Shown: piece after piece, positions 1-64,000 of the stretch
Layout of the letters: every line of letters starts with the position of its first letter
Numbering within the stretch: the stretch's first letter is position 1
Source: Holothuria leucospilota
Taxonomy: Eukaryota
Length of the DNA: 64,000 nt
Assembly (NCBI GenBank): GCA_029531755.1
Contig: CM055969.1
Location: forward strand, 23,815,285-23,879,284
Direction of reading: 5' to 3'
The notes under the pieces: model-generated
Told to the model about the DNA's origin: nothing
The model's input: only the letters and a program-made list of their open reading frames with translations
Databases searched by the model: none
Program-made: the position numbers and the translations under genes

Positions 1-303
1 GGTTTTTCATTCTTCAACTTACGTAGGGAGTAAGTTTGACTTATACTTTCTGCTAAATACTGTTACCATTAACAGATCGGTTTACGCGTCTGCTACTCAA
101 ACGAAGTTCGAATATCACCACGCGACTTTCATTCCGCGTCGCAGAAATCTAAAGCGCAATAGGTTCAGGGCGCGGACGTCAGTGCGACGACGTGAACTGA
201 GGGTTAAAACGCCGCGTCGCCCTGGCCACGTCTTGTAATCTAAAGCTCCCTATTGTTTTCACACAAAATGACGTCAGTGTAAAGTCAATGCATAAGGTCA
301 CGT

Positions 304-552
304 GGGAGGGATTTCAGTCACGTGACTTTAACCAACTAGACGCAATTTTGAAGGGCAAGATCGCTCGTCTTTTTTGTTTTGAAGGGCAACATCGCACGTC
401 TCTTTGGTTTTGACGGGCACGCGTCCATTGTGTCACAGTAGTATCTATGGTTATGTCGTGCGCGTGAGCTGTAAGTTCGCTTACTGCGTGTGTGTTTTGC
501 CCTTCAGTGCCTGGGAATCCATTGCACTTGACGTCACATGAAATCCCTCTAT
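304..552 (+). mobile_element. MITE-Y copy of ~245 bp with TIR TAGAGGGATTTCA...TGAAATCCCTCTA. The interior holds TGACGTCA motifs and the core tgtgacacaatggacg.
   Basis: Ends at 304-320 and 536-552 are inverted. Collinear with 27618-27861. Confidence 0.6.
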
Positions 553-553
553 G

Positions 554-1004
554 GACCTTATGCATTGACATCACACTGACGTCATTTTGGGTGAAAACAA
601 TGCAGCACACGTGCACGGATGCGTAGATTTCGCCGCACGTGTAGTAGACTTACGCGCGTATAGAGGGATTTCATATGACGTCACGCAAGTGGGATTCCCA
701 GGCACTGAAGGGCAAAACACACACGCAGTAAGCGTATTTACAGCACACGCGCACGACATAACTATAGATACTACTGTGACACAATGGACGCCCGCCCTTC
801 AAAACCACCAGAGACGCGCGATCTTGCCCTTCAAAACTGCGTCTAGTTGGTTAAAGTCACGTGACTGAAATCCCTCTATACGAATGGTTGACAAATCAGC
901 TGTCTGCATTTTTTGGTTTAACTTGCAACGATACGCGCTTTTCCGCCATCTTCCTCCAAAAGAGGGCACACTTTCTCCTTTGTGACATCATATGCATAAG
1001 GTCT
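554..1004 (+). mobile_element. MITE-X copy with TIR GACCTTATGCAT...ATGCATAAGGTC. It carries a nested MITE-Y in reverse orientation at 662-880.
   Basis: The intact 220-bp X at 27862-28080 lacks the 662-880 segment. The empty site there reads gcgcgtgtacgattggttgac, whereas here Y is inserted between gcgcgta and tacgaatggttgac. Confidence 0.6.
662..880 (-). mobile_element. MITE-Y copy in reverse orientation, nested inside MITE-X and flanked by TA.
   Basis: TATAGAGGGATTTCA at 662 and TGAAATCCCTCTATA at 866-880. Reverse complement of 304-552. Confidence 0.6.
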
Positions 1005-2248
1005 ATAGTTACACGAAAAGAAAGGAGCACCGTGTGTGCGTTCTAACGCACATCCTTAAATCCCAGGATCGACCATTATTTCGTCATAAATAAAGTTTCA
1101 ACATTCATAGGAGCAAAGATACAGTACCAACAACTCACAGTCACTGCTATTTCCCACATTAGCGATTCAAGTTGCAATTTAAACACTGAATACGATGGAG
1201 ATGTATATTTATATTTCTGTTTACGTTTTCATTGAGGCAATGATAATATGGATCTGGGAATGGCGAGAGAGGGGTGAGTTATCTCTTTCATTTTTCATTT
1301 CATAAAAGTAATCGTTTGAAGTATGTCTCTTCTACATACTCCAGGGCATGGGCACACGAAAGGGTACGGAGCCTGGGGGTTGTATCCCCCTATATGGGCA
1401 GAAAATTTGTTAGGCCTATGTCCGGGCAAAGTGCACGCTAATTTCGGAAAAACATGTGTATTTAAATTAGTTTCGGGCAAAAAAGTTGCAGCCTCCTCCC
1501 CCACTGGAATAAGCCCCGTACGCTTACGCTACACTGCCATACTTAACCGGTGAAGCCACGAAAATTGCGAGGGCGCTTTCGTTGTACGGCAAAAGACCAG
1601 TTGACTGGTGTGTCTCCGTACGTACAGTGTGCATTCTGCTGCAGAAGTTATAGCTTGTTTTATCCGTTTTTCGAAAGATTAGGAGTAATTTTAACAACAG
1701 AAATAAGTCATGGTGCCTTAAGTATTTTGTTTTATACTCCTAACTTGAAAACTTGTAGTTTCTTTGCCAATACTTGGGGCAAAAGCAATGACGTGATATT
1801 TGTATTACGCGCAGATGCCCCGTTGCCGTACAGACTAGCCAAATCAGTGGCTTCCGTCCAGATCGGCAGACGTCATTCTCCCTTACTTTTATTTCTATGT
1901 ACACTGCTTATTATAAGCTAAATGCGAATAAGCATTTGTTACGTTGCGGTACTAAGACATTGTATAGGCATGTGAGTGTATGAGTCGGGGGCACAGTCGA
2001 TATATGCAGTCCTAGTGCCCTGAATGACTCAACAAAGTAGATCAAATAATGTTTTATTATAAAAGGCGCCAAATGTCTTCTACATTTAAGGAGTCCACGG
2101 ATCGGTAGGTTTAATTGAAACCTGTAAAGCTGAAGGGATGATACGAAGAAACATTTATATTCATCTTTATCCCTTTAATTGACTTCTGAGGGCCTCTGGC
2201 ATTTCTCTTTATTATGCATCACCAAAGATGGTAAAGTTTACAGATACC

Positions 2249-2440
2249 CAGGCCCGTAGCCAGACAAGGTATTCAAGGGGGCGAGATGATCTCCAGGGGG
2301 CGAAATATTTTTTCGGGGGGGGGGGAGCGAGATGGGTAAAATATTGAGGCAATGGTAACTTTAATTCCCTATGGGGGTGAAACAATTTCTAGGGAGGTTT
2401 CGCCCCCCCCCCGGCCCCTTTGGATACGGGCTTGCAGCTA
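2249..2440 (+). mobile_element. G-run MITE (~190 bp) with TIR CAGGCCCGTAGCCAGACAA...GACTACGGGCCTG. The interior has repeated GGGGGCGAAA motifs and poly-G/poly-C runs.
   Basis: One of four copies; the others are at 2908-3096, 25131-25337 and 29323-29520. Confidence 0.6.
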
Positions 2441-2907
2441 CCCGTTTTCTTGTTTAAGTTTATAACTTTCATTTCTTAAATTGTCTTCATTACATTTCAA
2501 TGTCATTAATGCTTACTGCTCTTTTGGGGGGACGACGATCTTTAACATTATCTGATGACACCTATGTGATGCATTTCTAAACAGTTTACACTGAATAATA
2601 TTTAATGTCATGCACATTTTTTTTTAAATATAAATAATTTCTTGCAGTTCATGGGGAAAGAAATGTTTTCATGAAGACGAGGAAAATGTCTTGGATAAAG
2701 AGGAGGTTACTGAAGATGAAGATAAAGCGAAAACGCAGATTTCGTAAGAGTGAGTCCGAAAAAGACTTGAAGACTTCTCATACTATTGCAATATAACGAT
2801 TTAATTAAAACTGAGATACACTAACTTTGAAGGTTGACATGGGCACTGAGTTTGGACCCCCCCCCTAAAAAACAGTGCTGGATCTATAAACAAAAGTCAG
2901 CAGGGCT

Positions 2908-3096
2908 CAGGCCCGTAGCCAGACAATGAGCTGAAGGGGGGCGAAAAAGCTTCTAGGGGGGCGAAAAATTTTCCAGAGGGGGCGAAACATACTAAAATGC
3001 ATTACGGCAATGTTAATTTTTGATCTTCTATGGGGGGCGAAAAATTTTCCAAGGGGGCTTCGCCTCCTTGGCCCCCCTTGACTACGGGCCTGGCAG
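2908..3096 (+). mobile_element. G-run MITE copy 2.
   Basis: caggcccgtagccagacaatgag...ttgactacgggcctggcag. Similar to 2249-2440. Confidence 0.6.
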
Positions 3097-3922
3097 GGCT
3101 ATCGGGAGACGCCATCTAGCTATAACCCAGAGACCTTCATACAAAAAGGCTCCCATTGTAAGTTATCATAATTTTGGCTTTATTGGGAGACATGGCACCT
3201 GAATTTCCTTGGGGCAATTGAAGCGGTACGTTAATGTGTCTATCTACTTAGCTAATATTATTTCCGAGGAGCCTAATGTGTGTTGAACAAGCCCCTTCAG
3301 AAGTTCGCGCCTAGACCCCCACATTTGTAAGCCCGGCCCTTCCCAAAGAAATGAAACTGCAAGCAAGCATTATTGGTGCAGTAAGAAAAGAATTAAACTT
3401 CCTAGCAATCAGCGTTGATTGTATCTTTTTTCAGGCAAAAAATTAAATCGACAAAGGATGATCCTGCTGTCTCTCTTGAGATACTTGCAAAAGACCAAGT
3501 TCGATGAACGGCTGGTCAAGAACTACTAGCCAAGAGAATGACGTGAACAATGATTTGGTAAATAGATTGGGTTGTTTTACTTACCAGTATCAAATACACG
3601 TCCTTTCAAATGTGCAACTAAAATATTTACTCTGACGCACATCGATTTTTAGAAGTCTTAAATTCTGTTTGGGAAACTGGTCTCAATTTATCAGTTCTTT
3701 CATCTTTGCTGTTCATTGGTCCACGCGAAACGTTTGGGGTTATTGTCCGTCATGTGATCTGTCGGCCTGTAGTGTTGGGTTAGGGGGTGAGAGTGGGGTG
3801 GGGGCTGTCTGAGACGGAAGAAACTATGGACAAAGGTAAGAATAATTTGAAATAATTGATATGAAAGAAATACAAATGTCCTTCTAGCAAAGTTTGACTA
3901 TTTAGAAAGAGCGGTATCTTAA

Positions 3923-5718
3923 AGTGGGCATGACACGGCCAAAATAACTTTTGTGTATTGCAAGACTGGATACAGTATTGTATAAATTTCATTTCACACA
4001 CAGTTAAAACCTGTGCAATTCGGCGTAAATGAAATCTGAAGAAAAACGTACAAAAATCCAATTTCGAAAATTGCCGCAACAGGTCACCTGACTTTTATGA
4101 CGCAATTGGCGGGAAACACACTGCGTTATATGAGGACGCGTATCTAGATGTGGAACTAATATAACGCTGACGTAAAGTTTTCTTAGCAACTTCATGAAAA
4201 GGCTTACATCACAATACCCGCGAAACAGAGCACAAAGCGTGTTGGGTGCTTCGAGGTACATCGTTGGCCAATGCACGCGTCAATGGCAAGCGAAATGTCC
4301 AATAATTAGAAAAACCAAGTTTATCGGTCGAAAAACCAAGTTTATCGGTTGAAAAACCAGGTTTATCGGTCGAAAAACCAAGTTTATCGGTTGAAAAACC
4401 AGGTTTATCGGTCGAAAAACCAAGTTTATCGGTCGAAAAACCAAGTTTATTGGTCGAAAAACCAAGTTTATCTTTCGATATACCAGATAAATCGAAAAAC
4501 TTGGATTTTCGCCTGAAAATCTAAGTTTTTCGACCGATAAGCCAAGTTAGTTTGAAAATCTAGGTTTTTCAACCGATATACCAAGATTTGGAGATAAACT
4601 TGGTTTTTCGATCGATAAACCTGGTTTTTCGACCGATAAACTTGGTTTTTCGACCGATAATCTTGGTTTTTCGACCGATAATCTTGGTTTTTCGACCGAT
4701 AAACTTGGTTTTTCGACCGATAAACTTGGTTTTTCGATCGATAAACTTGGTTTTTCGATCGATAAACTTGGATTTTCTAATTATTGGACATTCCGTTAAG
4801 AAAAACCAAGTTTTTCTTTGGATTTCCCAGATAAGTCGAAAAACTTGGATTTTCGACTGAAAATCTAAGTTTTTCGACCGATAAGCCAAGTTATTTTGAA
4901 AATCTAGGTTTTTCAACCGATATACCAAGATTTGGAGATAAACTTGGTTTTTCGATCGATAAACCTGGTTTTTCGACCGATAAACTTGGTTTTTCGACCG
5001 ATAAACTTGGTTTTTTGATCGATAAACTTGGTTTTTCGATCGATAAACTTGGTTTTTCTAATTATTGGACATTTCGCTTGCCATACGCGTCCATATGGGC
5101 GCGCGTGTTTAGCTTCCCTACATAAGCCTCAGTAATGTTTTTGTGCACAAAGAAAGCGGTAGGCGCGCTTTACAGAACAGCTATGCCCATGCATGGACCA
5201 GGGAGTTGCTATCTAAATGACAACTTCCTGCATGGACAGTCCATAACATGCGCGCCTATACAGTGGGCTGTTCAGTGACGGTGTGATTACGAATGCCAGG
5301 GAGTTGTCATTTAGCAACTCCCTACGAATGCTAAACAGTCACCGCGCAGCGACGCATCGTTCACAATCTGGTCATTGGTCACACGCGCTGCTCTAGTACC
5401 GTAGCACAGGTGTTTGCAATGCTGTTCCAGCTAAAGCGAGTTAGCGAGCACGCACATGATTGGGTGTGTAGAACGATGGGTGAGCTGCCTAGTACAGGAC
5501 GTAGTGCTACTGACCGTGCAGCCAATGACGTCACGTCTTGAGACGCGCTCACATACGTTTTTTCGCTTTCGGATTTCAGATGGGCTGAGCCTGGCCTGTA
5601 TTTGGGAATTCACATGGGTATATATGGACGTAGTTTAGTCCGGAAAACATTCGTTTTATTTCAAGCTGTACCCAAAGATTATTTACTGAGAAACTTACTT
5701 TGGCCGTGTCATGCCCAC
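3923..5718 (+). mobile_element. Non-autonomous TIR DNA transposon. It has 21-bp perfect TIRs (AGTGGGCATGACACGGCCAAA) and is flanked by TTAA, so it is piggyBac-like. This long copy carries a ~1.35-kb internal insertion (~4230-5575) that includes a foldback satellite.
   Basis: TTAA at 3919-3922 and 5719-5722. The ends at 3923-3945 and 5699-5718 are reverse complements. The inner flanks (3923-4230 and 5575-5718) are collinear with the short copy at 13320-13743. Confidence 0.7.
4270..5075. repeat. Foldback-type element. Its terminal inverted repeats (gcaagcgaaatgtccaataattag...) enclose three blocks of a 21-bp tandem repeat (GAAAAACCAAGTTTATCGGTC). The blocks run 4296-4480 forward, 4598-4790 inverted and 4935-5040 inverted, separated by duplicated spacers.
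   Basis: Direct reading. 4280-4310 is the reverse complement of 5040-5075. There are 9 or more near-identical 21-mers per block. The spacers at 4480-4597 and 4800-4935 are near-identical. The ORF-track ORFs here (4280..4465, 4569..4928, 4588..4860) are 7-aa periodic translations of the repeat. Confidence 0.75.
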
Positions 5719-6394
5719 TTTAACAAAGTGTCAGATGTGATGAAACTTGTAATCTTTATGTTCTTATCTAGATTCAGCACTTGATGACGTCATAGAAACA
5801 ATGAATAATGTTCTTTCAATCGTCTGTGAAACTTCTGAGGTGAAGAAATGGAAATGGGTAAAGGTAAGATTATAAAATTATAGTAATGAAAAACTTAATG
5901 TTTTGCTACCGGTCTGAATACTTAAACAAGATACATCGTGACATTAAACGTGTGAGGCGATACGCCCCCCCCCCCCCACACACACACACACACGAAACAA
6001 GTCTATACGAAGATGTCATTTGAAGTAAAGAAGTACAACGTGAATAACAACTGTCTGAAACACAGTTTGATGTGCTGCATGTGGTCAATATTTTTGCATA
6101 CGCTGAGATAAATCATGGTCACTGAAACTGCAGTCTGTCAAAATGACAACTTGTCACTTTAGATAGAATGAGGTTTCTTAAATAATACCTGATGCAAAAT
6201 CACTTTGTATTTACTTTTATGTTCTCACTCAGATTCAGTAAGTGATGACGTCAAGGCAACACTTGATAATAGAAAACAGAACACTTTTTTATTTCAAACA
6301 ACTTTATTGATCATCCTTATCAACGGGGCACTTTGTTGAAGTTAATTAAACTATACATCGAATCCGTGCATACTTTTGATCAACATTCGTAATA

Positions 6395-6795
6395 GGTCTC
6401 ACCTATCGTTGTGAATATTTTCATGAGGTCTAAACATAAACCATTTTCATCGTAACTTGGTACACAGGGTCTTAATGTAGAACCATATCTTTTCGGCTTT
6501 ATTCAAATTACACTTGCAGTTTTTCTTTATAATCACTATTACAGGAAATTGCTGTACTTTCTGTTTCCAGGTCATTCCTCTTCGACTCGGACCTAGGTCT
6601 CACCTATCGTTGTGAATATTTTCATGAGGTCTAAACATAAACCATTTTCATCGTAACTTGGTACACAGGGTCTTAATGTAGAACCATATCTTTTCGGCTT
6701 TATTCAAATTACACTTGCAGTTTTTCTTTATAATCACTATTACAGGAAATTGCTGTACTTTCTGTTTCCAGGTCATTCCTCTTCGACTCGGACCT
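6395..6795 (+). repeat. Tandem duplication of 2 x 200 bp (6395-6595 and 6596-6795).
   Basis: The two units are near-identical from ggtctcacctatcgttgtg... to ...cctcttcgactcggacct. Confidence 0.85.
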
Positions 6796-7520
6796 AACTG
6801 CTACTAACATAGTGTCTAAACCATATGGCCCTCGAAGACTTATTCAGTGAAATGACTTTGATGACGTCACTGTTGACGATGACATCCTTATTGGCAAGGT
6901 AATATTTGATTGAACGTTTCTCTCTCGTTTAAAAACCTCCATGCTTTGCCTGAAAGGAAATATTTTCATATCTTGAAAAACATGTTTTATGAACATAGAG
7001 TAAAATTTATTTCGCAATAAGATAGTAGGGTATCCTAATTTCAAGAAATAAAATCCTAAGATATTTAAAATTACTGTTTTGTATCTCATGAATAATTTCT
7101 TCATCCAAGCTTTGAAATTTTCAAATGATCCAGCAGCCGTAACTTTTGTAAAGTGTAATATTTTTGAGAAGGAAAGCCGTTGCCAGAGTTTATCGGTGAC
7201 ACTGAATGGTTAAATAGTGAGTAAAACTTTTTTCTGTGGGTTCTATTTCGCTGTAATTTAACCACATTATTTACCTTTAATACAACAGAATGGCTTTCAA
7301 TTAATATGTTCCAGGATCAGCGTGAAAAATCCTGAAATACTGTAATATCTTATTGAAAATTCAAATTGTTATCTTAAATTACTCACATATCTTTTCATCT
7401 CATCAGGACGGACAATCTTGAGACTGCGAGGATATGTTTAAGTACAATAAAATTCATTTGGGCTACAAGTCTTCTCTGGAAAAAGATCTCTCTGAATACA
7501 CGTAAGTGGAAATGCACCGA

Positions 7521-7705
7521 TTTAATGTGACGTCACGCGAGTAGGATTGCCGGGCACTGAAGGGCAACATTCAGTAAGCATATTTACAGCACACGTGCAC
7601 GGCATAACCATAGATACTACTGTGACACAATGGACGTTTGCCCTTCTAAACCAAAGAGAGCGCGATCTTACCCTTCAAAACCAGAGACGCGCGATCACGT
7701 GACGT
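7521..7705 (-). repeat. Partial MITE-Y copy.
   Basis: Shares tgacgtcacgcgagt...ggcactgaagggcaa...ccatagatactactgtgacacaatggacg with 662-880. Confidence 0.5.
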
Positions 7706-8696
7706 CGGTAAAACCCCTGTATCGATGGATTCATAGAAGAGTTTTCTCGGACTTTTGACAGTCAGTAGAATAGGATTATATTACCATTGTATAAAGAATA
7801 CAACCACGAATGACATGTTTTAGACATGCATGCATAGGTATGATGGTTCGAGTGGTTAAGCAGTCTTTGTCAAGATGGCAGGATATTTTTACTAATCACA
7901 CGTTCTAAAAATGAGGGCGCTTGTCAACTGAACTGTATGCTCATGAGTTTCGTCCACATACCCTTTCCCAAAATGCAATCGCAAAGGATTGTGGGAAAAC
8001 AGTTTTGGTACGCGTCGATTTTGTAAATGGCCTTTTACTGTGGCAAAAAACGACCCACACCAAAACTCTGTTCTACAATCGTTTGTAATTACTACGGGTA
8101 TTTGGAAACGGTACTAACACAGTACACACTGAACCCTGAGGAACAAATAGAAGGCATACTCACAGTAGTTTCATCAGAGCCGTATATTTGGTTCTGAGTT
8201 TCAACTGGTTCTATGGTTTTGAATGATACTAGTGGTTAAGATGTATATACAACCTTGCACATTCCACGTATGTGAGACCCCTTAATGTTGTTCTTATTTC
8301 TTTTCATTAGAGAAGATACCAAAGAGGACAGACTGAGATGGGAGAGAGCTTGTCGACTCGGCACATGGCAGACGAAATAAAAACCAAACGGCTGGGGGAT
8401 CAGGCTACACAAGTTTCCAAGGAATAGAAACAAGAGAGACAACAGGAAGAATGTCGCCATTTTGTTACAGATTTAAATTCATTTGTTCCAAATTTCCGAA
8501 TTCGAAAAAAAAACTTGAAATATATTTAACTTTGTCAGTAACGTTTGCATCGTTTATTATATGTTTGATGAATAAATTAATATTGCTTTCGCTCATTGTG
8601 TCTTATTGACTAGTTATATACGACTTATACAGAAGTGATGTTTCCAGAGTTACATAATCACTGCAATATGTAGTGAAACTGGCAATCAGTTCCAAG

Positions 8697-8836
8697 AGCG
8701 GCGATTTGTTCGCAATATTGGGGGGGGGGGCATGACTAGATTTTCCAATAATTTACTGTCTGAAAAATCAAAGTCAATGGGCGATTTCTCAAATATGGGG
8801 GGGACATGTCCCCCCCCCCGAATCGCCGCCCATAGA
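8697..8836. mobile_element. Small ~140-bp MITE with TIR GAGCGGCGATTTG...CGAATCGCCGCCC and internal G12/C10 runs. It may be related to the G-run MITE family.
   Basis: Terminal inverted repeat read directly. Flanked by two direct copies of another repeat (7955-8110 and 8848-8990). Confidence 0.45.
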
Positions 8837-9849
8837 CCCTTTTCCATATAACAGTCACAAAGGATTGTGGGATACACTTTGAAGTGGGGCGTTTTTCTCA
8901 ATGGCATTCTACTGTGGCCAAAAACGACGCACACCAAAACCCAATCCCACAATCCTTTGTATTTGCTATTTGGAAAAGGTTCTATGATCAGTTCTAACTA
9001 AAGAGAGAGGCAACGCATTCAGATTATTAAATTGCATTGCAATTACGTGTAAGGGACGGGGTCTGGAGGCTGTATTTCCCTGAGGTATGTCAAAACCCAT
9101 TTCACCACAGACGTTGGACGCGGCTGGAGTGCTACAGCCCCCTCCCTCAAATAATTTTCAGTTTGAAGGGACTTTTTTCTTTTCAAAACGTCCGGCTAAA
9201 ATTGCTCTAGCCAAAAACTCAGGAGTTGAATGATTCAGTCTTCCAGTCTTAGACCTCTCCAGACGGCACTGTTTTTGGCAGATCGTTGAAAAAATCGGAC
9301 AATGTTCTAGGGTAATAAACTTAAGGTTTTTTCTGGTAAAAACGGCTACACATCCCCACACTTCGCCGCAAGGGTATACAGTAGGTTGTTTGAAAGAGCT
9401 GCCAAACTGCTGTAGTGCTTTAGCGTTTAAGCAGGAGTAGGGTAGACCGTTGACAAAGAATCTCGGTGGTGGAGCCAGGATTTCCCCAACGGGGGCAGCA
9501 ACCCAAAGTTCCGACAAAGGTGACGGGTTGCTGAAACAACGGCAGAACCCAAATTTTTGGTGCTCCGTGTGGTTCAAAAAATGTGAGCTTTAATTGCCTG
9601 GAAAAAGTTTGAAAAATATCGGGTTTTAATTGAAATATTTGAATTGTATTAAAGAATTTGTGTCTTCCTTGAAAACAAAAGCAATAAAACTGCCAGGGCG
9701 TCTGGGCGCCTCAGGGAGTAACATGCTTTATCATACCCAGTTAGACTTCCAGGCGAAGCTGAAAAATTTCGCCGACCGTGGGACCTCCTTGGTCTCGCCT
9801 TGTACTAGCCTTTTTAGGGGTGCCATACCACGGACGAAAAAAATCAGTA

Positions 9850-10230
9850 AATAACCAGAATTTCAGATCATGTTATCAGTTCAAAGCTTTACCGAAAGTA
9901 ACACCATTTTGGATCTAGGAAAACTTAGAACAAAGAAAATTTCTCAAAGACTAGTAACCCTCCCCTGAGGCCACATCCCCCTTCAATTACATGGCACGCT
10001 CTACCAAAATAGAAACATATTGCTAAATAATGAGGATTTCTAAACATATAATCAATTCAACGCTTTACGAAGCTTTACCAGATAGCGCATCCAAGCCACC
10101 TCACAAAGGCAAAAATTTCTCAAAGAGTTAAGAGTGTCATTCCATTCTCTTATAGACAGCACCTCTTGACTTACGCCCAGCCTAAAAATAGGAAGATTAT
10201 CACTGAATAATGACAATTTGTAAAGACATA
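9850..10230 (+). repeat. Divergent 2-unit array of the same ~178-bp satellite family.
   Basis: ccattttggatctag...aaaatttctcaaaga recurs at ~9935 and ~10113. Confidence 0.55.
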
Positions 10231-10947
10231 ATTATTGTAGTGCGCGTGCGCGCTACAATCTTGGCGTTGCACGACAAGCTAGGCGTACCTACATGACTGA
10301 ACGTTGAGACTGGAAGTTCCACACGCTTTCGGTCCGTTTTTACTATCGGTACTATCAATGTGCAGGCAGCTAATGTTAAGCTTGTCCATGATTTTTTACC
10401 GCTTTCTTGCACACACTCTAAATTAGTCCCGACAAAGGACTCGTTCATAAACAGAAACAGCTTGTATTAATGCAGAGTGAAATCTTACTGATTGATGAAA
10501 TGCCGACAGTCTTTATTTCAGAAAAAATTCAGTTGAATTTGCGCTTGCTTTCTCATTAACACAACTTGCCTACATAACTTGAAATTCGCAAACGAAGTAA
10601 TCATTGGATGAATTTATCGTAAAATTTAATGTGATGGGAGCTGGATATATACGGGCGGCGTCACCTTCAATGTGCACAGTATATGGTATACTGTGCACAG
10701 TATATGGTATACTGTATGCGTCACCTTCAATGTGCACAGTATAGGCTCAACCGAAATTCCTCTCAATAGTAGTGTTACAGGTACCTATAAGACGAAAACC
10801 ACAAAATTCAAGATATTTACTTCAAATCGGAATCAAATCAGAAATCCTTAGGCCTACAATGTGTTTTACCTTTTCACAAAACTAGCAAGATTATACAAAA
10901 CCACAAATGACACTACCTAGCTTGAAAATAAGATGATTTTCTGCAAC

Positions 10948-11246
10948 GTCAGAGCCGCTCGCGCAATTTTTTTTCCCACGAGGTTATGGGCAAATCATGC
11001 CAATGGACCAATCAGCTTCTTGGAAATAGGCCACACCTCTAATTCCAAAATGACGGCTTTTGAACCATTTTTTGTAATTCTGACGCCAGATTATGAAAGA
11101 ACAGGCCAGATAACCCCAGTCCACGTAACCCTAACCTTAGAAATAACCCCAACCATGATTTAGAAACAAATTTGAAAAAATTTTGAAAATCAGATTTGCC
11201 CATAACCTCGTGGGAAAAAAAGTTAGGCGAGCCGCTCGGAAGTTCG
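10948..11246. mobile_element. MITE with ~28-bp TIR TTTTTTTCCCACGAGGTTATGGGCAAATC...GATTTGCCCATAACCTCGTGGGAAAAAAA, plus GAGCCGCTCG sub-terminal repeats.
   Basis: Second copy at 40627-40878 with TIR TTTTTTTCCCAGGACGAATGAGGGCAAATC. The two share the core gcaaatcatgccaatggac.aatcagcttcttggaaata...tttt.gaa.ttctgac.c.gattatgaaagaacag.cca.ataacccc. Confidence 0.6.
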
Positions 11247-13319
11247 TTAGAAAAACACGATTGCGCAATAAAATCACCTTGTTAGCCTTGTGCCAGTCGT
11301 TTCTTATGCTTTGAATGTACTATGTATGCAAAGAATTTTGCAAACGTTTCTGAAGGTAGTGAAAAATATTTGATTAAATAAACGCCGTATCAAACTCACA
11401 TTAAATCTGGCCTACTCCAAACTGCAAGGGCTTGTCTAACATGCACTACAATTCTGCGTATTTGCAAGCAAATGCAGTTCTAGTTAGTTCAAAGCTTTGC
11501 CAGCGATTGCGCAATTTTGCACCTAAGCCAGGTCTTACATGTACGCCCTCACCTCAGCACCAGGGCTTTAGCCAGGATTTGAAAGTAGCCGTGTCTCACT
11601 TGTTACCGATTCACAAGGAACTATTCATCTGGCGCCGTGGGCATCAGCGCGAAGCCGCTCACGGTTGGGGTCCAGAGGGCGAAGCCCACTGGAAGCAACG
11701 GCTTTTTTCACACAATTAAGGCAAAAATCATGTTCACGAAGATGCTAAAACACCTAGATTAACACTTGAATTTTTTAGGCATCCAAACATCAAAAAATGA
11801 TGCAAAATCAAACTTAACTTGGAAGGGTGGACCAAGCCATTTGTTGGCGTCCCAAAAGCCGTTCTGCTCCAATTTGGCCGTCTCAAGACGGCGAGACGCA
11901 TCGCTGGCTAAGGCCTTGCTCAGCACCCTCCCTATTGCAAAGATGCCACTCATACACAGGTGAAAAATGAAGGGTCCGCCGGAGTGTCAATTATCTGTCG
12001 GCACGCCACTTAGTCCTCCTCTTAAAGAGTGTCATGAACTGCTCCCCTAGGGATTTCGCCCAGGCTACTGCCCTGCAGGCTAAAAGTGAAATTCCGTTGA
12101 ATCCTTCAGACTGGTCTCAGTACGTACCTAAATATAGCACTGAACTTTCCAACTGGCCTGTATACGGACTCTTACTAGTGTTTTATCTGAGAAATTTCAA
12201 CACGGAAAACAGAGACTTGCAGACCACAATCCTTACTTATTCTTAGCAAGTCGGGATTTAATAAATGTTTAAACGTAATATCAACAAAATATAGCCCCAT
12301 GTATCCTCGTTGGCGTTGCCAGTAACTTTTGGGAAGTGTACAAGTAGGAAGTATAAAAACGCTGTACGTAGGTATCTGTAGGCGGCAACATTAATTGGGT
12401 TACGACGGAAGCTGTCAATTACCAGCACCAAAAAAGCACAAATCATTTTTTTTTCTTTTTGGCATCGCACACGACACAAATTCTTGGCATTTTGCCTTTC
12501 ATGCCGATTTGCTGATTAGCGTTCTCTGACTTGAGTGGCTATTAAATGTACTGCAGATTTTCCCTCTCGTGGCCCTCGCAATAGCCCCACCAAAGGGGTA
12601 TTTAATTGTCCTCCGTCCTCAGAATGAGTCCTGGTACTCTCCACCAGTGTTGAAAGAATAAAAGCTATATGATCAAAATGTCAAGGTAAACAGTTTTAGA
12701 CCCATTAAAGACAGACACTCATCACCCCAAAGTACACTTTTACTTGGGGAAAGCAAAACTCTCAGTCGGTGATTGCTCTTTGATTGACATCAAATTCAAA
12801 ACATTCAGAGTATCTCACATTACACAACATACACATAGAGTGTTGTGATTACATATTATGGCCTTTTATGCTCACCAGGATAGGCTCAAGCAATAAAGTA
12901 GGTTTGTGTCTGCACAAGGAGGAGATAAAGACAGTTATGGGAAGGGGTAGAAGTGACTTAGTTGGGTGAATTGGATTATTTTGGGAGGAGAAAATTTGCC
13001 CTTTAACTCCCTGTCATAATACCTTCAACTGTTTCTTCTTAGATTGTATATACAAGGTCGTCACGATCTCCCGTTATATTACGTTTTCACAAGGCTGTTC
13101 TGCATTGTGCACGGGTTCAGGGGCGTGCATACGCGTGTGGGGTGTGACACTCGGGGCTTTAAAAATCGAAGGTCTCTAAGTGATTCCTAGCAGTTCCTTA
13201 TAAGGGACATTTCGAGATTTTAGATATTAATCATTTAAAAAGTAGTAAAACGTAGTAAAATGTATTACAAGACGCGATTGCTTCAGCGTCCTTCTTGGGC
13301 TTTCGTTTCAGATGGTTAA

Positions 13320-13743
13320 AGTGGGTATGACACGGCCAAAGTACGTTTCTCAGTAAATATTCTTTGGGTACAGCTTGAAATAAAGCGAATGTTTTCCCGA
13401 CTAAACTACGTCCATAAACACAGTAATACGACCTTGTGAATTCCCAAATTATATGCCAGACTCAGCCCTTTTCATGAAGTCGCTTTGATAACTTTACCAA
13501 GCGTTTCATTAGTTCCACATCTATATGCGCGTCCTTAATAGCGCAGTGATTGTGCGGCCAATTGCGTCATAAAAGTCAGGTGACCTGTTGCGGCATTTTT
13601 CGAAATTGGATTTTGAACGTTTTACTTCAAATTTCATTTATGCCGAATGGTACCGGTTTTAACTGTGTGTGAGATGATATTTATAAAATACTGTATCCAA
13701 TCTTGCAATACACAAAAGTTATTTTGGCGGTTTCATGCCCACT
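13320..13743 (-). mobile_element. Short 424-bp MITE copy of the same TTAA-flanked TIR element, in opposite orientation.
   Basis: 13320-13343 AGTGGGTATGACACGGCCAAAG and 13722-13743 ...TTTCATGCCCACT, flanked by TTAA at 13316-13319 and 13744-13747. The interior is the reverse complement of 3923-4230 joined to 5575-5718. Confidence 0.7.
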
Positions 13744-15722
13744 TTAAGTCATAAATACCTCCAACATGGCAGCTTGAGTGGTATTATTGCTGCAAAACCT
13801 CATGTAATCCCTATCATCATTTGTCTGCCCACTCATTAATTCCCTGTATTATCAACTTGCTCAGCCCTAGCCGTTATTTCTAGTTAGGTTACATTATTTA
13901 AAGAAGCCCGCTGTAAAATTTAAAGTCAAATTTTAAGTTTTCGGTGTGTCTACTGTGTTTCCAGTGTCCTTTGAACCATGGAAGTACTACCGAGGTAGTA
14001 CTTCCATGTTTGAACATAGTTACGTTTCATTGCACACAAGTTTGTTATCATCTTAGGTCAATGTGGCCGTGGTCGTCTCGACTTGAAACAATTGGTTGGA
14101 AACTGGGACGTTAAACCTCATCTAACTAACTGGATCAATGTGAAATGATCGATAATGTGTTAGTTTTACCTATATGTCAGCATATGCTCAGCATCTGCTT
14201 TGGTGCTGACGAATAGTGAGTTTCGCAAGACTGTTTCAGTAATCAGGAAGAACAAAATATTGGAAATTTTCTCCTTTCAACTAGACTTGGCAAAGTCTAC
14301 CATTCAACTTGATGTTTATAAAGGTAGCTTTGGTTGATAATTACCATGCTCCTTAGTTAAAGTATATTAACTGAGTTTGGATATTTTATGTCTTTATTAT
14401 TCAAGTTTGTGTTTCATCATTTGCACATCGCACACTGTACACCCTTCTTCTTTCAAATAGGCCTAACACAGTCCAAGCAGTCAGGAATGCATGAAGGGCT
14501 GACTATGAATCGTACGGATTTTAGCGCCTGGGAAATCACACACAGTTAGGGCTCCAGATTTTTGTACAGGGAATAACTCTCGGGCTTACAGGTATAAAAG
14601 GGTTTTTCAGGGATGCTGGTGGGGTTCAACCGGCGCAGACCCATCTATTTTTTGCTGTCGGCGTTTGATACATCTAAATTTTCTAATTTCCAAGCTTTCT
14701 GTTCTCATGTCTTTATTCTTCGTTATTATTGTTGCTGAAAACGTTGGAAATTTCATTGGCCTAATTTAGAATTGTAAGGCCACTATAACCTGGGGCATCC
14801 CATATGAGGGTATCTAAATCTCCAAACGTGAGCGGAGGACTCATGCCTTTCGGATGCAAGTTCGGTGCTCTTAAGTGAGGGACTTGTACATCTCCTGTCT
14901 CCAAGCTCTGTATCCGCCCTTGCCAAGTAATGGCATTTAAGTTGGGAGTGGGGTATTTTAGGACATCTTGGGTCATGGTTGTGTGTCTGAGATTCCTACT
15001 GGGTCATGGTCCAAAAGTTAAACTACGGCAGATGTGAAACACTACTAAACTGTCTTTTAAATGTCATTTTTTGGAACGCTTGGCAAGCACCCACCTCAGC
15101 TATGCTACTTTTCTCATTATAACTTCCTTTAGGGCAGCCTGAAAGCACTTTGGAGGCATCAAATGCGCCCAGCAAAAATAGATGGGTTCGCTCTAAAATC
15201 CTATGGAACCTAACATCGTTCATCGCACAAACCCACATGCCCTCGTATCATCAAATCAACTAGCTGTTAGTCCGAGGTATTCTATTATTAAGAAAAAATG
15301 TCAAAAGTTTGATTGTTGTAGCCTGTTAAGTCCGATTTCAATGTAATTTGAAGATAAACACATGTTTCATTCTAATCCCAACAATTTTGCTAATGCCTCT
15401 GAGCTTCCGGAGGCTTTGCTCCCTGGGACCTGGACAGCACACACTCGGAGGAGGGTTCTCGCTCTTGTGGCGTCTTTGGTACTATTTATCATGATGTTCA
15501 GTTAAGTGCCACTCCTCATCACGTTTACCCCTTATATTTGAATATAGTAGAAATGAAATCATAAAGCAAACCCCACCTGCTTTCGCTTTAGGGCCACTGA
15601 CGTTTTGGACCTGCGACCTGCCGATAAGGGGAGTCGGTGTCAAAAAAGCGATCGCCAAAAATCAGTCCGCCTCCTTTTGAAAGTGTTTTTGCATGTACGC
15701 TCCTGAGAAGTGGCAACGCAAC

Positions 15723-15725
15723 TAA

Positions 15726-15766
<41 letters not shown>

Positions 15767-15878
15767 CTATATATATATAGGCTATATATATATATATATA
15801 AATATATATCTATATATCTATTTATAACTATATATATATATATATATCTATATATCTATTTCAATATATCTTTATCTT

Positions 15879-15958
<80 letters not shown>
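15723..15958. repeat. Compound (TA)n/(TATC)n microsatellite.
   Basis: Direct reading. Confidence 0.9.
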
Positions 15959-15961
<3 letters not shown>

Positions 15962-16117
15962 TTGGTGCTGTTTTTCCCTTTGCCGATAGTTGACTCCCAC
16001 CATTTTCCCTTTCAATCATACTAATATTTTTTGGTGTGGTCCGTGAATCCGTTGCTGGATCCTACTGGCATATTTCGAGAATATCGTTGGTTTCCGGCTT
16101 CTAGATTCAAGATATCA

Positions 16118-16225
<108 letters not shown>

Positions 16226-16631
16226 ACGGTTGTGCAGGTACCGACAGTAGAAAGCTGTACGAATAACAGAGTTAGTCATTAAGTTGCACTCCCATGTCAA
16301 CGGACTTAATAAGGACACATAATTTTTATCGCATTATTCGATCGATAGGTAAAGCTTCATTGCCTCCGTCAAGTTCTATTAGCTGACTGAGTGTTATTTC
16401 TGAAGAAGATCACAGCAGGGAAGTGATAATATCACCTCCCTGATCACAGGGTGATCGAAACGTCATTACATTGCGAACATATGTTTTCTATTACCTGTTG
16501 GAATAGCGCTATATTTTTCTTATCATAATATATATATATATATATTGCAAAAGATATCCACGTATGCTCCATAAATAATATACGCGATGATAAATAGTGA
16601 GTTACACAGGGGTGACATAATAACACCATTA

Positions 16632-16668
<37 letters not shown>

Positions 16669-16746
16669 GTATATATATATACAGTTATATACACGCATAT
16701 AACTGTCTCTTACTCTTATAATGTCACCCCTGTGTACCTCACTATA

Positions 16747-16750
<4 letters not shown>

Positions 16751-16841
<91 letters not shown>
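16751..16841. repeat. (AT)n microsatellite interrupting the left arm of the PLE palindrome. Shorter (AT)n tracts lie at 16526-16545 and 16637-16680.
   Basis: Direct reading. Confidence 0.9.
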
Positions 16842-16844
<3 letters not shown>

Positions 16845-17004
16845 AAATAAATAATAATAATAAGTAGAACACACCACAAAGATGACAATACGAGAGCACA
16901 GATACGGTAACAGAATAGCGTATATTTCGGACACTCCTGTGTCCTTCTTCAGCGCAAAATGTGAAGTGAAGTTTAATTTACAAATAACAGACACAGAAAT
17001 GAGG

Positions 17005-17697
17005 TTAAACCCCTTGACGAGGGTGATAAATCACAGAGGGGAAATCGCTTAGGATGCCCAGGTCCTTGTTTAGGCCACGGGTGTGTGTGGACAGTTTTAT
17101 TACCCACTTGCTTTCGGATTTGAGTCTTTGAGTGACAGACGGGTAATTAGAACCGAGCAGAATACATCTTAAATTAGATAAAGAGTGGTTAGGTTCACTA
17201 CTGAAATGTTTTGATACAGGATAGCTTATTGATTTATCCTGCACAGTTTTCTTGTGGTTATTAAACCTCAGCCTAAATTTGGTGCCGGTCTGACCGACAT
17301 AGTTGCCTTTGTCACACAAATTGCAGCATAATAAATATACTACATTAGGCGTGTCACAATCCAGGGGAGGGGGACGGATGTTGCAAACAGTGCCGGGAGG
17401 AGTAAATGTTTCGTCCGTGATAATGAACCGACACACTTGACACCTAGGCTTGCCACACTTTTTATTGCCTATGTTCCCAACAGTAAGAAGCCTGGAGGAT
17501 GTAAGGAGAGATTTGAGGTTGGGGGGTTGCCGTCTCGCAGTTAAAGGGGGATCATCAAAAAGTTCGGAAATGGACTTGTCTGTCCGAAGAATACTGAAAT
17601 CTGAACGTATACATTTATGTAGGCCCTCAGTTTTAGGGGAATAGTCAAAGACAAGTGGGATACGTGAATTTTCGACTTTAGGTTTGTAACATAACAA
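17005..17697 (-). mobile_element. ORF of the Penelope-like element left arm. It encodes the C-terminal portion with CX2C...C Zn-finger-like motifs and a GIY-YIG endonuclease domain.
   Basis: The protein ...CGKPRCQVCRF...CNIRPPPLDCDTPNVVYLLCCNLCDKGNYVGQTGTKFRLRFNNHKKTV...SKHF...KSESKWVIKLSTHTRGLN shows the GIY (VVYLL), YIG (YVGQT), Arg (RLRFNNH), Glu and Asn motifs. These are typical of PLE GIY-YIG endonucleases. The N-terminus is truncated at the palindrome centre. Confidence 0.7.
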
Positions 17698-17769
17698 TTT
17701 ATCCCTGCGGTAAACGGAAGCTTTACTAATTCCCTAATTAGTAAAGCTTCCGTTTACCGCAGGGATAAA

Positions 17770-18462
17770 TTGTTATGTTACAAACCTAAAGTCGAAAATT
17801 CACGTATCCCACTTGTCTTTGACTATTCCCCTAAAACTGAGGGCCTACATAAATGTATACGTTCAGATTTCAGTATTCTTCGGACAGACAATTCCATTTC
17901 CGAACTTTTTGATGATCCCCCTTTAACTGCGAGACGGCAACCCCCCAACCTCAAATCTCTCCTTACATCCTCCAGGCTTCTTACTGTTGGGAACATAGGC
18001 AATAAAAAGTGTGGCAAGCCTAGGTGTCAAGTGTGTCGGTTCATTATCACGGACGAAACATTTACTCCTCCCGGCACTGTTTGCAACATCCGTCCCCCTC
18101 CCCTGGATTGTGACACGCCTAATGTAGTATATTTATTATGCTGCAATTTGTGTGACAAAGGCAACTATGTCGGTCAGACCGGCACCAAATTTAGGCTGAG
18201 GTTTAATAACCACAAGAAAACTGTGCAGGATAAATCAATAAGCTATCCTGTATCAAAACATTTCAGTAGTGAACCTAACCACTCTTTATCTAATTTAAGA
18301 TGTATTCTGCTCGGTTCTAATTACCCGTCTGTCACTCAAAGACTCAAATCCGAAAGCAAGTGGGTAATAAAACTGTCCACACACACCCGTGGCCTAAACA
18401 AGGACCTGGGCATCCTAAGCGATTTCCCCTCTGTGATTTATCACCCTCGTCAAGGGGTTTAA
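17770..18462 (+). mobile_element. ORF of the Penelope-like element right arm, a mirror copy with the GIY-YIG EN domain.
   Basis: Reverse-complement duplicate of 17005..17697. It differs by one codon (RTDNSISELF vs RTDKSISELF). Confidence 0.7.
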
Positions 18463-18648
18463 CCTCATTTCTGTGTCTGTTATTTGTAAATTAAACTTCA
18501 CTTCACATTTTGCGCTGAAGAAGGACACAGGAGTGTCCGAAATATACGCTATTCTGTTACCGTATCTGTGCTCTCGTATTGTCATCTTTGTGGTGTGTTC
18601 TACTTATTATTATTTTTATGTTTCATGGAGCATACGTGGATTTTCTCT

Positions 18649-18654
<6 letters not shown>

Positions 18655-18711
<57 letters not shown>
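18655..18711. repeat. (AT)n microsatellite at the right edge of the PLE palindrome.
   Basis: Direct reading. Confidence 0.9.
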
Positions 18712-18714
<3 letters not shown>

Positions 18715-19654
18715 CCTGAACATACACATATATGGCATAGATATGTAGAGGGGTCTCGGCACGAGTGCTCGACTAGACAGGATATTCAATGCCCTCAGAG
18801 ACCAGTCGGACACCAAGACTCAGGCGCGGTTTTACGGGGGGGGGGGCTTTTGGGGGCTCAAGCCCCTCCAAAATTCGCTCAAGCCCCCCAAAAAATTTTC
18901 AGAGGTTGTGTTATGCTATTTTGCGTGTACTGAGAAAAACAAAATTGCCCAATACACTTGTGCACATCCTCGTCCAGTGGATTTAGTTTGTCAAGGGAAA
19001 CTGTCGTCTGTGTCTCGAAATCACATATTAGGTTCACGATTTCATACAATGGAAGCTGGGTCAGACAGTCAGATAAGTAACATATATAGGTAACATCTAT
19101 GATAGTATGTACGTACATGTAAATCAAGTTAACGGATTAATCATCTGTTGAAAGTTCAAAACGAGTCATTTCGTCGCTGATCTCGTCAAGCTATACTAGC
19201 AGTCCTTTTAAGTCAAATCTACAGGCCGAATCGTTATTCCCATTACGGTGAACAAGTCCAGTTGCTCGTATCTCTCAGTTACGTTTGCTACATTCTTCCA
19301 AATAAAAAAATATATGCCTGTATATACGTTACATCTATGTCATGGTCAGGGGCGGTACCACTCGGGGGGAAGGGAAGCCTACCCCCTGTAATTTGCAGGA
19401 AAAGAGAAAAACAGTAGGAAAAGAAGACGGAAAGGAGAAGAAAAGAGGAGGGCGGGGTAGGCCTATATCTGATCCATATAGTTAATCCAGAGCTCCCAAG
19501 AGGCCATTTTCCGGTTTCTACCAGCCTTTAGATACGATTTTATAATGCACAAATGAGGCAAGGCAAATTTTCTTAATAGTTCGAGAATATTTCTGTCGAC
19601 TCCACGCACGTATTTTTGCGTAAAACTTTCCCCGACTAGAAGGCAGTAATGTGT

Positions 19655-20400
19655 CCAAAAGGGGACTTCAGGAGGTTTGTTGATACATACCCTTAGACAA
19701 AAAAGGCTCCTCTTTCACCTAACCAAAAATATTAAAAATGTTTGAAGCCATATAATCGGGTTCGAAAATATCCCAAAGACAACACCATTTTTGCATCTAA
19801 GTAACCTTCAAGTAACCAAAATTTCTCAAAAGACCCCTTCCCTTAGACCTATCCCCTAGAACAGCCCTCTTTTACCCAACCAAAAATTAGAATTCACGAC
19901 GTTATGAACATTTTCCAGCCATATATCAGTCAAAACTGTCCCGAAGACGGCAGCATTTTGCATCTTAGCAACCTTAAAGTAACCAAAATTTCTCACAGGA
20001 GAGGGAACACCCCTCCCTTTAGACTTCTCCCCTAGGACCGCCCTCTTTCCCCCAACCAAAAATTAGAATTCACAGTTATGAACATTTTTCAGCCATATAT
20101 ATCAGTCAAAAAATAAACCAAAGACCGCACCATTTTGCATCTTAGCACCCTTAAATTAGCAAAAATTTCTCAAAGGGAGGGGAATACCCTTCCCCTTAGA
20201 CCTCTCCCCTAAGAAAGCCCTCTTTCCCTCAACCAAAAATTAGAATTCACAAAGTTATGAACATTTTCCAGTCATATAGTCAACAAATTACCCAAAGAAC
20301 GCACCATTTTGCATCTTAGCAACCTTAAATTAGCAAAAATTTCTCAGAGGAAGGGGACGACCCCTCCCCTTAGACCCCTCCCCCAGGACGGCGATCACTC
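19655..20400 (+). repeat. Tandem satellite of ~4.3 units with a ~177-178-bp period. The unit contains aaccaaaaattagaattcac...ccattttgcatcttagcaaccttaaa...aaaatttctcaaag...ccctcccc ttagacc.
   Basis: Motif recurrence at ~19711, 19876, 20053 and 20231. A divergent 2-unit array with the same period lies at 9850-10230. Confidence 0.75.
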
Positions 20401-23400
20401 AACCCATGTCCCCTATCAAAATAACCTTGCGCCGTCCCTGGTTATGGTCACGGTACTGTTTTTATTATCATTGGTTTCAGCGTGCGCGTGGCCGATTTAC
20501 ATATTTGAGAGAAAATTTTATGATTCTTCCGTTTCAAGCCCCCCTAAGCCCCCCAAAGTCTCGATCTAGAACCGCGCCTGCCAAGACTGGGTGAGACCCA
20601 GGGCCGAAATTTGAGACTGTCGATTTCTACAGCACGGACGGGAAGCAGAAGATACCACATGTTGTACCAGGAAGCTGGCAGCTCCCTGGTTCTACCAAAA
20701 GTGAGCTTGCAACCGAGCTTGTGATGTCGTAGTTTCTCGTTGATGACCGATGCTTCGTCACATCTGGCTTTAAACTTCAAAAATCTGATTATACCATGAG
20801 TCTCTCCAGTGAGCATTGCAAGTTTGTAAACTTCACGTATGTCATTTGTGCAAACGGGTAACCAAATGCCAGGTCAAAAATTAATGAATAAAGCTGAGAA
20901 AACTTCGTAGGTGTAAATTTGCTCCATCTCGGTTAGTGTTTGCCTAAAAGCCGGAAAGCTGAACTTTTCTTCTTAGTCTGTCCCCTGTAGATATTATTGT
21001 GCCGGTCACTAAAACCCGAATGTATTGTAGCTAGCACATATAGATAAGTGTTACTGATTATGTCCACGAGTCATGTACACTGGCGTTCACGAGAAATACT
21101 TCAGAAAATTTGGTGCTTTTGACACATAATACGGAGTAATTCCATTTCCCATCCAAAGACTATAAGAACACGTGGTCTTCGACTGTCTATCCCGGCATAC
21201 GTTGGGATGTTGGGACCATATTCTGCTGAGCATTAACTGTTTGCTGTGACCGGAAGCAGCTATAAGAGTGTGGGACTACTTTCAATTGGGGATGAATATT
21301 TCAGGTCAAACTTTTGATGCAAAATGTCACACGTTAGCTAGACAGAAAGCAGGGCTGGCGCCAGAATTTACTCGACGGGGTCAGCAACTCGAAGCCCCGA
21401 CAAAGGCGACGAGTTGCCGGAAGGATGTAGAACGTAAACCTTCTCGCGCCGAAAAGTTTTTGCCTTTTGCCTACTTTTAAGAAAAATTGAAAAATTTGGG
21501 CTTTTTGTTTAGGGAAATTTGAAAAATTTCGTGTTTTATTTAAAACAGTTTTAAAAGCAGGTGTTTATTGAAGAATCTGCCCTTCCTATAAGAGCAGAAT
21601 CAAGAAGGTCGTTGGGGCGACTGACTGTAGTCGGAATTACATATTTTTATCGTTACGCATTAAGGTTCCCCGACGAAAGTGGCAAATTTCCCTGCCCCTT
21701 CCCAGAGGAAGCCGTGTCCCCTTCCCTCCCCCTCTGGCGCCACACCTGAAAAATAGTATCAATCCTGTTTCGCCTCTCCGCAGCCCCTATGAACATTTCA
21801 CACTTGACAGAGCTGCATACAACATTTTCCAGTCAGGAGAGGCTTACTGTTCTATGGAATAGTTTACACTTATGTCAATCCGTCACCATGTTCGAATTCT
21901 AGACCCCCGAATCTAAGATGTGTTTTGGGTGATAAAAGAACCTTCCTTTTAAAAGTTAATCAAACGAATGACAGCAAGAAGAAAATATTGCAGGGGAACT
22001 GTAAGGTTCGGTGACATCACATCCGTGTATATGGATGCAAGTCATGTTGTGCCAGGTGAAATCATATCCGACCATCTGGATATGCTAAGTAAAGTTTATA
22101 TAGGACCACTGAGCATTTTGTAGGTGTACCCCAAACTTCCACTGTATCATGTTAATTCCGTTTACCTTACCATACAAACCAGCATGTCTTGAAACCTGCT
22201 CATTGATTAGAATTGTGAAGGGATTTTGCATTCGATATTTTTCCTCGTACAAAATCAATACTTGCGATACCCGGGAATTTAAATACCCTAAAACATCCAA
22301 GGCGCGAAACCTGTTCGTGAATAGATGCCCGCAGATTAAGCGGAGCGTACGTTTTTCAGTGTCATTGTGAAGTAAAACCGTTTTGTGTAGTGTGATAATT
22401 GAATATAATTCTGTGAGTAAGGTTGTCTAACGGTTGCTATATTCTAACGGGAGTAAAGCTGCAGGTTTTGCCTTCAGTGGGAGATCTCTCACTGACAGGA
22501 ATTTCATATATATTATAACGGGATGAAGATGGGTGGTTTGTTTATGTTCCCGCTTCTTCTCCACTTCGTCGAAGGATCATTGTTGTTGTCATCTTTGGAG
22601 AATAACCGAGAACTTTTGCACAACACGGTAAGATTGTAAGAAATGTAAAATTTTAACTTTGTTATTAAGTTTGAGTAACTAGCCGACATAAAACAAAAAG
22701 AGTATTTGTAAACAACCTGAGGTGGTGACATTCCAAGTACTTGTATGTAGAACAAACAGGTAACGGGACTAATTTTAAAGTTAGTAAAAAATTCAGAGGT
22801 TGCAATTTTTCTCGTTGAAATAGATTAGGTCTAGTTAAGTAATAATCGAACACTAAAATAAAACAGCCATACAGAGGGGCCCGCTCGTACCAATATTTTC
22901 TTGGATAACGTTTCACAGATATCAAAACGGAGGGGGAAGTGTCACCGAAGAGAAACGTAACTCATTTGGACTTTCAACCTAGCGGCCACCGTCAGACGGA
23001 GCTTGCATTTCATGTGATTCGGCTTATGCTCCCACTACTCAAAGTGGTCCAATTTCACGACCCTCCCCTCATTTTTTACTTTTTGGCAAGGCCCCTTGCA
23101 GCGAGAGTGTTCTTTCCCTGCTTTTGCTAATGAAGTATCAGATTTGTCGGATCCTGCATCTTACTTCATGTAGCCTTCTTATTCAGTGAGAAGAAAGCCA
23201 TTGTCAGGAATCCACCTGGGCTCATTAAGGACCCTGTACTGGGAGATCGTGGATAAACGCACCAATAATTATAACATGTTCTTGTTACTTGCAATCTGGG
23301 TTAGTGTGTAAGTCTATCGTTCCCAGTTAGCTATGTATTGCTACCAGTGCTCACTATGGCCCGGGGGGAGACTAAAACTAATTTATGCAATATGATTTTC

Positions 23401-25130
23401 CAAAAAACTGGAAATTTTGCGCAAACCTTCCTTTATTCTCACCAAGTTCTATGAGACCTGATCTCCTTCCCTAATCCTCAATGCTTGGACGATGCATTGT
23501 GGGATGTCGGCAGGGATAAATCACTTTATCCCTCCTTTCCCCATTTGCCTCCCAACGATGGCATTGCACAGAAGCTGATTAGTGGCTCTAAGTTTGCGGT
23601 ACGGTAAAGTCTAATACTAATTGTTTATAACATACAAAGGCAAGATGAACCTTCAAGTTGTACCGAATGTCTAAACTTTCAAAATAAATGTACTAGTGGC
23701 GTATACAGGCTGACAAAAGTGAGAGGAAAAGAGTAAAAAATGGTGATTGTACCGAATCTGATAATATGTTGCAAATGCACCAACAGCCGATCGGGGCGCG
23801 GGGTGGGGGGGGGGCAATGCAATTTTCTAACACCTTGAAACAAGATAAGTACACAACTCCAGGCAAGTAATGATGACCGGAATGCATTCATCAAAATGGC
23901 CAAGACATGATGGGGGTATGAGATCTTCGGGGACGTAGCCAGCCCAGTCGTTCCGGGTAGGAGGGGGTTAATTTAAGTTGTGGCGCCGCTCCCTCACACC
24001 CTGAGAGCGTAAGGTTCAGGGCAGCCCCCGTAGGTCCTAGCAAAACCCCGGAGGCTCTGGGGTATTTGCAAATTTGTGGGCATTAGTATGAAGCACTGAA
24101 TATATAGCCAGATACAAAGTTCACGATAATCGCTATTACTGAATTAAACGTGGCGTATACAATCTACCGTTAATGTTACTCAAGTAAATGTGCTAATTAC
24201 CATGGGAACAGGTGTCCATTATGTACGCCACTTTTTCAGGTACATATTACGAGTGCAACATTGAAGCAGGAAGAAAACACGTCCGCTGATGGGGGCAAAT
24301 GTACTGACAGAATCAGTGAATTCACAGAAAAAACTAATGGTTTATAAAAATGGACGTGGGGGGGGGGGTGGAGTGCTCCCCCTTTGGTTTTGCTGATGAT
24401 CACCAAATTTATTACGCTATCGTCGGTTTTAAAAGTGTAAGTGGGGGCAGGGGTGTGGTGGGGCGGGGCAGAGCGTGTATGTTTTTCAGGATGAGCGGTG
24501 ACTTACACAATCCTTGTCCTAACACTGACCCTTACCTACATAACATTTTTCATACTTTACGATTTCTTTAAATGTTTTGAAAATTGCCATTATTCATCCT
24601 TAGCAAAAACGCGAGCAGACAGAGGCATATGTCGGCCCTGTCGTATTAGACCTATATATTTCCACAAAATGGACTAAAACTGGTTGATTTAAGGGTACCC
24701 AAAGTTGAGATAAATGGCCCAAAGTTAGCTTCACTTCTAGTAAGGTCATTAAAGCAACATTCTAGCTATAACATTGAAGCACGTACCTAATGAATGTTTT
24801 TATACACTCATAGGCCTACGAGGAGGGTGGCTGCCACCCCTCTCATTCTGCATTTGAAAGGTTTGCTTTCAACTACTTCATGTCATTGGTTGTAACAAGG
24901 TGGTAACTACGGTATGTCGTCAACTATGTTCAAAGTGCACGTGTCCTTATATACTTTAACCAAAGCTCTCATTCGGGATACTTTCAGAACCAAAAGTGAC
25001 GGGCTCAGAACCATCATGTTCTGCTGTGTGACGTAGGGTAATTTATTAGGTTTACTAGCGACACAATGTGGACATTTCATCACGGTATTCTCAAACATGA
25101 TGTTAGCATACTTTAACTTAGAACATTAAC

Positions 25131-25337
25131 AAGCCGGTAGCCAAAGGGGGGGGGGGGGACAGGGGACCAGAGGGCGGCGTCCTAACTTAATTGAAGAGTT
25201 TTCTCCCCTAGAAAATCGAAAAATTGTATTGCCTTATTGCATTTCAGTACATCTCGCTGCTAAAACTTTTTCGCCCCATCTAGAAAGTAAATCGGTCCCT
25301 TCAGTGCCTTGCCTGGCTACGGGCCTGCAAAACATAT
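25131..25337 (-). mobile_element. G-run MITE copy 3, in reverse orientation.
   Basis: Ends ...ccttgcctggctacgggcctgc. The interior ttttcgccccatc is the reverse complement of the ggggcgaaaa motif. Confidence 0.55.
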
Positions 25338-27617
25338 CTTATTGCAGGATACTCTTCAATGAAATGCTATAAAAAAGGAAATAATCTTTAAAACTGAACA
25401 TTTTTCATGAATTTGTGCGAATTGTGGCTATTTTTTAAGTTTCTAATACTCTTCACATGATATCGGCATGGCATTTGTACATCCAGAGACCGGTAAGTTT
25501 TGATATAATGTTTGTTTTGATTACTGGATAAGGTTGATTTAATTCAGCAAATGATATTCTTACAACGTATTTGCATGCACCTATTATGAAACAAGGAAAG
25601 GGAATATGGATGACGACATGGATAGGTCCGACTCCTTGTTAAGAAGCAAAAACAAATGCTGGGTTACAATGGGTAAAGAATCACATGGATGGATACCATC
25701 GAGTTGACAGGTTAGTGATGAAATGCTGCATGCACAACGTATTGCAGTGCCGTCCAAAGTGATGATGACAATGGACGATGACGTAACTGCATGTATTTTA
25801 TAATTATGCATAAACCTTACATCAAGCGAACTTGAACCAGGAGCCAGTCCAAACCGCTTTTCTCGCCAGAATACCCTGGTATTCACAAGTTACTGTATGA
25901 CCATAAGACATGTGCAATGAGCTCATGAACCCAAGTCAATGTGCACAAATCTAGGAAATTTCATAAGCACAAGTAAAGAAAATGCTCACTGAAAATTTAA
26001 AGCACTTTGGAATCGAAAATTAAGGGGGTATGACCAAGATCTTTACACGAAAATCGTAATTCACCTGGTCATATAGTTTTGAAGCAAATCAGGCGTTACA
26101 TCTCCGGGACCATGGAGTAAAATACCTTTGGCGCCCGCTTAATATCATAAAGCTCGTTCGTTTACTCAAATAATATGTTTTTAAATAGTAAACCAAACGT
26201 GAGTCTATATTGAACTTATTTGATTTCCTATGTGGTAAAAGGACGTCGAATGCAATATAGGCCTACAAGACACCACTCTTTACACAACATGAGAATATAC
26301 AGTGACGAATGCAATTGTTAATAAACTCATTTAAACTCTAGAATTTTATAGACGGTGAATTGTAATTGTTTACAGCTAATAATGGCATGCAATGCCCTTA
26401 AATAAGAGTTTCTGTAGGCCGTTTTGTCTTGAGAACGCTTTTATTTATTCATCGAGGGGGTAATGCGTCTCTGCATTGTATTACTTTCAAACAATAGAGC
26501 CAACACAATTGACGAGTTACAGCTTTTCCGTATCCACACAACGAAGGTTAATGGCAAGTCAGACATAATTGCAAACTTTCAAATCAAAACAGAGATTAGC
26601 AAACGCAGCAGGTGTGATTGTGTATCTCTTTCCAACGTAAATATTCTGTGTTAGACTCCTGCAGCCAATAAAGTGTGGCGTCCGCTGAAAGTGGATTTCT
26701 TCCCACTACAAATGGGGAAAATTTTTACATATTTCCACAGAAATCATGAACGGTGGAAAGTGCTGCTCATGTTAGGGTCAACGTTGCAGTTAGAAATGGC
26801 CCACATTCGTCCTGAGAAAAAAATCACTCCCGGCAAAGCTGAAATATGGCAGGTTTCTCGAAGCAGAACATATGTACCAACAAGGCTTTGCTATGCTTTG
26901 TTTAAGATGGCCATGACGTCTCTCCTCATATCAGTAAGATACCCATCATTTCACTTTCTTACAAGAATTTCCTAAAGCGACCGTCATAATACATTAAGGT
27001 GGACCTAAAGTCTAGAATTACGAGAATATATATTTTAGAGATTGGAAAATGAATTCCATTCATCCAAATCCCATCTTCATAGCTTATTCATTTGCTGAGA
27101 TATAAAATGTTGAAATTTATTCACTTAATTTGAAAAAGTCGATTGCGCAATAATTTGTGATGCCCTTCTTGTACAACTCACATTACCTACTTTTGTTTCC
27201 TAATGAAATTAAAATGTTTATATGACCTTGAAACATTAACCGTTCCTTTGCTTAGCATTTTGTAGGGAAAGGCCTTTTATAGTCAAGTCACCCTATAACT
27301 GTGAGACAGTGATCACATTTTGGCACAAGCTGCAGTGGCTTTCGAAAAAAACAAAGAAAAACAAAGGCTGTAATTTGAGTAGTACAAGAATGACATCACA
27401 AATTATTGCGCAATCTACCATTTCAAACTGAGTGAATAAGCTTCAACATTTTATATCTCAGCTCAGGAATGTCCTCTGAAGATGGGAGTTGGACCATCTG
27501 GATGCATTTTTCAAGCTTTGTAACATATATTTTTGAAATTTTAGACTTTAGGTACACTTTAAATGGATGACCTGAACCGTTTAAAGAATGTTCTTACCAA
27601 ATTGCCGCCTATAGAGG

Positions 27618-28385
27618 GATTTCAGTCACGTGACTTTAACCAACTAGACGCAATTTTGAAGGGCAAGATCGCGCATCTTTTTTGTTTTGAAGGGCAAGAT
27701 CGCACGTCTCTTTGGTTTTGACGGGCACGCGTCCATTGTGTCACAGTAGTATCTATGGTTATGCCGTGCGCGTGAGCTGTAAATACGCTTACTGAGTGTG
27801 TGTTTTGCCCTTCAGTGCCTGGGAATACATTGCGCGTGACGTCACATGAAATCCCTCTATAGACCTTATGCATTGACGTCACACTGATGTAATTTTGGAG
27901 GAAAACAATGAAGCACACGTGCACGATCGGCGTATTTCGCACGCACGTGTAATAGACTTACGCGCGTGTACGATTGGTTGACAAATCAGCTGTCTGCATT
28001 TGTTGGTGTAACTTGCAGTGATGCCCCATTTCCCTCCAAACGAGGGAGCAGTTTCTGCGTGTGACATCATATGTATAGGGCAAACACACACACACGCAGT
28101 AAGCTTATTTTATATAGCACACGCGCACGGCATAACCATAGATACTACTGTGACACAATGGACGAGGCGTCTCTTTGGTTTTGAAGGGCAAGATCGCGCG
28201 TCAATGGCACGCCAGATAAATCCTAAGCTTAGGATTTCTCTGGGGCACGCGTCCATTGTGTCACAGTAGTATCTATGGTTATGCCGTGTGCTTGTGCTGT
28301 AAATGAGCTTACTGCGCGTGTGGTTTGCCCTTCAGTGCTTGGGACCCCCACTCGCGTGACGTCACATGAAATCCCTCCATGGATT
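27618..28385. mobile_element. Second MITE-Y/X cluster. It contains Y(+) at 27618-27861, intact X at 27862-28080, Y(-) partial at 28085-28200 and Y(+) partial at 28255-28385.
   Basis: Direct sequence similarity to 304-1004. ORF-track ORFs 27622..27942, 28018..28269 and 28229..28420 are repeat translations that share the GFPGTEGQNTHAVS...TIDTTVTQWT pseudo-peptide. Confidence 0.6.
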
Positions 28386-29322
28386 GTTTCCAAATTGCAC
28401 TCCGGCCTTGTTAGTTGCATCTAGACATGATAAGCTCGGGAGGTCCCAGGCTTTGGAGAAAAAGAGTTTCCCATTTGTCAGGCAGGGCAATGTCGTCAAA
28501 TTAGAGCACCAAGGGTATACCTTTTGAGGAGTCCGAAGGCTACCCCGGGCAAGTTTTGAAAAGAATAAATTAAACGGGATTTCCGAGGTTCTCGGAGGGG
28601 TCTTACAACCAGAACCATGAAAATGCCGATTATTTGCAGCAGTTATGTAAAACAATACAGTAACCACTTCCAAGCGATACTTCATGTCTGCAAAAAAATA
28701 GCTAGGCTTGGTAGAAAAGGTGGGGGGTTACTTCTTAGTTGGAGACCATCCTGTTGGTAAGGCCCAAATTCTTGTTTTTGAGAGAATGTAGTTGTGCATC
28801 ACCTGGTAGGGGTGTGCTTTCATTGTTGTCTTACGTCTTACATGTCAAAAAGGGACTTACTGTGTAGAGGGGTGGGACAAAATCAGCTGAAGGGGGCTTA
28901 AAGAAGGTGACTGGGTTCAGCCCAATCTCCTAGTAGGTAGGTTGGAAAAGGCCCGTCAGGCTCAAACCTATATCAGAGTTTGCTCTTCGAGCGATCAAAA
29001 TACCGTACAAAACTGGTTATAAATGCTTCACATGTTTGATAGGGTCACTGTTTTCCTCCTCTGTAATATAGGGCAGATAACACTTACAGCTCGTGACATG
29101 ATAACACCCTTCTCAGAGAAGCAGAAGTTTATTGAAGAAGCTCTATATTTTTCTGCACACTTTTATGACTCCACAAAGGAGCTCACTGATTTAGAACTAG
29201 GGCAGCTTTCCATGCCAAAACCTAGTAGTTTTTCGGGGGGTGGGGGTGGGTGGATATCCAAACATAAGAAATTTTGTCGGGGTATCTTGAAGTCAAGACA
29301 CCTTGCCCAGTGTTAGTCTATA

Positions 29323-29520
29323 GTAACAGAGGCAGGCCCTTAGCCAGACAAAGTACTGAAGGGGCGAGGTAGCTTCCAAGGAGGGGGGGGATGAAAAAAC
29401 TTTTAGGGGGCGGGCAAGATAAACTAAACTGCATGGAGGCAATGGAAAGGTTCTGATTTCTAGGGGCGAAAAATTTTCCAGGGGAGCCCCACTCCCCCCC
29501 CCCCTTGGCCACTTGCTTCA
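29323..29520 (+). mobile_element. G-run MITE copy 4.
   Basis: caggcccttagccagacaaagtactgaaggggcgagg...ggggcgaaaaattttccagggg... Confidence 0.55.
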
Positions 29521-32500
29521 ACAGAGGTTGAATGGCCCAATTAAATATATAAGACATTTGTAAGATTACGGAATTTGTAAGATGTCGTCCATAATACCAT
29601 AATAATCTCCTATTTTATGTTCTTTTCATGGAGCCCATGCTTCCCTTTTTTTCTTTTTTTTTGTGGGGGGGGGGTGAAGAGGGTAATTTCTCCCTTGTGT
29701 CCTATACTGTAGCAAGCGGCCTTTTGGGTACCGTTCATACATACACAGCTCGGAAAGCGTTTCATTCCACATTTTTAATTCCTATACACAAGTCCTTTCC
29801 ACCTATGTTATGTTAATTATGCTGGTACCTCATTACAGTTGTTACATGCATATATTTTATTTTAGCAGTACGACTTATCATAAAATCACAAAGTGGTAAG
29901 CGACGCTTGCTGTGCACAGTGAATCCCAGAATATGTAGCGACGTATGATTGACAAAAAACGAAATTGTACTAGACTAGTCAAAATGATTGTACATTTTTT
30001 TTTTGACACAAATCAATAAAGAGAAGGCAGTGCATTGTACCAATATCGCAGTTTGTCCAAAGTGATGAATCTGGCAACAAATTAGCGTAAACCTACAGTA
30101 TTAACTAATTGAACACAAATTAACTGTACACCCTATCCAGAAGCCCTTTTCCTCCATTAATTACGCAAATGTCATTTGAAGAGCGAGGATCCCTCCAGTA
30201 TCCATATCGATCCAATAATGACTAAAATTGGTATTTAACATATTGAATACATGGTGGCATTCAATGTGACGATAAGTATTGATTATTATAACAGTTACCT
30301 TGCTCGGTTTTTCTTAAGACTATGCAAATTTCAACTGTCTCAATGCGGTGGACATTCGATGCAGCTCTATATCCTTCTCAAAGAAAAGTAATAGCGACGA
30401 ACCGGGTAAATGACAGATGCATTCCCTGGGGTGACACCAGGTGGGGGAAGGGGACATTCACCTGTCGGGGAAGGCTCCCCCCCCCCGCGAAAGTTTCAAT
30501 TTGGTAGGGAAGCCTGATGGCTACGATAAAGCATGTGTTATTTCCCATGGTGGCAAGTCTCACCACACTTTCTTTTATACAAATCTCAAATTTTCACTTT
30601 TCAATAAAAAAAAGCAAAATTTTCAAAGTTCCTCTAATAAATTCCCAAATTTTACTCTCGCCATCCTTCCGGGTCGCTTTTACTGGGGCTTCGGTTTGCT
30701 GATTCATTGTCTGGGAGCTTGCCCCCGCTCACACAAATCCTGGCACTACCCCTGTGCAGCCGATATTCAAGTCTGAAAGATGTGATCTGTGGTGCAGAAT
30801 ACTCTGCCAGTGATATGCACTGAAACTGAGGCACTCCCTGTTTTGCCGGGCCTCCGAAGGATTTGAAATTGGAAGACACATAATCATATTTGGGACTGGA
30901 AAAATAAAACATATGTTGATTAATTGACCGATGAGGAAGGTCCTTTCATATGGTGGACCTATTTCGAGGGTTACATTTGTTTGTTCCAACGTCCCTGTGT
31001 TCCAACACGTAACCTCGATACTCTCAGATAGCCTTACTCTTATCTTAACACTGACTTCACATGGTCGGAATATAGAGACGTTGGAACAGAGAGCAGTCCC
31101 CATTTTGAAGGTTGTACTGTAAAGACTCGAGAATAGAACTCCAAAACGCCATTAATGCCAAGGTCATGTTAAAGTAGCCCCATAATAGTGATCAACCAAA
31201 CACATCAAGAAATAAGTATTTATGAAAAGATTTATTCACTACCAACTATGCAAAGTCGTATATGATCAAAGGCGCCATGCAAAGTTAAGTCGAGTCAAAT
31301 TAAATCAACAAAGTGTTATCAGTAAACACCAAACCAACCAGCAAAATCAAAGGAATAACTAGCTTAAAGGCAGTAGGCAGTCTCCCCAAAATTTGCTTTG
31401 AAAAATCAGCAAATTCCTGCAAATCTCCTCTTATTGCATTACAAGCACCTCTGAAGACATTTTGAACATAACTATTACAAACAATAGGTAAAGCAAGGAG
31501 AAATTCTCCTTGAATTTTACATTTCACTAACAAAAACATTGTCACATGATCAAAACAGGCCATTCATGAAGTAGAGTGACAGGGCACACTAACTCTGATT
31601 AGGCTGACTGCCTATTGCCTTTAAGAGCAAGTCAGTGAAGTTAGTTAGATGAGGTTTAACGTCCCAGTTTCCAACCAATTGGTTCAAGTCGAAACGACCA
31701 CGGCCTTTTTTCCAGTTGTGGCTCACTGGCTTGTTGCGCTACTCCATTGCTTATGCTGAGCACCAAGCACAAAGTCAGTAGGTTCCATTTTTAAAGTCTT
31801 TGCAAATCAGTGAAAGCATAAAAGTACCGAAAAATGACAATGAATATTTTCTTCTTAAAAATCAAAGTGTTATTACCTCGAATTTCTACAGGTGGACACA
31901 CATTTTAACATAACCTTTTATTTGTACTTTCAGAGAAACTGGACTGATCCCGTTAACACTTTAATTACCGAGTCACTTCCTGATACTGATAGGCGTCCTA
32001 CACCAGGTAAGAAATTTATCATTTTATGTCATTAGTCTCTCAAATAAAAGAAAGATTTTCAGCAAAGAATGGCAAATGGGATTTGAAAGACTCGGAATAC
32101 AAGGATATTATCCTACATTTGTTTGAAAATTGCCTTTAAAGGCAATTATCTCGCCCAAGGTAAGAAATTTTCAAGGTGGAATTTGTCAGGGATACAGCGG
32201 TCTACTGGGAATATCCAGGGAAGTTGTCGGGCAGTCCGGGAACCAATGGGTTGCCAGTCACTTTTTGTTGGAAAACACTTACAGGCCCCCGAAGGTAAAC
32301 CAATCATCTCAGCAATATGGCAAAATGAGGGTGATCTTAATCTAGCACGTAACTGTTCGACTATCTGTAACGTTTTAAGTTCTTGCTGTAGAGGGTTCCA
32401 GAGGGTTCTTTCTCCTTTCTTTTTGAGGGAATTTTGTTATCATCAGGTTTGTTTAAGGCCTGTTTTTCGTTTTCTTCAAATACTTTGACATTTATGGTAC

Positions 32501-34667
32501 ACATCTGCAATAAACTTTTGCTAAGCCCTCAAACGAAATTGATCGTCATTTTAAGAAATTTCATTTCGGGTTAATACGAGAAATATTATTAAAAACTGTG
32601 TTCTTCTCTATCGCAGACGCAGCTTCACCAAATGACGTAGCAGTTATCATAACGACCATGAAAGAGAAGATATTGCAAATCGAAGATGACCGTAAGTTAC
32701 AGAAATGAGATGGGGCTGAGCTCCGTCGGTCACTCGCCAGTTGGCAATGTTACCAGTTGGGAGTCTTTCATCAATACAACTTCCTAAGAATAGATGAAAA
32801 TGATTTGCGATGTTGTTTTTCTTAAAAATTTTCCTACGGGCGAAACATCTCCCAGGGTGCGTCGCCCCTTGGTCGCCTGTCGGTCTTTCCTTGTCTGTGT
32901 GACCTTCAGAGTGAGGGCGTTTTCCTACTTACAAAATCGGAAGGTTCGTTTTATTACGAAATTGCAAAAAGAAACCTATATTTGCATGTACTTCTTTCTT
33001 TATGTGGTTGTAAAAAGAGGTACCCAAATTCAATTACTATTTTTTGAGTTTGAACTCAGTGAAATGGGTACTTTTCTTGATAAGCCAGCCCGGATATTTC
33101 TCACCTGGTCAGTGAAAACTCGAAGCTGCCAACAATGAGCGACGACAATGACGTCAAGTAGTCAAAAACATTAATCATATGAGACATACCATATGAGACA
33201 TAATTTTATCTAAGGGTTCAGTCACAAAGAAGGTGCATTCTAACTTACAAAAGTGAAATAATAATTTATTAGAGTGAAGAAATTTAGTGCATTTTCAAAT
33301 CTGTGCGTATTCACAAATTCATTCCTGCGGACACTTTCTCCTTTGTGCGATTAAAGACGTGTTTAAATTGTTTTAGTTGTAGTACAATAAAAAGGTACTA
33401 CTTTTCTTGGAAAAGTTTGCTGGACATTTATCACCTGATGAAAAGTTGAAGCTGCTCACAATTAGGAGCTACACTCTATAGATAACTTAGTCAAACAAAC
33501 ATTTAATTAGCCGGTCATATGATACATAATTTTGACTAATCTTAGGAATACAACCACGAAGAAGTTGGATCCTGACTATTGAAGTAGAATTTTATTATGG
33601 TAGTTATGTGCATTTTCATATCTGTACTTTTCAACAAATTTTATTCATGCATCATGGGTAAAATAAGTTCTATGTTTTAGATGTAATACATTGAAATAGG
33701 TACTTTCTTTGAAAAGGCTTATATTTCTCACCTTATGGAAAGATTTAAACTGCTCTCAGGGACTACACCTCAATGATAAATTAGTCAATCAAATATTAAT
33801 TAGTCATAGGAAACATACGTTTGACTGACATTACGAGAGTACAATCACAAAGATCTTTGATCCTGCCAGCCTATCCTCACATAATGTTTAAATAGCAAAA
33901 TTAATTAAAATAGCACAATTCAGTATCTTTTCGTGCACTGAAACCAGTTCTGAAACATCCCATAACTTTCTCTTATTTTGATTCACAGAAAAGGAAATAA
34001 TACAGTATCTCAAACAGATCGAGACCCTTTTGAAGTTGAAATCAGAACGCAACAGAAGCGCGGGTAATGGCAAGCCGATAGTGCCTTATATAAAACATTT
34101 ACTGAACACACCACGCACTTCCACAAATTTGCAACATTCCACGTCAGAAACGCCGTTGGCAGAGTATGGACAACAATCTTGGAAGCCTTCAACTTCCGAA
34201 AGAAAGGATAAGCGATTATTGGTAAAGCCATAGAACAGACTCGATGAATGACACCGAGGAACTAACAAATGAGTTGTTTGGTGCTCATTTGGGCTGGTAG
34301 TAATTTTGTAGAGCGCCATCTGTTTTTCGCCTGGAATGGAATCACTAACCTTCACTTTTGATGTCTTAAAGTACAGAAAGGAAGAAGAAATGGCTCTGGG
34401 TACTCGGGGTACTTTCAAAATGATTGTGTAGTATTAAATACTAGTACTAGAAATTTTAATAAGAATTGAAGGCTGTTTAGAATCACCAATTTCATAATTG
34501 CTTAAGATGAGGCACTTGTGCTTGACGCTTGGAGGTCAGGAAATAGACCTTTAATGTATAGATTTGAATTTTCTTCCAAAACGAAGTGTTCTGTTGGAGA
34601 GTGTGTGACGCGAGAAGTGTAAATTACAAGATAGAACTTGACACCTGTTTCCATTTTCTGGTTCATT

Positions 34668-34925
34668 ACACTCTAAAACCAAAAGAGTGAAATTCACTAC
34701 AAAAAGAGTGTGCTGAGGAACCACTCCTAGTAAGAGTGAATTTCACCCTGAGTGAAGTAAAATTCACTCCAAATAGAGCGATATTTCATTCCATGTGTGT
34801 AAAGTATATTGCTCTATTTGGAGTGAATTTTCGCTCCACTCCGGGCGCGAAATACACTCTTACTAGGAGTGGTCCCTCAGTACACTCTTTTTGGAGTGAA
34901 TTTCACTCCTCTGTTTTTAGAGTGT
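34668..34925. mobile_element. ~255-bp foldback MITE with ends CACTCTAAAACCAAAAGAGTGAAATTCACT...AGTGAATTTCACTCCTCTGTTTTTAGAGTG.
   Basis: Nested inverted repeats (cactcctagtaagagtg / cactcttactaggagtgg) read directly. Confidence 0.5.
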
Positions 34926-37534
34926 ACCACATAGATTGTATATAAATCGAGGTATGATGGTGTTAAGAAAATATTGGTATAGTGATGTTTTTTTTTTTAA
35001 ATTTGCATCATCTAGAGCACTAAATGTCGTTTTTGTACACCTGTTCTTCCTTTTGAAATCACGGAATTCAAGTATTATCTTTCCATGCGGTACCGTGTGG
35101 AGTATTTGTATTTTCTCTGTACATTCCATGCCCGCTACTGTGGCGCTGTGCGCCATCGGTGGTTTAATGCAATATTATTAAAAATATTGGGTGTAAGTGC
35201 ATTATAGAAGTGTTTTGATAATAAAATACAGTAAGTTTGAAGATTCTGATATTTCAGGTAATCTCAGGTTCCTCAAGATGACATTTATTTGCAAGATTGT
35301 TATAAAATGTTGGGCAAGGCAGCAAACGAAATGTCACTCTGGCAAAGTTGCAGATCTGGAAATGTATAAAAATATAACAAAACTTTTACATATCAAAAAT
35401 GATTAAAAGATACTATTTCTTATCTACTTTTTCAATTTCTTTATACTTTAAAGTGAAGATGTAGATATATGTCATAACCAAATGTGAATGGTTAATGTGG
35501 CATGTTACCTTACAGTGTACTGCCAGGGAAATGTTGACTTCAGTCGAAGAACTGAATCAATGAAATCTGTTTCGTCAAACGCAGTGAAATCCCACATTAC
35601 CGTAAGTCACACTGAACTTAAAATTACTCATAATGCTTAGCCAGTCTCCAGAAATATATAACCATAAAGCCTGGGCAAACCCTCATGTTCTTTAAGCCAG
35701 ACACTCATGCTTTAAGCACATTTTGGTAAGGTTCAACCAAAATTCAGTCATTTGGTGACTGCTCTGTAACCGATATCAAAGCTGGAAAATTCAAAAGATG
35801 CAGAGTATCTCTTATTTCCCAGCATAAAGAGGAAGTATTCTGATCATACATTAAGGTCTTGTAAGCTCACCACAATATGATCTTACGCAACAATCAAGGT
35901 TTATGTCTGCACAAGGAGAAGCTTAAAGCGCAGGTCATACCTGAGCGATTTCAGATAGGATTAGAGTCCGATTTTTGTGAGTTTTAGTTAGAATCTTCTC
36001 CATCTCTGGTCGGAAAGAGCCAACAATTTGCCAACCTGTGCATGTAAATATATGATTTGCATCAGAGGACTACGAAAATGAAATGTAAACTAATTATTTC
36101 GTGACGACACATCGGCAGACGGCGTTTATCGGAATAATGGTAGCAGAACAGTTTATCGTGAGACAAACTAGGATCAGTTATCGATGTAGCGTGAACAAAG
36201 TGTGAACAAAAAATATTGGTCTGTTTTGAAAAATTCGGATCAGATTTCAAACTGAAAATCTCTGTAGTGTGACCCGCCCTTAAGACAGTTTTGGGAGGGA
36301 CTAGAAGTATTCGGGAGAAATGGAAATAAAGCTGCTAAGATGAGGATATTTGCCCTTCAATTTTTCTTGGGTTTTTTCTCAGCAGTGTTTTGTAGAGAGA
36401 ATTTCAAATATTTAGTTTTTTCATGAAATATTTACAAGTATTTTCAGGAAACTTGAAGCTGTAATTTTAAATCGGTACCAACTATGAAGTCAAAATGCAA
36501 TAATATAGGAAATATCAAGTTGAAAGTATACTATTATATACATATATTGTTCTTTTTCATGTTTATCGAACTATCCCCCATCATGAAAGGATAAAGAGTA
36601 AATAATAGGCTGCAAGATGATCCTAACTCTTGCACGTGGTACTCGTATATTAATTTTGTGTTTTCGTTTTTCATGTTTGCGGTACCGTTTCACGGTTTCC
36701 CATTTTCTCCAGACCCTTTTAATTTAATAGAGGGCGGTGTTCTATATTCCAATTGGTCAACGACTTTACGTTTGCCTGTCTGTGGAAGGTAATTTATTCA
36801 CTGGCGGCGTGTTACGGTACTTGCTTTGTTTGAAAGGACCGTGCACTTCAGTCTCGCTTGATAGGCCTATTTTTATTCTTTGGCTTACATCCAGTATGTC
36901 GAGAAAGGTGATAAAAATACATGGTACGTTTCTTTGCAGAAAAAAATTGAGTTGGATGGGGAACAGTTTTTACTTTAGATTCAGGTTGGAAAATCTAAGA
37001 GAATCGGCCGAAAAGCACTGAAATGGATAGTGTAGAGACATTGATTATCTAACCAAGTACAAAGTTCCACAAACGCCATCCTCTCCATCTCTAACAGAAA
37101 CCCTTATACCACTCAGGCTGTGTGAGTGCTGCGTATCCCACACGAAGCCATGGGTGATGCTAGTATTTGCTGGACGGTGGGCTAGCTTCCTCGACGGGGC
37201 CTGAAATTTTCCACAAAATAGCCCAGAATATGCATGGTTGCTACAAAATTTTGCCAATTAAGACCTAATACTTGAATGACGTTATTTGTTCGCTTTCGCA
37301 TTTTCTTCGAAATAGAAAACCGCTTACCCTGCCGTTTCCGTAATCCTCGAAACGAAAAATCATTTTCAACGAATCAACCTCGATGTGACCATTACATGAG
37401 ATGACAGTTACAAATGGGGTACTTACAATCCCCAGGGCCGTCGCTAGAAGGGATGTGGAGGGTGTGACAATCGATCCTCTCCCCCTCCTATTCACGGACC
37501 CAGTCGGCAAAAATCTGCACTAGTCGGCAAAATT

Positions 37535-37690
37535 AATGGAAGGGGAAGAGGAAAATGAGGAAAGGAGAGATAAAAAGTCGAGAGAAAAAGGAAGAGGAAA
37601 GAGAGAGAAAAAAAGAAAGAAAAAAGAGGAGAGAGGGAAAAAGGAAACAAGAAGGAAAGACAAAAGAAAAAAGAGCCACAGCGGGAGCGC
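37535..37690. repeat. Purine-rich (GA/GAA-type) low-complexity tract.
   Basis: Direct reading. ORFs 37492..37798 on both strands are K/E/R-rich or S/F/L-rich artefacts. Confidence 0.8.
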
Positions 37691-37991
37691 GTGTGTGCAA
37701 TGGGAGGGGGGAAGGGCAGAGAGGAAAAGTTGGAATGTAGGCCTATACATGTAGGCTGTAGACAATTCATGTTGTAAGATTTCAGAAGACCAGTTCACAG
37801 GAGGGCACGCGCAAATACCAACTGAGGAACTGAGGGCGTCGCAGAGCGCAAAGTGCGAGTATTAAGCGTGGCGGAGTGGGGTCTAGACACACAAAGCCCC
37901 CTGGTTAGGTTCAGAGTTGAATCTCCGATGGGGACTGAGGAGACAATTAAGCCTCTGGAAGCTCATGGGTTTTACTTTCCAAGATAAAGTT

Positions 37992-38830
37992 TAAGACATC
38001 ATTCTAGAGCAGGGGTGGAGAACCTTTTCCTTCTGACGGGCCGTTTTGATAGTCATAACCACTCGCGGGCCGCAGTCAGCGAGGCCCGAGGGCGCAACAA
38101 ACTTTCCCCATGGGACGCAGTCCAAGAGGCCGCAGACGGGTTCTGCTGGGGAAAAACTCATGTAAGATATTAGAGCGAAGCCCCCGAAGCTATGAAGATT
38201 GTGCAGATTTGTAGGCGCAATGTACAAGGCTACACAGACCAGATGTATTACAATAGTTGTCTTTCTATTTATGTATGAATAATGTTGGATGAGCCCAAAC
38301 AAAAAGTTCGCGCGAAGCGCGCCGAAAAAAATCAACTAACTTTATTTTCCCTTTACTTTGCAAAAGTGTTAACTCTTTAAAGTTTAATGCATACTTCGGA
38401 GGGACAGTTCTAACTAACCCCTCCCCCCTCCCTGAATCTACCAAATACAGTACGGTACCCACTTAGTCGTACTGTTATAGATAGACCTAGCCTGTACATG
38501 TGATAGCGTAATTCTGTTCAATGCTATGTAGCCTCCCACACAAAGCTTCAGTATCACCAGCAGTACAAGGGGTTCAGCAAGTGGTTCATGTTTACCGAAA
38601 CGGTGGACGTGATGCATTATTCATACTAGGGTTTAGTAATATGCTGGAAGTGTTTGAGAAGTTTTACGTAAAATATCCGGAAAGCGGTACAAACAGGAGA
38701 TTAATACGGTGAGCTAAAAGATTATTATCAATTACTTTTTAAGTGATTCTGAATTTGCCTTTATGGCTTGCCTCACGGGCCGGATAAAAAGGTCTCGCGG
38801 GCCGGAGGTTCCCCACCCCTGTTCTAGAGT
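37992..38830. mobile_element. ~840-bp TIR element with ends CTAGAGCAGGGGTGGAGAACCTTTTCCTTCTGACGGGCCG ... CGGCCCGCGAGACC..CGGAGGTTCCCCACCCCTGTTCTAGAG.
   Basis: Terminal inverted repeats read directly at 37994-38035 and 38790-38830. No coding capacity was seen. Confidence 0.5.
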
Positions 38831-40282
38831 AATTTCCTAGACGTGGGTTGTACTATATTCTTATTACAAGTTTGGGATATTAAACGTGAGTTGTATTTGA
38901 GATAAAACTACTCCAATAAGTGACTATAATATCATCATTAATATCAGATGAAGAAGATATCTTCTCTATAATGAAAGACTTTGACTAGCATGAAAGGGAT
39001 GGCTTATCATAAAATAATGCAACAGAACAGTTGAGCTGATATAGCATATTTTGTATTTACATAATAATCAGAGGGAAAGGAATAAAGAAGATACCAATTT
39101 ATAGTTCCATCTAGTGAATTTAATATCTGTGAATTGCAATGAAAAAGTTATGTGTTCATTTAAAAATGCCCCTACTGAGTACTTGCAACCTCACTATGCT
39201 TATACCTACGTTCATTATACTGTCACAGAAACAATCTTTTTTTAAAAAAAATAAACTTCTATTAGACTGATTTCTTTCGGGAATGAAAAAATTACTTTCA
39301 TCTCGTTTTACATACCAAACGTGCTCAAACTCATTCAGTATAATTTTGCTTACAGTAATACCTTACCATGCAAGATATGTTGAGATAATTACGGAGACTT
39401 TTGATTTAATCTGATGACTTTTTCATACGTAAAAAGATTTCCAAACGCAACTAAATGGAATTCTGCCCCACTATTTTACTAAAACTAAATTTAAACTGTG
39501 CTACTAAGTTTTAAAGTTAAAAAAAACTTGGGGTGCCAGTAGTTTTACATCAAACTGGAGAAAAGGTAATGTGTCGGAAATGAATGAATTATTTTCATCC
39601 GTTTTACATATGAAAACACTGGAACCCAACCAACGAAATTTTGCTTATAGTAATATCTAACCATACTAAAACTATAGAAGAAACGTGACCAAGAATTTTG
39701 TTGATATGATCTGATGGCAATCACAAACAAGCGATATGAGCTTTCAACGGTTACTTGTATAACTCATGTAAATTTCGAATTTTTCAGTGAGCTACTGTGT
39801 TTGTGGTCTAAAAAAGATGGATCTACCAATTAAATTTTCTATAGAAAAAAGAAGATATTTTTGAATGACCGTGTTGTCTTGGAGTAAAAATATCACAAAA
39901 TTGGATTCCAAACATTCGCTATTGAGATTGCCAAGTGTCAAGTCAAAATTTATTAATATGCTAAAAAATTTAATAGCAAGTCTATACATTTTTCAAGAGA
40001 TCAGTCTCATTTGGGGGTACGGACAAGGGGCACGACACTTTCGGGGGAGGCACGTCCCCCTTTGGCCACGCCACTGCATTTTGGGAAACTTTTACTTAGG
40101 ACACTACTAACCAACTGAGGGTGGTATTCGGCGTAGATAGTGTGAGCCATTAAAAAGGCCACCGACTGTACGCAGGCTATACCATACCACATTCTCACGG
40201 ACCCGCGCTTCAAAATAAATTTCTGTACTATGCCTAATTCAGTTCTTCAATGTGTACTTTTTCATAGAGGAGACTCGGACTC

Positions 40283-40395
40283 GGAAAATGACTCGGAACG
40301 TGTGACTCGGACTCGAATACCAGTGATTCAGACTCGGACTCGATCGGATTTGAGGACTCGGACAGGGAAGAAGTGGGGACTCGACTAAGCGTACA
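40283..40395. repeat. Degenerate (GACTCG)n/(GACTCGGA)n minisatellite.
   Basis: gactcggactcggaaaatgactcggaacgtgtgactcggactcg... Confidence 0.7.
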
Positions 40396-40626
40396 ACACT
40401 GATAATTTCCGAACTAAGGCCGATTGACGAGCACTGACAGTAAAACCACATGGCCCCGATTTGGAGGACCAATGCTGGATCCAGTCGCCAACCCAGATTG
40501 TCCCCAAGTCAGTGGGTCAGGAAAATGGGTGTCATGGGTGAAAAAGGGTGTCATGGCTGGGCGGACGGAATTGACATACATATGCAACCAGAGCTCTTGA
40601 TGTAATGTAATGATGGCGGACGCGTA

Positions 40627-40878
40627 ATTTTTTTCCCAGGACGAATGAGGGCAAATCATGCCAATGGACGAATCAGCTTCTTGGAAATAATTCCAAAAGT
40701 GACAGCTTTTCGATCCTTTTTTGAAATTCTGACAGCGGATTATGAAAGAACAGACCAAATAACCCTTACTTACGTAGCCCTACGTTTAAAATATGAATCT
40801 CACCTTGATGTAGAAACAAGTTTACACTATGAAAAATCGATCTGCCCTCATTCGTCCTGGGAAAAAAATTATGCTGGC
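40627..40878. mobile_element. Second copy of the 28-bp-TIR MITE family, ~1.2 kb upstream of the UBXN4 start (40878 to 41097).
   Basis: See 10948-11246. ORFs 40645..41019 and 10933..11163 are translations of the shared repeat. Confidence 0.6.
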
Positions 40879-41096
40879 GGTACCGCTATCTCTGTCAGCT
40901 TAGTAGGCTATTGCGCAACATATCAAGAAAACCGACTTGGTACAAGTTTCGCGAAACTAGTGCAAAATGAAAGTAAGTCTACGTGTTGGAATAGTATGCT
41001 TGTTCATTGCATGTACTAGGCAGCACAACAACCACAAATACACTGCGTAAAAATTGAAATAACCGATTTTTCAATAACCATTAGACTTTCAGAGAG

Positions 41097-41179
41097 ATGG
41101 ATTGGTTCAACGGAGATGTTAGTGTGGGCATAACTGAAGCAAAGAAGCGAAACACACTCTTTGTAGTGTACATTCGGGG
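41097..41179 (+). CDS. UBXN4: UBXN4-like (UBX domain-containing protein 4/erasin) exon 1 with start codon. Encodes MDWFNGDVSVGITEAKKRNTLFVVYIRG, which matches the human N-terminus MLWFQGAIPAAIATAKRSGAVFVVFVAG. Ends in phase 2 (GG) before a gt donor.
   Basis: ATG at 41097 with an open frame to the GT donor at 41180. Strong similarity to the UBXN4 N-terminus, recalled from memory and not database-checked. The splice phase matches exon 2. Confidence 0.7.
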
Positions 41180-41442
41180 TTTGTATCACAAGACATTAAC
41201 CACTATCAAGTATCAGACTATGACACCTGGTTAGGCCTACAGTAATACTAAGTTAGGCCTAACGTTAGGGGCTAGGGCCTACTTTAACGTGCCCAGTTGT
41301 GTACAATATTATTAGGTAGTATAAACTTAGGCGTACGCAGTGGATCACACTGAAGTGCACACTAAACAGTAACATCTGACATAAGAACATGTCAAGCCAA
41401 AGAAATACCCAAAAATCATGTCATGTGGATGTCTCCAAACAG

Positions 41443-42100
41443 ATAGCCTACAGCACAGGCAGTCCTAGCGTTATATAGTAAATACTACATATATATAATA
41501 ATGGAAAGGTAGCGCACTTCACGGCCTTTCGGTACCAACTTCGCCTAACTGAATTACGATTTTTATGCCTTAATATCCACCTTACCTCTTTTCAATACAT
41601 ACGGATGTTCAAATCGCGTGTTCCAATCACTTGAGTAGTGTCATGATTCATTTGGATCAAAAAATGTCCTCCAAAAAGCAACATTTCTCCGCGAAAATTT
41701 GGTTTCCACACTATCGCGTTCAGTGAAAAACAGAATCCGGGCCTCCCATTGGATAGTTCCACCCTCGTCATGACGTCATGACAAGGGGCCGTATACCATT
41801 CAATGGGAAAGCTGACGACTGAACGCGATAGTGTGGAAACCCAATTTTCGCGGAGAAATGTTTCTTTTTGGAAGACATTTTTTGATCCAAATGAATCATG
41901 ACACTACTCAAGTGATTGGAAGACGCGATTTGAACATCCGTATGTATTGAAAAGAGGTAAGGTGGATATTAAGGCATAAAAATTGTAATTCAGTTAGGCG
42001 AAGTTGGTACCGAAAGGCCGTGAAGTGCGCTACCTTTCCATTATTATATATATGTAGTATTTACTATATAACGCTAGGACTGCCTGTGGCCTACAGTATG
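41443..42100. repeat. Long imperfect palindrome (~320-bp arms) centred near 41770 (gtcatgacgtcatgac), in UBXN4 intron 1. Probably a foldback element or hairpin-forming MITE.
   Basis: 41455-41760 is the reverse complement of 41780-42090. For example, ggtagcgcacttcacggcctttcggtaccaacttcgcc pairs with ggcgaagttggtaccgaaaggccgtgaagtgcgctacc. Confidence 0.75.
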
Positions 42101-44529
42101 TGTACCAATAGCGTGAAACACATTTATTGATTGTATTTTTCAGAACTTATCAAATTGTACATCGAGTATCATCCAAGTTCAGTACAAAGACAAAGTCTTT
42201 CATCAGCATTAAAATAATCTTGCAGATTTTATTATGGTATCGGTAAACACAGTTTTATTGGTTTCGCGCTATTGGTACACCTACTGTAGGCCTAGGTCTA
42301 ATGTTACAACTTTACAAGAATGGTGATGGGCCTAATGTTAGATTTAAGTTTCAACTTACTGTAGTCCTAGCATTAATGTTACACCCGCAAACTTTACTGT
42401 AACCCCTGTGTATAGGGTAGCAGTAGGGGAAGGGTGGGGGTTTTTGACCACCAGGGTATTTCCATCCACCATGAACATTTCTGCCAAATTTGAATTTCAT
42501 GAAGAAACAACAGTAAAAATATATTTGCCACCAAGTACTATGAACTAGTGGCAATTCAAAATCACCAAACTTTTAACCCAAGCTAAAAATTTAATTAAAA
42601 AAATCCAAACCTGAACACTGAATGCATATACATTAGTTTCAAAATCATGGTTTCTTAAAATGGAAGATAAGCCACATGACTTACTTCTTCATAAACTTAA
42701 TTATAAGGTGGTCAGATTTGATCCTGTATAGGTAAGGGTTATTGGGATGTTGTAATGAAAAGATCAAACCTACCTTAAAATTGTTTCTCTCCTCATTTAG
42801 TGGGGAGGTTGAAAACCACACACTGCTTTTCAATGTGACAGGCAATTTTTGACTAAATAGTTTTTGGCCGGCATAAAATCATGGAAACTTCTACAGTCTG
42901 ATTCATTTTAAGTAATATAATTAATGGCCATATACCAATGTAAAACAGTTACCTTCATACAGTATGTAACTTCTATCACAACATCTGCACAATGACCACT
43001 TATGACCCATACAAAATTCATTTGAACCTTAAATTAACATGTTTTTCAATGGGGCGGTTGAAAATACCTAAAGGTAGGTCAAAAATTGCCAATTTTTGTC
43101 CCCTTTTATCCATCATGACATAATCCAGTTAGAGAAAACTAATCAAACAAAGGACATACACTGAATGGTAGAACAGGCATTTTACAGTAGTATTGATCAA
43201 AGGTAAGTTGGTTCAGTTGCTTCAATGCTCTTTTTAATTTTTGAAACCAAAAACCCTTAAGTGGTCAAAAATTCCCCATCCTACTGTACCCTACATGCAC
43301 ACCCAGGGTGCATTTTAGTGTAAAGCCAATCTCTGAGTTAGGCTACACAGTGGTGTCAGCTTTGTTCTGCTGAGGTATCGGAGGCCTATTACAGGCCAAC
43401 AAACACAGACTTGATTCACAGCACACTGCATGTAGTACTGTACAAAATTCCATTGTCCACTGCCCTTCTGTGTGATGATCACTCATCTTACTGGGAGATA
43501 AAAATTTTACACACATTTTATCATATTTGGCAGGATAATTATATTTGGGAGAGACTGAATGGGTGTAAAGTGGAAACACATCATTGCAGAAAATTTTGTG
43601 TTTTTAGTTTGACTTAGGCCTAATTTTCAGTACAAAATATAATGTCATTAGGTTAGTGATATGATCAACTTCTCACACTGCTTTATTATGATCTCACACT
43701 ATCCAATTTTCATTTGTTTCAGATAATGATTCCTCGATTCCTTCCTCTTTACAAATAGACCATCTTTACAATATTTAGTATCTGACACTGTAACCCAAAA
43801 TGTCACTCTGTAATTTTTTGATAAGTTGTCTTTACGTACAGTAGCTTGGAAGTTGTGTACTGACCTTCAAACTAAAAACATTGCAGTCCTGGGACAAAAT
43901 ATCCTGGGATCTGTCAGGAATCTTACAGTAACAAACAGCAGTCTTCTTTGATATGATATTTACGTGTTTGAAAATTCATAAAAAAAAGAAAAAAAAAAGT
44001 GAACAAGCATGGGCAGAGAGTTGATCTGTCTGATAGTATGGAAGGGACTATGGATCAAATCCCGGTTGATCAACCAGTATTTAAAAATGTTGGGTACTTG
44101 GGTACAAATGGTGTTTGTGGTGTACAGGTGGACAAATTTCTCTCTGAAAGGAATCCTTTGTCATCTTGCAATTATCTAAAGGTTCAATGTGATTCTCGGG
44201 TTCGAGGCCATTGTAAGAAGCTAGTTAAGTGTTTTGCAAGGCTCGACATTAGGAAGTTCAGCTTTTCTCATAGAGTTGTTAACGAGTGGAATAGTCTGCC
44301 TGAGTGGGTAGTTAACTCCACATCTGTGCACTGCTTCAAGGTTAACATTGACAATTTCTTCCATAAGTGTGGTAGAATCTAATTGTGCTGGGCTCACTTG
44401 GTGCTGGTTGGTTCTTTGTTTTCAGTTAAGGTTGTATGGACTTCAGGGCATCTTATGGGGCCTTAGCCCTCCTTTGCCCTTTAACCTGTTTTTTTATGTT
44501 ATGTTACTGTTTAATTGTTTGGAGGAGGA

Positions 44530-44800
44530 TTTATTAGACTGAAGGTTCACTAGATGAAGGATCCTACTGTACTGCAACTCTAAACTAAATCTTAAGCTTA
44601 CTGTAACCATGATCGTAACCCAGACTCTAATACTACCTGAAACTGAAACTGAAACCTGAGGATAATCTGAATCCTTATCATAACCCTTCAGTAAATCTGT
44701 ATCTAACCAGATCCTAACCCTAACTGTGACAATTAACTTTAGGTTTTCAGTCATGAGGATCTTTGATAAGTTGTAGTGAACCTTCAGTCTAGTGAACGAT
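44530..44800. mobile_element. MITE with TIR agactgaaggttcactag...ctagtgaaccttcagtct and internal (taaccc/taatcc)-like repeats. A partial copy lies at 48590-48660.
   Basis: Inverted ends at 44537-44560 and 44770-44795. The motif agtgaaccttcagtctagtg..gcatccc also occurs at 48622-48655. Confidence 0.45.
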
Positions 44801-45841
44801 CCGTCTAATGGGCATCCCGTGATTATTTGCTCAAGTTGTTCAGCAAACCTGTTTCAGTGATGCTAAGGTTGTGTTTGAATTGTGCAGTTAAAATGGGTTT
44901 TGGGTTTTCCAAGTCAGGTATTATCTACTGTACCTTTCTGTACTATACGGTAGGTCTGTCTTATTATCCTGTGAGCACTAATCAAAAAAATGAAGGGGAC
45001 CTAGTTCACAATCTACTCTACTTGACTAGGCCTTGGAGACATGGCCCCTTGTGATGGGGAATGGGGGAGGGACTGAGAAATTTTGTTTGATTTTTGGTTC
45101 ATTTGAATTTGATTTCAATTTGATATTTGGTCATTTTCAGGAATGGTCAATACAGTAATATTAAACATTTGGAAGAAATGCTGAAAACACTTAACTTAGG
45201 CTCATATGATACTGTACTAAAGTTACAGTATACTGTACAGCTAAGTTTAATTTGTATGGTATATTGAATAAACTGGGGCTTTAAATTCATAAGTGTACAG
45301 TCATGCTAATTTTTGTTGGTACTGTACTGTTCAGTATTGCCTTCTTATCAACAAATGAAACCTAAGCATGCCACTATGCTGTGATATGGCTTGACTCTTG
45401 AAGTTTAAAGGGGCTCATTGAGTTGATATTGGTTATTTTATGATGAGATTGAAGGAAATTTTTAGTCTCATCACTCATGTATCTCTTCCTCTAAGTTACT
45501 GTACCAAAAATATGAGAAATGGTACTTTTTGTGGACAGGGGTTATATGTGTGTAATACATACAGTAATGGTGAAAATTGTCACAAATTTATAAATGATTT
45601 CAATCATTAATTACCCCATCATTGCCATTTCAGTTGTGTGTCAGATGGGCAGAATCTCTTAGTTTGACCATTTACTCAAGATGTGAGTAAAACTCAACAG
45701 GTGTGAAAAAAATTCATGCATTTTGTGAACCACCTCAATAAACCCCTTAGTCTGAAGTTGACCTTTAAAGCCTCCTCGCCATTCCCAATGAAACTTCTGT
45801 CGCTTTCTACTGTTTTTTCATTTTGTTTTATCAGATGATAG

Positions 45842-45940
45842 TGAGGAGTCCAAGAAAATGGACAAAACATGGGCATCTAGCGAAGTTGCTGAGATTTGCA
45901 AGAAACGGGGCTTAGTTGTCATGCGTTTCCAGAAAGACAG
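45842..45940 (+). CDS. UBXN4: UBXN4-like exon 2. Encodes (G)EESKKMDKTWASSEVAEICKKRGLVVMRFQKD. It starts with 1 nt that completes the Gly codon and ends in phase 2 (AG).
   Basis: Acceptor gatgatag|T and donor AG|gtaatt. The frame continues from exon 1. Aligns with human GDDEQSTQMAASWEDDKVTEASSNSFVAIKID. Confidence 0.65.
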
Positions 45941-47859
45941 GTAATTTCCATGACACTTGCATTATTATAGAAGAAAATAAGGTCATTACTCTACAGGGTG
46001 TTTACTTCAGACTTGTAGAGTGAGTACAAAGTCGTGAGTACGAGTACAAGGGCAGTGTCTGTGTTGTGAGTACAAGTATGAGTACATGTCCTTTTTCATG
46101 AATATGAGTGAAAAATTTTGCATTAGCCCCTATGCAGAGCTTTCCAAATCTGTGAGTAAAAGTATGAGTACAACTTAATTCTCATTAGTACGAGTTCAGG
46201 CAATTGTGCAAACCCATGAGTATGAGTACATACTCACTGCTGTATTGTGGTTAGAGAAACCCGTTTCACTGGGTCAAAAGTATTTTGGAAAGAAGTAAAT
46301 GTTATATTTCACATTGATGACTTATATACTGTACCTATCGTTTCCCTACATTTTGGGATTTACAGTAGGACTGTTATCCTTCCTACACAAAGTAATATAC
46401 AATGTTCATTAGAACTGAGAAAATGTGTCATCCTCTTTGCATCTCTTTGTTTACCACCAAGCCTTGATGTATGTAAGGTAATTTTTACCACGTGGTCCCA
46501 GGGGATTTGTACTGTTTGTTCAAAGCATTTGTTCTTATTCCCCAACTTATCAAATACAAAGTGCGGTGTTTTCACCATTAAGTTAGGATATTCCTTGTGT
46601 GTACTGTACATAAAATTTTCCATATTTGTGCACTCTGACACAAGTTTATAAGCTCATTTTACATTTCTTATATATGTACATGTACAGTAGTAGCTTGTTA
46701 CAGTATATAAACCAGGGTATTCCTGTAGTCTTAGCAACGCATCGCAAAACATGGATTGGGCTGGCTCAAAGCAATCATACATTCTCAGAATATAAAAAAA
46801 ATATTTACATATTAGAATTTATTGGAGAACAAGACTGCTGCTTTCTACATAAAATTTTAACCCTAAATGTTTTGCCTTTTGGTATGTTTTCTTTTATTCC
46901 TCCAAAAACAGCTCTGAATGCAAGATGTTTTCTCAATACTGTATCCTTTTTTGTTTGATGTGATGAAAAAGGAATAACCATTCAACAGTTGTTTACATTG
47001 ATCTACTTTGTGTTAACTGTTCCAAAAGATGTGTTGTGGAATTGCTAAAATGGACTTGCTGATCATAACTTGTGGTAGACATTCATGGAGGACAAATAAT
47101 TGTGCTCATATTTCACTGCAGCTGTAAGTACCCATTCTAATAAGCAGGGTTCTAGCTAGACCAAGTGTAGTGCCCACTAATTCAGTATCAACATAGTGAA
47201 GAAAGTAGATGTTAAAGAGCTGGAGACCAGGATCCAGGGTAAAGGCCTCCGTTGGATTCCCTTCTTAACCTTGTTGGCCATTCTGGAAACTGTAAAGTTT
47301 TGTAGAAACCATGACTTAGTTATTTTCCATACCAATACCATTTTTCATATCCATATCAGGGTTTTTTCGTTTAATTCTGTGCTGGTTGGCAAATTTGAAA
47401 GTTCCCTCTGAGTACCAGTTGAGCAATGGCAGTTTTTGTAGCTTCTGAGTACTGCTGCTACCCAGCATAGCGATGTAGAACCCTGCTCTTTTTTACTCAT
47501 ACTGGTATGTTTAAATTTGAAATTATCACTTATAAAACAATCTTGTCATCTGGATTTTGGTAGTGTACAGTCTATGTAGTGCTTGTAATCTAGCATCCAT
47601 GTGTTGCTCCACATGCACAAAAAATGGTTCTCAGTCATAAACCTTGTGACAGTGTTGCCTATTGCTGTGACCAACTTCAGCTTCCACACAAATTATGAAT
47701 TCATATTTTCATATCATTCAGTCGTTGTTTTTTTTTTTGGACAAAAGTTGAACCAGCCTGACATGAATGTTACTTTTGTAATTCACACAAATAACAAAAA
47801 TAAAATAGCACTCATACTCACATGTGCTTGTAAGATTGTAGCCACATTATACTGTACAG

Positions 47860-48028
47860 TAGATCTACAAAAGGAAGGAATTTCTCCTTATCGTGCAATA
47901 CATCAGACCCTGTACTGGTCGTTCCGTCAGTGTCATTCATATCTGGGCAGACGGGGGTACTCGTGGAAGCTACAGCAGGTCATGTCGATGTTGCTCCATT
48001 CCTTGATAGAATTGAAGCTGCAGCAAAG
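47860..48028 (+). CDS. UBXN4: UBXN4-like exon 3. Encodes (S)RSTKGRNFSLSCNTSDPVLVVPSVSFISGQTGVLVEATAGHVDVAPFLDRIEAAAK. An alternative acceptor at 47841/47842 would add SHIILY.
   Basis: Matches human ...YPVVCVPSSFFIGDSGIPLEVIAGSVSADELVTRIHKV. The AG|T acceptor restores the AGT/AGC Ser codon from exon 2 phase 2. Donor AAG|gtaaag in phase 0. Confidence 0.6.
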
Positions 48029-48739
48029 GTAAAGGAATTAACTTGAAGAGAAGGTCATTTCAATATTTACCTTAGTTTAATATTGTGTTTATTCATTGTT
48101 TGACACTTGTTGGGGTCGGGGGGAATTCAGCACAAACAGTTAATTATCAGGAATAAAATTGCCAGCAAATTGAAGCTTAGACCTGCTTCTGTATGTTTAG
48201 TGGTGTAAGGGTGGGATTTGTTCTGTACTTGTCTTGTCAGTAGAGTCTCAGATGACAAGGGCACAAATTGCGGTACAGCATTTGATTAGCAAAATGATGT
48301 AGAGCTCTGTTTAAATGTCTAATATATTTGCATCCCATTTGGGAAATACAGATACTGCTTTGTGCATCTTTAATGTTAATTCTTGCATGGTTTATTAGAT
48401 CGAGATTTGCTAGATCGAAAGTTTACTGGACCAAAGATCCTAACTCTATTAAAACTTATCCAAATGGTAAACAGTAATCCTATATAACACAAACCCTAAT
48501 CCTACTTGAGGATAATCCTTAGCCTAATCCTAAACATTTTCAGTATCTAACAGGAATCCTAACCTACTTCTAACTCGAACTAGATTTTTGTCCAAGGGGA
48601 CCTCAGGTCTGGGAGACCTTTGATCTAGTGAACCTTCAGTCTAGTGGGCATCCCCATTTCATTTTCAGTGGATTCTATTTAATCAGAAACGTAAAGTACA
48701 TTTTTGTCATGTTACAGTCTTTTGCTTAAATCGTTACAG

Positions 48740-48821
48740 GCAGCCGAAGGTTCCTCTACAGGAAACAGTGAAAATACTAAAGTTGGCGAAACATCTTCTC
48801 AAGCTCCTACGGCACAGACAG
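48740..48821 (+). CDS. UBXN4: UBXN4-like exon 4. Low-complexity linker AAEGSSTGNSENTKVGETSSQAPTAQT, ending in phase 1 (G).
   Basis: Acceptor ttacag|G and donor G|gtacag. Using gt one codon later gives an in-frame stop. Phase is consistent with exons 3 and 5. Confidence 0.55.
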
Positions 48822-48837
48822 GTACAGTGTTGTAGGT

Positions 48838-49240
48838 TCTGGATTAGGGCTGTGATTGTGCAATGAAATCACTAAACGTTTAATCACAAAAATTTGCGAT
48901 CGTTTTGCGATTAATCGCAATTACCATGTATGTGGAAATTGCCCCAAACAGTATCAGTAACAACCACATTTATATTGGATATATCAATGTTGTCTCCGCC
49001 TAAACGAAAAACACCTTTAACCATTCATACCAACATGCTGTAGTGCGTGCTACATGTTTATTAAAATAACTATGGATTACGGGCATCAAAAGGGAATTAA
49101 TGTTTGGATAACATATGACAAGAAGATGATTGCAAGAAAAACCAGCTGCGATTAATCGCAAGTAGATTTTTACTAAACGTTTTTCCCTCATGCGATCGTT
49201 TAGCGATTAATCGCTAAACGATCACAGCCCTATTCTGGAT
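48838..49240. mobile_element. ~400-bp MITE in UBXN4 intron 4. TIR GGATTAGGGCTGTGATTGTG...CGATCACAGCCCTATTCTGGAT, with internal palindromes gcgattaatcgc.
   Basis: Inverted terminal repeats read directly. Confidence 0.5.
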
Positions 49241-49920
49241 GTAGCTTGTAATCTTTTTTCTAACTTTAAAAGTGACCAAAACCCAGTCTTGAAAACAATG
49301 AATGTACTTTAATTTTTAAGCAGCTTTTTTCCAGGGCTTGGAATTGCTTGAACTCTGTTATTTCATAATTAGGTTTGGAATAGCACTTCAGTTTTATTTG
49401 TAGAGTATATAGCTAGATATATTGAGTTCTTTCTACTATCATCATCATCCATTTCTTAAAAAGTGTTACAATTGTTTGAAATGCTGTGGAAACATTGTGT
49501 TGATTAATCATAGCCTTCTGTATTAAAATGAAAAAATTCAAATTTGAAATTTTTTATGATCTAAAGCTCTGAATGTTTTGGTCCCTGTGCTGATGGCTTC
49601 AGAAACTACTGTAGGTGCATGCAGGTTATTAATAGTACTGTGCACTGCACTGTGTTTTTCTGTTGGAAAATAAGGTACTATTAATGCATATCATCAACCC
49701 TAGAGAATAGTTTAATATGTACTGTGGTTTAGGCACAGTTGTAGGAATAAAAATGTCCTTGGGGGAGGGGGAGTTGATGGGGGTGGGCTAGGAAGTAGAA
49801 CCACACCTGCTGTGGTTACTGTTTCCTTGTTTGATATGTGCTAGTTTTGTAATAGTTAATCATCTACTAAGGTTAAGAGCATACAAGGCAGTTATTTTTA
49901 CTGCTATTTTCCCTGGACAG

Positions 49921-50051
49921 AATCAGCCCCAGCACCCACCCCTGCCCCAGCCACTGCAGCAGCTCCTACTGAAAGTGTTCAAGAAAGAGCTGCTCGATTA
50001 AGAAAGAAAATGGAAGAAGTCCATGCAAAGAAAGAAGCTCAGAAAAAAGAG
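49921..50051 (+). CDS. UBXN4: UBXN4-like exon 5. Encodes (E)SAPAPTPAPATAAAPTESVQERAARLRKKMEEVHAKKEAQKKE, the start of the charged coiled-coil region.
   Basis: Acceptor ctggacag|AA, with the G from exon 4 completing GAA. Donor GAG|gtaaag in phase 0. The ERxxRLxKKxEE region resembles UBXN4. Confidence 0.6.
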
Positions 50052-51239
50052 GTAAAGTTTGGTTTTTGTGCAAAGAGAAATCTTTACATTTCTAATGGTA
50101 GATATATGTAAATAAGGGCTCACAGTAGTATTCCAAGAACAAGAGCAAGTTTGAACAATTATTTGATGCCTTTACTCCATGTTAGGATTTATTTGAATAA
50201 CTGACACATTTTGTCTACAGGTAATTGCACATAGTAAAATTTAAATGTAAACCCTGCAGTATACACATTTATCAGAAGCTAAAGAAGATTTCATTGTGAC
50301 ATTGTCACCCAATCATTTTGATAATTGACAAATTGTTGCTGTGTAATTAATGTATGTGAACAGCAACATTATGAATTATGCAGAAAAATGTGTGATCCAA
50401 AATTATGAATACATGGAAGAAAAAACAAAAAAATGAACAGAATTTCCAGGGGATTGTAAGCATACGGTAGTGTTTAGGTGCCTCATGAGTCAACTCTAAA
50501 GTTGTCTTTTTTCATATACATTTTGGAGTACTTATGAGTGGGTGGAGCTTAAGGGGCCTGACAAGTTAAACTAGTAATTTCCATAGAGTAGTGAGAGTCA
50601 GTTGCACAGGCATGTGGATTCCATCCTGCCTGGAAGGTTGGGTGGGGAGTGGGGGATGGTGGAGAGGCAGCTTCTGCTTGAAAATTATAAAAATTACCTG
50701 TAGTTTAAGGATAATTCATCTTGACATTTGAAGACATAGGCAACATTGGTAGGACACAAAAGATATTAACTGTACCTCTGATCACCTGTATGTTAGACCA
50801 TCATGATATTAGAAAAATCAATGTAAAGGCAATGTTAAATCCAACTGTAAATCAGTATTCTTTGCTCCTACAGAATTAATAGGAAAAGCAATTAAAATGT
50901 GAAATATCACTCTTTCTCTCAATATCACAATCTGTATAGCATAGCTCTCTGTTTTCGAGCATGAAAAATATGGTGTGGCAGCTATTACTGCTGTACAATA
51001 TCCTTGATCTTGCCATTCTGACCTGGGTTGCAGGTCTTCATTCCCTGTGGCCCTTCATAGTTCTGTAGTACCAGTCAGTATCCCCATTGGTGCAGATATG
51101 ACTTTTTTCTTTGTTGTTTGCAAAAGTTCTATTCATGACACTTCAATGAATGAAATGATAATTATTAAAGTGCTACAAAAATTGAAAAATGATTTCCGTT
51201 TGTCAAATTCCCCATCTTAACAGGACATTCAGTGCTAAG

Positions 51240-51500
51240 GTATAAGTGTTGAAGTTTGTCTCCTCAATAGACCTTATGCATTCATGTCACACAGAGTCAT
51301 TTTGGCGGCAAAACGGTGAAGCACATGGAACACACGAAGTAGACTTTGCATGCACACGTAGAAGATTACGAGTGTGTCCCACCAGTGCACTGATCAGCTG
51401 TCTGCAGTTGTTGGTGTAAGATGCAATGATATATGCTTGCCTCCATGGGGGCGGGGGGCACACTTTTTGTTCGTGACATCATGTGCATAAGATCTGTTAA
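51240..51500 (+). repeat. Divergent MITE-X-related copy (accttatgcattcatgtcacac...gacatcatgtgcataag) in UBXN4 intron 5.
   Basis: Alignable with 554-1004 and 27862-28080 at the ends and at the core ctgatcagctgtctgcagttgttggtgtaa. Confidence 0.45.
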
Positions 51501-52566
51501 AAGTAGAATGCAAAATAGTTTGTCATGTCACTCTTTTGCTTACTTGAATTACTGACTTTGTTATTCTTTGCCATTCCTAAAGCCACTGCACCCTTTTCTG
51601 AAATGTGGTCAGTGTCTTTTACAGGGTGACTTGACTATGCATTCCGTCTTCTTGTAGCATGGTGTGCAAGAAAACAGTAACATATCTGAGATCATGGAAA
51701 TTTTTATATTTCAAAAAGGAAACAAAGCAGGTACTGTGAGTTGTATGAAGAGAACATTACATACAAATCGCTGTGCAATTCCCTATTGTAAATGAAGTGG
51801 ATAAAATTCAAGATAAATCAAAAAAACTGAATAAACTATGAAGATGGAAGTTGGATGTGCTAGATTCATTTTCCAACCTTTGAACAAGATATTCTTGTAA
51901 TTTCAGACTTTACTGTAGTTAAACTTAAAATGGATCAGAATTCTGTGGCTATTAATTCTGGTACCAGAGTTACATTTGGGCCATGAGCACATCATTGTTT
52001 TATTACTGTGTGTAGCTCAAAAGAATAAAATCAGAGTACAAGACACTTTTTTCCTCCTTTTTATTCAAGTATTGTATATAAACATTGACAAATACTGCAC
52101 AGTATTTCTAGGAGCACAAAACTTTTTTCGAGAAAAAAGCAAAAAACATAGCAGGTGAAAAAGTGAATGGAATACATAAATTAAGTGAATTCATAAGTTA
52201 CCAATACATATCAATATAATCATAAAAAGCACCACATAATCGTAATAACTGATCTGCTTTTTTGATCTAATTGGTTTTCTTTTCTTTTTGCATTAAACTT
52301 TTCCACATTGATTTCAAACTTTAACTTGTACAGAAATTCTTGAACTGAAAGTTGTACCTCCTTGGATTTACTTTGATAAATATGGTTCTTCATGTGTAAA
52401 ATTAAAAAGTTCAATTGGTGTTTTTTCCCTGATTAAAACCAAAAATACATCTTGTTTGGAAAAGAATTGTTTTTTGGAGAACCGACTCTTCTACATCGAA
52501 AGTAAAGCCTTAACCATAGAGAGTACAAGACACGTAAATTGCATTCTACATTCATTTCTACAATAG

Positions 52567-52859
52567 ACTGAAAGACAGAAAGAAATAGAGAGGAGGAAAG
52601 TTGGACAAGCAGTGCAGAAAGCCCAACAGACAAGAGCTGAGCAGGAAGCTAAACAACTTGCTTACGAAATTAAGAAAGAGAAAATGGAGGATAAAATGGC
52701 AAAACAGAAAATAAGGGAACAGATTGCTAGGGATCGAGCAGAAAAGGATGCTAAATTTGCTGCCGCCAAGGCAGAGAAGGAAAGGATGATGAATGAAAAG
52801 AAGGAAGCTGAATTAGAGACAAAGAGGGCAGAGGAGGAGGCCAAGACAGCAGCAAACAG
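52567..52859 (+). CDS. UBXN4: UBXN4-like exon 6. K/E/R-rich coiled-coil TERQKEIERRKVGQAVQKAQQTRAEQEAKQLAYEIKKEKMEDKMAKQKIREQIARDRAEKDAKFAAAKAEKERMMNEKKEAELETKRAEEEAKTAANR. Ends in phase 2.
   Basis: Acceptor tacaatag|ACT and donor AG|gtgagat. Overlaps track ORF 52612..52863. The motif KIREQIARDRAEKDAKFA resembles the IKQQIALDRAERAARFA region of UBX proteins. Confidence 0.65.
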
Positions 52860-54820
52860 GTGAGATACTGTATTCAATGATAATGGCAGGGATACCATCA
52901 TCGTTGGTTGTATCTAGATGTGTATTGAACGAACATTTTGGGTCAGGGGAAATGACGTAAAAATACTTTAAAGTTCAGAGGGTGTAAGCCTCCTGAAAAA
53001 TATTTTGCACTGATACTGTCTCAAATTTATCCCTGAAAACTTTTATTGGGGTCTCCCCCCCTCCCCCTTCTCCTGCCCACTGGCTGTGCATTGGTCGCAT
53101 CTACAGAATCTCTTGTCACTACTTTTTCAGAGCAACTTTTTCTTTTATAGTTTTGCTGGTTCTGTTACCAGGCTGTATACAGTAAAAAGCTCTGGAATTT
53201 GAATGCGTCATATTTAAGGATTTAAGGCCTCAAATTATTTTCACAAGATTATGATGGAAATATGCTTGAAATTCACCTTTAGATCTTCATCTGGGGAAAA
53301 GAGTTCTTTTCATTATCATCGTCTGCACCTTGTAAAAATTGAAATGTCCAGCAAAAGTTCTGTTGTATTTCTGGTGCTTGGGAAAAGTTTGCCATCATTG
53401 AAAAGGGCTTGAAAGCTATGTGATTTTCTTCTTCAGAAAGTGGACAAATCCAGGGTAAAGTGAATTAGAAATATTTTTCAACAAACAATCAATGTTGATT
53501 ACATTTTGTTCTTTAGAAAGTGGTAACTCTTGTCGTATTTTGGTGTACTTGCAAAGTCAGTAGGCTTTAAGAGCATTTTAGGGATTTTGATCCAAAAATA
53601 ATGTGAAAAAAGTGAAACACTATGGAAAAGCTTGGCATTTATCCCATTAAGGAAATAATTCTCATAAGGCAATGCATAGATGTATGGCAAACATTGGGTT
53701 TCAGGGAAAAAAGGAGTTGGTATGTACAGGAGATGAAGAGTATTGACAAATTTACAGTTTGGCAAGGTGTTGACACCTTGATGGAAGTCATTTATAGATT
53801 TTTTGAAATTAGGTCTTCACATGCAGTCACCACAATCTCTTCTGAAAGTACAGTAGCACATAGAAGTATAAAAGTTGTTCTGCCCTCTTTCTCTGCGTAT
53901 AAGTCTATTGATGCCCTGGTTTACTCAACTTGTATTACATAGAAGCAAGTCATGTACCCCATGCACAACATCACAAGTTCATGTGCATTCTAAATTGTGG
54001 GGGGAGGGGGTAGTAAGGGGATGAGGGATAACAAAATCCCATTTATTGAGAATGACCCAGTTGACTCAGATTGTTGACTGCATTTGCTCTTTAACATTCC
54101 AATCATTTTCTTCAATATTTTGTGAAAAAGAAGAAAAACTCATTTGTTGCACATAATTAGTAATTTGAATTTTTTATTGCTTAAACCAGGTGCATGTGTT
54201 CTTACTGTAGTTCCATGGTTTATGGAGTTTGTGTTCTTTATCCTCAGGAAAATGATTATTTGTTGTTCTATTTATTGAACGATTTATACTACTCTGACCA
54301 CCAAAACTTTGAGGGAACAGTTTAAGCTGCATAAAATGTCAGCATAGCTAATGAGTGTTGTAGGGTTACACTAGGAATGAATAGTTTAGATAATGAGGTA
54401 GTAAACTAATGAAAGCAATTTTAGGTGTGTAAATTAGTAAGTTTGAAACTTTGTGCAAGCTGTACAAATTTGCACTATCCATTAATCCTGCAGCATGCCT
54501 AAATTGTTTAACATTTCAGACGTAGTTTTGACTTGAAAGGTTTAAGTGTCTTCATCGTACATACAGATAGAAGAGACCAAAAGCCTTTTTCCTTGTGGAA
54601 TGCCTAGGAATAGTATCCATTTGGTTGGTTTCAGTAATATTGTCGAATGCACAAATGAGGCAGTCTCCTAGGTGTTTATCCACAGTGTGCTAAAAGTGTG
54701 TTTGATAAGCCTGAGATAGATTTACTAACCTACACTGAAACAATCATTGAAAAACAAATATGAGCTATTTGCAACGGACTGGTTCTTATTTTTCATGATT
54801 TCATATCCTTATAATTTTAG

Positions 54821-54923
54821 GGAGATTGCAAGAATTCAGTTCCGGATGCCAGATGGAACCAAAATTTTACATCAGTTTCCATCATCAGCGACTTTGAGGG
54901 AGGCCCATCAATTTATGGCTGAG
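54821..54923 (+). CDS. UBXN4: UBXN4-like exon 7, first half of the UBX domain: (R)EIARIQFRMPDGTKILHQFPSSATLREAHQFMAE.
   Basis: Near-identical to human UBXN4 ARIQFRLPDGSSFTNQFPSDAPLEEARQFAAQ. Acceptor ttttag|G completes AGG from exon 6. Donor GAG|gtaaag. Confidence 0.75.
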
Positions 54924-55481
54924 GTAAAGTTCTTCCCAAAATATGAAACTGAAATTTGTATAACGAGTTTACTGCTTTTAATTAGAAGATTTCATGAAAT
55001 TCTAAAACATTCACTTGTCAAACTTTTGAAGGCAAGTTTTAAATTCACATAATTTTTTAAACTCTTGAATCAGTATGGCTGTGAGAGGACATCATGAACC
55101 TCCTTTAAAAAAGCTTTTCTGTTAATATTTTTTCTTTGAGTTTGAAAACTTGTGTCAATTAATATCATTACCCAGAATTCACAATTTAATATGGGACAAT
55201 GTGCCAAATGATTAGGTTAAAATAGGTAGTTGGCAAAGTATTACATCACTGAATGTCTATTGCTGTACACCCTTTTTACAGTGTTTTCCTAAACTGATAC
55301 ATTCTTTTAAGTCTCTTCTTGAACCCTTTGTGAATTTTACGTAAGTACTGCATTGGCTATGAAATTATATTAACAAGCAATGTTGGGGAGAAATCCTGCT
55401 TGATTGAAACAAAGGACATTCTCAAATGCAACTTCTGTAAATCTTTAATAAGCATGTGCTTTTCTGTCACTTTTTTCACAG

Positions 55482-55613
55482 CAAATAGGAGACACGCTAA
55501 AAGAATTCAACATGGCTACAGCATTTCCAAGGAAACAGTTTGGGGCTAGTGATATGGATTCCACCCTCTTGAGCCTACAACTTGCACCCTCTGCAGCTAT
55601 TGTCATTTTGCCG
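55482..55613 (+). CDS. UBXN4: UBXN4-like exon 8, second half of the UBX domain: QIGDTLKEFNMATAFPRKQFGASDMDSTLLSLQLAPSAAIVILP.
   Basis: Matches human TVGNTYGNFSLATMFPRREFTKEDYKKKLLDLELAPSASVVLLP. Acceptor ttttcacag|C and donor CCG|gtaaag, phase 0 to phase 0. Confidence 0.75.
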
Positions 55614-56094
55614 GTAAAGATACTTTACTGAAACAAAAGATATTTTTGATATCTGCATTGCTCATATTACTTTTAACATCAGTGGTTCTCAAATGATTGA
55701 AAATTTAATGATGACTTATTACAATTTTGGTCCAGTTGCAGGTTGTTTTTAAGATATCTATGTTTTAAATGGTCTAATGCCTGACCTGAAGAAGTTTAAA
55801 AAACTGGAACAGTCTAAGGTTGGTATAACTGCTCTTTAACAAAATGAGCACCTTGGCTGTCACAAAATTTAATAATAAAAAGAATTGAGAACTTCTGCTC
55901 TTCGTCATGTCTGAAAAATACCAGCTTGAAGTTACTTTGATTACTATTCCTCTTGTGAAAGTAAAAAATATGGATTATCGTAAATCAAAATTTTGATAAA
56001 CTCTGATTGATTTGTAGGATTGTGCTTTACCTGAGAATTACCTATGAACACAAGCCTAGTCTGAAAATCAAACCAAAAGTGACAGTGCTATGAC

Positions 56095-56290
56095 TTAATG
56101 GATGAAGGGAGTGACAATTGATGCTACAAGGCATAGCAATCAAGAGGTTTGGGTTCAGTCCTGGGGAGGGTCATGGTAAGGTTTGTTTTTCATCCAAGGG
56201 CAATCTAGTTTTCCCTTCTGTAATGACCTTTTAAATTGAAAAATTTCAGATTTGAGTTAAAACCTTGAATAATAGCATAGGAGTACCAAT
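56095..56290 (+). mobile_element. tRNA-derived SINE copy with a B-box-like ggttcagtcc, a body tttcatccaagggcaatctagttttcc, and tail motifs ...gaaa.ttgaaatttgagttaaaa..ttga..
   Basis: Three collinear copies at 56095-56290, 56445-56700 and 62340-62625, all in UBXN4 introns. Confidence 0.55.
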
Positions 56291-56444
56291 CTAAAAAGGG
56301 AAGATTGCATTTACTCTATAGAATGGTGCCGTGCTATGACAATTTGTTTGTCAGAATTATGCCATTAGGCAAAGGATTCATTACATACATGTATCTACTC
56401 CTAAAGTTGAAAAATTATACTGCAAAGACAGGCATGCTGTGGCT

Positions 56445-56700
56445 GAGTGGATGAAGGCAGTGGCATTTTAAGACTGTAAAGTATGTAGCTTAGCAGTTGA
56501 TATTTTAAGGTCGAACCACTTTCCCAATCATAGTAAGGTGGGATTTCATGTCTGAAATGACCTTCTAAACTAAGAAGATTGAAATTTGAGTTAAAATGTT
56601 GAGTTAGAAGCCACTGGATGTGAAGTTGTAATCCAAACTCGTACAGAATTCTGCCTCATTTGTGACTTGTGGACACTTAACATCATTAAATCATGCAGGA
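56445..56700 (+). mobile_element. tRNA-derived SINE copy 2. Head ggctgagtggatgaaggcagtggc resembles an A-box.
   Basis: See 56095-56290. Confidence 0.55.
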
Positions 56701-58657
56701 ATGTAAGACTTCCGGCAATTGCCGGATTTCCGGCATTTTTGTTTTTCCTAAAAAAACCTCCGGCCACGGCTCGTAACTCGGCGGCCGGAAAAAAAATGTT
56801 GGCGTAGTCCTAAAAAATCTCCGACAAAGGAATTTTAGCCTGCCACGAGAAAAAGAAAGAACTGTTTGTACTGATTACTTCTGACTACGTCTGGAAATTC
56901 TAGTTCCAGAAGGCCTCTTCATTAACGCGATCATATTCAGAGCTGATTATACAGTATATGACCGCCCTGTTGACATGGCTCCTCGCTAAACCGAAAGCGA
57001 GTTCTCCGCTGCATGCAACTTGAGCCAAATGCATTGTCGCGGACAAATTCAGCAACCATAGAGGAGGAAATAATGTGTAAACGTAGCCGCTATGCACGTG
57101 GGCAGCGCCGTTGGACTATGCCCTGAACGGAGATCGATCATGCTCAGTAGCGTTGTTGTATATTCTTTGGATAGGGGGTACTGTAATTGCTCATATTTTG
57201 TTGAGAGGGTGTACTACCAAAACATCGCGCGTTTCGGATCTTTTCCCATGCGATGTGTACACGAAAAAGCCTAGCGTTATACAACCACATGCAAACTGTA
57301 TGATCATACTGTGGCATTCATGCGTCACTACGGAAGCTTTCGCGTTTGTGTGAAGATTGTGTCCGCAATCTGTACGTACTGCATGCACAGCTAGTTCGTG
57401 GTTTTTCTACGTACGCAGATTCTAAACAGACGGTGCACGTAAGCAGTTGCACGTAACAGCCTTGTGATATAGTAAAAGAGCGTAGCCTAACGTTGGCTAG
57501 GTACGTACATATTCAGAGGTCATTAGCCTATATTAATATGGTATGCACACATTGCAAATTAACTGTATGTAATGTAACGCAATATATTCGTGGATGCTCG
57601 TTAGGATTTAGTGTTCGCGGAAACGGAAGACTTTGACTGTTTATAAAGAAAAGGTGGAAGTTCAAAGAAATGTGGATTTGAAAGACGTTAATGGGATGAA
57701 GAATAAATTCAAGTGGCAGTGGTTGGGAGTAAAGGACGGTGAGGGATATTTTCTGTCAGCTACATAGTAGCACATACAAACGTAGCACTAGCAGGACAAG
57801 CTAACTTTGATGTAAGGTTAGGCTATCATTTGCAAGTTCCAACAAGCTTATCACTTAGTTCACGGTTACGTTAGTAGTGGAGCATGTGTATCAAGAGAGT
57901 ACATCTGAGAGTGAGACACGTGAGTGTTGCAAAATTAGAAAATGTGAAGCAATCAAATGCTTCATTTTTGACTCCATGAAATGATGCTATCTTCTCACCT
58001 GGTAGCCTATAGCCTAGGCCAAATGCAGAAAATGGTGTAACACTAAACACAGTGTCAGTATCCTAGGGTGTTTACCAATTCCATGGTTAACAACACTGCT
58101 CTGGACGTTGTGCATGTGGCTTGTTCAAGGCAGCTTTATCGTGCAGTACAGGCACTCTGAACATAATAGTCGTATGATACAGGAAAGTCTTCTGAGACCC
58201 CATCTACAGATGTATGATAAGCTGCAAACCCGTGAGCTGCACCCCGGCCGTGACACGTATGATTTTCCTGCAAAATCACCTTGGGCCACTTACATCCCTG
58301 ATCATGACCGGATACACCCCCCCAAACAGTTCTCACCTCGCAATTTGCCTTGGACACGTTCAACCCTAGTATAAAATTCCTATCTAAACAATTCCTGTCC
58401 ATGGCAATAACCTGTCAGACAATGTCACCCACCAGAAAATTTGGAATCGTCCTGGCTGGAAATAATACAGGTTGCACATGGTCCAGGTGAAAATTGTCCA
58501 GCCAGGGGAAACCACTCAGTGTTTATTGTCGGGAGGGGGTTGTCCTGTGTCTGGGGGTTGTCCTGGGTCCATGTAAAACAACTTTCTGAAGGGTTGAATT
58601 AAAGAAATATGTATCATACCTGATTTTTTCACACAAACTTTTGTTTGTTTCGTGAAG

Positions 58658-58881
58658 GGCTCTGGAGGAGGGAGATCTAGTTCCTCAACAGCAGTGTCAA
58701 GTGGGGATAGTTTCATTTCAATGCTCCTGGCTCCTCTTGTCTTTCTTTGGAATCTATTCTACACTTTCCTCTTTGGTACAAGAGTAGAAGACCCACCTCC
58801 AAGGGAAGCCACATCATCAAGTTCTGTAGGGGAATCATCACAAGCTCATGCCTACCAAAGTATGGGAGCCAGACCCAAAAG
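58658..58881 (+). CDS. UBXN4: UBXN4-like exon 9. Ser-rich segment plus the hydrophobic intramembrane hairpin FISMLLAPLVFLWNLFYTFLFG, then a S/P-rich tail. Ends in phase 2.
   Basis: Overlaps track ORF 58652..58885. The hydrophobic LLAPxxxxWNxFxxFLF motif corresponds to the erasin ER-membrane insertion segment. Acceptor cgtgaag|G and donor AG|gtaaaag. Confidence 0.6.
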
Positions 58882-60335
58882 GTAAAAGTATTCATGACAG
58901 GATTTCTTGATAGTGGAATTCATGTGGTGCTGACTAAATGGATATGTGTGGCCAATTGGATAGACTGGGAGATAGGTTTACCCAGGGGTGAAGAGAGCCT
59001 GGGGATGCAGGAGAACCTGCAATTATTCGTAGACCCTGTTGGTTTAGAAGAGTAACTTTGATGGGTCTTACATCTAGTGTTGAAAGTGAGGACCATGCAG
59101 ATTTTAAGGAGGTCAGTGTTCATTTGTGGTCCAAAATCCAAACTGTGAAAACCTTGTAAGCATGATGAGTAGACAAAAGTGAATCTGATGGGTGTCTTAT
59201 ATAGGATGTGTATGTCCCTTTTAAATGCAAGGATGTGTTGGTTTTGTTGGAGGTTGGGATTCATCTGAGGTCAAAGTGTGAAAGTTGGCTATTAACGTGA
59301 TACCTAATAAGGGACAGAATGGAGTGGTCTAAGACTTGGCATGGAGGGGCTTATGGGGAATGAATATGAAATAAAGCTTTCAGGATACTTCATGTATAGA
59401 AGAATGAAAATTGTCATGTTCAGTGCAATAGGATGTTAGCTTCTGAGGGTGCATGAAAAGATTCACAAAAAGATTAAATCTTTGGATTTAACTGAGTGGG
59501 TGGTTCACTAGTGCTATAAGGTTGAATGGATAAATTTTGTGACATTTGAAAGAAGGAAGTTTAGCTACATAGATTATTGGGTTCTGATCCCTGATCAATT
59601 CATCATGGTATGTCAGGTGGGTCCCCTGACAGTTCCCTCCTAGAGAATTCACACCCTGGGCAGTTTCCCCTGGACAAGTCCCACCCATAACAGTTTAAAC
59701 CCCTCAGTCTACTTCCCCATTGTCCTGGATGGAAACTATCTGGGGGAAAATAGTCCAAGTGGGAATAGTCTGTGGGTGAATTGCGGTGGGAGTTGTCATC
59801 AGTTGTCTGGGTGGGAATTGGGGGGAGGGGGAGGACTTATGGTCACATGGTCAGTGCTTGTTCACAACATATGTTCAGTGCTTTTTCCAGAAGTAATCTT
59901 CTGTCTTGCTATCTGAAGGTACCACCCAAGTAATAGAAAAATTTAAATTTCTACTTAATTGTTGAAGTGATTATCCAACCAATTTAAAGATGTAATTTAA
60001 AAGCTGCAGGCTTCCTCCACACTTGTGGTTGTTAATCATGGTAAGATAAATGCCTTCAAGCTGAGAAGTATAGTACTTTACAACAGGAGGTACCATAGCT
60101 GTGTACAACACAATTGAACTTGATTTGTTTGTGTCTGTAGCAGTGACAGTTTTCACCAGTGTAGTGGCAGTGGCATGTGAGGCAGTGGTGTGTGCAGGAT
60201 TTCGAAGGTGGGGGGCACAACCTGTGATTCCCCCGACTGACATGGAGGGGTGTGACAAGTGCACCGAAGGTGCACCACGAGCGCGAAGCGCGAGTTTGCA
60301 GGCGTGGGGTCCAGGGGCCCGCGCAAGGGCCCCTG

Positions 60336-60381
<46 letters not shown>

Positions 60382-60894
60382 CCCCAGAAGCTCCTGCAAC
60401 ATAAAGTAATAAGACCGCCCTAAATTGGTTCTAGAGGCCTTATTGATCAGGTTTCGTTTGTTTCAGATTTTGTAAAATTCGGTGTCAGTGACGGAGAGTT
60501 CAGGTTATCCTCTATGCGTTGAAAGCTGCAGTGTGCTGCAGTATGTGTCACATAGATTGACAGGACTGCGTTAAAGATCACGAGGCCAGTCAAGGACTGC
60601 TTGAGATGATCGCAAAAGTTAACAGCACTGTTTCATCCTTAAACCTATATAGTTTACCATTACAGATAGTTAAAGTGACTAGCGTGAAGGGCGAAGGGCG
60701 AAGGGCGAAGGGAACTTAATGATAGTAGGCCTACCTGCACCATATGAGACAGATATTGATATTGATAGCATCCTGTCTGATTATTCACTGGAGGACAATT
60801 GGAAGAGCTCTATCCTTTGGTAAACGACCAAAAAATGAAAAAAAAAAAATTCTCTTCTAATATCATTCTGTGGGCTACTTCTAAGTTTTGAGTG

Positions 60895-61190
60895 CCAGGG
60901 ATGGCGCCAGGATTTGCCCGACAGGTGGCCAAACGGGCGGAGGCAGCGACCTGAAGCCCCGACAGCCCCGATGCCGTCAAGGGGATGGTGAGGAGGGACC
61001 TGAAGAAAAAAATCTGTGTACCAAACCATGCCATTGCGGGACATATATTTCATAAAATGGGTGTATATACTAGAGGAACGTAGTTTCGGGGCTGATTTAA
61101 TGTTTTCCCCAGAATCTAAAGTGTTAAATTCCAAAACGAGCGAAAATTTTTTGGGTTATCCTTCACTAAAAAGAATCGGTATAATTATTA
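60895..61190 (+). repeat. SINE-like interspersed repeat, family 2. Head ggcgccaggatttgcccgac.gg...cagc.ac...aagccccgacaaagg.gac. and tail gaaaattttttgg.
   Basis: Related copies at 9470-9660, 21350-21560, 61545-61790 and 62150-62235 (reverse). Confidence 0.45.
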
Positions 61191-62339
61191 AAAGCTAATA
61201 AAGGTCAATTGTCCGGGCAGTTGGTTCCTTTCGGGCATAACTTACATTGTACTTCTCTCCCGCTCTTGTCACTATAGCCGTTGCGCACAACAGGCCCAAG
61301 AGAACATTGACTGAATAACGTGAAATGAGGTGAAATTCCCAACTTTTACATAAATTCATGAATTCTACTTCTTCAGTTACTTGAAAAGGTGGAAATGGTT
61401 TGTATTTTATTTAGCTAGGCTATAAGTAACAGAACTGTGGAAGAGTGGGCAAAGCGTACCGGAAATCTTGGGTTTCATTGTAGAAATGACCCTTTGAAAG
61501 AAGCCAAAATAAGTAAGTAGATCATGGGGTGCGACAGCATTTTCAGAGGGCTGGGCCATGCCAGCCACCCCAAGGTTCGACAGCCCCTCTGTCGAAGAGG
61601 TGGTGACAAGGGGATATGACTTATTATCCCATGCCATTTCAGGGCATATTTTACATGATATCTCTTAATACTTCATGAGCCGATTTGCCCACTTTATATA
61701 GTGTTCTTTCGAATCTGAAACTTGAATTTGCAAAGCGCGCGAAAATTTTTGGTGGGCTTACACAAAAAAAGATATGTGATCAAGAACATAAAGAAAACAA
61801 AAAAGAAAAACTGTAAGGGTTCTAGACCATATCGGGGATAACATACATATTATCGAAACACTTGGACTACCCTGTAAAACAGCCAAAATTTGGTCTGTGA
61901 GTCGCTCACAAACTGACCGTACCGCATGACACACATTAGAGAACAGTAACTAGGCTTAGCGACATGGGATGAAAATTTCGACCTCCACCTGAACAGTGTT
62001 CTCTGCCTACATGTTTCGTGGTAAGGTCTGCAGGACATGTGCCTTCTAGCAATGTGGAATGGAACTGCTGAAGATCATGGAGTAACTATACGGCGCACGT
62101 AGCGCGCCGAAAAATTTTGGTTCTTATTAGAGAAATTGTCCTCCCTCAGGCGCCGTCGGGGACTGCCTGCATACTCTATCGTATCGATTAAGACTCCCCG
62201 ATGGGGCTCCCCGCCCCCACCTGGCGCCATCCCTGCTGAGTGCTCAGTGTCTCTTCGATCTTTTTCTCTTCCCCTAACCCTTAAATCCCCCGACTAAGAG
62301 ATTTTCCCCCGACTGGCTTCAGAGGTGGGGGGGCCAGTG

Positions 62340-62625
62340 CCCCCCTGGCCCCCCTTTGAACACGCTACTGATGTGAGGCAATGGGGGCAATGGCGCCATG
62401 GTTTTGTGGTTCAGTCCCTGATTGCTGTGACAAGGGTGGTTTTTCATCCAAGAGTAATCTACAGTTTTTCCTTTCAAAATGACTGTTAAAAGAGACCAAA
62501 TTCGAGTTAAAATGTTGAATTGCAAGTCACTTGACAGGAAGTTGTAATCCATATGCCCTTGCAGGCTTCTGCCCATGTGGTTGCTAACTGTCTTTAAGTA
62601 TACTGCCATGTAAGTCACACCTTTC
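62340..62625 (+). mobile_element. tRNA-derived SINE copy 3, immediately upstream of the UBXN4 terminal exon acceptor.
   Basis: ggttcagtccctgattgctgtgacaagggtggtttttcatccaagagtaatctacagtttttcc...ttcgagttaaaatgttgaattgcaagtcac...gttgtaatcca. Confidence 0.5.
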
Positions 62626-62687
62626 CTTGTTACTTTCCTGTCCTTGTTAGTTTCAATTCTTTCTTTTCCTTTCACCTTTCAATCAAG

Positions 62688-62832
62688 TTCATACGCTCGG
62701 AGAAGAACACCTGCATCTTCTGATTCAGGATCAATATCGCGGCAAGAAGGAAACATTCATAGATTAAACAGAGACGACGACAACGACGATGAAAATAATA
62801 CTTGGAATGGAAACTCAACCCAGCAGATGTGA
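62688..62832 (+). CDS. UBXN4: UBXN4-like terminal exon: (S)SYARRRTPASSDSGSISRQEGNIHRLNRDDDNDDENNTWNGNSTQQM followed by the stop codon.
   Basis: Acceptor caatcaag|T completes AGT from exon 9. The C-terminal DDxDDENNTWNGNSTQQM matches the conserved UBXN4 C-terminus, recalled from memory. TGA stop at 62830-62832. Confidence 0.6.
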
Positions 62833-64000
62833 AAGAAATATTATTAGAAGGCTTAATTTTGTCATTAAACATAAATGTTTTCTGTTCACTGGGTAAAAAA
62901 GACTTTTCATGTCAAATTCAGAACCATTTTTCTTTGTTCATAAAACTAAACAGTAGGAGAAAAGAAAACTGTAGCCTCAACCCCTTTAATATTAATTTAG
63001 AGATGGCAGTATCCTACAGGTGTTGGCAAGCTACTATTAAAAACTCAATGGTCAGCCCATGGCTGCCTGTTAACCTGTCAAAGCTAAGCAGGTTTCCCAT
63101 ATGCATAGAATCCCAGTGAAAATTTCAAGCAAGAAAATAAAAGAATTACAAGTTCTGCTTTCAGAGTTGCATAAAGTTTGTAATTTTAGAAAGTCAAATT
63201 TGTAACTGTTGAAGATCCACATATTATCAACTATAATGTAATACTGATTAAATCTGACAAGTTTTTTATCATAATGAAATACAAATTTTAAAGGGGGGGG
63301 GTGATATTCAGCAGGTGTTGAAAGTGATGCATACAAAAACTTGTTTAGTATTTTTAAAGTGTACATGATCTTGACATTTCATCATGCTGTTGTATGGTTC
63401 ATGGATTGTAGATCGATTTTCATGGGTTTGATGGCCTTTATGAAGATATTTTTTCATTGGTCTGAGTCCTTTGGTCATTGGTCATATTTCAAGGCATGTT
63501 CTCTGTTACACTTTTTTCAACTCAGAAGACAAAAGGAGAGACAGTAAACTTCGTTTTGATGCTATTTGGGGAAGCAAATTAAAGTTTAGGTGTAAAGATA
63601 TTGGGCAGTAGTGTTACAACTTCAAGGCTAGAGAGCCTAGCTTTATAGATTTATAAGATGGCAAAGCATTAAGCATTGTTGGGAGACACCTAGTGTTAGA
63701 TGTTGTATGTATCTGCTTGCCTTAACTCAGTATGGGATCATTCAACAAATCACTTTAAAACATATTTTTTAACAAATATTACGCTTTTTGATAAAATATA
63801 TGTACTGAAGAACCTCATCTTGCTTATGATATCATGAACATACCATTAATGAAGGGTTTTTGATTAAATTCAAAATCATATTTTCCCATCATTCTGTTCA
63901 GATCTTACATGGACTTTAAGACAGACAGGTGGGAGATTGGGTCTTACAGGGAAGGCCCTTTTACACCGGTGAGAGATGCAGGTAAGGGCAGGAGGAGGAA

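Follow-up and report, generated by a model that had tools for sequence, protein, structure and literature searches.

The closest described counterparts of the elements reported here are the Stowaway-type MITEs. Our family Y resembles them in its length (~220-250 bp), short terminal inverted repeats, TA duplication, lack of coding sequence, multiple copies, and tendency to form hairpins. The TA-CAG... ends of an older Y subfamily are also Stowaway-like, whereas the consensus tips of plant Stowaway elements are unrelated to the tips of either family in this study. Y further differs from Stowaway-type MITEs in that its central core is unusually conserved and its subterminal regions carry GAAGGGCAA repeats. 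In the Tc1/mariner superfamily, the transposase binds inside the inverted repeat. In bacteria, insertion sequences such as IS30 place new insertions beside the terminal repeats of resident related elements, leaving the ends abutted. The locus described here recalls IS30 in that elements appear to have inserted next to resident terminal repeats; this is an analogy only, since IS30 is prokaryotic and differs in both transposase and mechanism.

Nested and adjacent MITE multimers that arose by independent insertions have been described in rice and maize (Jiang and Wessler 2001, as summarized in PMC5172404) and in mosquitoes (PMC5172404). These multimers share two features with the present locus: MITEs lie within or next to other MITEs, and paralogous copies serve as empty sites that define target duplications. 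The present case differs in that it comes from an echinoderm, involves very few copies, and includes at least two, possibly four, tip-to-tip contacts exactly at the TA that flanks one of the two families (X), which suggests a sharper preference than general clustering. Repeats make up ~50% of the genomes of Holothuria glaberrima and Holothuria leucospilota, and in H. glaberrima these are predominantly DNA transposons, which average 321 bp in length (PMC13228809, PMC10120082). Given so many repeats and so many short DNA transposons, pile-ups of MITEs are to be expected in these animals. The region analyzed here, a real pile-up of an ordinary kind, consists of non-autonomous class II (cut-and-paste) transposons nested in and beside one another.

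Results

We analyzed a 64,000-nucleotide stretch of H. leucospilota DNA (the window) in which a sequence-only reading had noticed two MITE families, Y and X, at two loci. Copies were mapped by reading positions 1-1500 and 27300-28700, by BLAST with the elements, by tip patterns, and by an nhmmer profile search of the window (Table 1). Similarities among the X and Y copies in the window were supported by BLAST and nhmmer E-values of 1e-22 to 1e-114. Five of the mapped X and Y features (Y4, Y5a, Y5b, X3, and X') were absent from the earlier reader's list.

Table 1. Coordinates of family Y, family X, and repeat Z features in the window
Feature	Position	Strand	Description
X'	252..299	-	Terminal ~48 nt of an X-type element; tip GACCTTATGCAT at 288-299 faces the left end of Y1
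X'/Y1 junction	300..303		Remodelled (4-6 nt); expected TATA replaced, giving GGTCACGTGG
Y1	304..551	+	Full-length, 248 bp; left tip degenerate (GGGAGGGATTTCA), right tip exact
X1, left part	554..660	+	Tip GACCTTATGCAT at 554-565; TGACGTCA at 577-584; TA target of Y-ins at 659-660
Y-ins	661..878	-	218 bp, inside X1; exact tips; TA at 659-660 and 879-880
X1, right part	879..1003	+	Duplicated target TA at 879-880; right tip at 992-1003, then TA
Y4	7516..7722	-	Solo, diverged; subfamily with TA-CAGGGG tip; no X adjacent
Z'	26994..27562		Third repeat family; inverted arms of ~190 bp; 47 bp upstream of Y2
Y2	27612..27859	+	Full-length; both tips exact; TA at 27610-27611 and 27860-27861
X2	27862..28078	+	Uninterrupted; last 2 bp of right tip gone
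Y5a	28059..28165	-	Partial Y, model positions 89-207
Y5b	28167..28379	+	Y without left tip, model positions 33-218
X3	51270..51494	+	Solo; flanks TA/TG; nested within repeat Z

Family Y elements are about 220-250 bp long (181-248 bp across the copies) and end in YAGAGGGRTTTCA (also written TAGAGGGATTTCA), with terminal inverted repeats of 13 exact nt that extend imperfectly to ~24 nt. Exact Y tips occur five times in the window, where only ~2 matches would be expected by chance even with up to two mismatches allowed. We counted six copies or fragments in the window and seven copies outside it. The outside copies were reached through the fact that Y is open in one frame: a protein-database search for spurious ORFs led to the Logan contigs that carry them. 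These seven copies lie on six independent contigs (L001, L002/L003 counted once, L004, L005, two copies in L006, and L007), and exact and degenerate Y-core patterns found no match in metagenome or viral collections. Within the window, Y1 and Y2 are 95% identical. Internally, Y1 repeats a 31-bp unit in tandem (346-419), and its TGACGTCA lies at 529-536; Y-ins carries one 31-bp unit fewer than Y1. The two ends of the diverged copy Y4 differ, one carrying CGACGTCA and the other TGACGTCA. Y5a and Y5b form a rearranged pair, a foldback with arms of ~88 nt, in which Y5b contains an insert of ~45 nt that includes a 20-bp palindrome, and an AGG microhomology marks the point where Y5a is fused to the truncated X2 right tip. 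A deletion spanning a former X-TA-Y junction could have produced this join.

Family X elements are ~217-232 bp long, with GACCTTATGCAT tips and terminal inverted repeats of 12 exact nt extending to ~23 nt. The window contains three copies and one tip fragment; exact X tips number five, and ~5 chance matches would be expected when up to two mismatches are allowed. X1 and X2 are ~83-88% alike. The fragment X' matched X positions 1-48 by nhmmer (E 1.6e-9) and is 94% identical to the left end of X1, with a body, possibly to position ~78, that is unlike X1-X3. X3 lies in a copy of repeat Z (about 51100-51912) that is paralogous to Z'. Its left flank, CCTCAATA, was considered as a relic Y tip and rejected, the flank being Z sequence. 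We also rejected the idea that X and Y are one related family: local alignment gave z of at most 2.2, and shared sequence is limited to a brief TGACGTCAC block and 16 nt resembling CAGCACACGTGCACGG.

No coding capacity was found in either family. No Pfam domain was found in translations of Y, X, or the retroelement ORFs. The only protein-database hits to Y and X were short ORFs without annotation, each a translation of a Y or X copy, and a search with the X translation returned only one NCBI protein. Both families are thus short, multi-copy, bounded by terminal inverted repeats, flanked by target-site duplications (clean in Y, approximate in X), and free of transposase coding sequence, as is usual for MITEs.

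The expectation of a TA-type target was borne out for family Y, in which TA was present on both sides in all six intact copies whose flanks could be read cleanly (Y2 and Y-ins in the window; L001, L002, L004, and L005 on outside contigs). The intact copies in the window are all embedded in TATA...TATA, a context that fits two readings, duplication of TA next to a TAG tip or duplication of TATA. Copies with a different tip separate the two: L004 reads TA-CAGAGGGG...CCTTTG-TA and has a CAG tip in the pattern TA-CAG...CTG-TA, and L002 and Y4 also have TA-CAG tips. Because these three copies have CAG instead of TAG tips, the TA cannot belong to the element itself; the tip is then YAG, with a duplication of 2 bp. 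A 4-bp TATA duplication, suggested by the 4-nt TGTA in X2/X3, was accordingly rejected on the evidence of the CAG-tip copies, L004 especially. The flanks of L007 are consistent with TA, its right end being ~2 nt short, and the older Y copy in L006 has decayed flanks (AA/CA). For family X the target is less certain, since its flanks are only roughly TA (X1, TG/TA; X2, TA on the left only; X3, TA/TG). Comparison of X3 with both Z arms was compatible with a 2-bp duplication.

The flanks also bear on the superfamily. An 8-bp hAT duplication, the 3-bp TWA of PIF/Harbinger, and the TTAA of piggyBac were each rejected: the flanks of Y2, Y-ins, L001, L002, L004, and L005 share only TA. These features point to a Tc1/mariner-pogo, Stowaway-like affiliation for Y. 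No autonomous element combining these tips with a transposase was found within the window, so this putative assignment is drawn entirely from the TA duplication and the shape of the tips.

We confirmed that a Y copy is nested in reverse orientation within X1 with TA on either side, and that X is uninterrupted at the second locus, where X2 reads GCGCGTGTACGATT at about 27961-27974. At the insertion point, X2 has ACGCGCGTGTACGATTGG, X3 has ACGAGTGTGTCCCACC, and X1 has ACGCGCG-TA-[Y]-TA-CGAATGG. The earlier description of a built-in empty site needs qualification: X2 and X3 are indeed uninterrupted, but they are paralogous copies and not the allelic site. The match is also imperfect by 2 nt, X2/X3 having GCG-TGTA/TGTC-C where X1 has GCG-TA[Y]TA-C, without one GT of GTGT. 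Considered by itself, this paralogous comparison would favor a gap of 4 nt over one of 2 nt. Under the 2-bp duplication established above, X1 must have lost one GT of GTGT by a small slippage, before or after the insertion.

Y stands directly before X at both loci (304-1003 and 27612-28080), as first noticed. There are two additional tip contacts, one between the tip of X' and the left end of Y1 and one between Y5a and the truncated right tip of X2. The remodelled junction GGTCACGTGG between X' and Y1 resembles nearby GTCACGTGAC (317-326) and may be filler DNA from a repair event. On the outside contig L001, the flank of Y has a 27-nt resemblance to an X right tip, but nhmmer gave E = 3, and this contact was not counted. 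The window contains 4728 TA sites, of which at most 8 flank X tips, and the probability that at least two of five Y insertions would fall at such sites is ~3e-5. Chance adjacency of Y and X is very unlikely.

We counted 14 occurrences of the palindrome TGACGTCA in the window, where 0.67 would be expected, a 20-fold enrichment. The statement that both families are full of it holds in part: the motif is present in both, which together account for 8 of the 14 occurrences, but "full" is an overstatement because each Y carries a single site and each X one or two. Three other occurrences (5785, 6246, and 6862) lie in apparent repeated coding exons as GAT-GAC-GTC, and the one at 41771 is the center of another palindromic repeat. 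Counted from the tips, the motif lies at positions 16-23 at the right end of Y and at positions 13-20 at the left end of X; X1 has another at 24-31. The left ends of Y have an alternative at positions of about 14-23, namely CGACGTCA (positions 15-22) in the older subfamily and GTCACGTGAC in the subfamily of Y1, Y2, and Y-ins. Across 10 Y copies, the best-conserved 17-nt windows were the central core, TCCATTGTGTCACAGTA...GTATCTATGGTTATGCCGTG, and TGACGTCACATGAAATC, with majority fractions of 0.93-0.94 versus 0.825 overall. Given its fixed distance of 13-23 nt from the tips, TGACGTCA is best read as part of an extended inverted repeat. The ACGT-core palindromes form the inner portion of the terminal inverted repeat and are most likely a transposase-binding part of the ends; their family-level, position-fixed conservation looks like that of a cis-acting transposition signal.

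Some of these regions are predicted to fold strongly. The segment 250-1004 forms a stem of ~220 bp (-446 kcal/mol, z -23), and 28040-28400, which comprises Y5a and Y5b, folds at -117 kcal/mol (z -17). The single element Y2 reached a z of -3.7, and the X fold was no more stable than those of shuffled sequences. No Rfam family reached its gathering threshold anywhere in the window. A sub-threshold match to RF04133 (MIR2646) covers 250-603 with 37 bits (E 4e-6) against a gathering threshold of 245, and is explained by the very long hairpins that oppositely oriented Y copies make.

Discussion

The adjacency of Y and X can be read in two ways. We favor repeated independent insertion of Y at TA sites beside X-type tips (TA-GACCTTAT-like) as the most likely cause. 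The other reading, that Y-X is a fused composite MITE which amplified through the left tip of Y and the right tip of X so that the two loci are two copies of it, corresponds to the question of a fixed composite unit raised by the sequence-only reading. It draws on real features of the loci: order, orientation, and junction (CCCTCTA-TA/TG-GACCTT) are the same at both, a single BLAST alignment runs over Y and the left part of X with 93% identity over 360 bp, and TGA[CT]GTCAC is found in both families at a similar offset from the tip, such that one transposase might recognize both ends. Divergence between the loci was measured by global alignment of Y1-X1 (minus Y-ins) with Y2-X2. The Y parts show 12 mismatches over 248 nt (4.8%) and no indels, whereas the X parts differ by 25 mismatches in 216 nt (11.6%) and by 7 indel events. 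Whole X is therefore 2.4 times more diverged than Y, a difference that was significant by Fisher test for substitutions (P = 0.009) and with indel events included (P = 0.0004). For the left part of X (8 mismatches in 106), the difference from Y in substitutions is not significant (P = 0.32), a point in favor of a composite. The unequal divergence is good but not decisive evidence against a copied Y-X unit, as it comes from one pair of loci. Other observations run the same way. The left tip of Y and the right tip of X are not mutual inverted repeats, an intact TA pair bounding the supposed unit on the outside is missing from both loci, and X3, Y4, and all seven outside Y copies are solo. None of those seven clearly abuts X, although they may come from species without X. 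The contact of X' with Y1, that of Y5a with X2, and the insertion of Y-ins into X1 require separate insertions in any case. Self-BLAST found no similarity between the two loci beyond the elements; their flanks are unrelated, which excludes segmental duplication. Taken together, these observations show that Y and X are not bound into a fixed unit, and make a mobile Y-X composite unlikely. We infer that Y1 and Y2 belong to a young subfamily and that the X copies are older, and this age difference is the reason that repeated insertion, and not copying of a Y-X unit, most likely produced the adjacency.

Two further readings would give these sequences a role in the host, and both fare poorly. TGACGTCA is the textbook CRE palindrome, the same 8 bp that is bound by CREB/ATF bZIP factors, and its 20-fold enrichment and its retention in 8 of 10 Y copies despite the CpG would be expected if MITEs had dispersed exapted cAMP-response sites that rewire host gene regulation. 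Against this, the motif keeps one fixed place within the inverted repeats of X and Y alike, and some Y left ends have a different ACGT-core palindrome, GTCACGTGAC, in its place. Fixed position and substitution by GTCACGTGAC thus argue for a structural role in the element and not for CRE selection at individual loci. Conservation is at the level of the family and is common also to the central core, which lacks a CRE. Nowhere in the window is X or Y found at a recognizable promoter, and the three non-MITE sites named above are probably coding. We regard the regulatory reading as very unlikely. Least probable of all, to the point that we give it hardly any weight, is that the clusters are hairpin-RNA loci, siRNA or miRNA-like, operating through the long stems of opposed Y copies. 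The folds at both clusters are very long and stable, the MIR2646 match spans part of one of them, and Y occurs on Logan contigs beside coding sequence, so that some copies may be transcribed. Yet long stems follow automatically from inverted copies of a transposable element, and MIR2646 is a plant family whose match here, far below threshold, reflects only a long hairpin.

We therefore return to insertion of Y beside resident X elements. The account as a whole (X first, Y into TA, tip-adjacent insertion, and palindromes as transposase-binding ends) is, in our judgment, probably correct. X-type elements would have been resident first, with X1 and X' standing tip to tip before the arrival of Y1. 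Y would then have been mobilized in trans by a transposase encoded elsewhere, integrating at TA and duplicating it. One Y would have integrated inside X1, giving Y-ins, and at least two others (Y1 and Y2) at a TA directly flanking an X tip. A third tip-adjacent Y was probably placed at the right tip of X2 and would correspond to Y5, rearranged later.

A stronger and more doubtful proposal is that X-type tips are homing sites, the TA flanking GACCTTATGCAT being a strongly preferred target both for Y and for X itself. One possible cause would be a single transposase that recognizes the shared TGA[CT]GTCAC block and integrates beside ends that are already bound. If this were true, it would provide a eukaryotic counterpart of the inverted-repeat targeting known in bacteria and would explain how MITE nests grow. 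In a weaker, hypothetical variant, the ends of X and Y might also seed candidate CREB/ATF sites across the holothurian genome.

In a literature search, the tip and core sequences returned only irrelevant matches; X and Y are apparently undescribed as two holothurian MITE families, whereas nested MITEs themselves are well known. The main value of this work is in annotation, as it defines the tips, the TA target, the subfamilies, and the conserved blocks of both families. The feature most worth genome-wide interest is the apparent insertion preference exactly beside X-type tips. Should that preference hold across the genome, it would offer a tidy animal example of target choice guided by resident transposon ends, and a supply of paralogous empty sites by which bursts of MITE activity in echinoderms could be dated.

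Among the hypothetical proteins annotated in H. leucospilota, HOLleu_17191 and HOLleu_26127 are translated copies of these families. Elsewhere in the window, at 17005-18462, we observed an inverted pair of ORFs of 230 aa each that are 99% identical over part of their length to an H. leucospilota protein, a match that places the window in a Holothuria genome. Further homologues of these ORFs were found in H. leucospilota and in a crinoid, and are named reverse-transcriptase or GIY-YIG by their sources.

Conserved core of Y and gene-associated copies

Across the MITE family Y, conservation was greater in the central core than at the tips. This core, CGTCCATTGTGTCACAGTAGTATCTATGGTTATG (for example, at positions 27732 to 27771), was identical in all six window copies in the Y alignment and almost invariant in the copies outside the window. 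Conservation of the core above the tips is uncommon in MITEs. A search of Rfam gave no match for the Y central core.

Translated copies of Y and of the second MITE family, X, made up most of two annotated H. leucospilota "hypothetical proteins," P0033 (HOLleu_17191) and P0036 (HOLleu_26127); both probably represent either spurious gene models or MITEs that became exonised. In a further database protein, P0038, a dynein-heavy-chain-like C-terminal peptide ran on into a Y-derived ORF, and in an outside Logan contig (L004, 417 to 818) Y lay ∼30 to 100 bp away from an SRCR-domain ORF. Taken together, the fusion ORF and the L004 copy indicate that Y copies occur near or within transcribed genes.

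Insertion sites and other repeats in the window

The solo X copy X3 was nested in the copy of a third repeat family, Z, at ∼51.1 to 51.9 kb (see table below). The Z copy at 27.0 to 27.6 kb represents the paralogous empty site, providing a second built-in empty-site comparison. In L005, another outside contig bearing Y, the right flank of the element (∼505 to 517, reverse complement) read TA followed by GACTTATCAG. This flank resembled the X tip, TA followed by GACCTTATGCAT, across the first 8 to 9 nt, with nothing X-like further on; it may hint at a target preference at the sequence level, for TA-GAC(C)TTAT and not for X itself.

The CRE-like palindrome TGACGTCA was also present in a hairpin element unrelated to X and Y, the ∼183-bp repeat with TCATGACGTCATGA at its center. 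Three of the 14 TGACGTCA sites in the window fell in exon-like segments at 5700 to 6900. In these recurring segments, GT sites resembling splice donors come after GATGACGTCA (Asp-Asp-Val); the segments could represent host-gene exons that were duplicated.

Selected repeats and ORFs in the window
Feature	Position	Strand	Description
Z repeat copy	26994-27562		Inverted arms ∼190 bp
Z repeat copy	∼51100-51912		Inverted arms ∼190 bp
Palindromic repeat, ∼183 bp	41680-41862		Inverted arms ∼45 nt; central 14-bp palindrome TCATGACGTCATGA
230-aa ORF	17005-17697	-	Near-identical partner at 17770-18462
230-aa ORF	17770-18462	+	Head to head with ORF at 17005-17697
Tandem duplication, 201-bp unit	6393-6796		100% identical
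Tandem repeat, 177-bp unit	19765-20383		3.6 copies, ∼82% identity

A repeat that is unbroken at 13315 to 13748 has a paralogue split at 4202/5582 by 1.38 kb (4203 to 5581, versus 13467/13468). This insert contained a 21-bp tandem array (4309 to 5058) and a CpG-rich stretch bearing CCAATGACGTCACG (5526); neither inverted tips nor a clear duplication was seen at its junction.

Long AT microsatellites lay on either side of the 230-aa ORF pair (15726 to 16853 and 18652 to 18712). Pfam returned no match for the pair, and homologues in H. leucospilota and a crinoid carry the names reverse-transcriptase or GIY-YIG. The two ORFs probably belong to a Penelope-like retroelement present as an inverted pair. 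The duplication of the 201-bp unit either arose very recently or is an artefact of the assembly.

Follow-up and report, generated by a model that had tools for sequence, protein, structure and literature searches.

The 64-kb stretch of the Holothuria leucospilota genome analysed here (the window) contains two copies of a TIR-bounded, TTAA-flanked sequence, one of which carries more than a kilobase of additional DNA. This raises the questions of which group of transposons generated them, and by what order of events the longer copy acquired its structure. The reading we favour, with a probability of roughly 60%, is that they represent a non-autonomous TTAA MITE family of this holothurian genome, with Kolobok-type ends and mobilised in trans, and that copy 1 is a composite containing nested elements. 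Finding a MITE in two copies, one with other elements inside it, is nothing unusual in an animal genome; the family, which has TTAA as its target duplication, is apparently undescribed. The features identified are listed in Table 1.

Table 1. Positions of the MITE copies and of the sequences nested in copy 1, numbered from the first base of the window
Feature	Position	Strand	Evidence and remarks
TTAA target-site duplication, left of copy 1	3919-3922		direct read; scan for TTAA-bounded TIRs
Copy 1 of MITE	3923-5719	+	TIR perfect over 21 nt; TTAA both sides
Left TIR of copy 1, AGTGGGCATGACACGGCCAAA	3923-3943	+	pattern search, 0 mismatches
Left 280 bp of copy 1 MITE body	3923-4202	+	homologous to copy 2 13743-13467; blastn 88%/285 nt, E 2e-98
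DNA in copy 1 only, absent from copy 2	4203-5581		1379 bp at one point; direct read, alignment, blastn
Foldback left flanking repeat, ACGCGTCA	4275-4282		possible 8-bp duplication; direct read
Foldback element	4283-5084		802 bp; repeat search, TRF, alignment, DNA fold
Foldback unique outer end, ATGGCAAGCGAAATGTCCAATAATTAG	leftmost, from 4283		~26 bp; evidence as for the whole element
Foldback left arm of 21-bp units	4309-4472		as for the whole element
Foldback centre	~4486-4600		as for the whole element
Foldback right arm	4601-4795		as for the whole element
Second tandem copy of foldback centre and right arm	4796-5084		as for the whole element
Foldback right flanking repeat, ACGCGTCC	5085-5092		direct read
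Micro-palindrome 1, CAGGGAGTTGCTATCTAAATGACAACTTCC (5199-5228) between two copies of TGCATGGAC	5190-5237		perfect 9-nt direct repeats 5190-5198 / 5229-5237
Micro-palindrome 2, CAGGGAGTTGTCATTTAGCAACTCCC (5297-5322) between two copies of TACGAATGC	5288-5331		perfect 9-nt direct repeats 5288-5296 / 5323-5331
Right 138 bp of copy 1 MITE body	5582-5719	+	homologous to copy 2 13468-13320; blastn 86%/154 nt
Right TIR of copy 1	5699-5719	-	pattern search, 0 mismatches (perfect)
TTAA target-site duplication, right of copy 1	5720-5723		direct read
Copy 2 of MITE with its two TTAA flanks	13316-13747	-	element proper 13320-13743 (424 bp), opposite in orientation to copy 1; direct read, alignment, blastn, pattern search, scan for TTAA-bounded TIRs
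Copy 2 TIR	13320-13340	+	pattern search, 1 mismatch to AGTGGGCATGACACGGCCAAA
Copy 2 TIR	13723-13743	-	pattern search, 2 mismatches to AGTGGGCATGACACGGCCAAA
TTAA flanks of copy 2	13316-13319 and 13744-13747		direct read

Both copies start with AGTGGG and end with CCCACT. The preliminary description of the locus, as two TTAA-bounded TIR transposons in opposite orientation, was borne out: blastn pairs 3918-4202 with 13748-13467 (88% identity, E = 2e-98) and 5582-5724 with 13468-13315 (86%), and as these matches are on opposite strands, the copies are inverted relative to one another. Identity is 86-88% across the parts in common by blastn and alignment, which amount to the whole 424 bp. A 39-nt block, TGCCGCAACAGGTCACCTGACTTTTATGACGCAATTGGC, is identical in the two; such a run is not unusual at 12% divergence (the rough expectation being ~0.2), hence no functional claim is made for it. 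Matches to AGTGGGCATGACACGGCCAAA were found four times in the window and not once in 100 shuffles, and shuffled windows contained just 0-1 TTAA-bounded TIR pairs. A perfect 21-bp TIR had been attributed to both copies, but is found only in copy 1, where the inverted repeat reaches ~29 nt, to ~3951 (31/33 positions, or 93.9%, including the TTAA, for 3919-3951 against 5723-5691 by blastn); in copy 2 the two arms depart from it at one and two positions, with 3 mismatches between the arms themselves over the 21 positions. The right end of copy 1 lies at 5719 rather than 5718, the adjacent TTAA having been misplaced by the same single base.

TTAA adjoins all four ends, and direct reading found no direct repeat beyond it; given that there are just two copies, the specificity for TTAA rests on these four ends. 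Since the palindrome TTAA includes TA, TTA and TAA, each copy taken singly is formally ambiguous, and the target duplication could be TA (Tc1/mariner-type, with a TIR of AAGTGGG) or TWA (PIF/Harbinger-type), with the outer T and A coincidental. This seems very improbable, as the outer bases complete TTAA at 4/4 ends, which would occur by chance in ~1% of cases at the base composition of the window, and a 3-bp duplication would leave the termini unequal by one base; furthermore, AAGTGGG is not known as a usual Tc1/mariner terminus.

The TTAA flanks had originally been taken to indicate the piggyBac superfamily, with the caveat that a TIR beginning AGTGGG made the assignment tentative; this caveat proved to be the important point. 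Across 157 surveyed piggyBac-like elements, the TIR starts with a highly conserved C, in the pattern C[C/A/T][C/A/T], and ends with G, and the TIR length quoted is 12-19 bp (PMC5381638). The MITE has the TTAA duplication, short TIRs and non-coding sequence of piggyBac-derived MITEs, but begins with A, ends with T and has a longer TIR of 21-29 nt. The diagnostic features of Kolobok elements are a TTAA duplication and 5'-RR...YY-3' termini, 'unlike piggyBac' (PMC9587614); all ten full-length Xenopus Kolobok elements begin with AG (PMC6004289), and the superfamily is known from Echinodermata, a sea cucumber among them (PMC9587614). Both features are found here, the duplication in two copies only, hence the combination of AG...CT termini and TTAA argues for Kolobok rather than piggyBac. 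Kolobok is therefore probably the correct superfamily, a call made from the termini that hangs on two terminal bases and the target site. Mobilisation by a piggyBac-like transposase, which likewise duplicates TTAA, would explain the sequence found at 4/4 ends and the short non-coding structure between TIRs, as is general for piggyBac MITEs; nevertheless, given the first base and length of the TIR, and the finding of no piggyBac-like ORF within the 64-kb window, we consider it unlikely. The MITE may possibly derive instead from another TTAA-preferring group, either an atypical piggyBac lineage or Sola3, itself a possible member of this category.

Two other TTAA-bounded TIR elements in the window, at 26994-27562 (GGTGGACC / AGTGTACC) and 31364-31624 (AGGCAGTAGG), likewise begin with RG, in keeping with the Kolobok-type reading. 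A third candidate, the C-starting and hence piggyBac-like sequence at 328-854, was rejected: its inverted repeat continues for 22 nt past both TTAAs, spanning 306-876, and its outer boundary is shared by a second copy at 27614-27970, making the TTAA internal.

Among characterised Kolobok elements, the Xenopus T2 MITEs (Xmix and relatives) share with the holothurian family a TTAA duplication, an AG purine start, a length of a few hundred bp and an absence of coding sequence, and also carry internal tandem repeats, as does copy 1 (PMC6004289). The right TIR of Xenopus XKol-A1 has AGTG....TGACA in common with the MITE TIR, and alignment of the Xenopus TIR AGTGATACTGACAGTA with AGTGGGCATGACACGG from the MITE gives 9/16 matches, a level not significant after multiple comparisons. 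However, T2 elements are defined by a terminal AGGRR (PMC6004289), whereas the MITE has AGTGG, with T at position 3, and hence is not a strict T2 member; its host is moreover an echinoderm, and it has no known matching transposase. The Kolobok group on record for a sea cucumber is the KolobokP lineage, characterised by long terminal direct repeats that each bear short TIRs of their own (PMC9587614), while the MITE ends have only the inverted 21-29 nt in common. KolobokP was rejected as the parent when none of three 11-nt TIR strings was found in the supplementary sequences of the paper describing it (PMC9587614).

No transposase with these TIRs was found within the 64-kb window, which has no stop-to-stop ORF longer than 255 aa, and a Pfam scan of five window ORFs gave no match. 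The largest ORFs belong to a Penelope-like element. A Penelope-like ORF in the window matches a H. leucospilota protein at 99% identity along 46% of the ORF, in agreement with the window coming from H. leucospilota or a close relative. Translations of the open frames through the MITE had no matches in a collection of 5.8 billion proteins; neither did the TIR with TTAA, or a 22-nt internal block, in JGI metagenome contigs, or the TIR in viral contigs. Prokaryotic genomes contained 14 single TIR matches, where 17 were expected (18 specified bases, 2 x 596 Gb); these were dismissed as chance-level, none being preceded by TTAA or accompanied by a partner TIR. Under the favoured Kolobok-type reading, the MITE copies, having no coding capacity, would depend for their movement on a DDE transposase acting in trans. 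This enzyme would bind the 21-29-nt TIRs and insert the element at TTAA through a 4-bp stagger, thereby duplicating the TTAA.

That copy 1 holds extra internal DNA was correctly recognised from the outset, although it amounts to 1379 bp rather than ~1350 bp. At its left junction ...GAAAAGG is followed by CTTAC..., and at its right junction ...TTCAGAT is followed by GGGCTGAG, where copy 2 reads GAAAAGGGCTGAG; the breakpoint is ambiguous by GG. The largest component is a nested foldback element, as had been proposed, with long inverted arms that account for most of its length and contain tandem sub-repeats, on either side of a short non-coding middle. Its outer arms (4283-4430 and 4937-5084) are 95% complementary, the arms overall being 92-95% complementary, and the predicted DNA fold has an energy of -307 kcal/mol, where shuffled sequences give -94 (z = -37.5). 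The 21-bp arrays, with 7.8 and ~22 copies according to TRF, are short sub-repeats of these arms, and the label of satellite is thus inappropriate. The flanking repeats ACGCGTCA and ACGCGTCC directly adjoin the arms and match at 7/8 positions; ACGCGT, however, is itself a palindrome and could instead be a continuation of the inverted repeat across a bulge of 2 nt. No second copy of the foldback was found by blastn within the 64-kb window.

The element resembles the foldback transposons Drosophila FB, Tetris and Galileo, and those of sea urchins (cited as Liebermann et al. 1983), in that its inverted arms are long and begin with a short unique stretch before the tandem sub-repeats, its middle domain is small and it has no ORF. 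Its modules are likewise rearranged or partly duplicated, and its flanking repeat may be of the 8-bp class; Tetris duplications are 8-10 bp (PMC4079207). It differs in its 21-bp unit, its size of only 0.8 kb, its single copy in the window and its flanking repeat, which is not a clean duplication, being a 7/8 match that overlaps a palindrome. To its right lie two micro-palindromic units of 26-31 bp, each between 9/9 direct repeats. They belong to one sequence family, in opposite orientations (the inverted match being 94% over 18 nt), with CAGGGAGTTGTCATTTAG as the TIR. Copy 1 therefore seems likely to be a composite. Its MITE body would house a foldback transposon, the centre and right arm of which are partly duplicated, together with two palindromic units left by a third family of elements, one making 8-9-bp duplications; all of these are set in a non-coding core of 495 bp that is rich in GC and CpG.

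This core has a GC content of 51%, compared to 39-43% in the MITE, and contains no TIR, ORF, poly(A), tRNA- or Rfam-like part, nor any duplication beyond the GG. A SINE or ncRNA origin for the extra DNA was discarded, since no tRNA genes, and no Rfam families at gathering score, occur anywhere in the window. By eye, the core has several CCAAT motifs and one TGACGTCA site. It might represent a promoter-like host fragment captured by a transposition-competent composite, the 1.8-kb copy, with its perfect TIRs and intact TTAA on both sides, having moved as is, in the manner of a Kolobok-type 'Pack-MITE' shuffling regulatory DNA; this suggestion appears improbable.

The preliminary description held the 424-bp form to be basal and all 1.38 kb to have been gained, which goes beyond the data: insertion signatures are found only at the foldback and the two palindromic units, the other 495 bp having none, and the GG junction fits deletion equally well. 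The polarity may in fact be reversed, with a long form, consisting of the MITE ends and the 495-bp core, being older, the 424-bp MITE arising from it through internal deletion during gap repair at the GG microhomology, and only the foldback and two micro-palindromes arriving later. MITEs generally arise as deletion derivatives, abortive gap repair leaves microhomologies such as the 2-nt one at the junction, and both the lack of insertion features in the core and the better preservation of the TIRs in copy 1 agree with this order. Conversely, the composition of the core is unlike that of the MITE, as expected of captured or inserted foreign DNA, and two copies provide no outgroup from which to set polarity. 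We regard the reversed order as a tentative alternative, somewhat less probable than its negation; the two copies are compatible both with insertion of the core and with its deletion to yield the short form. The issue concerns the order of events, and either answer is compatible with any superfamily.

The locus adds a TTAA-targeting MITE family, probably of Kolobok type, to the sea cucumber genome, and matters little beyond annotation. It does illustrate that piggyBac should not be inferred from TTAA flanks by themselves, as the first bases of the TIR tell Kolobok and piggyBac apart, and the nested copy 1 gives a neat illustration of how transposons insert serially at a single locus. Should long copies with the GC-rich core prove to be mobile, they would constitute an instance of DNA capture by a Kolobok-type superfamily.

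The TTAA-flanked pair of terminal inverted repeats (TIRs) in two oppositely oriented copies, as given in the preliminary description, was recovered alike by sequence reading, TIR search and blastn. In the long copy 1, pattern search and sequence reading place TIR AGTGGGCATGACACGGCCAAA at 3923-3943 (+) and 5699-5719 (-), both without mismatches, the right boundary lying one base beyond that first proposed. The same repeat had been described as perfect in both copies; this holds for copy 1, but the 424-bp copy 2 carries it with one mismatch at 13320-13340 (+) and two at 13723-13743 (-), its arms having three TIR differences between them. No match to AGTGGGCATGACACGGCCAAA occurred in dinucleotide-preserving shuffles (n = 100). 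TTAA directly abuts all four ends (3919-3922, 5720-5723, 13316-13319 and 13744-13747), and the copy 1 inverted repeat extends to around 29 nt, or 31/33 positions counting TTAA (blastn). Using blastn and alignment, 3918-4202 was found to pair with 13748-13467 (88% identity, E 2e-98) and 5582-5724 with 13468-13315 (86% identity), hence the copies are mutually inverted. They are collinear across all 424 bp, the sole difference being a 1379-bp block, 4203-5581, present in copy 1 only. Their surroundings are non-coding DNA; sequence adjoining copy 1 resembles short exons with GT/AG boundaries.

As TTAA is a palindrome, it might in formal terms belong to the TIR as its outermost part. Sequence reading found no direct repeats of at least 2 bp outside TTAA at either copy, and therefore the target duplication must fall within these bases. 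A TA duplication, as in Tc1/mariner elements, would require a coincidental outer T and A at all four ends, a chance of roughly 1%, whilst a 3-bp TWA duplication would make the termini differ by one base. When the entire window was scanned for inverted ends bounded by TTAA, four genuine elements emerged, compared with 0-1 hits in shuffled sequence. The remaining hits were rejected as internal to larger palindromes, as were the TTAA motifs at 328 and 851, internal to a palindromic repeat of around 570 bp (306-876). This repeat family occurs at least four times in the window, with related copies at 27614-27970, 7519-7696 and 28077-28383, and 31-bp tandem units at 346-419 and 27654-27727.

Features of the window
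Feature	Position	Description
Copy 1	3923-5719	long MITE copy
Foldback element	4283-5084	outer arms 4283-4430 / 4937-5084, 95% complementary; inner arms 4291-4485 / 4601-4795, 92% complementary
Palindromic unit 1	5199-5228	CAGGGAGTTGCTATCTAAATGACAACTTCC; with 9-nt flanks 5190-5237
Palindromic unit 2	5297-5322	CAGGGAGTTGTCATTTAGCAACTCCC; with 9-nt flanks 5288-5331
Tandem duplication	6393-6796	201 bp, 2.0 copies, 100% identity
Copy 2	13320-13743	short MITE copy
Penelope-like palindrome	16751-18712	2 kb, near-perfect (97.8%); two head-to-head 3' parts
GIY-YIG ORFs	17005-17697 (-), 17770-18462 (+)	230 aa, one per Penelope-like copy
Tandem array	19709-20392	177 bp, 3.6 copies, 82%
Second TTAA-bounded MITE	26994-27562	561 bp; long imperfect inverted arms; TIRs GGTGGACCTAAAGTCTA / AGTGTACCTAAAGTCTA
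Third TTAA-bounded MITE	31364-31624	253 bp; TIR AGGCAGTAGGCAGTC (15/16)
Palindromic element	41454-42088	635 bp; arms 91% complementary; termini CACAGGCAGTCC...GGACTGCCTGTG

The family had been assigned to piggyBac, a label that should be dropped. Piggybac-like elements, with TIRs of 12-19 bp, have a highly conserved C as the first TIR base (n = 157; PMC5381638), a defining feature absent from the MITE, the termini of which are 5'-AG...CT-3'. Kolobok elements have TTAA-specific 4-bp duplications and 5'-RR and YY-3' termini, 'unlike piggyBac', and are found in Echinodermata, a sea cucumber among them (PMC9587614); the MITE has both of these sequence-level features. AG termini and TTAA flanks are likewise present in 10/10 full-length Xenopus Kolobok elements, and the match of a Xenopus TIR, AGTGATACTGACAGTA, to AGTGGGCATGACACGG at 9/16 positions, not significant after multiple comparisons, is suggestive of the same affinity (PMC6004289). 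Classified on termini and target site only, the family is Kolobok-type with a probability of about 60%. It is not a member of the Xenopus T2 group in the strict sense, having AGTGG rather than the AGGRR terminal motif, nor of KolobokP, as it lacks long terminal direct repeats. The second TTAA-bounded MITE (termini GGTGGACCTAAAGT / AGTGTACCTAAAGT) and the third (AGGCAGTAGGCAGT, near the T2-like AGG terminus) also begin with RG, hence this signature is common in this genome. A degenerate relative of the second lies at around 51503-51912 (70% identity). No transposase linkable to the MITE TIRs was found in the 64-kb window, nor any homologue of the translated MITE frames in the protein collection. 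Metagenome and viral scans for the MITE sequence gave no hits, and a TIR scan of prokaryotic genomes gave 14, against 17 expected by chance, none with TTAA.

The extra 1379 bp has four components: a foldback element, two palindromic units and a 495-bp core. Each foldback arm begins on its outer side with around 26 bp of unique sequence and continues in 21-bp units (GAAAAACCAAGTTTATCGGTC), numbering 7.8 on the left and around 22 on the right, the centre and right arm being duplicated in tandem. Folded as single-stranded DNA, the element reaches -307 kcal/mol, versus -94 when shuffled (z = -37.5); with arms 5-8% diverged, it is not an assembly artefact. Its flanks, ACGCGTCA and ACGCGTCC, are 7/8 identical, fitting the 8-10-bp duplications made by foldback elements (PMC4079207), and represent at most a probable target duplication, because the repeat overlaps an ACGCGT palindrome.

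The palindromic units, 26-31 bp long, lie around 100 bp apart in opposite orientation, have hAT-like CAGGG ends and form one sequence family (CAGGGAGTTG...CAACTCCC), with no further copies in the window. Perfect 9-nt direct repeats flank each (TGCATGGAC and TACGAATGC, respectively), and each looks like one TIR of around 18-21 nt joined to around 10 nt of the opposite TIR. Possibly they are extreme deletion remnants of a larger element making 8-9-bp duplications, or what stayed in place once such an element had been excised and the gap repair had aborted; after P-element excision, similar fragments of the two TIRs stay behind between the copies of the 8-bp duplication. Alternatively, they may be unusually small elements mobile in themselves.

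Such insertion signatures justify the proposed nested transposition for the foldback element and both units, but the core has none. Its GC content is 51% and CpG observed/expected 1.17, compared with 39.5% and 0.67 for the window; no ORF, TIR, tRNA- or Rfam-like part was found in it, nor a second copy in the window (blastn). The copy 1 junctions, GAAAAGG/CTTAC and AGAT/GGGCTGAG, share a 2-nt microhomology relative to GAAAAGGGCTGAG in copy 2. This GG fits an origin of the short form by deletion during gap repair, a reading judged less likely than not, and fits insertion with GG duplication equally well. With two copies and no outgroup, polarity may be read either way, and the 424-bp form may or may not be 'basal'.

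The window as a whole is repeat-rich and eukaryotic. One Penelope-like ORF matches a Holothuria leucospilota protein at 99% identity across 46% of the ORF, and other proteins of H. leucospilota and of a crinoid at 50-75%, which places the window in H. leucospilota or a very close relative; (AT)n microsatellites lie on either side of the palindrome. The 635-bp element, palindromic almost throughout, resembles a hairpin MITE of hAT type, and an exact 8-bp repeat, GCCTACAG, borders it in direct orientation on either side. Judged by eye, open frames at around 53-55 kb (+), such as 54729-55049, resemble exons of a UBX-domain protein, with a charged coiled-coil (...EQIARDRAEKDAKFAAAKAEKERMM...) and ARIQFRMPDGTKILHQFPSSATLREAHQFMAE.

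Copies 1 and 2 encode nothing; a transposase supplied in trans would recognise the MITE TIRs and excise the element, integration following at TTAA with a 4-bp stagger. Copy 1, whose TIRs are perfect and whose TTAA flanks are intact, may still serve as a substrate. The family is an apparently undescribed, TTAA-targeting one, probably of Kolobok type; the MITE is a real but ordinary feature, and copy 1 is a landing pad for other elements.
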